This document shows, one piece after another, positions 1-64,000 of a DNA stretch of 64,000 nt (the stretch's first letter is position 1; the number at the start of each line of letters is the position of its first letter). Below the pieces are notes generated by a model. The model searched no databases. It saw nothing but the letters and a program-made list of their open reading frames with translations, and had not been told where the DNA came from. This DNA is from the human T2T-CHM13v2.0 reference genome, Homo sapiens. The translations under genes were made by a program, and so were the position numbers. The stretch lies in NCBI RefSeq assembly GCF_009914755.1, contig NC_060928.1. One strand, written 5' to 3'.

Positions 1-11457: not shown

Positions 11458-14400
11458 CTACAAGGATCTGGACACATGGATCAGCATCTTCATACTCATT
11501 AGATTCATTATCCTTTCCAACACTGAATTGTTATCCACTGGAAGCCATTAATATTTGTAAGATAATTGTCAAATCTGAAGTAAAACTTGCATATGATTAT
11601 ATCCCCTCTCCTGAAAACAAGCAATCTACATTTTGCTATTAACAGGATTATTTAACACAGACATGATTTTACCACAACAGTGATCCATCATAACCAAGAA
11701 GGAAAATCTTACACCACCCTGTTCTAAATTACTAGAATCACTAACTTTATATCTCATTTTTGGAAGCCAATTCAAGATGCAAGTTTGTTTTCCATTACCT
11801 GACATGAGTTTAAGAAATTGATGAAACCATCTCCAATACAGCTTATGTAATTCAAAATATTGGCTGCATGTTGGCTCCAATTTATTCTCTGGGCCCAGGG
11901 AAAGTTTGAGCAAGACTTTGGAACTGTCTATTATTAAAGAAATGCTGGGAATTTAAGTGATCATTGAAAATTGGTAAAATCTAAAACAAGTTTTAGACTT
12001 AAAATGGCACTTCTTCATCGTCAAAATGACATTTAGAATATTTATTCTGAACAAATTCCTCTACTCCTTCTTGCTTTCAGGATTTAACTGCAAGAAAATT
12101 AAACACATTGGGTTACCAACTCCTTTTTCTCATAGCACAGCATTAGGTATTGTCTCTTTTAGGATGAATAAGAGAGAGAGAAGGGTCAGTTACCCCACAC
12201 CCCTGTCATTCTCTCCTCCATCTAGGATTATTTTAATGAAGGGGAGAATCCACATCAACATATTTCAATTAAGGGAATAGAGGTCTGGATTCTACCTGAT
12301 GCATCTTTCCCCATCCATTAAAATCTGCTAGTAAACAGGAGAATTGTCATTACTCTTCTTGCATCAGTCTTGCTCAACTGCAAATCCCTCAGTCTTTGTC
12401 TGCAAGGTCAAAGCAGGGAGTAACTAAAAGGTAACTGCAGAGGAAAGAAAGACAAAGATAGCCTTCGTTCCTACCCCAAATTTCCAGTGTGCCCCAAATA
12501 CACACACACTTATGTATCACCTAATGTCACACTCAGGCCACCCTTACATTGCTTCGTTAGATCAATTTATTTGGAAAGGAGAAACAAACCCTCAATACTC
12601 TGTTACTAGGAAGGATAGATAGCAATTGGTTAAATAACTTTTGATTTGAATAACTTCTGCCCATATTATTTCATGTATTTAAACATTGTGAAGTCATTTT
12701 CCCAAAGTGATTAATTCCTAAATCTTTCCTTCCTAGAGTTGTTTGTTTGTTTAAAAATATTTTATTAAAATATAAAATATAAAAAAGTTTATGTTTAGCA
12801 CTGCATAAACTGTCACAAGCTGAACCTACCCATGTAACAAAACATCCAGACTAAAAGGTAGAATAGTCTCAATATCTCAGTCACTTACCTGCTTCCTCAC
12901 TGTCACTTCTCTCCCAAAGTTAATTACTATCCTGATGTTTAACAGCACAGAGTAGCTCTGCCTGGCCTTGTACCATAGAGATTTTCTTTCATATCTATCT
13001 AAATACAATAAAATATCATAATTGTTGCTGTAATTGCATCCAGTTTTGTTCAGATGTAGCAAAACTTAACATATTAGAATTCAGTTTTTGAAATAATTGA
13101 TACAAGTAGGAAGTAAATAAGCCAATATATCTACTTATCCAGGGAATCCTGAAATTCTTTCAAAATATTTGATTTTTAAAACTACCTTGTGGGATTTTCT
13201 TCACTCATTAAAACACAAGTAGCTGATCTATATTTGTTTCCACTTCCGTCTCCAAGCCCCCCAGTAGACACAGTCTCCTTTTTGAGAATCAAATACTCCC
13301 ATGCTTCTCTTCTGAATAACTTCTGAACTGTGTACAACCTTATGGTAATCATAACCAATGTTTCAGGAACTAATGCTAAAATGAAATGTATCCGCAGTTT
13401 CCGACTGGGGAGGGGCACTGTTTTTCTCTGTGCAGCTGCTTTGCTTTCTGCCCTTCTCAACAACATCAGTACCAGCATCAGTTTTCTCCTGTGGTTTTTC
13501 TATTGGGATCCAGCCAGGCTTCATCATTTCCTGTCTATCCAGTGATCCATCCCAGCCCTCATAATCAGCTACTCTGCTGTGACCCACTCCTTGGCTCCTT
13601 ACCTCAGGCTCAGGAGACCTTGGGGCTGGAAAACAATGGGTTGTTTCTGTCCTCTTTCTCTGATTTTCTTCACCCTTTCACATGGCCCCAAATGAATATT
13701 AATAATCACATTTTCTTACTCAGAGATGTCCAGATATGGAAAGAGAATGTCTTTACTTTGGTTTAATCAGATACAAGGACAAGTAGACTTGTGGATACTG
13801 CCCACTTTTGTAAGTGATCTGAACAGCAAGCTTTGAAGAGCTGATAGACTGGCATTTCCTCAAAAGGTACATTACTTTTTGTGATAAATATTACGTTTAG
13901 TAAAAGTACTACCTAATGAATATGTCACAAAATGTGTAAGTTCATCACTGCTAATTGCATGTTCATTATAAAGCCTTTTCTATATATCTTTTTGGTTAAA
14001 ATATTTCCCCTTTGCACAGCCAAAGGGAACCTTTCCCACTGTATTCTATGTTACGATGGAGAGGAGATGAGAGTGACATTCACATAGACTATAATTGGTA
14101 TTGTGCCCATTTAAATTCAGAATACTGGTTGCAAGTTAGATATGGTAAGACACCATAATTATATTATTTTATTACACCCCCAGTATTTTTGGATAAACAA
14201 TTCAACATTCTCTGCTGGGATTGGCAGTGTAGCCTACCTTAAAAATAGGAAGAAGAATTTATAAACTGGAACAATTATTATTGAATATCAGCATACTATC
14301 ACTAATAATAAATAAATAGCACTAGAATGCTGTTATTCTCATGAAGTACTACTTAATTAGTAGAAAATCTTTGTAGAGCTACATGTAAACATTTGACTTA

Positions 14401-17400
14401 AAGCTAAAATGTGGCCTATAAAATGGCATTTAAGAATTCTAAACTAAGCCTGGTTTAGGATTCACACTGAAGTCCACTGGGGATGAAAATATGTATTTTC
14501 TTCCTTCAATTCACTAAATTATAGAAGTTTATATTCTAGGCAATTTCAGAATTGGAGAAACCTAACACTAACATTGCTGGATACTGTCATCAACAATTCA
14601 CAAGAAAAATAAAACCAGGAACTTCATTGATTGAACAATAGCTATGCATATTCCTATTGAAATAATCTCACAAGACAGGAAGATGTCCTGTTTAAGTAAA
14701 AGCTTTCTGAGGAAAAAAAAACCTAAGTAAATTTTCATTGCAATAGCTGGCAGTACAGTCTGTTATGTGGGGTTTCAAATTAAATTTAAAGTTATTCCTA
14801 GCTGTCCTGGGGTCTTCATTGTTTAAAATTAGTGATTACTTCAATAGAAATCAAATATATGCTAGGATGTTCAGCCTAACTCTCATTCTTTAGCTGTTGG
14901 GTAAATATTTTTCAGTTTTAATATTTAGATCGCCAAAGACAGATATAATTGGTCTGGTTTATAGAAATATTTCATCATTTTCCTGGTCTAGCAATCAGGA
15001 CATCATCTCTAAGTTAATGACAGTTTTACTTCACAGCACAATGCTATAAACCATGTGGAAATTTCAGATATTGATACTGACTAGACTATGACAAGGAAAT
15101 ATGCTATAAAGAAGACATGCAATTCACCCTTGGTAAAGAGAAATATTGTAGAGTCAATCTAGTTTATTATTTATTTAGCAGAACTAGTTTTTCAGTCCAT
15201 TATAACGCCCCAGACCAGGAAAAATTAACCAATTTATTCGTTTTTCCAGTTTTCAGGCTATCTACGATATGTAAGGCTCTGTATTAGGTACTGGAGTGAA
15301 ATTCAAGGATGAATTAGACATAGCCATTATTTATTAGACGCTCACATTCTGCCTCTGGTAGAAGATGGGACTACATCTTACAAAGCCATTCTTCCTCAAG
15401 AAATTTTTTGCTAGTTTGCTTTAGGAATAATTCAAATAGTTGGGCAGACATTGACTTTCTTAACACTATTAGACAAAACACATGTACCAAGAAAACTAGA
15501 GCATTTTGATTTCCCAATTTGTTCAATCCTGTTTTATTGAAACAAAGATGGGAAGAAAAGCAGATGGAAATAGGAATCACAAAATTAGACAATGTTTATT
15601 ATACGCCTATTTCAGACAAATCTCAAAAAGTGCCTTTAGTAGAAAATAAAGCCGTAAAGAAAATGGAGAAGGAATGGGAAATGTATTGGAAACGATAACA
15701 GGGGCTTCGAGATTAAAAATTGTAGAGAAAATTTCTCATCTGAGGCCAATGCAATTAAAAACAGAATACATTTGCTGGACTAGATATTATTAGGTAAGAG
15801 GATGAGAAAATAAATATTCCAACTCGGCGAAAGCTAAATGGACAGAATGCAATTTAAGAGCTATTTGGGTTGAGAGGGACAGGAATGACAGAGAGAGTGG
15901 AAGAAGAAGAGGAATAGTTGAGTATCAGCGACAGAATTAAAGGTGCAGAAAAACAACCATGGTCTGTTTGAAGAATACACCAACTCGTGAAGAATAAACA
16001 CACAGTAACAGCAAAAAAAAAAAAAAAAAAAATACTATTTATAGAGCACACATATTGTGTCACTTGTACATGGTGGTCAATATACTTTTTTTATTAAGGA
16101 AGACTTTCTTCCAAAATATAAACAACATGAAACCATTTGAGAAGTGGTGAATAAGCAATCATTTCACATTCAAATGTCTATCCTATCTTTTGCCAGATAA
16201 ACTTTCTCACCAAAACATTGCTTATTCACAAACTTTTTTTAAAAAAAAAAGACTATCAAAATGTACTTAACCCACTGTTCATTCTTTTTTCATTGTTTAT
16301 CTGAATTGAGATTTGAGACAAGACTGAATTTATGGCTCATACAAGTAAATCTACATTTCAAGGTAGATCAACTCCTTTCCAAAGTATCCCGATACAAGAT
16401 GCAGAACATTCCTGAGGGATTACACAACTGTTTCTCAGCCAAATGTTATAGGACTTCCACAACCTGAGGCAGTAATCTTCCTGAAAGGCACATCTTGGAA
16501 TAACTAATTACTATATTTCATAGTTGTAAAACTAGAAAAAACAATCAAGGCAAAAAGTTCACGTGTACATGCTTTCTTCGATTAATGGAACAGTTCTGAT
16601 CTCACTGGCCACCAGTCAAGATGAACCAAAGATGTTCATCTTCCAGCAACCACATAATTTACATAACAATGACATAAGTATCATCAACTGCTGTTGAATG
16701 AAGATATATGTTGACATGTGTCATAAAAATCCTTAAACCACAATGAACATCTTCAAATATGAGTGTTGCTTTACTTAACCAAACTCTGAGTTGCATTCAT
16801 TTGATATTAGAAACACAAAATTCAAATGTGAAATAGGACCTAAACATAAGTTGTTTCTGTGGTAAGAGCAAATACAAAATTGTAACAAAACACCCAGGAT
16901 TTTCTTCCCTTCTTTAAAGCTAATGAGTATTCTATTAAATGTGTTAAGTGTGCAAAGATTTAAAATAGAAACTGTTTAATCCATATGATTCCAGTTAAGC
17001 TGGTAGTAGTGGTAAGATAGGTCAAACGCAGAATTTCATTTTACATTTAAAGTCAGTTTTAGGTCTGATTGGAAGTCATATATGTATGACTTTCTATATC
17101 TAATAGCACACATATCTACATATTTACACATATATACAAATGTGTGATATATATACACATATACATATATACATATGTGCATGTATACACAAACATTCTT
17201 GCATGAAAGAATTGTTTAAATAATGAGAAGGCCTACAAAGATTTTCTGTACACCCTTATACTTATAATCAACGATAATGTATTATATCCTTAAAAATTAC
17301 CTAGAGGGTAAATCTGATGTTATTTGTTCTGATCATGATTTTATAAATTGGAAAATGTAGTTTTAATGAGTAACTTAAAATGTTTGAGTTAGAAAAGCCT

Positions 17401-17589
17401 TCGGAAGAATAGTAAAATATGCTGGATTAAGTGATATTTCATATAATTACTCAACAATTCTAACAAAAAAGTCAGGAAGGAGATTTTGTTTATGAAGAAG
17501 ATCTAAAACCAATGCTTTTGTGAGGTGCATTAAAATAATACTTTATTTCCAGGTGCTCCAGTCCTCTAGAATTACAAAATAATAACATT

Positions 17590-17825
17590 TTCACAATACT
17601 CTGCATCAGGTATTTTTCTAACTGCTTCACAACTGTTAACCCATTTAATCCTCACAAGAAACTTGTGAATCAGGTACTATTTTTATTACCTCCATTTTAC
17701 AGACAAGAAAACTATGGCACCAGAGAGGTGAGAAACTTGAATTAGTAAATGTCAGATTTTGATTTTGAACTAAGGTAGTCTGGAAACAGAGTGTGTGATC
17801 TAAACTACTGTACACAATGCCTTCC
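17590..17825 (-). mobile_element. MIR SINE
   Basis: catttaatcctcacaagaaacttgtga...ctccattttacagacaagaaaactatggcaccagagaggtgag. Confidence 0.75.
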
Positions 17826-18705
17826 TCAAAATGCCATTATATGATTCTCTCCATTGTGTAGGAAAGGAAAACCAACAAAAACTTTCTAGACTACATTTCT
17901 TAGTATTTTTAAATCCAACGTAGGTAAAGGTAACTACTCAAATATCTACCTTTTCATCTATTGATAATTCCCTCTTGGATGTCAAAAATGATGCCATTTA
18001 TAAGAATGGGTATCTGGGAAAATGTGGTATTAAAAGAGGTTTAGAAAATTGAGGTTGGCTACTGAAAGAAATAATATTCTAACTTCTACACTTGAAGAGT
18101 TTGCACATTTCTTCATTGATTCAGCAAATATTTGTTGAGCATCTACTACAGAGATATAACTATAAACCAAAACTTTCATTGTGCAGCATTCATCTTAAAG
18201 AGAGTCATTATAGCTAGATTGGAGATTATGACAAATTATCCATTGGTTTTATACAGGAGACAGTTCAAAATTAAATAAATGGACAAGTCTAAAATTATAG
18301 ATTGGGGATCTCTAATTAAGAGGTAATCATAAAAATTTTGAGAATTGATGAATACTCCTAAATTGTAATAAGGAACTTTAGGACCTGAATTCATTTTTAG
18401 GAAATAGTCAAAACTGGAGGAAGAGAAAAAGAAAATGAACGAAGAATGTAACCAAAGATTTAAGAAAACCACAAAGAAAGAGTCAATTCAGGAAATATAT
18501 TAGAAATAGAAGGTTTAACCAAGTGTGTCAAATATGGCAGAATGTCAAAGAAAAAAAGGACTTGGCAAATCTTAGATTAATAGCCTAATATTTCCAGAGA
18601 AAGATTTCATTAGAGTAGCAAAGTAGAAGGCAAAGAGGTAAAGAGAAATAAATACAGTTAAAGCAAAACATCCAGCAACACAAAAAAAGAAGCAGTTAAA
18701 AAAAT

Positions 18706-18813
18706 GAAAGAAGGAAGGAAGAGGGAGGGAGGGAGGGAAGGAGAGAGGAAGAGAGGAAGGAAGTAAGGAAGGAAGGAAGGAAGGAAGGAAGAGAAGGGCT
18801 AGAGAGAAGAGAA
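18706..18813 (+). repeat. (GGAA)/(GA)-rich polypurine tract
   Basis: gaaagaaggaaggaagagggagggagggagggaaggagagagg... Confidence 0.85.
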
Positions 18814-19441
18814 AAGCCAAAATATGTTATATTGTCATGACCTTTTAATGCCTGAGTGAACTATTAATGTCTGCTATGGTAGCTTCATAATGTACCAACT
18901 TGTCTAGGTTGAACTACATTTCCCAGAATCCCCTTTTCTGTTTTCATGCAGGGTGGGTCACAAGAAGGATTCCTACAAAATATTTGGGGCACCAAAGTAA
19001 AATAACAGCCATTTATAACTCACACATTTTGTCACTTATCTGCTGATTCTCCTCAGAGTATCCCTTTCCTTTCTTCCAGACCTATAACCAGAATCAGGTC
19101 CCAGCAAGACCAAAAGTGTGATTTACAAAATGTGACCTATAATTTGGCATACACATCAAAAGAACTGCATGATTTTTTTAATGTATATTGACAGAGGCCC
19201 AGGCAATATGTATTAGAATGCATCTTAAGTTTATGAGATCAAAGTGGAAGGCCTAAAAGTCAGAATAAATTTATTGATATGAGAATAAATTTATTGAAAT
19301 AGAGATTTCAGATTTGATATAGTAGCATGAGGGGCTAGGAATGGCTGTATAATTTGCTTGGTTGATTAACTGGTGCATAATAAAAAGGTAGTGTACATTA
19401 AATGAAGTTGATATCCCAGAACTTCCTTCATAGAAGTAGAG

Positions 19442-19702
19442 CAGGGGTCAGAAAATATTTTTCGGAATGTAATTTTTTCTCTTTTGTGGGCCACATTGTT
19501 TCTGTTGTGACAATTCAATTCTGCCATTGTAGCATGAAAGAAGATATAGAAAATATGTAAATGAATGAGCATGAATATGTTACAATAAACATTTACATCT
19601 ATTTACGAAACACCTATTTACAAAATACAAAATTACAAACATCTATCTACAAAATAAGCAGTAGGCTGGATTTGCCTTAACACTGTAGTTTGCTGACACC
19701 TG
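19442..19702. mobile_element. MER58-type hAT-Charlie MITE nested in ERVL gag
   Basis: TIRs caggggtcagaaaa / tagtttgctgacacctg; body gggccacattgtttctgttgtgacaattcaattctgccattgtagc; decayed 8-bp TSD aagtagag/ctatagag. Confidence 0.85.
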
Positions 19703-20329
19703 CTATAGAGGAAGGTATCCAATGGCTTAGGGAGATTGGAATCTTAGAAGGAGTTTATCATGACTGATCTGCTCACCTACCTCATGAGGTTCCAGAGAAC
19801 ATGACCTTCACCATGGCTTTCAGGAACAAATGAGCTTCAGCATCCTGTAATGGCTCACCCCTGAAGGCCAGAAATTACACTGGAGACCACTATCATCACA
19901 CTGAGATCTCTAAATATGATGAGAATAATGAGTTTCCAGGTGGGCAGGTGCTAAGGGGAGCACCGATTTTCCAAAGGCAAGGTGGGTGTTATTACTCTAA
20001 TGGACCGTAGAGCCAAAGCACTAACCAGAATAGTCTGACTTACAAAGATGTTTGACATTAGCTATTATAGTTGATCATGATGTTCTTAGAACTGAAGTAA
20101 AAACAGCCTGCTAAAATAGCCTGCTAAAATCTTATTTGATTTGCTTAAGCAGAGAAGCTCTAAGTCTAGCGAACTAAAGTCTGACTTAAATGGTGAAAAC
20201 AAAGAGGTACAGTTCTTCAATGAATTCCCAGTTTTGAGCCAGTTCACAGACCCAGAGGCCTTGAAATGAAAGTAATCTAGGACCCCTTGAGCCAGTTACA
20301 GTGTGATTCTGCATTGGGGAAGGAGAAAT

Positions 20330-20800
20330 AATAAGATCTGGGGGGATTATTAGGCCTTGGCTCTGAACTGACACTAATTCCTAGAAACCCAAAATATCAC
20401 TGTCACTGTGGTCCACCAGTGAGACTAGGGGCTTTTGGAGTTCAGTGATTAGTGAAGTTTTAGCTCAAGTCCATCTCATAGTAGGTCCCTGGGTCCCCTG
20501 TGGTTATTTTTTCAGATACAGAATGCATAATTGGGATAAATATATTCAGCAATTAGAAGAATCCACACATTGTTTTCCTGATACGTGCAACAAGGTCTAT
20601 AATGGTAAGAAAGGTCAAGTGAAAGCTACTGGATATGCCTTTACCTACAACAGTGTAAACCAGGAACAACAGCACATTCCTGGAGGAATTGCAGAGATTA
20701 GTCCCGTGGCGGACTTGAGAGATGAAAGGGTAGTCATTCCTACCATATCCACATTCAACTCACATATTTGGCCTGTGCAGCAGAGAGATGGATCTTGAAA
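20330..20800 (+). pseudogene. ERVL protease/RT remnant
   Basis: ORF 20445..20798 contains HIPGGIAEIS...DLRDERVVIPTISTFNSHIWPVQQRDGS, like HERV-L pol (RIPGGIAEIS...VIPTTSPFNSPIWPVQKTDGS); frameshifted and truncated. Confidence 0.8.
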
Positions 20801-23683
20801 ACTGGTTGGCAAGTAATCAGTTGTACATGGGATAGTTGTATCATATTAAACAGAGGCATGAATATGTTAGGGTCTTTACGCTGAGTTTAAAATGTAGTTT
20901 AAGGAGAAGTGTATGAATGACAAGTTGGCAAAGGCAGATTGCAGTGGCTTTGTAATATGTCAGATTGCTGAAAAACTACATTTCCCAGAATTCCCTTTCC
21001 CATATTTGTTTGGTTAAGGTAGACCACAATAAAGATTCTTATGGGAAATTTGGATGACGGAAGTGAAGCAGCAGCTGTACATGTCACTTATCAGATGACA
21101 CGAGGCAGAGGCCAGCCCTGTGACTTCTCCACCTTGCCGTGGATACTCCCTCAGCTTCTCTGACTTCTGGGCAAAGCCTCTGCAGGACGTGCCACCAAGG
21201 TTAGAGGAAAAAAACACGAACACAGGTTTTGGTCAATCCTCATGAACTACAGCTCATACTCATATTTCCTGGCTTGTTTTTATTCTCCCCACCTTAATTC
21301 CATCTTCCCTTTCTGATTGTCTACCTTGTGGAGTTCAAGCTCCCGCTTCAGACAAGAAGATGAAAGCCATACAAAGACTACTCAACCCAACCATCTCCCA
21401 CAGTGACATAAGGTAAAACCTATTTAAAAATTACATCCTAGTTTTTCTGCTTCTTTGATTGAACACGAGCTCATACAGTAAAGAAAATAAATATTGGAGG
21501 CACTGGTGAGAGGTTTAAAAGCTGTTTTCCCAGCTTTTATAATTGTAATTCCCCAGGTGGGGAAAGTCTTTAGAATACAGGTGGAGAGATTTAGAGTAAC
21601 AAGAAAAACTTGTTCTCTAAACTGAAGGGAAAGGAGATAATCTAGAAAGAGAAAAGTCAACATGCAAACAATATTAGATTTGAGAGTTCATTTTGTGGCA
21701 CTTGAATTTGTAGAAAAGAGGGCTGGGTCTCCTGCAGCAGAAGAGACAGAATGTGACAATTGGGAGTTTGATGGTTTGAAGTTCTCTAAAGAGTAAATAA
21801 CTACATATTTTTAAAGTATAGCAGGAGTGACCCAGCTGATAATAGATATTATGAATTCATCCTATCAATGTTTCTTTCCATATCCTAGCTCTGTATTTAA
21901 AGAGAAGACTGCAGACAGCAGGGGTAATTCAGAATGAAAGAGGCAGAGCAGAGGCAGAGCAGAAGCCAAGTCTAGGAGCCTAGGGTGGTCCCAGGAAGTA
22001 GCATTCAAATAGTGACATATGGTGACCATTACAGGTCAGGGTTCTACTAAGTTGGAATGGCTCTTTGGACGTTTCTGTATTGAGTGTCTAGCATGTTGTT
22101 GATGAGCAACAAACTCCTTGGATATTACAAATTGGGAGGAAAAAAGTAATCAGGAAAGACATTGTTAAAGAGAAAAGCATCAAGCTCAAAACTTGACAGT
22201 ATGAGAGTGCTCTATAATGGTGAGTTCCTGAGTGTGCAAAGTAGAGATGAAGTCAATAATATGTGCTATAGTTTGTGCACACTTTTTCAGATAATCTGTC
22301 ATTTCTTCTTCTAACCTATAAAAGCTCATGAAGAAAATGCCAGATTCAGCCTCTCAGTCTATTGTCTGATCTATGTTCTTTGGAAACAATTTCAGGTGCA
22401 CATTTCTCTCCCTAAGCCTCCCTGAGCCCAACATCCTTAGCAAATGTTTTCCAGTATCCCGCTGTTTTCCAGAAACACCATTAGCCTTTTGTATATCTAA
22501 TCCAAATCTTCTGCTATTTGTCTGTAACCTCTTACACATTCTGTCATTGCATTTGAATCACTTAAACCTGCATTAAAGTTTGATGAAGTTTAAGGGATAT
22601 TTTTTCTCTAGGTTTACTTTACTTAATTTTCTTATGTTTAAGATTTTATCACACTTATTTTCATAAGTATTGAAGCTCATGACAATGAGTCCATTATTAC
22701 AATGAAGATTCATATCAAAAATATATTAAAAAGTCAGTATCTAAAATTGGTCTATGAATACATGTGTCTTTACTTTACCTAAATTAATTATTTACTCACC
22801 AGTATCTTCTTCCCATAGGTAAGCACCTGAGTTCACCCTAGGATCAGGCCAAACTAGCAATCTGTCATTTGACTGCCTCTCTCCTCTTCTAATATTCCTC
22901 CTGAAATTTTTTCATTTTCATAAAATTTTTTAAGCAAAATGTTTCATGGAAGTCCTCTGTAGCCATTTAAAAAACTAATCTCTAAGAGACTGATGCTTCT
23001 GAGATGCAATCACTTTTTCTGCTTTTGCCATGTATGAATTGCATGCTGTGCCAGGTGTGGATTGTTAAGCCCTGAGGCATGGATCATATAGTCCTCCAGG
23101 GTGTGTTTTGGGTGTTTTGTTTTGTTTTCTTTTTTTTTAATACTGAGGACACAGCTTGTGTTTAACAAATAGCACATAACAATAGTGGATTTCATTTGCA
23201 GGTGGGATTATTTCATTTGAGAAATAGAATTTTTTTCATGTGAACTTGCCAACAAATTCTCCCTCTTCTCAGGGAGAAAATGTCCTAACCCACTCTGCCC
23301 CTGAATTCAGATTAGTTCAGATATACAATTTATTCTTAGACATATATTCTACAGTACATCAGGGTATTTAAAAAGTCAGTGATAATATAATGTTCCTGGA
23401 AATTATGATATACTGCATGATAACAGCAAGAGGTTATTACCACAAAGACATTTGAACACATTTTCACAATGCCAGACCAGCAAACAATTGATGTCCATAG
23501 CCATACATCTACCATCACCTTCTATTAAAAACACAGATCATACACATGTCTGGTATCTCCAACTTAACTCTATCTAGTGGAATGTCACATCAGTTTTTTC
23601 TTAACTGATTTGATTCATGCAGTATGCATTTATTGAGTGCTGACTATACATTCAGCACCATTTTTGGTAATAATGACAAGTAA

Positions 23684-26017
<2,334 letters not shown>

Positions 26018-26789
26018 GTACCATGACAACACAGATGGGGGAACACTAAATTCTGTCAATCTCTAGATTTTTCAAGATATTTTTTCCATAATAAAGTACC
26101 GACTTTTCAAGAAAGTAAATTCCCATAATCTTTAATACAATAGGAATTTGCATCAGAAGGATCTTCTCTTCTACCCCAACATCACTGTAACTTTGTTTCT
26201 TTCTTTCTTTTCTCCTTATAAATGTTTCTTGGGAAAAAATGGCCTTACTTATAATAATAGACTTACTTAAAGACAGTTGCTTGTGGGGTAGGATTTAGGT
26301 CCCTAATCTCACTCCCCTAATGACTTTCCAAGCTTCTGAAATGCCTACTATTCATGCTTTAGCTTTATTTCAAGTAAACCTAGCAAAGTTCTATAAACTG
26401 TTTTTTTAATTCAAAGATCCCTAGAAGTAAAGCATGTTTAACCATACAAATGTCTCACAAAATCTCAAAAAAAAACCTACATCTAAAATTAAACTCATGA
26501 CTACTCCTACTAATCTGTTTCTTCTTCAGTCTTCCCAGTCTTTCCAAGTTACCTTCCATGCACCTAACTGTTCTTGCCAGGAATAAGAAACTCATCAGAT
26601 TCTCACCTACTCCACAAAAACTGTTATTTTCAAGGTTTTCCTAAGTTTCCATGTTGCTAAATCCAACATATATTGGTCTATTCTCAATATTCTTCTTATT
26701 TGACTTATCTGAAACACTTGATACAGTTGATCACTTCTACCTTGAAACACTTTCTCTATTCAGCTCTCTGGACACCACCCTTTTCTTTC

Positions 26790-27160
<371 letters not shown>

Positions 27161-27285
27161 TAATTCTGACTTCTGAATGAAGTCCCCCTGGGTTTGGTAC
27201 ATGGATCTTTTCCCTTTTTCTTTTTTTTCAAACACATTCCCTTGACAATCTCAATCAGTCACATGTCTCTCAAGACCATGAGCCA

Positions 27286-27658
27286 TGTTATGGGCTCAAA
27301 TGTGCTGCCCTTCCAAAATTCCTATGTTGAAGACCTAACCTCCAGCACTTCAGAATGTGACTGTATTTAGGGATAGGGTCTTTAAAGAGGTAATTAAGTT
27401 AAAATGAGGCCATTAGGGTGCGCCCTATTCTAATATTAGTGTCCTTTTAAGAAGATATTAGGACACAGAGGGAAAATTATGGACACAGGGAGAAGACAGC
27501 CATCTACAAGCCAAGGAGAGATGCCTGAGAAAAAACCAACCCTACAAACACCTTTATCTCAGACTTCTAGACTCCAGAACTGTGAGGAAATAAATTTTTG
27601 TTATTTAAGCCACCCAGGCTGTGGCACTTCATTATCGCAGTCCTTACAAATTAATACA
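27286..27658 (+). mobile_element. MaLR solo LTR (MLT1B-like)
   Basis: tgttatgggctcaaatgtg...cagaactgtgaggaaataaattt...ttaataca; TG..CA ends; 5-bp TSD agcca/agcta. Confidence 0.9.
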
Positions 27659-28513
27659 AGCTAAATATATACATAAACTCATTCTTTTATATCCAACTGC
27701 CAACTCTATATCTCATTTTGGATGACCCAGTAAGCATCTTAATATATCCCAAACCAAGTTTCCCATCTAAGAAAATAGCAAAACCATCTCTCCAGTTGCT
27801 CACACTAAAAAGTTTGCAGTCATTCTCAACTCCTCTTTTTGTCTCTTACACCATGTCAACCTACTAGCAATCTTGTAGGGTCTACCATCAAAATAGGTCC
27901 AGAAGACAGCTACATCTCCCTCCCTCCATGATGCTACCCTGGTTCCAGCCACCATGATCCCTCAATGGGATTATTCCATAAGCCTCCTAACTGGCCTCCC
28001 TGCTTCTGCTGTGATGCCCAATTCATTCAATTTTCAACATAGCTTGCACAGTGATCTGATTTAAACAGAAGTCAGATCATGCCACCTGTCTACTCAAAAC
28101 CTTCCAGTGATTTTTACCTCTCACGCCAAGTAAAAACCAAAGTCCTTACAATGGCCAAAAAACCAATAATAATAATAATAATAATTCCTATATCACCACT
28201 CTTCTTGCCTTTCTGGCATCATTCCCTACTGCTTTTCCTGTCACTCTGTTATCCTTTGACAGTCACTACTACAATCTCGGTTTTGTACATGCTGCTCCCT
28301 TTGCCTGGATTGCTCCATATGCATCTCCACATTGCTCAGTCTTTCACCTCTGTTCACATTCTCCATATATTTACTCAAACATCACCTTCTCAGTGAGAAC
28401 TAATATACTGTGATCAGTATATTTAAAACTACAGCTTTCCCTTACTGCCTAGCCTGGCTCTAACTCCATTTATTTTACCCCATAGCATATATCACCTTTA
28501 AACATACTTTATA

Positions 28514-28855
<342 letters not shown>

Positions 28856-31800
28856 TAATTATATAATTTTTAATTATATTACTTTAAGCTTATCTCACTT
28901 ACTATATGCCTGCCCCACTCTCCCACAACCACCCAATTAGAATGTAGGTTCTGCAACATCAGATATTTTTTGTTTGATTCACTGTTTAAATTCATACAAG
29001 GTGATCAATAGATTTCTGTTCAGTGAATCATATATTATTATTGGTGTTAATTTAAGACTTGTCTATACATTAGACTGTAAGGTACATAAAAAGAAGAACA
29101 ACGTCTGTTTTGCTCACCAGTGTATTTTTAATACCTAGCATTGTCACAGGCTAGAAAGTTTTTTAAATATCATTTTACCAATAAATAAATGAATAGATGG
29201 ATTGTACTTCAGAATGAATTATTTCAAAAGAGATTTAAAAGCCCGTCACCTTGAAAGTGGCTTATAAACATGCAACTAAATGTGAATCAAATCAATTATT
29301 TATTGATAAAAGTAATAATAACATGATTTAATGTAAAAGAATATATCATTACAGAAAATCACTTAGCTATTCAAAATAAAACATTCAAAGATAAAGTAAA
29401 TCTTGTAAACACAACACTGGGTGACATACAGCAAATTTCAGAAAAATACATGTATTGTGATATCTACCTTATGAATGTAAAGCATGCAATATGACTCAAT
29501 TTATTGCTAAGAGAGATATGTACATGCAAAAAAAAAAAAGAAAGAAAGAAATGCATGTGAATAACAAGTACCAAACTCAGGAGAATATATATCTAAACAG
29601 GAAAAGGAGGAGAGTATAATTAGGAAAAGGCACGTGAGGGATTTCAACAGGATCTGTAACATTTTCTTTGGATAACTACTTGTGAATACATGGCTGCTCA
29701 TTAAAGTGTTATTTACACATTTTTGTTTGTCTGAAATAATTCCAAATAATTCCACAATCCCAGAGAATCTTTAAACTATCTCCATGTTTCTCCGTGTTTT
29801 TTCTTTGCTATCCTACTTAAGCTAGCTCTTTAGTGTTCCCCGGGAGGCATAATCACACTGTCAATGATCAAGTTGCTTGCTCATTCAAAGTTTGCCTCTT
29901 TCTGTTGTGCACTGAATTCTAACTAATGTTAACACTTTCGTATATGGAGAAAAATCATTACCTTGAAAACTGGTTTTTATTCCTTAAAATAAGCTGTCAT
30001 CTAATATCATGTATGTGTCTACTCTATAATAGCTATTAATAGAAATAAAGTTAAATTAGAAACATGGCTATGTTTCTTTCATCTATATTTCCAGAAGAAT
30101 GATCCTGAGGAAATCACTAAATACAGTTTCCAGTCCAAATAACATGTATTCTTATTAGTCCAACTGGTGTCACTCATTGCTGCATGTGGTTCTTAACTCT
30201 TAATATTCAAGGCCTGAAGGATGTGTGAAGGGGGAAAACATTGTCACAAAACTTTTGGCATAGAGATTAAAAGTGCCAACAAAAAATTTAAATGTGATTA
30301 ATCATTTTATGTTGGAGGGCCTACTATGGTATTACAAAACCACAGATTATAAAGCTTAAAATGACACTTAGCAATGAGCCCTGTCATGTTACAGAGAGAA
30401 AAACCATGTCTAGTTAGTAGAGTTTGTGTCAGATCTTAAGTTTTCCAGATTCTAGACTATTACTCTAAGACCTTTTCCCAGAAAACAGAGTCTAGTGATA
30501 TCTCCAGAAGGAAAGGAAAAGACCTCCCTTTTTGAGAACTCTGTTGTCTCCTGCTAGGTATGTTAAAGATGCCATCATTTTTCACTCTCACAACAACTTC
30601 TTAAGTTAGGAATTATAAATCCATTTTCTTAAAGAGCAAACTCGGCTCAGAGAGCCAGTCACTTGCCCTACCTCCCAAAAGGAACAAATGACAGGACCAG
30701 AATCTAGGCAGGATTTGTTCAGGTCCAGAGCTGTGCTTGCTCCACTCTGCCTGCTCCTGTAAATAACCTAGTAATGAGCTAGGAGGAGGGAGGGGATATT
30801 ATAGCAATCATCAATGCCCTGTAGTCTAAACGTCTCACCCAAAGGGGTGTACATTCTTATTACAATGTTTTGTGGTCCTCCAAAGAGTCACAGTACATAA
30901 TAGGATATACACTATATCTGTGGTTTTAAATTTTCATGGGACAGGGAAGTAATCTTCAGGAAAAATGTCTAAAAGTCTCTTTAGGGGAGTGATAATGAAA
31001 AAAAAAGCTTAAGAAACGCTTCTCTATATGTTTCAAGAACAAAAATGCAAGTCAACTTTGAAGTCATTTCTCAGACTGTACATACAAACTCAAAATCAAG
31101 GTATGTGTTTCTCAATTCTGTTGAGTATGTTTTCAAGCATCAGTGGTTCTTTTCTTTTATAAGCCCAGGCTTTATGCTGGTCAAAGCATGGGTTTTAGAG
31201 TCAAGTGGATTTATCAAGTTGTCAAATCAGCTCAACTACTCATAAGTTTTGCAATTACTTGAACTTTCTGAGTTTCATCTTACAGGACCATTGAAATATT
31301 GAAATGCAATAGCATGTGAAATGCCTAACATAAAGTAATTTTCAATAAATGTGAATTCTTTCCCCCCACATTGGGCTATTAATTTCTTTGGGTAGTAAAT
31401 CTCTATTATAGGAAGAAGAATGTAAGAATTGGTTACAATAAAGGCTGTTTTACTTTGGGGAAATAACTGAATATTTTTGACCTTCATAGAATTATGCAGC
31501 TTCCAGGTGGTCGTGGTTTAGTATTTGAGCATTTAGAAAAATAGGAGAGGGCTGTATAAGAATGAAGTAACAGAATTTGTTGGAGTATTATAAGGAGAAC
31601 TTTAAATGGACTGTGACAGAGGAAAAAATAAATAAAATACTTATTTCAGTCATTACCATTAGTGGTCAGAATAGCTTGTATTTAAATAGTGGAACCACAG
31701 AGAATAAATATCTTAAAGGAAAGAAAGGAATAGAAAGCAGGTCAACTGACCTTTATCAAGATTTATGTTTCTGATGTTGTGATATAGCATACATAATATG

Positions 31801-34800
31801 CTTCAAGGCAACTGTTTGAATTCCAGAATGTTTTCAGTGGAGGACTGCATCCCCGCCCCATTGTGCTAGCTTAAGAACACGACAATTAGAATTGTAATCT
31901 TTATAATTTTCATGTTTAATATTTCCCCTTTCCTTCTATAACAGGTAATATGAAAATTTAGCTAAACTTGTGCCCCAATTGAGATTAAATTCAAATAAAT
32001 ATGTTATCTCATATCTATAAGCCAAAAATATCTTCACCAATAAATTTCATATTTCAAAGAACTTGCTTTATAGGTAGACTAATATTAATACTCATGTTTA
32101 TCTTTCTACATTAACATAATTGCCTTAGGTTCTCCCCTACAATTTTAAAAGGGCATATACCAAGTGGAAAGGATTATATATACAATAAAATATAATATAT
32201 ATGTAGAATATGCATTTTTATTGAACAATAAATGTGTATATGCCTGTCCATCTAAATCTTATGTCTTATGTGTGTTTGACAATCTTGCTGTGATAATCAC
32301 ACAGGTATTAAAAACTGGCACATTTTATTTCTCCAGGGAAGGAATAATATCACTTTAATTATTCTTATCACCATGGTACAGTAGCAGCAATTTAGAAATA
32401 CACTGGATCGGGTTATGAACAAGTGACTCAAGAACTGAGACACTGGCTGAAAATAATGAGATGAAGAAAAATTTGACAAAGTTTTATTTCTATTTGTTAG
32501 TAATAAAAGGAATCATCATTTTACTGAATATATAGCCATTGGTTTTAATGATTTCAGAACAAATAATCTTGTCCAGGGGGTTTTAGTCATCTTAGTCTTT
32601 ACTTATTCTTATCTGAGAAGAGCAGAAATAAAATTTCTCATCAGAAAAGTAGACACGGCTCCTGCCTATCTTTCTGTCAGCAGTCCACCAGAGTGTTCAT
32701 TTCAAGGCACCATATCTAGCTCCAGATGACCTAGGTCAATGTCCATTAAATATTGGGAAAAGTAAATCTTTCAAGTCCCAAAGTGGTGAAAGAAAAATTA
32801 GCATTCCAAAATCATTCTTTGCCACTGCTTCTTTCTTTTAATATATTTGAAACTATTCCTAGAAACTTTTAAAAAAAATAGGAACTTTAAAATATCTAAA
32901 CCTTCCTTTTATCACACCCTGTCTCACATCACTTCTAAAATACATGTTTTGAAGTGCAATTCCCGAGTTTTACATTATGTCTGGACTTCTGGCTAATTCT
33001 AGTATTGAGTACTCTAGATGGGCTATTTTGCTTCATTCTGTTATAATTATATGTCAGAACCAATTACTCTACATGAATGCAATTTTCCACATAAATGGTG
33101 TTGACAACAACTGATATTGTGGCCCAGAGGCTGTAGAAATGGTCAAAGCCCTAGCTGGGAGGATAGCTTTTAAAAATGTTGTTTAACTGAATTAGCTTAT
33201 TTCCTTTCCTTTCTGCTGCCTATTTTCCACCTCTTGTTTAGAATGAACCAACATTTTAATAGCCAGGACTAGAAAAGTGGTGGTGAGGGGAGGCATTAAA
33301 TGAAATGATAGTTTATCTAGAGAACATGCAATGAATCCACACTTAACTTTCTTCATCACTTTCCCCTATTTCAGAACTTGCATAAACTTCTGTAAAGTCT
33401 TCAGTTCTTGTTTTGTTTATTTATTTGGGATAAAATAAATTATCATCTCATCTACGTACAAGGAGCAAAATACACAGGTAGCCTTGCATGGATCATAGAC
33501 ATGAGAAAACTGAGCATTCTCAAACTTTTTAAAGATCAATTTATTTTGAAAAAATTTACAGGACTGATTTTGCTATCTTTTCAAATAAGCATTTCTGTGA
33601 ATTTTTAAGTTTGAAATGTTATATTCAAGTAATTTCCATTTATATAAAAATATAGCAATCAAAATATACTTAGCATTGCATGACATCATACAAGGTACTT
33701 TACGAAAAGGAGAAGAGCCATTTCCAAACCCCAAAAAAGTAATGCTAGAGTCTGCAGAAAACAAAACTGTATTCCTATTACAGAAAGAGCTGGATCTTTC
33801 TCCTTTGATCTCAGATGTTCCTCTGGAATTTACATAACAGAGCTTAGACATGGTCAATAACCTAAACAAACTTAAAATCTCGTGTTCCAAAACATACCTT
33901 TTAACTGAATGTCTACATATACTTTTCATAAACTTTGGATGAATCATCAGGATCAAAACCCAAAAGGCCTCCATTCAATAACACCCACCTAGTGCCAGCC
34001 ACTAATTTGAAACTTATTTTGAAAAAAGGGCTGAAAGGGAGTTTGCTTCCTGTCTGAAGCACAGAGGTGGTATATTAGGGTAGTTCAAGGTCTGAGGGAA
34101 GAGATACAATTTGTTTTACTCATATCTTCACCATTTACATCTGCATCTTTTAGCTTTCAACTTTAAGAAATGGTTTGAGTTGCTTTCTGTCTGCTTCGTT
34201 TTTATAACAGACTTGAAAGAAGTCAGTTTTGTCCTTCCAGACATCCTAGCAGATGCTATCGGATTGATACTAACCACTGCCATTTTAACACTACACAGAA
34301 ACAAAATGTAGATTCATTCTTAACCACGGCAGTAAATGTTCTGCAGCAACAAATGAATTTTTAAAATATAGATATGTTAGGATGACAGGTTAAACTGGTT
34401 TAGAAGGTTCCTGTGGATAAGAAGTATATGCTGGAATATAAATTGATTTCTGGAAGCTGTAGAATTTGATGTGAAAGATTTAGGGACTGAAAACCATCCT
34501 GGGGTTCAACCCTCTGTCAAAGATTCATCTTTAGTTCTACTTAGTAAGAACTCCATACCCGTGAGAGAGATATAGAGAGAGCAAGAAATGAGACCATTAT
34601 GATCACTTTTGGTTGATATGCTCTTATGGCTACACCCATCTGAAGGGACTGTGCTTCTTTAGAATACACCATGAAAAACAGGCAGAGAATATAGAAACTG
34701 GAAATGCAATCTATGGACAGAGCTACTTTAAAAGAAAATATTTGCCTGATTCTTCTCTAAGGAATCAATAGATCTTCAGTGTCACATAACAAAATTTAAA

Positions 34801-36149
34801 GGGAAACATCAAATCCCTCAAAAGTCTTAGGTATCTGACCATGAGTCATCAGCCTAGTATGTCATTCTCTTCTATATTACAAAAGAATTCATTTCCTCTC
34901 TTTCAACAAATATTTGTTCTATGTCTGCCATGTAACAGGAGCTGTGTCCTGGCATTAAGAAAACAGCAGTGAACAGGAGAAGGTAACCATACAAAGATCA
35001 CTGATAACAGTACTTCACACATTATTCTTCATAAGTTCCTTATGAGACTAAGTCACTGAGAATAGCATTGCAGTGTTACACACTAAACTTTCTTCACTTT
35101 CCTTTTCAGACCTTCAAGCCTTTCAACCACAAGTCCATAGATCTGTTTGCAATAATCTTGCTGATTTATATGTCAATGGGATAATGAATTTTCAAATCTA
35201 AGATGGGTGCACCAAAGGGTTCATGTTGAGTCACATGAAATTTGAAGGGAGAATTACACTGAATTTTAGAAGCCAGCATATAGTAATGTTGTTTCTTTAT
35301 AACTTATTTCAATTTTATTTAATCTATGAATATTCAACCTAACATTAAAAGTATTGTAGAACATCTATATGATTTTTGTTAATTAAAAGAATTAAATTAT
35401 ATTAGCTGTTTCCAAAAAGTGTTGTCTATTTTACATAAACAGCCATACTAGGGGGTTGGCAACACAGTACAGAGCACAAATGAATTTTCCTGATAAAAGA
35501 AATACTAATACTTCAGAAAATGTATCTATCTTCTCGAGACCTCCAGATAATTTGAACAGCATAGAACTACCAGGATGTTCCAGCCACTTCAGAACTTGAA
35601 TTGGCCATTTTGTTAGAAGAACTTGAAAAATAGATTCTCTATTAATCTATATCACATGAAGCAGGAAAAACCCTCACTAATCTATGTCAAATGATTTCAT
35701 GTATGGTCTTTGCTCAATTTAAGTTCAATTGTTTTTTTTTTATTTAAACAACATGTAACTACTAGGTGATAGATGTATGTGCTAATTAAAATGCCACATT
35801 TCCAAAAAAGATTTGGGCAGAATTGAGCCAGTTATTTATCTGGGAAAAGAGAAAGAAGTATTTCCGGTTATCATGGAGTGCTTATAAGCCAAGTAGATCC
35901 ACAGGCCATATTTGCATTTTGTGCTAATGCCATTTCTATCTATATGCCCCTACCTTACTCTCTGGTGTGAACCTTCTATATTGTAGGGGCTCTAATGATA
36001 GCCTCTAGTCACTTGTCAAGGACAGCTCCCTTGCATCTGCTATTCTTCCCCCTAGAAATAATCTTCTGGATGCACGTACGGCTGCCTTTTTTTCTTCTGT
36101 CAGATTTTAGCACAAACTTTCTCTCCTCCCAGAAACCTTTCTAGATCAC

Positions 36150-36615
36150 CTATGTTCATTTGGTAACAAAAGTTACTTAACAAATAAACCCAAACGTAAT
36201 GGCTCAAACACAGTAATGGTTAACTTCTCTCTCAGTGAATAGTTCAGGCAAATCTTGCAGGTTGCAGCCAAAGCAAGAGCCTTTGCTCCACACAGTCATT
36301 TGGGGACCCAGGCTGACAGCAGTGCCACCATTTTTAACACGTGACTTCCAAGATTCCTTTGGTTACTCTACTCATTGTTGTGACTTTACAGCTCACAAAA
36401 AGAAATAAAAAGCACTAACAATCATGTGAGAAAGACCTGAAGTGGCACACTTCACTTCTTCTCGTAGACTATTGGAAAGAACTTACCCAAATGGTTACTG
36501 CACTATGTACTGTATTGAAATTTAGAAATTAAGTGTAGTTGGGAAACCACATGTCCTATTATGGTAGAAAAACTGGAGAATGAACTTTGATGGACAGCTA
36601 GCAATGGCTACTGTA
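36150..36615 (-). mobile_element. Old MaLR LTR (MLT1J/K-like)
   Basis: acttaacaaataaacccaaa...ctttgctccacacagtcatttggggacccaggctgacagcag...gaagtggcacacttcacttc. Confidence 0.55.
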
Positions 36616-36934
36616 GCACACTAGTTTTAAGTCACTTGCAGTAGGTTTCCATCTTTCCACTTAACACAAGATCTTCAAGGCAGGAACTTTGTCTATCTTG
36701 CTCATGTCTACATGCTTGACATAAGAATAGTACTTGGCACTGAAGAGATTATCAAACAATATTTGCTAGCTGATTTACCAGGCCAATTCCTCTAAAGACT
36801 TTTGTGGAATGAAATCCAGATATTTATTTGCCATGGCTCTCTGATGTCCAAAAGTCTGCTTTCAGAAATAACCATGTTCATCTCTTCTTACTTGGTGCCC
36901 TTTCATAACTGTCAAATAACGGAACAATTCCTAG

Positions 36935-37205
36935 CATTATTGAGAAGCCGCCTCATGCCATATACCACTAAATGCTCCATATGTATTGTCTCATTTAATC
37001 TTCACAATAACCCTAGCAGGTAGGTACTCATATTAGTCCATTTTTACAAATTAAGAAAGTGAGTCTTAGGAAGTAACTCACATAATAGCAGTTACTTTGT
37101 AAGTAATTCACTCAAGGCCCACGGTGGATAAGGTAATAGAACTTGGACTTAAATCCAGTCCTGGAACTCAGTCTCCAGAGCCCAACCTGTTAACCATTAG
37201 GCCAT
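36935..37205 (-). mobile_element. MIR SINE
   Basis: tctcatttaatcttcacaataaccctagcaggtaggtact...ccatttttacaaattaagaaagtgagtcttagg. Confidence 0.75.
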
Positions 37206-37238
37206 ATGGTCTCCCAAAAATTATTAATTCATTTAAAG

Positions 37239-37437
37239 CAGTGGTTCTCAACTGGGGACAGTTTTGGCAATGTCTGGAGACATTTTTGATTCCCATGACT
37301 AGGATATGGATGTTATCAGCATCTAGTGGATATAGATAAGGATGCTGTTAAACATCCTAAAATGCACCTGATCACCCCCAGAAAAGAAAAGAGTTATTCA
37401 GTTCAAAATGTCAACAGTGCTGAGGTTGAGAACCCTG
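37239..37437 (+). mobile_element. MER20 hAT-Charlie MITE
   Basis: cagtggttctcaactggggaca...ggcaatgtctggagacatttttg...gtgctgaggttgagaaccctg; TSD atttaaag/atttagaa. Confidence 0.9.
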
Positions 37438-40394
37438 ATTTAGAAGGACACACTGTTTAGGCAGTGACATGTTGCTTTGAACAAATCATAAGCAAAAATC
37501 TTCTTAATCTGATTTTTTCCAAAGGTTATTTTTTGTTCACTTGAAAATTCTGTTTGAGATTGTCCTATTAAGTTGTTATTTACTTCCTCTTCTTATACTT
37601 CAGCTTCTAATTTCCATTTGCCCCTGGATATTTTATTTATTATCTTTTTAAAGCTTGAGTTGCCTTTTGTGACAGCTCAGGAAAGTCTCCACTGTTTTTT
37701 ATTCAAATACCTTTCTGTACCCTACCTCTTTAATGACACCTTCCTCTACAGGTTAGTAACCTTTGTGACAACCTCCCCAACACAGACCTAAATCAAATGT
37801 TCATAGAGCTCCCTCTTCCCTCATTAACTTACCAAAAGTACTTATCCCATTTGAGGCCACTGTGTTCTCTTGAACTTAGCCAGGATTTTAATGAACATTT
37901 AATATAAATCCACTCATCTTATTTAAAAAGTAAAATGAAAATGGCAAGTTAATAGCAAAACCAAGATGTGACACAAGGCCTCCTAACTCCCAGTTGATTA
38001 TTATTTGTAAGATACCACATCACCTCCTACCTGAGAAAATGTCCAAATGCATTTACACTTTATCATATTAATGATTTAATATAATTATATCTAAAAATAG
38101 AGTTAAATGTGTTAATTTCTAAGTAAGTTGTTTGGTATCATTTGCTTTTTATATTTGTGTATTTGCTCTGACACTAAAAATGTCTCAAGATGTTGTTTAC
38201 AGAAATCAAAACTACTGATTTTTACTTATCACTTTGCCCCTTCACTGGCTTTATAGTCAGACAATATGAATATAGCCTTATAAAATTTTAATTGGAATGT
38301 TTTATTTTTAATATAATAGTATTTAGTAAGCTTGGTAATGACAGAGAGCATGAAGAAACTCCAGCATCCAAGAAAAAGAAAGTTGGGAATTTTTACATTT
38401 CTTTTAACCTGTTGCCCAGAGTTATTACTTTAACTTAAATTGATTTGGGGGGTAGCAGGAATGACAGGATGGAGGCAAGAAGTGGGTAGTGAGGATGATG
38501 AAAGAAAAAAGACTACAGATGAAGAAATCCACTTAAAGAAAAACGGAGGGAAACCAATCTGAGCAACTCAGAAAGCAAATGGCCCCAAATGTGAACTTAC
38601 CACCACCAAACGCAGGATCTCCAGGTGTTTTCTTTCCTTTTCCTGCAGAGACAAGATTGTCAGGATGTCAAGAACCTGACTGAACTCTGCCGCCCTGCAC
38701 TGTGAATTCCAGAGCTATGTGTGTCATTCTTCCCATCTGTTTCTAATTTAACATGCTCTTTCTCTCCAGATAGCTTTACAAATAGCTAAGCACACTTAAT
38801 GTGGTGACCCAACCAGGAAGGATGTGTCAGACTGCTAGCTCTGGTGCTCCTTTCAAATGAGTGTTTAGACAGGCAAAACATGACCAGCAGCTATTCCTTG
38901 CCATAGATTTCCGTGGCAGTGAGCATGTCAAATCTCTATATGCTCTTTCTTGTGACCATGGCTGCTGTTTCACTGTGATTATCTTAAAAGAACTATAGGT
39001 AAAATCTAGGCATTCTCATGAATATGAATTTTTATGGAAATGAACATCAAGTATGGAATGTAAGCATGTGTAGAACAATGAAGAAGCAACAGATGTGAAT
39101 GAGTGAGAAGGGGAAAACAAGAGGAACCAGATGGTTAACACCCCTGTGAAAAATGAATATGAGATGCAGCACAATTGCCCTCTTGGTAGAAATAGAAATA
39201 TTGTAGCCTTAACGAGAATTTGGTACCCAGTTTAATCTTTTCCTGTCCCCTATTATCCTGCTTCTTGCCACTCTACTATAATGTTGACTCAGAGACTTTT
39301 ACAACCCCAGAGTGTAATATTGGTTGTGGAACACTAAACCACACAATTAAAGAATACACTTAACCATGATGTCACATCATACCTGAATGGTTGGATGATC
39401 CTGGAAAGAATAGGAACAAAGAAAATGAGAAAAAGAAACACCCTTACACTATTCCCAGTAAAAAGAGTAGCAAACATGAGAAAGATAAATGCATAGGGTT
39501 TCTCTTTCTCACTTTTGCCACTCTTTCAAATATATAAGCTATAAGACAATAGATAATAAGATTTTAGATATAAAACATCTCATAGATATAAATTAGATAT
39601 AAAACATCCAATTAGATGGTAATCAGATAGAAAAGATCCAATAGAAGTGGATTTTTTAACATAAATTGACATTAAAAAGTCCCAAAATTGTATAAGGTAA
39701 CCTCCACCAAATATGCAAACACATGAGTTATGGATGTAAAATCATAATACACAAATTATTGTGTGTTCATTAAATAATTTAAGATATGACTTTTTTCATA
39801 CTGCAAAACCATTCAGTTTATCATAACTCAGACTAAGAGACATCTTGTGCCTACAGAGTTCTCAAAAATATCCTGCATATGCAAAGGTCCCTTATAGACA
39901 TAAATGAAGTAAAACAAAATAAAATTGAAAGGAGAACTGTGAAAGAAGTAACAAAGCAAATTAGCATTAAGCCTTTTCTGTGGGTTTTGTCCAATCCATG
40001 CTCTTTAATGTGAAGAGAGAACTTACAATGTTTATTTAAAAAAAATGAATGGAGTGAGAATTACATTTGACTCCAACTCTAATTGGTCTTAGACTGAAAG
40101 ATATGATAAGGTATTACTTTGTATAACCATTTTAGTAAAGGCACAATTCAACTTGTATTTTCAGGGGCGCAGGTGCCAGAAGCCAGTCTTTTTTACCCCC
40201 AACAGATTTTTCTTCTCTTATGTCTTATTGGTCATATTGTGCCACATGGCCATTCCTTGTTCTCTGGGAAGTAGAAAAAAAAATGAGTATTTAGGTTTTT
40301 AATCCTTTATGAGGGAAGGTGGCAAAGCAGAAGGGGTTGGGAATGAATATTTAGTGAGCCAACAATGTTGGCCACAAGCATCCTTTTTAATTTG

Positions 40395-40670
40395 CTTTCC
40401 AATGAAAGAGGTATTTGTGACTGGTTCTACTCTTCTGTCGCTTTCCTGCTTTGAAAGCAAATGTGATGCCCTGATCCCTAGAAGGCAACAGTATCATGGA
40501 GTTGAGAAGCCAAACCACCAAGGAGAGCAGAGCAGAAAGGTGAAGAGCACCTGAGTCTTTACTGATGTCACCAAGCCACTGCACCAGCATAGACTTACTT
40601 CTTTCCAGACTTTTTCCTACATGAGAAAAATAATCCCCTATTTGTTTTAGCTGCTGTTGCTCTTTTGCAT
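40395..40670 (+). mobile_element. Old ERVL LTR fragment (LTR33-like)
   Basis: gcagagcagaaaggtgaagagcacctgagtctttactgatgtcaccaagccactg...catgagaaaaataatcccc. Confidence 0.55.
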
Positions 40671-41753
40671 GTTAAGGTAGTGCTCTATTGAATACTTTAA
40701 CATTTTCCAGGTCAAGATAGAAAACCATTCAAATGCCAGTACACAGAGAATTGGCATGGGGTGCGGGTGCCAGGGCAATAAGGGAGAAGCAAAGTGGAGG
40801 CAAACTCCAACTCTCAGGAAAAAAAATTAAAGCTAACAATGTACTTCAGGATTAAGAGACTAGGAAAACTGGAAGATGGATTATAACATCTGAGGAAAGA
40901 AAGAATCCCAAACCACAGATAAATCTATTGCTTAAATCCCACAATCTCTGCACAGATTTTAAAAATGTCCTACATGCTTTTCTTCAAGATAGCTGTACAT
41001 TAACTTTGTGTAAGCAGGGAAGAAAAAATAAAATAAAATAAAAGGGAGATTGTCCAAAGTGTTGACCAGAGAATGAGGTTTTATAAAATTAAAGCCAAAA
41101 GACTGAATAATTAAGATTAAATATACGTGTCTCTTGTACAAAAAGGCTAACTAAAATCAATATAGAAATCATTATCAGATTTCAGATGAGTAGAGACTAT
41201 CTTCCAACTAAATTATGAGAAGCAAAAGAGAGATAAAATACCATCCCCTGGAAAACTCTAATTCTGTAACTGAGAGAAGACCAGTAAAATCCTTTCGAAA
41301 CAACTAGCATGATTTTGAAAAAAAATTTAATCCAACTCCTTTATTTTACTGATGGGAGTTTATGAACCAGAGAGGCTACATTATCAAACAGAGTAAAGCA
41401 AATATTTGTAACATTGTAAGGATATTTGTTAAAAATAACAATTAACATTCACAGGTCAGTCACTTTTCTAGCCAATTTATTTACATTATCTCATTCAATA
41501 CTAACAAAAACCCTATGAGATCATTATCTCATAGTTAACTATTGTGACGTCTATTTTAGAATTGAGGAACAGAGGATCAGGAGCTTAAATAACTCACTTA
41601 ACATAAAACATGGAGTCAACTAAGGCTTCCATTTAACTAGGCTATCAAACACAAAGCCCTCATTCTTACAATACTCTTCTAATGATAGTTCCATCTTTAT
41701 GAACATTCCAGGTAATTTTATTTCACTTTTCACTGAGAACAAAACAAGTTACA

Positions 41754-42213
41754 ATTTGATAGCACAATAGGGTGACTATAGTCAATAACTTAATGTATAT
41801 TTCAAAATAACTTAAAGAATGTAATTAGATTATTTGTAACTCAAAAGATAAATGTTTGATGGGATGGATACCCCATTATCCACGATGTGCTTACTTCACA
41901 TTGCATGCCCGTATCAAAATGTCTCATGTACCCCATACTTATATCCTATGCTGACTACTTTGAAATTGTCTTATTTTATTTATATATATATATATGGGGT
42001 AGGTGTCCACTTTGCTTCTCCCATATTTATGTGTGTGTGTATATAGCTTATATATTTGAAAGAGTAGCAAAAGTGAGAAACAGAAACCCTATACATGTGT
42101 AGGTGTATATACATATATATAAGTAGGTGTATCTGTATGTGTATATATACACACGTATATATGCATATATATACACACACACACAACTATATACCCATAA
42201 ACATTTTTTAAAC
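41754..42213 (+). mobile_element. 5'-truncated L1MA 3' end carrying an internal complex insertion
   Basis: gatagcacaatagggtgactatagtcaataa...tgcatgcccgtatcaaaatgtctcatgtaccccata [insert] ctatatacccataaa; TSD aacaagttaca/aacaggttaca at 41743-41753 and 42214-42224. Confidence 0.8.
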
Positions 42214-43344
42214 AACAGGTTACAGGTAACAATGTGTCAAAGATGGATAGTTATGTAATGAGTGGCTTCATGAAAATATAATTTTTATTTCATTTAAATT
42301 TATAATTTTAATAAAAATAAACAAGAGGCTTTGTATAACCTCATAAACTATCCTATGCTGGACTACTTTAAAATTGTCTAATTTTATTAATGCACTAAGA
42401 TCTTAGATGAAGCCCGTGTTTGTGAAGTTACCTATTAGGTCAGCATTTTTACAATGGATCTCTCCTGGTAACCTGCCCCCAAAACCTAAGCATTTGTAGC
42501 AATCAAATCTTCACCTATTGTTTCAAGATTAGTACTCTCTTTGAGGAAGAGATAAGGAAAGTCAAGAATACTTCATATGGGGTGTCTTCATCTTTCAATC
42601 TGAAAATGCCAAAGTTGAAAGCCTAGCTGGCAAAACTTTAAATTCCATTACCTCCCAAACCAGAGAGAGCTTACGGATCTAGGCAATGAAGTCAATTACC
42701 AACATCACTAATGTAATTTTAATTATTCTGCATGGCAATCACTTGCTATAAGGCCATAAATGTCAAAAAAAAAAAAAAACCACGAAGTTTAGGATTTGCA
42801 ATAATCAGGCACAAGTATATGATTGGGCGGGATAATTGAGTTATCAGTACTTAGAGGAAACAACTGCCCATAAAACAATAAAAAGCATTTTGTTTAGGCT
42901 GACTCTGAGAAAAACAGCATAACATGGAACTATAATTTAAAGTAGGAAGAAAGTGAGCGTGAGAGAAAGAGTGAGAGAGAGGGGAGGGGAGCGAGAACGT
43001 ACAGACTATGAAAGAAGCTTAGGATGCAAGACATACTGTTTTTGTGTAAAGCACATGTTGACTTGGGAAGAGTTAGTTGTCACCAAGTCACTGCAGCACG
43101 CTTGTAACATGATGCCTTTTAAAGACCAGAGATGATGCATAATTTACAAAATGCCACAAAAATACATGAATTGTAAATCAGTCTAAAAATTTAGAAACTT
43201 AAAACAGCTAGGTAACGACAGAAAATACAAGTATGAAATATATCATCAAGTTAGTAAAAGAAGCAATAGCTTTAAGGAGACTTAACAGAGAAGTTGCCCC
43301 CAGAGAACAAAAAGGAAGCACAAAAAAGAAAAGATAAGTAATAG

Positions 43345-43580
<236 letters not shown>

Positions 43581-44240
43581 GTGACTTGACTGCACATCTT
43601 TTTTTCTGGGTAATTTTAGTTTGTAAATGGCTTAGCCAAAATATATTTGTAGAGCTGCTTCACAGAAAGGTTGGGGATTCCTGCCATCTGATGTACAAAG
43701 ACAAAAACCAGAGTGATTCCTGTTGGGCCAGAAATTCAAAAATCCTACTATGGAAAATTGCTACTTGAAAATCCCAGTGGTTCATAAAACATTAATTGCA
43801 TGCTGAATTAGATTACTACTTAAAATCTTTAAACTGGGAATCCAAAAATTAATTATTTCTGTAAAATGCTAGCAGATTCTCACATGAAACGGCTAGATGG
43901 AGATAAAGAGAAAGAGCTGGTCCCAAAAAATGTACGCATGAGTGAGTATGAATGTGTGTATAGATTTTTTTTAACTTCTGTTAGTCTCACAATTCAATTA
44001 AATGAGAAATCATATTGTTAAACCCAAGGGTCAACCCAGACTCAATTTTTTTTTTGTATTCCCAGATGGTCTTATGCTTTGCCATTATGCAAGGATTAGA
44101 AAAGGACAGTATCTTTTTCTCTAATTACTGAAATATAATTGATATAAAATAAAGTGAGCATATATAAGGTTTACAGTTAATCGGTTGTGGCATATGAATT
44201 CACCTAGGCAGCCATTCCTATAATCAAAAGAGTGAGCATA

Positions 44241-44641
44241 TTTGGTTCTCTGTTCCTGTGTTAGTTTGCTAACGATAATGGCCTCTAGATCCATTCATGT
44301 CCCTTTAAAGGACATGATCTCTTTCTTTTTTATGGCTGCATTGTATTCCATGGTGTTTATGTACCAGAATTGTTTCACCCAGTCTATCATTGATGGGCAT
44401 TTAGGTTGATTTCATGATGAGCACACAGGGACACATAGAGGGGAACAACACTCACTGGGGCCTCTCAGAGGGTGGAGGGTGAAAGGAGGGAGATGATCAG
44501 GAAAAATAACTAATGGGTACTAGGTTTAATACCTGGGTGATGAAAAAATCTGTACAGAAAACCCCCATGACACAATTTTACCTATGTAGCAAACCTGTGC
44601 TTGTACCCCAAACTTAAAATAAAAGTTTTTTGTTTTTTTTA
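44241..44641 (+). mobile_element. 5'-truncated, 5'-inverted older L1PA (inverted ~44241-44416, sense ~44416-44641)
   Basis: Antisense tttggttctctgttcctgtgttagtttgct... joined to sense atgagcacacagggacacatagaggggaacaacactcactgggg...aacttaaaataaaagtt; decayed TSD aaagagtgagcatat/aaagaagcatat. Confidence 0.9.
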
Positions 44642-45025
44642 AAGAAGCATATCTATCACCCTTAACACTTTCTTTGTGCCTCTTTGTCTTCCTTCCTTCC
44701 TCCTCTCCACTCTCTGTGCCATCCCCAGGCCACCATCAATCTGCTATCTGTCACTATAAAATAATTTATATTTCCTGGAGCTTTTTATAAATGGGATCAT
44801 ACACTATATCCTTTTTTCTTGTCCAGCTTATTTTGCTCAGTATAATTATTTGGAGATTCACTCATACTGTGTGTACCAGTAGTTTTCTGCTTTTCATTGC
44901 TGGGCAGTGTTCCACTACATTGACATAACACGATTTGTTTTTTCAATTACCTGTTACTGAACATTTGGGTTTTTTTAAGTTTAACATTTTAAGAAACTGC
45001 CAAATAACTTTGCAAAGTGGTTTTA

Positions 45026-45545
45026 CTATTCAAATTCCCACCAATAATGTATGGGAATTCCAGTTCCTCCACATCTTTGTTAACATGTTCTATGGTCAGT
45101 TCTTTAATTTTAGCTATTCTAATAGATGTGTAGTAATAGTATGACATTGTAGTTTTAATTTGCATTTCTCTATTGAGCATATTTTTATGTGCTTATTTAT
45201 TATCAAGGTATTTTCTTTGATGACATGTCTATTCAAATATTTTACACAGATTTGATTGGTTTATTTTCTTATTGCATTTTGAATTTTCTACACATTCTGA
45301 ATAAAAGGCCTTCATCAGATATAAAGTTTGCAAACATTTCTCACAGAATATGAATTGTCTTCCATTCTCTTATGGATTCTTTTCAAAACATCAAAAGTTT
45401 TAAATTTTGATGAAGTCTAATTTATTTTATATGGACTTTACTTTTAATGTGGTATCTAAGAAATCTTTGCCCGACACAACATCATTCTCCTATGTTTTTT
45501 CTTAAAGTTTTATAGTTTTAGCTTTTATGTTTAGGTCTATTATTC
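45026..45545 (+). repeat. Left copy of ~520-bp direct duplication flanking HERV-H
   Basis: ctattcaaattcccacc...ttaggtctattattc; about 28 substitutions and 1 indel versus 50819-51339 (by eye). Confidence 0.97.
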
Positions 45546-45977
45546 TGTCATGCACATCCATGTGCAGAGGTCACCAAACAGGCTTTGTGTGAGCAATAAA
45601 GCTTTTTGATCACCTGGGTGCAGGTGGGCTAAGTCCGAAAAAGGAGTCAGCGAAGGGAGATAGGGGTTGGGCAGTTTTATAGGATTTGGGTAGTAGCAGA
45701 AAATTACAGTCAAAGGGGTTGTTCTCTGGTGGGAAGGGGCAGGAGTCACAAGGTGCTCAGTGGGGGAGCTTCTGAGCCAGGAGAAGGAATTTCACAAGGT
45801 TAATTGCTCAGTTTAGGTGGGGTAGGAACAAATCACAATGGTGGAATGTCATCAATTAAGGCAGGAATCAGCCATTTTCACTTCTTTTGTGATTCTTCAG
45901 TTGCTTCAGGCCATTTGGATGTATACGTGCAGGTCACAGGGGATATGATGGCTTAGCTTGGGCTCAGAGGCCTGACA
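45546..45977 (-). mobile_element. HERV-H 3' LTR (LTR7 family), 432 bp, both termini intact
   Basis: Minus strand reads TGTCAGGCCTCTGAGCCCAAGCTAAGCC...GCATGACA; TATA cctataaaac. Confidence 0.95.
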
Positions 45978-46499
45978 TTCCTGTCTTCTTATATTAATAA
46001 GAAAAATAAGAAAAATAAAACAAAATAGTGTTGAAGCATTGGGGCAGTGAAAATTTTGGGGGGTGATATGGAGAGATAATGGGCGATTTTTTTCATGGCT
46101 GTTTCGAGCAGGATTGGGGTGGCATGGGAACCTAGAGTGGGAGAAATTAAGCTGAAGGAAGATTTTGTGGTAAGGGGTGATATTGTGGGGTTGTTAGAAG
46201 GAGCATTTGTCATACAGAATGATTGGTGATCGCCTGGATGCGGTTTTGTATGAATTGAGAAACTAAACAGAAGGCACAAGGTCCAAATAAGAGAAGGAGA
46301 AAAACAGGTATCAAAGGACTAAGAATTGGGAGGACCCAGGACATCCAATTAGAGAGTGCCCAAGGGGGTTCAGCATAATATCTTGCTTGGTTGGTGAATT
46401 TTGGGGCTCTATCCTTGACAGAGTCCTCCTTTTTAAGTTGGAGGCTGAGCTTGGTGAGGTGTGTTTTTAAAAGACCATTAGTCCCGTTCTACCTTTCCT

Positions 46500-48633
46500 G
46501 AAGATTGAGGACGGTAAGGGGTATGAAATTTCCATTGAATACCAAGAGCCTGAGAAACTGCTTAGCTGATTTGACTAATAAAGTCCGGTCCATTATTGGA
46601 CTGTATAGAGGTGGGAAGGCCAAACCGAGGTATTATGTCTTACAGAAGGGAAGAAATGACCACTGTGGCCTTTTCAGACCATGTGGGAAAGGCCTCTACC
46701 CATCTAGTGAAAGTATGTACCCAGACAAAGAGGTATTTTAGTTTCCTGACTAGGGGCATGTGAATAAAGTCAATTTGCCAGTCCTGGGCAGGGGCAAATC
46801 CCTGAGCTTGATGTGTAGGGAAGAGAGGGGGCCTGAACAATCCCCAAGGAGTAGTAGAATAGCAGATGAAACACTGAGAAGTGATTTCATTGAGGATAGA
46901 GTCCTATGATGGAAAGGAAATGAGAGGTTGGTTCTAAGAGGTGGGCTAGCGGCTTGTAACCTACATGGAAGAGGTAATGAAATGACGACAGAATAGAACG
47001 GGCTTGTGAGGCTGGAAGGAGATTCTTTTTTGGTCTAAGAACCATCTGCCTTGAGTGGTGAGGGATCGATAGGTGGAAACTTCAGTGGGAGAGTAAATAG
47101 GAGTGACTGATGAGGAGAAAAACTGGCCATGAGGGACAGAAGTAGGAATATTGGCTGCTTTTTTAGCTATCTTATCAGCATAATTGTTGCCTTGAGCAAT
47201 GGGGTCTGAGGCCCTTTAATGGCCTTTGCAGTGAATGACTCCAGCTTTTTTTTTTTTTTGGAAGTAAAGCAGCCTTGAGAAGAGTTTTTATTAAAGAGGT
47301 ATTAATGATGGAGGACCCTTGTGTAGTGAGGAAACTTCTTTCTGCCCATGTAATAGCATGGTGGTGAAGGATGTGGAAGACATACTTGGAATCAGTGTAG
47401 ATATTGACACATAGTCCCTTTGCCACACAGAGATATGAGGGCTTGCCCAAAACTGTGAGGTCAAGTTGTTTGGACAGAAAGGCTACAGGGCTCGGTCCTG
47501 GCTTTTGTGTAAGGAATTCCAACTGCATAGCCCTGTACTTTGGCTGTGTGTAATGAAAAGAGTTGGGATGAGTTAGGGAGAGCTAGTGTGGAAGCAGCTT
47601 CTAGGGCTGTTTTTAAGGAATGGAGAAAGGAGTGGAGAAAGGATTTAGGATGTATGGGGTCAGCTATGTTTCCTTCTGTGAGTTTATATAATGGTTTAGT
47701 CAGGATGGTAAAACTAGGTATCCAAAGGCAAAAGTACCTAGCCATGCCTACGAGGAAAAGAGCTGTTGTTTTGTAGAAGGGGTTGAGGTTTGGAGATTAG
47801 CCACACACAATCAGTAGGGAGAGCACATGTGTTTTTATGAAGAATTATGCGGAGATAGGTAATAGATGAGGAAGAAACTTAGGCTTTGGAGGGGGATATG
47901 TGATATCCCTTTGAGAATAGATATTGGAGGAGCAGGAGTGTGTCCTGTTGGGAAGATTTGTAAGAGGTGCTGCAGATAAGGTGAATATCCTGAACTAGCC
48001 CATAAGATTTGTCCAGTTTCTGGACAGGTGGGGTAGGGGAGTTGTAAGGAGAATGTGTAGGCTTTAAAAGGCCGTGTTGTAACAGGCAAGTGATAGCAGG
48101 CTTTAGTCCTCGTAAAGTCTGTTGTGGGATGTGGTACTGGCATTGAGCCAGGTAAGAGTGATTAGGTTTTAATGGGATCGTAAGGCATGCCTGATGGGTC
48201 ACCAAGGAGGAAGTAGAGGTGTCCCATACTTGTGGATTAAGGTAGGGAGACACAAGGGGAGGATGCAAAGGAGGCTATGAACTGGGGAAAAGGGTGGCAA
48301 TAAGGTGTGGCTGTCGTACAGGAATAGTCAGGGAAGCAGATAATTTAGTTAAAATATCTTGAGTTAATAAGGGAGCTGGGCAGGTGGGGATAACTAAAAA
48401 GGAGTGTATAAAAGAATATTGTCTAAATTGGCACCAGAGTTGGGGAGTTTTAAGAGGTTTAGAAGCCTGGCCGTCAATACCACAGCAGTTATGGAGGCAA
48501 GGGAAACAGGCCCTTGAAAAGAAGGTAATGTGGAGTGGGTAGCCTCCATATTGATTAAGAAGAGGACAGACCTACTCTTCATTGTAAGAGTTACCCAAAG
48601 TGTCTGTGATGGTCCAGGAGGCTTCCAAGGCAA
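46500..48633 (-). pseudogene. HERV-H pro-pol remnant (PR, deleted RT, RNase H, integrase)
   Basis: FLINMEATHSTLP (PR); PYNSPTPPVQKLDKSYGLVQDIHLI (RT); VNIYTDSKYVFHILHHH (RNase H); DWQIDFIHMPLVRKLKYLFVWVHTFTRWVEAFPT (IN); many frameshifts and deletions. Confidence 0.92.
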
Positions 48634-48643
48634 TTGGGCAGCA

Positions 48644-49760
48644 TCAATCTTCAGCCGCTAAGCTGAGAAGATCCGGGAAGGAGTCAGTCAGGGAGCCTTG
48701 GGCCAGAGTTCCAGGGGCTCTGGGAGTGGCTGCCAGGTGAGTTGGACAGTCCGATTTCCAGTGGGGTCCCACACAGATGGGACATGGCTTAGGAGAAAAC
48801 CTTGGCTGTGGGCATTCCTTGGCCCAGTGGCCAGATTTCCAGCACTTGAAGCAAGATCCTGGGGGAGGCAGTCCTGGAGGAATGCCTGGCCACTGTGGTT
48901 CAGGCATTTTGAAGTTCTTGTGTGCTGTAGATATGGCTGGGGTTTCTCTCACAGTGGAGGCAAGTAATTGCAACTCAGAAATACGTTGCTACTTGGCTGC
49001 CTCTTTTATTGTACACCTTGATGGCGAGGTTAGTTAAGTCCTGTTGCAGGGTTTGAAGGTCAGAATCTAATTTTTAGAGCTTTTTCTAATGTCGGGAGCT
49101 GGTTGGGTAATAAAATGAATATTGAGAATAAGAGAGCCTTCTGGCCCCTCTGAGTCTAGGGCGGTAAAGCGTCTAAGGGGTGTTGCCAAATGGGCCATGA
49201 ACTGGGTTGAGTTTTTATGTTTGATGAAAAAGAGCCTAAATTCTAACTGATTTGGGAGATGTCAGATAAAGGAAAAGGAGCATTAACTTTGGCTATGCCT
49301 TCAGCTTCAGCCACCTCTTCAAGAGGAAATTGTTGGGCAGGTGGGGGAGGGCTAGTTGACGAATGAAACTGTAAGCCAGACTGGGTGTGAGGAGGGAAGG
49401 TGATAAAAGGACTATAGGGTGGGGGAGTGGAGGCTGAGGGCTGAGGAAGAATTGGGGCCAGGCTCGGCCTGGTGAGGAGCAGCCTGGGGAGGAGTGGAGA
49501 GGTCGGATGGGTCCGTAGAAAAGGAGGATTCAAAGGACTCAGAGCTTGGAGTGGAGACTGAAGGAACAGACAGGAGAGAAAGAAGAAAGATTTGGGACAA
49601 GTCACATTGGGAGCAGAGGCTAGGGAGGGACCAATGTGTAAAAGGATGCCTGGACATCAGGCATCTCAGAACCATTTGCCCATTTTTCAACAAAAATCAT
49701 CCAGATCTTGTAAAATGGAGAAATCCAAAGTGCCATTTTCTGGCTATTTAGAACAATTAT
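48644..49760 (-). pseudogene. HERV-H gag remnant
   Basis: NC zinc knuckles CFKCWKSGHWAKEC and CPICVGPHWKSDC (ORF 48644..48973); PPPYSP...QFPLEEVAEAEGIAKVNAPFPLSDISQIS (ORF 49243..49605). Confidence 0.92.
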
Positions 49761-50440
49761 CGAGTTTGTACTGGGGCCAAGCGGTGTTGCAGAAGAAAAT
49801 AAGACGCTTAGATTTTAGATCAAGTAAGAGTCAAAGAGGTTTTAAGTTTTTGAGAACACAGGCTAAAGGAGAAGGGGTAATGGAGGGTGGAAGGTTGCCC
49901 ATAGTGAAGGAGGCAAGCCCAGAGAAAAGAGAGGGTAGAGACATGGAGAAGGGGGATGGTGAGCAGCCAAAGCAGGCATCCCCGCAATTGACTTGCCACC
50001 AAGGGAATGTGGGTGAATGACCAAGACAGGCATCCCTGTGGTGATCAGACACCAATGCAGTGTGGGTGAATAATCAGGCAGGCATCCCCGTAGTGATTAG
50101 ACACCAAGGGAAGACCGTCTTCCCAAGTCCGTGACTGGCACTGGAGTTTTGGGTCCATGGATAAAATGTGTCTCCTTTGTCGCTACTAGAGAGGAAAAAG
50201 AACTGGAATTGGAAGGACAGGGGGATTGAAGGGTAGCGACAGAGGGAGATAGAAGGGTGCAAGAGAGGCTGGAGAAGAGAGTGAAAAGACTGCTTATCTG
50301 ATTTGAAATTGGTAAGATGTTCCTTGGGCTGTTTGGTCTGAGGACCCGAGATCGTAGGTGGATCTCCTCACAGAGTGAGGACAAGGACAGAGGACTGGTC
50401 TCCCAAAGGAGTCCTCCTGTCCCAGGTCTTCAACACCAAA

Positions 50441-50818
50441 TGTCATGCACGTCCGTGTGAAGAGACCATCAAACAGGCTTTGTATGAGCAATAAAGATTT
50501 TAATCACCTGGGTGTAGGTGAGCTGAGTCCAAAAAAGGAGTCAGTGAAGGGAGATAGGGGTTGGGCAGTTTTATAGGATTTGGGTAGGTAATGGAAAATT
50601 ACAGTCAAAGGGTTGTTCTCTGGTGAGCAGAGGCAGGGGTCACAAGGTGCTCAGTGGGGGAGCTTCTGAGCCAGGAGAAGGAATTTCACAAGGTAATGTC
50701 ATCAGTTAAGGCAGAAACCAGCCATTTTCACTTCTTTTGTGATTCTTCAGTTGCTTCAGGCCATTTGGATGTATACGTGCAGGTCACAGGGGATATGATG
50801 GCTTAGCTTGGGCTCAGA
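50441..50818 (-). promoter_or_regulatory. HERV-H 5' LTR (LTR7 family), 378 bp; potential leftward promoter; terminal 9 bp missing
   Basis: Homologous to 45546-45977. It retains TATA (gttttatagg on +, ~50568-50577) but lacks ggcctgaca at its right end and a 44-bp U3 block. Promoter activity cannot be judged from sequence. Confidence 0.85.
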
Positions 50819-51339
50819 CTATTCAAATTCCCACCAACAGTGTCTGGGAATTCCAGTTCCTCCACATCTTTGTCAACATGTGCTATGGTCAGTTCTTTAA
50901 TTTTAGCTATTCTAATAGAGGTGTAGTAATAGTATGACATTGTGGTTTTAATTTGCATTTCTCTATTGAGCATATTTTTATGTGCTTATTTATTATTAAG
51001 GTATTTTCTTTGATGACATGTCTATTCAAATATTTTACACAGATTTAATTGGTTTATTTTCTCATTGAATTTTGAGTTTTCTACACATTCTTAATAAAAG
51101 GACTTCATCAGATGTAAAGTTTGCAAACATTTGTCATCGAATATGAATTATCTTCCATTCTCTTATGGATTCTTTTCAAAACATCAAAAGTTTTAAATTT
51201 TGATGAAGTCTAATTTATTTTATATAGACTTTACTTTTAATGTGGTATCTAAGAAATCTTTGCCCAACACAAGGTCATCCTCCTATGTTTTCTTCTGAAA
51301 GTTTTATAGTTTTAGCTTTTACACTTAGGTCTATTATTC
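50819..51339 (+). repeat. Right copy of ~520-bp direct duplication flanking HERV-H
   Basis: Collinear with 45026-45545; begins exactly at the truncated LTR end. Confidence 0.97.
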
Positions 51340-51418
51340 CTTTTCAATTTAATTAATTATAGATTCAAATCTGTTATTTTCAAGTGGATATCTAAATTTT
51401 TAGCTCTATTTGTTGAAA

Positions 51419-51899
51419 GGTCTCAGTGGGCTAAAATCAAGGTGTTTGCAGAGCTGTTCCTTCTGGAGACCATAAGGGAGAATCTATTTCTTTGCCTCTT
51501 CTATTAGGTTGGTGCAAAAGTAATTGTGGTTTGTCATTGAAAGTAACGGTAAAAACTGCAATTACTTCTGCACCAACCTAATAGCTTCAAGAAGCTACCC
51601 ACATTCCTTGGCTCAAGATCTCCTTCTGTCTTCAAGCCAATATGTCAGCCCAAATCTTTCTCAAATAGCCATCATTCGGGTTTTCCCTCAGCTGCCTTTC
51701 TCTCTCACTTATAAGGCAATTTCTGATTAGATTGAATCCATCTGTATAACCTAGGCTATTCTCATCTCAAAGTCAGCTGATTTGCAAACTTAATTCTATC
51801 TACATCTTTAATTTCCTTTTCTGTATAACCTAACATATTCACAAATTCTAAAGATTGAATGTGGACATATTTAGGGAAGGCATTATTTTGCCTACCACA
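51419..51899 (-). mobile_element. MaLR LTR (MLT1C/E-like), partial
   Basis: gggctaaaatcaaggtgtttgcagagctg...cacattccttggctc...cattattttgcctaccaca. Confidence 0.8.
51504..51581. mobile_element. MADE1 (Hsmar1-derived MITE) inserted in MLT1
   Basis: ttaggttggtgcaaaagtaattg...caattacttctgcaccaacctaa palindrome with TA duplications at 51502-51503 and 51582-51583. Confidence 0.95.
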
Positions 51900-52679
51900 C
51901 ATGTTTGCTTAAATTCATGTTTTCCTATTCTAAAAACTATTCTCCATCCTTTACAATAGGTCTGGTACTCTTATCAATTATTCTACCACTCATCAGAGGC
52001 TAATCAGTTAGCTTTGTCTTGTGGCAGTAAAATAAACAATACTTTGCTTTAATAAATGAAAGTCAATGCCAATGTCATAATGTACAATAAACCATACATT
52101 TAACTTGGAAAACCATGTATCTATTTCTATTTTTTGAGAAGCACCATTGAACTAGCTAAACAGCCATCATAGTAAGTGCTTAGGTAAAAACTGAGCAAAT
52201 ATCTATTATAGTAATTTCATTAAAATGTATTCCTTCATTGAATGGGTTATATGCATTAACCTTTCATGTATTCTCAATTTTAAGCATATTTCATTGTGTA
52301 AAACTAAAATAATGACTATAGTTACTATTTACTTTGTGCTTTCTGTGTGCCAGAGAGTCTGTGAAGCACTTATTACTTTGCTCAATCCTTATGACAATCG
52401 CCAGGAGGTAGGTTTTGTTATCCCAATTGCAGAGCAAGCTGAAGTACAAAGGGAAAGAGACATTAAATAATGTGCCTATTGAGTAGAGGAGCTACTGCTT
52501 GATGCCTAGTCCATATTTTTATAACCATGATACCACACTGCACTGTAGAGAAGCACACAGTCTGGCAGGTACAACATTAGGAGAAACCCAGAGACCAGAA
52601 CTCTTGTTCTTAAGCTTCATCTTAAGCCAGCCCCGGACTTGTCCACAATATTCTTGCTTGCTCACTTTTGACCTTTATT

Positions 52680-53000
52680 AATCAGCTTTTGTTAGGTTAT
52701 GCTGCAGAAAAAAAAATCCTTGTGGCTTTCAACAACAAAAATTAATTTCTCCCTCACATTGCATGGACCTCACTGGCAACACCTATCTGAAATAGGCTGA
52801 TCACCTTGTAGAAGAAGAACAAAGATGGCAACATCTGCAATGGTTCTTAAAGCTTCCACTTCAAAGGGGCATGCATCCACTCACTTCTCTTTTGTCTAAG
52901 TAAGTCACACAAGGTCAAACCTGACATCCGCTAAGCAGACATATAATCCTCAAACAGAAAGAGGCAGCAAATTTGGAGAACAATCAGAAAATCTATCACA
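52680..53000 (-). mobile_element. Old MaLR LTR (MLT1J/K-like)
   Basis: gttaggttatgctgcag...gtggctttcaacaacaaaaattaatttctc...ggttcttaaagcttcc...aagtaagtcacacaaggtcaaacctgacatc. Confidence 0.55.
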
Positions 53001-53786
53001 ACCTCTTACTTCATCTTTCTATTCCTCGAGTTTAACCCTAATCCTCCCATTTAGAATCTTTACCCATTGCTTTCTCAGCTCTCAAACTCACCCTACATCT
53101 GTCCTTTGTCACACAATGTACTACTTTTTTCTTCTTCCCTGTCTCACTGCTTGCCAGGTGTACATCTGCTAAATGAACCCCTTCAGTTAGGTCTGCAGAT
53201 TTTCCCCTATAAATGGCTCTAACAGAGCCCCAGTGTCCAGGGATCCACTTCTCTGGCATTAGTTTACATAGATATTTCCTGAATTTACTGAATGACTTCA
53301 GTCTGAATCTAAAAAGCACATTCCATACTCAATAGCAGATAGCCTAAAGGAAAGGGATCTCTACTATATGATAAAAATGTACTCTAGCTACAGAAAAAAG
53401 TTAATCAAGAAGAAAACATTTTGGGGGCATAATTTTCATTTCTGCCTAATTTTTTACACCTGCAAATGCTACAGTCGTTATTCCTTGTATGAGGAGAAAT
53501 TGCCATTATTGTGACCTGGGCTTTTTATTTTTATAAAAAAATAGAATAAACTTATTCTGTATTACTGAAACTTCTGTTGTTTTCACTATCAATTTTAAGA
53601 TTAGTTGTGACTTTGCATAGGTCTATATAATCTTTTAAAAATAGTTTATAACACAATTTGACTTACGTTGTATACTTAAACTGCTTTAAATTATATTGTA
53701 AACTTGTCATCTCTCTGGTCAAGGAAAAGCTTTGATAAAATGTTTTGATAAATAGATGATTAAACAGATGAAAACATACTCCTTAG

Positions 53787-54425
<639 letters not shown>

Positions 54426-55547
54426 TCTTAGAGAAATGGATGTAAAGGTTAGCCAATGCTGGTTAGCGAGGCTAATTAGGTTCCAAGATAAAAACACAGG
54501 AGAGAGCTGTGTCCATGGCAATGATCTAATCAAGGCCTCTTCATGGTCCCATTGCTGAAAGGTGACATTTGTCAGGAAGACTATTCAGGATGCAAAGGGA
54601 GATACAGCTAATTTTACTGTAGACTGAGAGTTTGTAAGATAATTCATAAACAAAGGAGAAGCAGGCAAAACATGCCACTGAACTGAAGATTTCCTTGGTG
54701 TTCATTACTCCATGAATTATACCAGTGGAAATCTGAACTCTAGGGGAGGCATGCGATCATGAGCAGTGAAGTGTAACTCAGAATATAACACAAACACTCA
54801 GTCATGAGCCTGTGCTTACCATTGTCTTGGCACACAGTTGGTATTCAATTAATAATTGTGGGATGAATAAATGAATGAATCAGAGCCACAGCAGGTCAAC
54901 AAGGAGACAGAAGCGTTGGTGAACTAGCAGCATTTAGGTGAGTTTGACATAAATTTAGCCTCTTTTAGCCTGCTGATTCATTCATTTCTGGTTCTTAGAG
55001 GGGCTGCTGTACTGTGTGCCCAGATAGAAGTACATATGCTGAGGAAATGTTTACATAGGAAAATATGATCAAGTTTTAAATCTCCAATGCCCTCTCTAAA
55101 CTCTTGTTTCATTGGTTTAAGCCGTTTAAGTTTGAGTTTTGTTATTATTTTACTTAGTGTTACTTTGTTTTGCTTAGACTTGAGTTCCAAAATCTGAAAT
55201 TAGATGTGTACTAGTCATGCAATCTGAACAAAAATTCTCGAATCTAACAAAGCCTAACTTATCCAGAGTACAGTTAATCTGGCAATGTTAAATACCCAAG
55301 AACCAGGAAGTAATCAATCAGTATGTTGAAGCATCAGTAAGGATGTCTCAAAATCCATGCCTCAGAACCCATGTATTTAATTCATAGAAGTGACTATGAT
55401 ATTCAGGTTTCTTTTCTGAAGAAAATTAAAATAAGAAATAATAATAGTTTTTGAGTTCTTACTGGACGAACACTTTATTGTATGAAACATATTATTTTCA
55501 TTCATGTTCTACAGATGAGGAAACAGGGGATTAAAAATTTGGGCTTT

Positions 55548-55906
<359 letters not shown>

Positions 55907-56640
55907 TTAAGTGTCATACTATGCTACTTCCTTAGCAGATTAGCAGAACCACTGCAAAAGAAGGACATATCAGAAGTAGATAGGAAGTGATAGTTAATGA
56001 CCTGATGAATAATGCTAGCCTCTGCCTTTAAGTCAGGTCAAGTGAAAAACTAATTGCAATATAATGTGACTTATTGTTATGATAGAGATACACATAAAAT
56101 GCAAAGTGAATTCATGGAGCTGCCAATCCAATCTGAATTTGGGAATGGAGGTATGTCAAGAGTGGCTTCTTAGTGAAGTCACCTGGATGTGAGATCTGAG
56201 AAACAAGTTATTCAGATGAGACTGTTAGGAGATGGTTATTCCAGGCATGCACAAGATTACTGGCAAAAAGTTCATGGTATGTTCAAGAACCGAGTAGAAT
56301 ACACTGTACAAGGGGAAAGGAGGTAAGAGAAAAGGCTGGAGAGATGAGCCAAGGTCAAGTTATTGTGGCTCTCACATATTAAACTGTACGTAATAGGCTA
56401 AAGGAGACACAGAGCATTTAAAGAAAGTTATGTGATTAAATTTGCATTTTTACAGGATCTCTACATACAGTGTGAAAAAAATAAGAGAAGAAATGGAAGC
56501 CTAGAGGCAAGATGACAGAAGAAACTGTAGTGTTAATCCAGATAAGACATTGAAGAGCTAAACCAGGATTTTGGTAAGACAGATGGAGAGATGTGAATGG
56601 ATCTGAATGCTACCAAGAAGGTCAAATTCAACGGTGCTTA

Positions 56641-59133
<2,493 letters not shown>

Positions 59134-60684
59134 TATTGGCGTGTAAGTAATAGGGGGAAAAGATTACTCCTTGCATGATGCCAAGATTTCTGGCCTGGGA
59201 AGCTGGGTATATGGTGATGTCATTAATCAATATAATAAACACAGGAGGAACAATCTCAGAGAGAGAGTGACAAGTTCCTCTTCTCACTTGCTGAGTTTGA
59301 GGTGCCTCAGTGGTATCCAAGAAGAAAGATAACCTGTGATCAGCTGAATAAATAGTTCTGAAATACAGAAAATGCATCTTGGCTAGAGATGCATAAATTT
59401 GGAACTATCACAAAGGGGACAAATGCCTAAGGATCATTCAAAGATGAAAATTAAAGGCTATCCAGTAAACCAAAAGATTATTTCTCCAGAGATTCTGTAT
59501 ATACAATAATTGTCTTATTATACACAGCATTACAGTTTACAAAGTACTTACATAAAATGATTCATTTGATTCACAAAAATCCCTCATGGGAAATAATGTG
59601 CTATAATTCTCACATTACAGTTAGGAAAATTGAGGTTCAATTTTGTTAAGAGACTCATGAGAGGTTGCCCATCTAAAGTTGTGGAGACAAGTCCAAATCA
59701 TAAGTTGAAGACTTCAGATGGAGTCTCTTTTCACTAAGTCAAATTTCTATTTCCAATATTTGGTACAAATTCCAAGCTAGAGAGAGTATGAATTTTGACC
59801 TGAGTAGTAGGGCTGAAACATGAAAATGAGCCTAGAATTTATCCACGACTAGCCAAATTTAGGGGTTTGGAGCCATTTAGATCAATATTGAAGATACCAG
59901 CTTAGACTTTTAACCTTGTCTGCCAACACCAAACACTAAAACGGTATCTGCAGCCAGGCTGTCTTACAGATTAATAGGTCAGGCTGGAATAGAGCCAAAA
60001 TTATCAACCTTCCAGGCTGTGTGACCTGAAAGCTTTCAGATCTTTTCCAACAAAGCCCATTAAAACGATCTTAAGCCCTTGAGGCTGAAAACAAACGTGA
60101 CATTCCGCTGCATTCAATAACTATTTGCTTCTGAGCATTTGTTTGCCATTATTTTCTGTGGCCCCTTTGTAGGATTTGTGTTGAGATTTCTCATATTGAC
60201 AGGCCAAAATAAATTCATCATAAATTCTTTTGATGTATGATTAATTCCTTTCTGAATAAAATTCAAAATAGGGTAATAAAGATAAGAATATAAACAATAG
60301 AGAAGTTGTATTCAATTAACTGTATTTTTTGTCCACATGAAATTGGAGGCACAGATTACTAAAGATTATACAAATTACTATCCTAGTTAGAAAAAAATAA
60401 ACCAGAAATATCCATTTGATTTCCTGGACTTTTTCATTCAAAAAAAAAAAACAAACAAAGATATAGCTAGAACAATGTTTTGAATGTATGAAGTCCCTGA
60501 ATTTATCTTGGTGGATTCCAAAGTATTAGTTAACTAACAAGTAATTTTGGTTAAACTTATATTGTAATTAATATCAAGATATGTCCTAATTAACGACCTT
60601 AAACAAGTAAGTATTGGAAAATTCTTCTAAAATTCCATTTTAGAAGTTTGTACTTCCCTGAATCTAATAACAACAAAAGATACT

Positions 60685-61256
60685 GGATCACTTAGTTTTT
60701 GCTGCATAACAATAACCCCTCAAGACATTAAAACAATAACCCCTCAAAACATTAAAACAATAACCATTTACTTATCTCCAAATTCTGTGGGTCACCTGTG
60801 TCATTCTTCTGATCTGGACCAGTTTGATTGCTCTCTCTTGGGTTCTTTTATGAGTTTGTGTTTAGCTATTTGGTCTGCTGATGACTCTATAGCCTAGGAC
60901 CTTTCACTTATATGTCTGGCAATTAGCAGTCTATCATCCTGAATATTGGAGCAACTGGTCCACATGTTGCTCATCCTCTAACAGAGCAGTCTAGACTTCT
61001 ACAGATAGTGGCCATAGAATTCCAAGAACATCAAGAAAGAACAGACTTCACTGCTCAACTGCTTTTCATGCCCCTGCTTGCACCATATTTGCTAATATCC
61101 CATTGACTAAAGAAAGCAACTGGCAAAGGTCAGACTCAAGGTGTGGAGTAATAGATGTCATTTTCTTGATAGGAAGAGTGCAAAGACATATTGGAAAAGG
61201 ATGCACCTATATGTATGGAAGGAATTTGTGTCTGTCTCTTTCTATAACCTACCACA
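60685..61256 (-). mobile_element. Old MaLR LTR (MLT1F/H-like)
   Basis: ttgctgcataacaataacccctcaa...ttaaaacaataaccattta...atttgctaatatcccattgactaaag...acctaccaca; contains a 24-bp tandem duplication near 60708-60755. Confidence 0.65.
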
Positions 61257-62347
61257 AAGGCAAAGGTATATACAATAGCTGTCTTGTTATACACAGCATT
61301 ATTTTTAAAATCCAACTACCAAAAAAAAAAAAGAAACAGAAAATGCTGCATAAAGACTCAGCAATTAAACCCAACTACCTACCACAATTCACATTGTTGA
61401 AAGTTAGTCATGAGAATTTGTATTAATACTCCAAACCTGGGTAGAAAAACATTAAATGTGTATCCTTCTCTTGTTTCTCTTCCTGAAATGTAATGAAATG
61501 TACAGAAAGTTAAAAAATAGTTTTGACTTTCTCCTACAGAATTAAGAATTCTACTACTGCTCCCAGAAGAGGAATCACCTGAAAGTTCCAAACATTTCAG
61601 AAAAGAGAACAGAGCCCAGGTGTTCTAAAAGAGACTAAACATTTCCTCCCTCTCTTCCTCTCCTCTTGTGCTTTCCCTCTTTCCCATAATAGCCTATAGT
61701 TTAGAGAATACAATAATGTTGGAATAGAGTCAAGAAGTCACCCATTCTATACAACAGCAAATTGAATATATAGACAAAGCCACCCAAGCATAATCAAAAT
61801 CCTAAGAAATAACAGAGAAACTTAAAGAAATACAGAGAGGGATTATATTAAAAGGCCATGGATGCAGATTATAAGAAATTATAACTGAAGAACAGAAGAA
61901 AAACTTTTACAATGTGATAATAACATAAATTCAAGATCATAAAAGCTTAAAATCAAATAATAAAGCATTAGAATACCATAGAAAGGAAATTCAAATGTAA
62001 AATATTGAGGGTAAAAACAAAATGTTTTTAGAATTAAAATATAAATTTCAAAGAGCAATGAATTCAATAGTCACCACTATAAAGCTAATTATTGTTACAG
62101 AGGGAAAGCTTGAGATAATCATGGAAGATGCACATGGAAAAAGAAGTAATGGCATTTGGGAAGCAATTAGTAAGAGAGAAAAGCAAAGATGATTCAGTTA
62201 AGGATTATTATTCACAAAGTTAAAAGTTCAATAAATGGAATAAAATTTGTATTCACTGATTTAATAAATAAAGTTTTGAAATAAAAAATTGAATTTTCTA
62301 TTGGAAAAATAAATGCAATGTGTTCCAGAAATTACAATACTGCTATT

Positions 62348-63940
62348 TGTGTGTATATATACACACATATACATATATACATACATATGTGTGTATATAT
62401 ACACATATATATACATACATATGTGTGTATATATACACATATATATACATACATATGTGTGTATATATACACATATATACATACATATGTGTGTATATAT
62501 ACACATATATATACATACATATGTGTGTATATATACACATATATACACATACATATGTGTGTATATATACACATATATACACATACATATGTGTGTATAT
62601 ATACACATATATACACATACATATGTGTGTATATATACACATATATACACATACATATGTGTGTATATATACACACATATACACATACATACATATGTGT
62701 GTATATATACACACATATACACATACATACATATGTGTGTATATATACACACATATACACATACATACATATGTGTGTATATATACACACATATACACAT
62801 ACATACATATGTGTGTATATATACACACATATACACATACATACATATGTGTGTATATATACACACATATACACATACATACATATGTGTGTATATATAC
62901 ACACATATACACATACATACATATGTGTGTATATATACACACATATACACATACATACATATGTGTGTATATATACACACATATACACATACATACATAT
63001 GTGTGTATATATACACACATATACACATACATACATATGTGTGTATATATACACACATATACACATACATACATATGTGTGTATATATACACACATATAC
63101 ACATACATACATATGTGTGTATATATACACACATATACACATACATACATATGTGTGTATATATACACACATATACACATACATACATATGTGTGTATAT
63201 ATACACACATATACACATACATACATATGTGTGTATATATACACACATATACACATACATACATATGTGTGTATATATACACATATATACACATACATGT
63301 GTGTATATATACACATATATACACATACATGTGTGTATATATACACATATATACACATACATGTGTGTATATATACACATATATACACATACATATGTGT
63401 GTATATATACACATATATACACATACATATGTGTGTATATATACACATATATACACATACATATGTGTGTATATATACACATATATACACATACATATGT
63501 GTGTATATATACACATATATACACATACATATGTGTGTATATATACACATATATACACATACACATATATATACACATATATACATATATATACACACAT
63601 ATATACATATATGTATATACATATATATGTATTTTTATATATACGTATATATACACATATATATACACACATATGCGTATATATACACGTTTGTATACAT
63701 GTGTATATACACATATATACACACGTATGTGTATACATATGCGTATATACACACGTATGTGTATACATATGCGTATATACACACGTATGTGTATACATAT
63801 GCGTATATACACACGTATGTGTATACATATGCGTATATACACACGTATGTGTGTGTATATATATGTGTATGTGTATATATGTGTATGTGTATGTGCATAT
63901 ATGTGTATGTATGTGTATCTATATGTGTATATATGTGTGT

Positions 63941-63986
<46 letters not shown>
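62348..63986. repeat. ~1.64-kb purine/pyrimidine-alternating (TA/CA/TG) compound minisatellite
   Basis: 30-34-bp flanking units; 16 identical 38-bp units at 62655-63262; four 30-bp units at 63721-63840; terminal (TA)n(TG)n. Confidence 0.97.
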
Positions 63987-64000
63987 TAAGGTTTTAGACT

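What the first reader, a model, noticed from the sequence alone, without database searches (positions are those of the whole stretch)
45026..51339. HERV-H provirus with a ~520-bp target duplication and one damaged end: likely fossil of a one-ended integration
Seen: host L1 sequence 45026-45545 is repeated directly at 50819-51339, abutting both proviral ends. The left end has an intact terminus (...ttattc|TGTCA). The right U3 end lacks its last 9 bp (ggcctgaca, present at 45969-45977 in the other LTR) and joins the target through a single shared A. By eye, the duplicate copies differ by about 28 substitutions in 520 bp (~5.5%) and the LTRs by about 24 in ~376 bp (~6%), so both pairs look the same age. 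Known: concerted retroviral integration gives 4-6-bp TSDs. Large duplications arise when integrase joins only one end and host repair joins the other, and long TSDs have been reported for some HERV-K loci. Inference: this is such an event fixed in the germline for HERV-H. Repeat masking would hide it, because both copies are labelled only as L1.
Basis: partly seen in the sequence, partly recalled or inferred. Interest (0 to 1): 0.8.

Follow-up and report, generated by a model that had tools for sequence, protein, structure and literature searches.

The report
HERV-H provirus with 520-bp target duplication
An old HERV-H provirus on human chromosome 4 is flanked by a 520-base copy of its target instead of the usual 5 bases and has one clipped end, the known scar of an integration in which the host cell, not the viral integrase, joined the second end.

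Summary
Window 45026-45545 is repeated directly at 50819-51339, with 28 mismatches and one 1-nt indel in 520 columns. The two copies abut a 5.27-kb LTR7/HERV-H provirus that lies on the minus strand. The U5 end at 45546 is a canonical TG..CA terminus. The U3 start of the 5' LTR, at 50818, lacks 9 bp and joins the target through one shared A.

The two copies are local duplicates of one old dispersed repeat. The next-best genomic matches are at most 73% identical. Relatives of that repeat run through both duplication boundaries as a single copy.

Of 20 related HERV-H proviruses, all 20 have intact U3 starts, 18 have a 5-bp duplication matching at 4 or 5 of 5 bases, and none has a long abutting repeat.

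Flank divergence (5.4%) fits the age of the provirus. The LTR differences, however, are unevenly spread.

The best reading, at about 0.65, is an aberrant one-ended integration. This is known experimentally for ASLV and HIV, and has already been proposed for long duplications at HERV-K(HML-2) loci. It is therefore a new member of a known kind and of moderate interest. The decisive test, a single-copy empty site in other primates, could not be run here.

The parts
45026..45545 (+). Left copy (A) of the duplicated target. It is part of an old dispersed repeat; the name L1 is recalled, not tested. It ends directly at the U5 terminus of the provirus.
   Evidence: 94.6% identical to 50819-51339; other genomic copies are at most 73% identical; 5 of 6 fetched relatives align without a break across 45025|45026.
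45546..45977 (-). 3' LTR of 432 bp, complete. The U5 end (...CA) is at 45546 and the U3 start (TGTCAGGCC...) is at 45977.
   Evidence: termini; 39 other genomic LTRs are 89-91% identical, 24 of them over the full 1-432 and the others over at least 1-412; the first 54 nt are identical by eye to a published LTR7 reporter sequence.
45978..50440 (-). Internal proviral region of 4.46 kb, heavily decayed; the longest stop-free stretch is 152 aa, on the plus strand (137 aa on the minus, coding strand). Pfam remnants on the minus strand, in retroviral order: gag zinc knuckle 48644-48988; protease 48275-48571 (weak); RNase H 47175-47582; integrase core 46640-46903; gamma-type Env TM C-terminus 46210-46488 (just below the Pfam cut-off). 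A purine-rich tract lies next to the 3' LTR at 45978-45992. The primer-binding region lies at 50423-50440.
   Evidence: ORFs; Pfam; sequences next to the LTRs; colinear with 24 other proviruses at 80-88% identity.
50441..50818 (-). 5' LTR of 378 bp. Its U3 start lacks the first 9 bp (10 if the shared A is given to the target). It also lacks a 44-bp block that the 3' LTR carries at 45801-45844.
   Evidence: in element orientation it starts TCTGAGCCC, whereas all 20 relatives start TGT[CGT][AT]GG; the 44-bp block is present in other genomic LTRs, so it was lost here.
50818..50818 (.). A single A shared by the truncated LTR end and the target (1 nt of microhomology at the non-canonical junction).
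   Evidence: read directly: a at 45025 precedes copy A, and a at 45968 is the LTR base.
50819..51339 (+). Right copy (B) of the duplicated target. It runs on without a break into the native downstream sequence.
   Evidence: 8 of 12 matches to other copies of the repeat run 5-22 nt past 51339.
45027..45031 (+). TATTC pentamer 1 nt inside the start of the duplication. The same pentamer ends the duplication at 45541-45545, where a canonical 5-bp duplication would lie. Unexplained.
Evidence: local resampling gives 113 of 18502 (0.6%) for such a recurrence at offsets 0-2.

Best explanation
This is the germline fossil of an aberrant, one-ended retroviral integration.

Shown. A linear HERV-H DNA was joined at its U5 end to an old dispersed repeat after window position 45545. 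The terminus is exactly the processed ...CA end that integrase makes.

Inferred, first step. The other end, the U3 start of the 5' LTR, was not a usable integrase substrate, or was not transferred. It had lost 9-10 bp, either through imprecise plus-strand priming at the polypurine tract or through nibbling of the free end.

Inferred, second step. Host repair then attached this end about 520 bp upstream, at 45025/45026, using 0-1 nt of microhomology. Two routes give the same product. In one, the free viral 3' end primes copying of the host strand from 45026 rightwards and then recombines with the chromosome. In the other, the nicked host 3' end is extended by strand displacement through the 520 bases and is then end-joined.

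Either way the 520 bases between the two joining points end up on both sides of the provirus, in place of the family's normal 5-bp duplication. The product became fixed. It then decayed for roughly 13-26 million years (mutation rates recalled, not from a call). During that time the 5' LTR lost 44 bp, and the U3 halves of the two LTRs were probably homogenised.
For: 1. Anatomy. The left junction is tattc|TGTCA. The right junction lacks ggcctgaca and shares a single A with the target.

2. No 5-bp duplication in register: 1 of 5 bases match. Instead, a 521-column abutting repeat at 94.4% identity.

3. Family control. Of 20 related proviruses, 20 have an intact U3 start and 0 have a long abutting repeat. 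Their 5-bp duplications match at 5/5 in 11, 4/5 in 7, 3/5 in 1 and 2/5 in 1.

4. The two copies are local duplicates. They are 94.6% identical to each other and at most 73% identical to any other scored genomic copy.

5. The pre-integration arrangement was single-copy and contiguous. Relatives of the repeat cross the X|A boundary in 5 of 6 fetched loci. They cross the A|Y boundary in 8 of 12 matches. Locus L003 spans both boundaries colinearly.

6. Age. Flank differences are 28/520. The whole LTR gives 24/377 (Fisher p = 0.56). The CpG-poor U3 half of four other sister-LTR pairs gives 36/685 (p = 1.0).

7. Experimental precedent (PMC5041404, passages read). Aberrant HIV and ASLV proviruses have one normal end. 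The other end is often truncated. [quoted passage not shown]
Against: No empty orthologous site was seen, because no primate genome is on hand. The single-copy ancestral state is therefore inferred from paralogous repeat copies only.

The LTR differences are heterogeneous. There are 21 in the 197 columns on the R/U5 side (10.7%), which exceeds the flank's 5.4% (Fisher p = 0.019). Taken at face value, this would make the duplication younger than the integration. Other HERV-H pairs also run faster in that half (70/778 against 36/685 in four full pairs), so this is probably a regional rate effect. It does weaken the dating argument.

Wild-type integrase rarely produces such events (0 of 99 and 0 of 85 HIV proviruses without drug).

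The TATTC recurrence at both ends of the duplication (about 0.6% by resampling) is not predicted by this model.

Sequence alone cannot separate this reading from a repair event that followed shortly after a normal integration.
Confidence: 0.65

Rival explanations
1. Normal concerted integration with a 5-bp TATTC duplication, then a double-strand break at the 5' LTR / host junction while the insertion was still heterozygous. The host-side end copied about 515 bp from the empty allele or sister chromatid. It was then end-joined to the LTR end, which lost 9 bp.
For: This gives exactly the observed structure. The flank copies (5.4%) are less diverged than the R/U5 half of the LTRs (10.7%; Fisher p = 0.019), as expected if the duplication is younger.
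Against: It needs two rare events, the second within about 10 bp of the proviral end. One-ended integration gives the same product in one step, and that step is documented experimentally. The faster R/U5 half is a family-wide feature. The flank divergence equals that of the U3 half of other proviruses of the same cohort.
Confidence: 0.15
2. Both ends were joined by integrase, but non-concertedly, at two target sites more than 520 bp apart. This is what has been suggested for HERV-K loci that have long duplications and intact LTR ends. A later deletion across the right junction then removed the first 9 bp of the LTR and the start of the right flank copy.
For: Long duplications of 61-450 bp flank HML-2 LTRs that are listed as solo LTRs or proviruses; two, of 250 and 111 bp, have validated pre-integration alleles (PMC5488345, Table 2 passage). 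Deletions do occur in this provirus, for example the 44-bp loss in the same LTR.
Against: It needs an extra deletion that happens to straddle the junction. The junction shows 1-nt microhomology and no filler, which is typical of a primary end-joining event. Truncation of the aberrant end is itself the common experimental outcome.
Confidence: 0.08
3. A tandem duplication of the repeat segment existed before the virus arrived. It may have been mediated by the TATTC microhomology. The provirus then integrated normally exactly at the junction between the two copies. This corresponds to the 'pseudo-TSD' model discussed for HML-2.
For: TATTC lies at both ends of the unit (about 0.6% by chance). The pseudo-TSD idea is in print (PMC5488345, Discussion passage).
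Against: The integration would have to hit one 5-bp site. The right junction reads ...caga|c|tattc. No single deletion converts ...cagaggcctgaca|tattc into this, so a deletion plus a substitution is needed, and the result would have to recreate by chance the c that precedes TATTC in copy A (read directly). The flank copies are no older than the LTRs.
Confidence: 0.04
4. Recombination between two different proviruses or LTRs, or an assembly artefact, produced a chimeric locus with mismatched flanks.
For: Provirus-provirus recombination that leaves non-matching flanks is known for HERV-K (recalled, from no call). The closest unrelated LTRs are 89-91% identical to the 3' LTR, which is not far below the sister pair's 93.6%.
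Against: The flanks are copies of the same 520 bases, not of two different loci. A recombinant would keep intact LTR ends. The two copies differ at 28 sites, so they are not a collapsed or duplicated assembly read.
Confidence: 0.02

Closest known systems
Aberrant (one-ended) integrations of ASLV and HIV-1 vectors (the Hughes laboratory; PMC5041404, passages read; the earlier papers Oh 2006 and Varadarajan 2013 are not held, so seen only as citations)
   Same: One end is normal and joined by integrase. The other end is often truncated and is joined by host enzymes. The 4-6-bp duplication is replaced by a host duplication of hundreds to thousands of bp.
   Different: Those are somatic events in cultured cells, provoked by mutated viral ends, integrase inhibitors or mutant integrase. 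This one is a fixed germline copy of a gamma-like endogenous retrovirus, tens of millions of years old. The cause of the bad end is unknown.
HERV-K(HML-2) loci with long target-site duplications (Mamedov 2004, seen as a citation only; Kahyo 2017, PMC5488345; Macfarlane and Badge 2015, PMC4422153; passages read)
   Same: An endogenous retrovirus flanked by long direct repeats of the target. Lengths of 13-450 bp are listed, with 250 and 111 bp validated against empty alleles. PMC4422153 attributes them to 'inefficient integration'.
   Different: A different family (HERV-H, normal duplication 5 bp). At 520 bp the duplication is longer than any in that table. It is much older (5.4% diverged, against 0-3 mismatches). 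It shows a clipped viral end, which points to host-mediated joining of the second end.
Ordinary HERV-H / LTR7 proviruses
   Same: LTR7-type LTRs. gag-pro-pol-env remnants in order. An internally deleted form of about 5.3 kb, colinear with 24 other copies.
   Different: All 20 evaluated relatives have intact TG...CA ends and a 5-bp duplication, and none has a long flank repeat.

Membership tests
HERV-H (LTR7-flanked endogenous retrovirus) | LTRs of the LTR7 type | tested here: met
   The 18-nt LTR start motif occurs in published LTR7 reporter sequences. By eye, the first 54 nt of the 3' LTR are identical to the '7down' construct printed there. 39 other genomic LTRs are 89-91% identical.
HERV-H (LTR7-flanked endogenous retrovirus) | Internal gamma-like gag-pro-pol-env, colinear with other HERV-H copies | tested here: met
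   Pfam remnants in order on the minus strand (zf-CCHC, RVP weak, RNase_H, rve, TLV_coat C-terminus). The element is colinear at 80-88% identity with 24 other proviruses. No reverse-transcriptase domain hit was found.
HERV-H (LTR7-flanked endogenous retrovirus) | Primer-binding site complementary to tRNA-His | not tested
   The sequence after the 5' LTR was printed, but no tRNA-His reference was compared with it.
HERV-H (LTR7-flanked endogenous retrovirus) | 5-bp target-site duplication | tested here: not met
   1 of 5 bases match in register here. Among 20 relatives the match is 5/5 in 11 and 4/5 in 7. This failure is the anomaly under study, not evidence against the family assignment.
Aberrant one-ended retroviral integration product | One canonical, integrase-type viral end (processed ...CA joined directly to host DNA) | tested here: met
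   tattc|tgtca at 45545|45546. This is the same terminus position as in the relatives; the end sequence (...GACA) is shared with 7 of the 20, most others ending ...GAAA.
Aberrant one-ended retroviral integration product | The other viral end is truncated or otherwise non-canonical, with a host-type junction | tested here: met
   The 5' LTR lacks 9-10 bp. There is 1 nt of microhomology.
Aberrant one-ended retroviral integration product | A large duplication (or deletion) of host DNA replaces the short duplication | tested here: met
   A direct repeat of 520/521 bp abuts both ends.
Aberrant one-ended retroviral integration product | The pre-integration allele holds one copy of the duplicated segment | not testable with these tools
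   No primate or pangenome data are on hand. The only support is indirect: paralogous repeat copies are single-copy and cross both boundaries.
Aberrant one-ended retroviral integration product | The duplication is of the same age as the integration | tested here: inconclusive
   Flank 28/520 against whole LTR 24/377 gives p = 0.56. Flank against the R/U5 half, 21/197, gives p = 0.019. Flank against the U3 half of four other pairs, 36/685, gives p = 1.0.

The most novel reading that the evidence does not exclude
The second joining point was not random. The pentamer that would have been the canonical duplication (TATTC at 45541-45545) recurs 1 nt inside the distal breakpoint (45027-45031). One possibility follows from this. 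A HERV-H intasome carrying one defective end might still have engaged a second copy of its preferred target pentamer on looped or nucleosomal DNA about 520 bp away, roughly three nucleosome repeats (the nucleosome spacing is recalled, from no call). Host enzymes would then have finished the join next to that pentamer. If this were general, HERV-H would carry a hidden class of long-duplication insertions. Their flanks could later recombine and recreate false 'empty sites'.
Probability: 0.07. Interest if true: 0.6.

Novelty: new member of a known kind. Interest (0 to 1): 0.35.

Why it matters
It is a clean natural example of the one-ended integrations seen in cell culture with ASLV and HIV. It shows that such events also happened in the primate germline, for a gamma-like retrovirus, and could be fixed.

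Practical consequences:
- Repeat annotation labels both flank copies simply as the same old repeat, so such events are invisible to routine pipelines.
- Pipelines that look for 4-6-bp duplications would call this provirus 'TSD-less' or recombinant.
- 520-bp direct repeats could recombine, delete the provirus and restore an apparent empty site. That would mislead presence/absence phylogenetics; the concern has been raised for HML-2 (PMC5488345).

It does not change the understanding of integration.

Tried and rejected
1. Two independent copies of the repeat as flanks. Rejected: all other scored genomic copies are at most 73% identical.

2. Naming the flanking repeat with Pfam. Six ORFs gave no relevant hit, so 'L1' rests on recollection of the ORF2 C-terminal motif and on copy number.

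3. Fetching 20 relatives as 10-kb stretches. Short 3'-flank stretches were fetched instead. As a result only 24 relatives were located, 21 were tried and 20 were evaluated.
   - Three were left out because their 3' ends were not located (the loci near C5:57.85 Mb, C4:157.38 Mb and C3:110.29 Mb).
   - One was dropped because its LTR ends could not be placed (C2:44.02 Mb).

5. Long flank matches were seen in two relatives: 79 bp at C11:77.48 Mb and 284 bp at 83% identity at C11:66.57 Mb. They do not abut the provirus on both sides, so they are taken as ordinary dispersed repeats.

6. Integrase use of the internal CA in ...ctCAga. Rejected because the next bases do not match the target (read directly).

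8. Literature.
   - No paper holds both 'unusually long target site' and 'HERVH'.
   - 36 papers hold HERV-H together with 'target site duplication', 'provirus' and 'flanking'. None of the 15 listed is about long duplications in HERV-H (titles and abstract starts only).
   - LOC102725220 occurs in no held paper.
   - Oh 2006 and Varadarajan 2013 are not held.
   - The supplementary tables of PMC5041404 and PMC5488345 were not opened. They may hold junction details relevant to microhomology.


Full report
**What is there**

Window 45026-45545 (copy A) is repeated in direct orientation at 50819-51339 (copy B). This is seen with the repeat finder and with blastn (94.4% identity over 521-522 columns).

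A global alignment gives 28 mismatches in 520 ungapped columns and one 1-nt indel (p = 0.054, K2P = 0.056). Similarity ends abruptly at both outer edges.

Between the two copies lies a 5,273-bp element with two LTRs:
- 45546-45977, 432 bp;
- 50441-50818, 378 bp.

Over their shared part the LTRs differ at 24 of 377 columns. They also differ by three 1-nt indels and one 44-bp gap (K2P = 0.068).

**Orientation and identity**

Pfam remnants lie on the minus strand in retroviral order:

| Remnant | Window position | E-value |
|---|---|---|
| gag zinc knuckle | 48644-48988 | 9e-7 |
| protease | 48275-48571 | 7e-3 (weak) |
| RNase H | 47175-47582 | 7e-6 |
| integrase core | 46640-46903 | 5e-8 |
| gamma-type Env TM, C-terminus | 46210-46488 | 1e-4 (just below the Pfam cut-off) |

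No reverse-transcriptase hit was found. The longest stop-free stretch is 152 aa, on the plus strand; on the minus (coding) strand it is 137 aa.

The right LTR is therefore the 5' LTR and the left one is the 3' LTR.

In element orientation the 3' LTR begins TGTCAGGCCTCTGAGCCC. That motif occurs in published LTR7 reporter constructs (passages of bioRxiv 10.1101/2021.07.08.451617). By eye, the first 54 nt are identical to the '7down' construct printed there.

The assembly holds many LTRs 89-91% identical to the 3' LTR, most over its full length (40 scored of 3194 candidates). It also holds 24 other proviruses colinear with this one at 80-88% identity (25 scored of 2706 candidates).

So this is an ordinary, internally deleted HERV-H provirus in everything except its junctions.

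**The junctions**

The left junction is ...tctattattc|tgtcatgc. That is the processed ...CA terminus of U5 joined directly to host DNA.

The right junction is ...gggctcaga|ctattcaaatt. The 3' LTR continues ...gggctcagaggcctgaca at 45960-45977. The 5' LTR therefore lacks its first 9 bp, or 10 if the shared a is given to the target.

The a at 50818 matches both the LTR and the a at 45025 that precedes copy A. This is 1 nt of microhomology.

In register, the five bases upstream and downstream of the provirus match at only 1 of 5 positions.

**The two copies are local duplicates of one target**

Apart from A and B themselves, the best matches to A in the whole assembly are 67-73% identical (40 scored of 3020 candidates). 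A and B therefore arose from each other, not from two separate insertions of the repeat.

The repeat is high-copy and old. Its plus-strand translation resembles what I recall of the C-terminal part of LINE-1 ORF2. Pfam gave no supporting hit, so the name L1 is recalled and not tested.

Paralogous copies run through both duplication boundaries:
- 5 of 6 fetched relatives align continuously across 45025|45026.
- 8 of 12 matches to other copies extend 5-22 nt beyond 51339.
- One locus (L003) spans both boundaries in a single colinear copy.

This is indirect evidence that the pre-integration site was X-A-Y with one copy of A.

**Family control**

Of the 24 related proviruses located, three had a 3' end I could not place, so 21 were tried. 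One more failed at the step of placing its LTR ends. That left 20.

| Feature among the 20 relatives | Count |
|---|---|
| Start with TGT[CGT][AT]GG | 20 |
| 5-bp duplication matches 5 of 5 | 11 |
| Matches 4 of 5 | 7 |
| Matches 3 of 5 | 1 |
| Matches 2 of 5 (degenerate LTR end) | 1 |
| Long repeat abutting both proviral ends | 0 |

Two relatives show flank matches of 79 bp and 284 bp. These lie away from at least one junction, so they are not target duplications.

The locus under study is therefore the one outlier among 21. It is an outlier both in its clipped U3 end and in its 520-bp duplication.

**Age**

Flank divergence (28/520) and whole-LTR divergence (24/377) do not differ (Fisher p = 0.56; excluding CpG contexts, p = 0.88).

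The LTR differences, however, are very unevenly spread:
- 21 fall in the 197 columns of the R/U5-side half;
- 3 fall in the 180 columns of the U3 half;
- none falls in the last 100 bp next to the clipped end.

Other HERV-H sister-LTR pairs also run faster in the R/U5 half:
- four complete pairs give 70/778 against 36/685;
- all 18 pairs give 254/2973 in that half.

At the ratio seen in those four pairs, about 11 differences are expected in the U3 half here. Three are seen (Poisson P = 0.004). Later LTR-LTR gene conversion is the likeliest cause. This is an inference.

Against the R/U5 half alone, the flank looks younger (p = 0.019). Against the U3 half of the four other pairs, it is indistinguishable (p = 1.0).

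My reading is that the duplication is as old as expected for a HERV-H insertion of this cohort. The data cannot exclude that it formed somewhat after the integration.

With the LTR-dating rates I recall (0.13-0.22% per million years per lineage; from no call), the two distances give about 13-26 million years.

**Mechanism**

The structure matches the experimentally defined product of one-ended integration. Passages of PMC5041404 say the following about aberrant HIV and ASLV proviruses:
- One end and its junction appear normal.
[quoted passage not shown] - The proposed model is that the unintegrated viral 3' end primes copying of nearby host DNA and then recombines with the chromosome. A join on one side of the integrase-made junction gives a deletion. 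A join on the other side gives a duplication.

Applied here, the steps would be as follows (all inferred):
1. The window plus-strand 3' end, ...gggctcaga, paired through a single A at 45025.
2. It was extended through 45026-45545 into the downstream sequence.
3. Recombination with the chromosome there left the 520 bases on both sides of the provirus.

The 9-bp loss has two possible causes. One is plus-strand priming a few bases inside U3. That would clip only the 5' LTR, as seen here, while the 3' LTR keeps the full U3 start next to its purine tract. The other is nibbling of the free end. The data cannot tell these apart.

**Rivals**

(a) *Normal integration, then a break at the 5' junction.* The break would be repaired by copying from the empty allele, followed by end-joining. 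This gives the same sequence. It needs two rare events and cannot be excluded without other primates (0.15).

(b) *Non-concerted joining of both ends by integrase, then a deletion across the junction* (0.08).

(c) *A pre-existing tandem duplication hit exactly at its junction* (0.04). No single deletion turns ...cagaggcctgaca|tattc into the observed ...caga|c|tattc. In addition, the c reproduces the base that precedes TATTC in copy A.

(d) *Inter-provirus recombination or an assembly artefact* (0.02).

**Unexplained**

TATTC both ends the duplication (45541-45545) and lies 1 nt inside its start (45027-45031). Local resampling puts such a recurrence at 113 of 18502, or 0.6%.

**Comparison with what is known**

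Long flanking duplications are in print for HERV-K(HML-2):
- PMC5488345 lists lengths of 13-450 bp. The 250-bp and 111-bp cases are validated against empty alleles.
- PMC4422153 calls such repeats 'likely to be a result of inefficient integration' and cites the ASLV and HIV work.

I found no such report for HERV-H:
- In one search, none of the 15 papers listed, of 36 that matched, deals with long duplications in HERV-H (titles and abstract starts only).
- In one search, five papers hold the terms, and none concerns HERV-H.
- In one search, no paper holds both 'unusually long target site' and 'HERVH'.

Wild-type HIV gave 0 of 99 and 0 of 85 aberrant proviruses. Such events are therefore rare, but a few are to be expected among the hundreds to thousands of HERV-H insertions.

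**Verdict**

It is a new member of a known kind and of moderate interest.

Noticed in passing
window 45546-45977 vs 50441-50818: Differences between the two LTRs are strongly clustered. There are 21 in the 197 columns of the R/U5 half and 3 in the 180 columns of the U3 half. None falls in the last 100 bp next to the clipped end. About 11 were expected in the U3 half from four other sister-LTR pairs (P = 0.004). This suggests later LTR-LTR gene conversion, so dating by whole-LTR divergence is unreliable here.
   Followed up: partly
window 45801-45844: A 44-bp block is present in the 3' LTR and absent from the 5' LTR. Other genomic LTRs of this type align across the block (most of them over the full 432 bp), so the 5' LTR lost it after integration.
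   Followed up: partly
window 45027-45031 and 45541-45545 (also 50820-50824 and 51335-51339): The pentamer TATTC lies at the end of the duplicated segment and 1 nt inside its start. Chance is about 0.6% by local resampling (post hoc). No mechanism was found.
   Followed up: partly
window 51499-51589: An approximately 85-bp palindromic dispersed repeat. It matches many genomic copies at 87-92% identity and matches on both strands. It looks like a miniature inverted-repeat element. It lies about 160 bp downstream of copy B.
   Followed up: no
window 51354-51361: Matches of other copies of the flanking repeat all stop 15-22 bp after the end of copy B. Either the repeat ends here or it is interrupted here.
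   Followed up: no
window 45578-46103: The RefSeq 'enhancer' feature in the hub's table coincides with the 3' LTR and the first 126 bp of the internal region. It is therefore an LTR7-derived element. The lncRNA LOC102725220 runs on the opposite strand to the provirus, and none of its listed exons lies in the provirus.
   Followed up: no
G000:C3:84238794-84240433 (loci L032, L054): A related HERV-H provirus shows two successive LTR-like matches at its 3' end (query 4413-5264, then 4405-5093 and 5195-5264). This suggests a tandem or partly duplicated 3' LTR.
   Followed up: no
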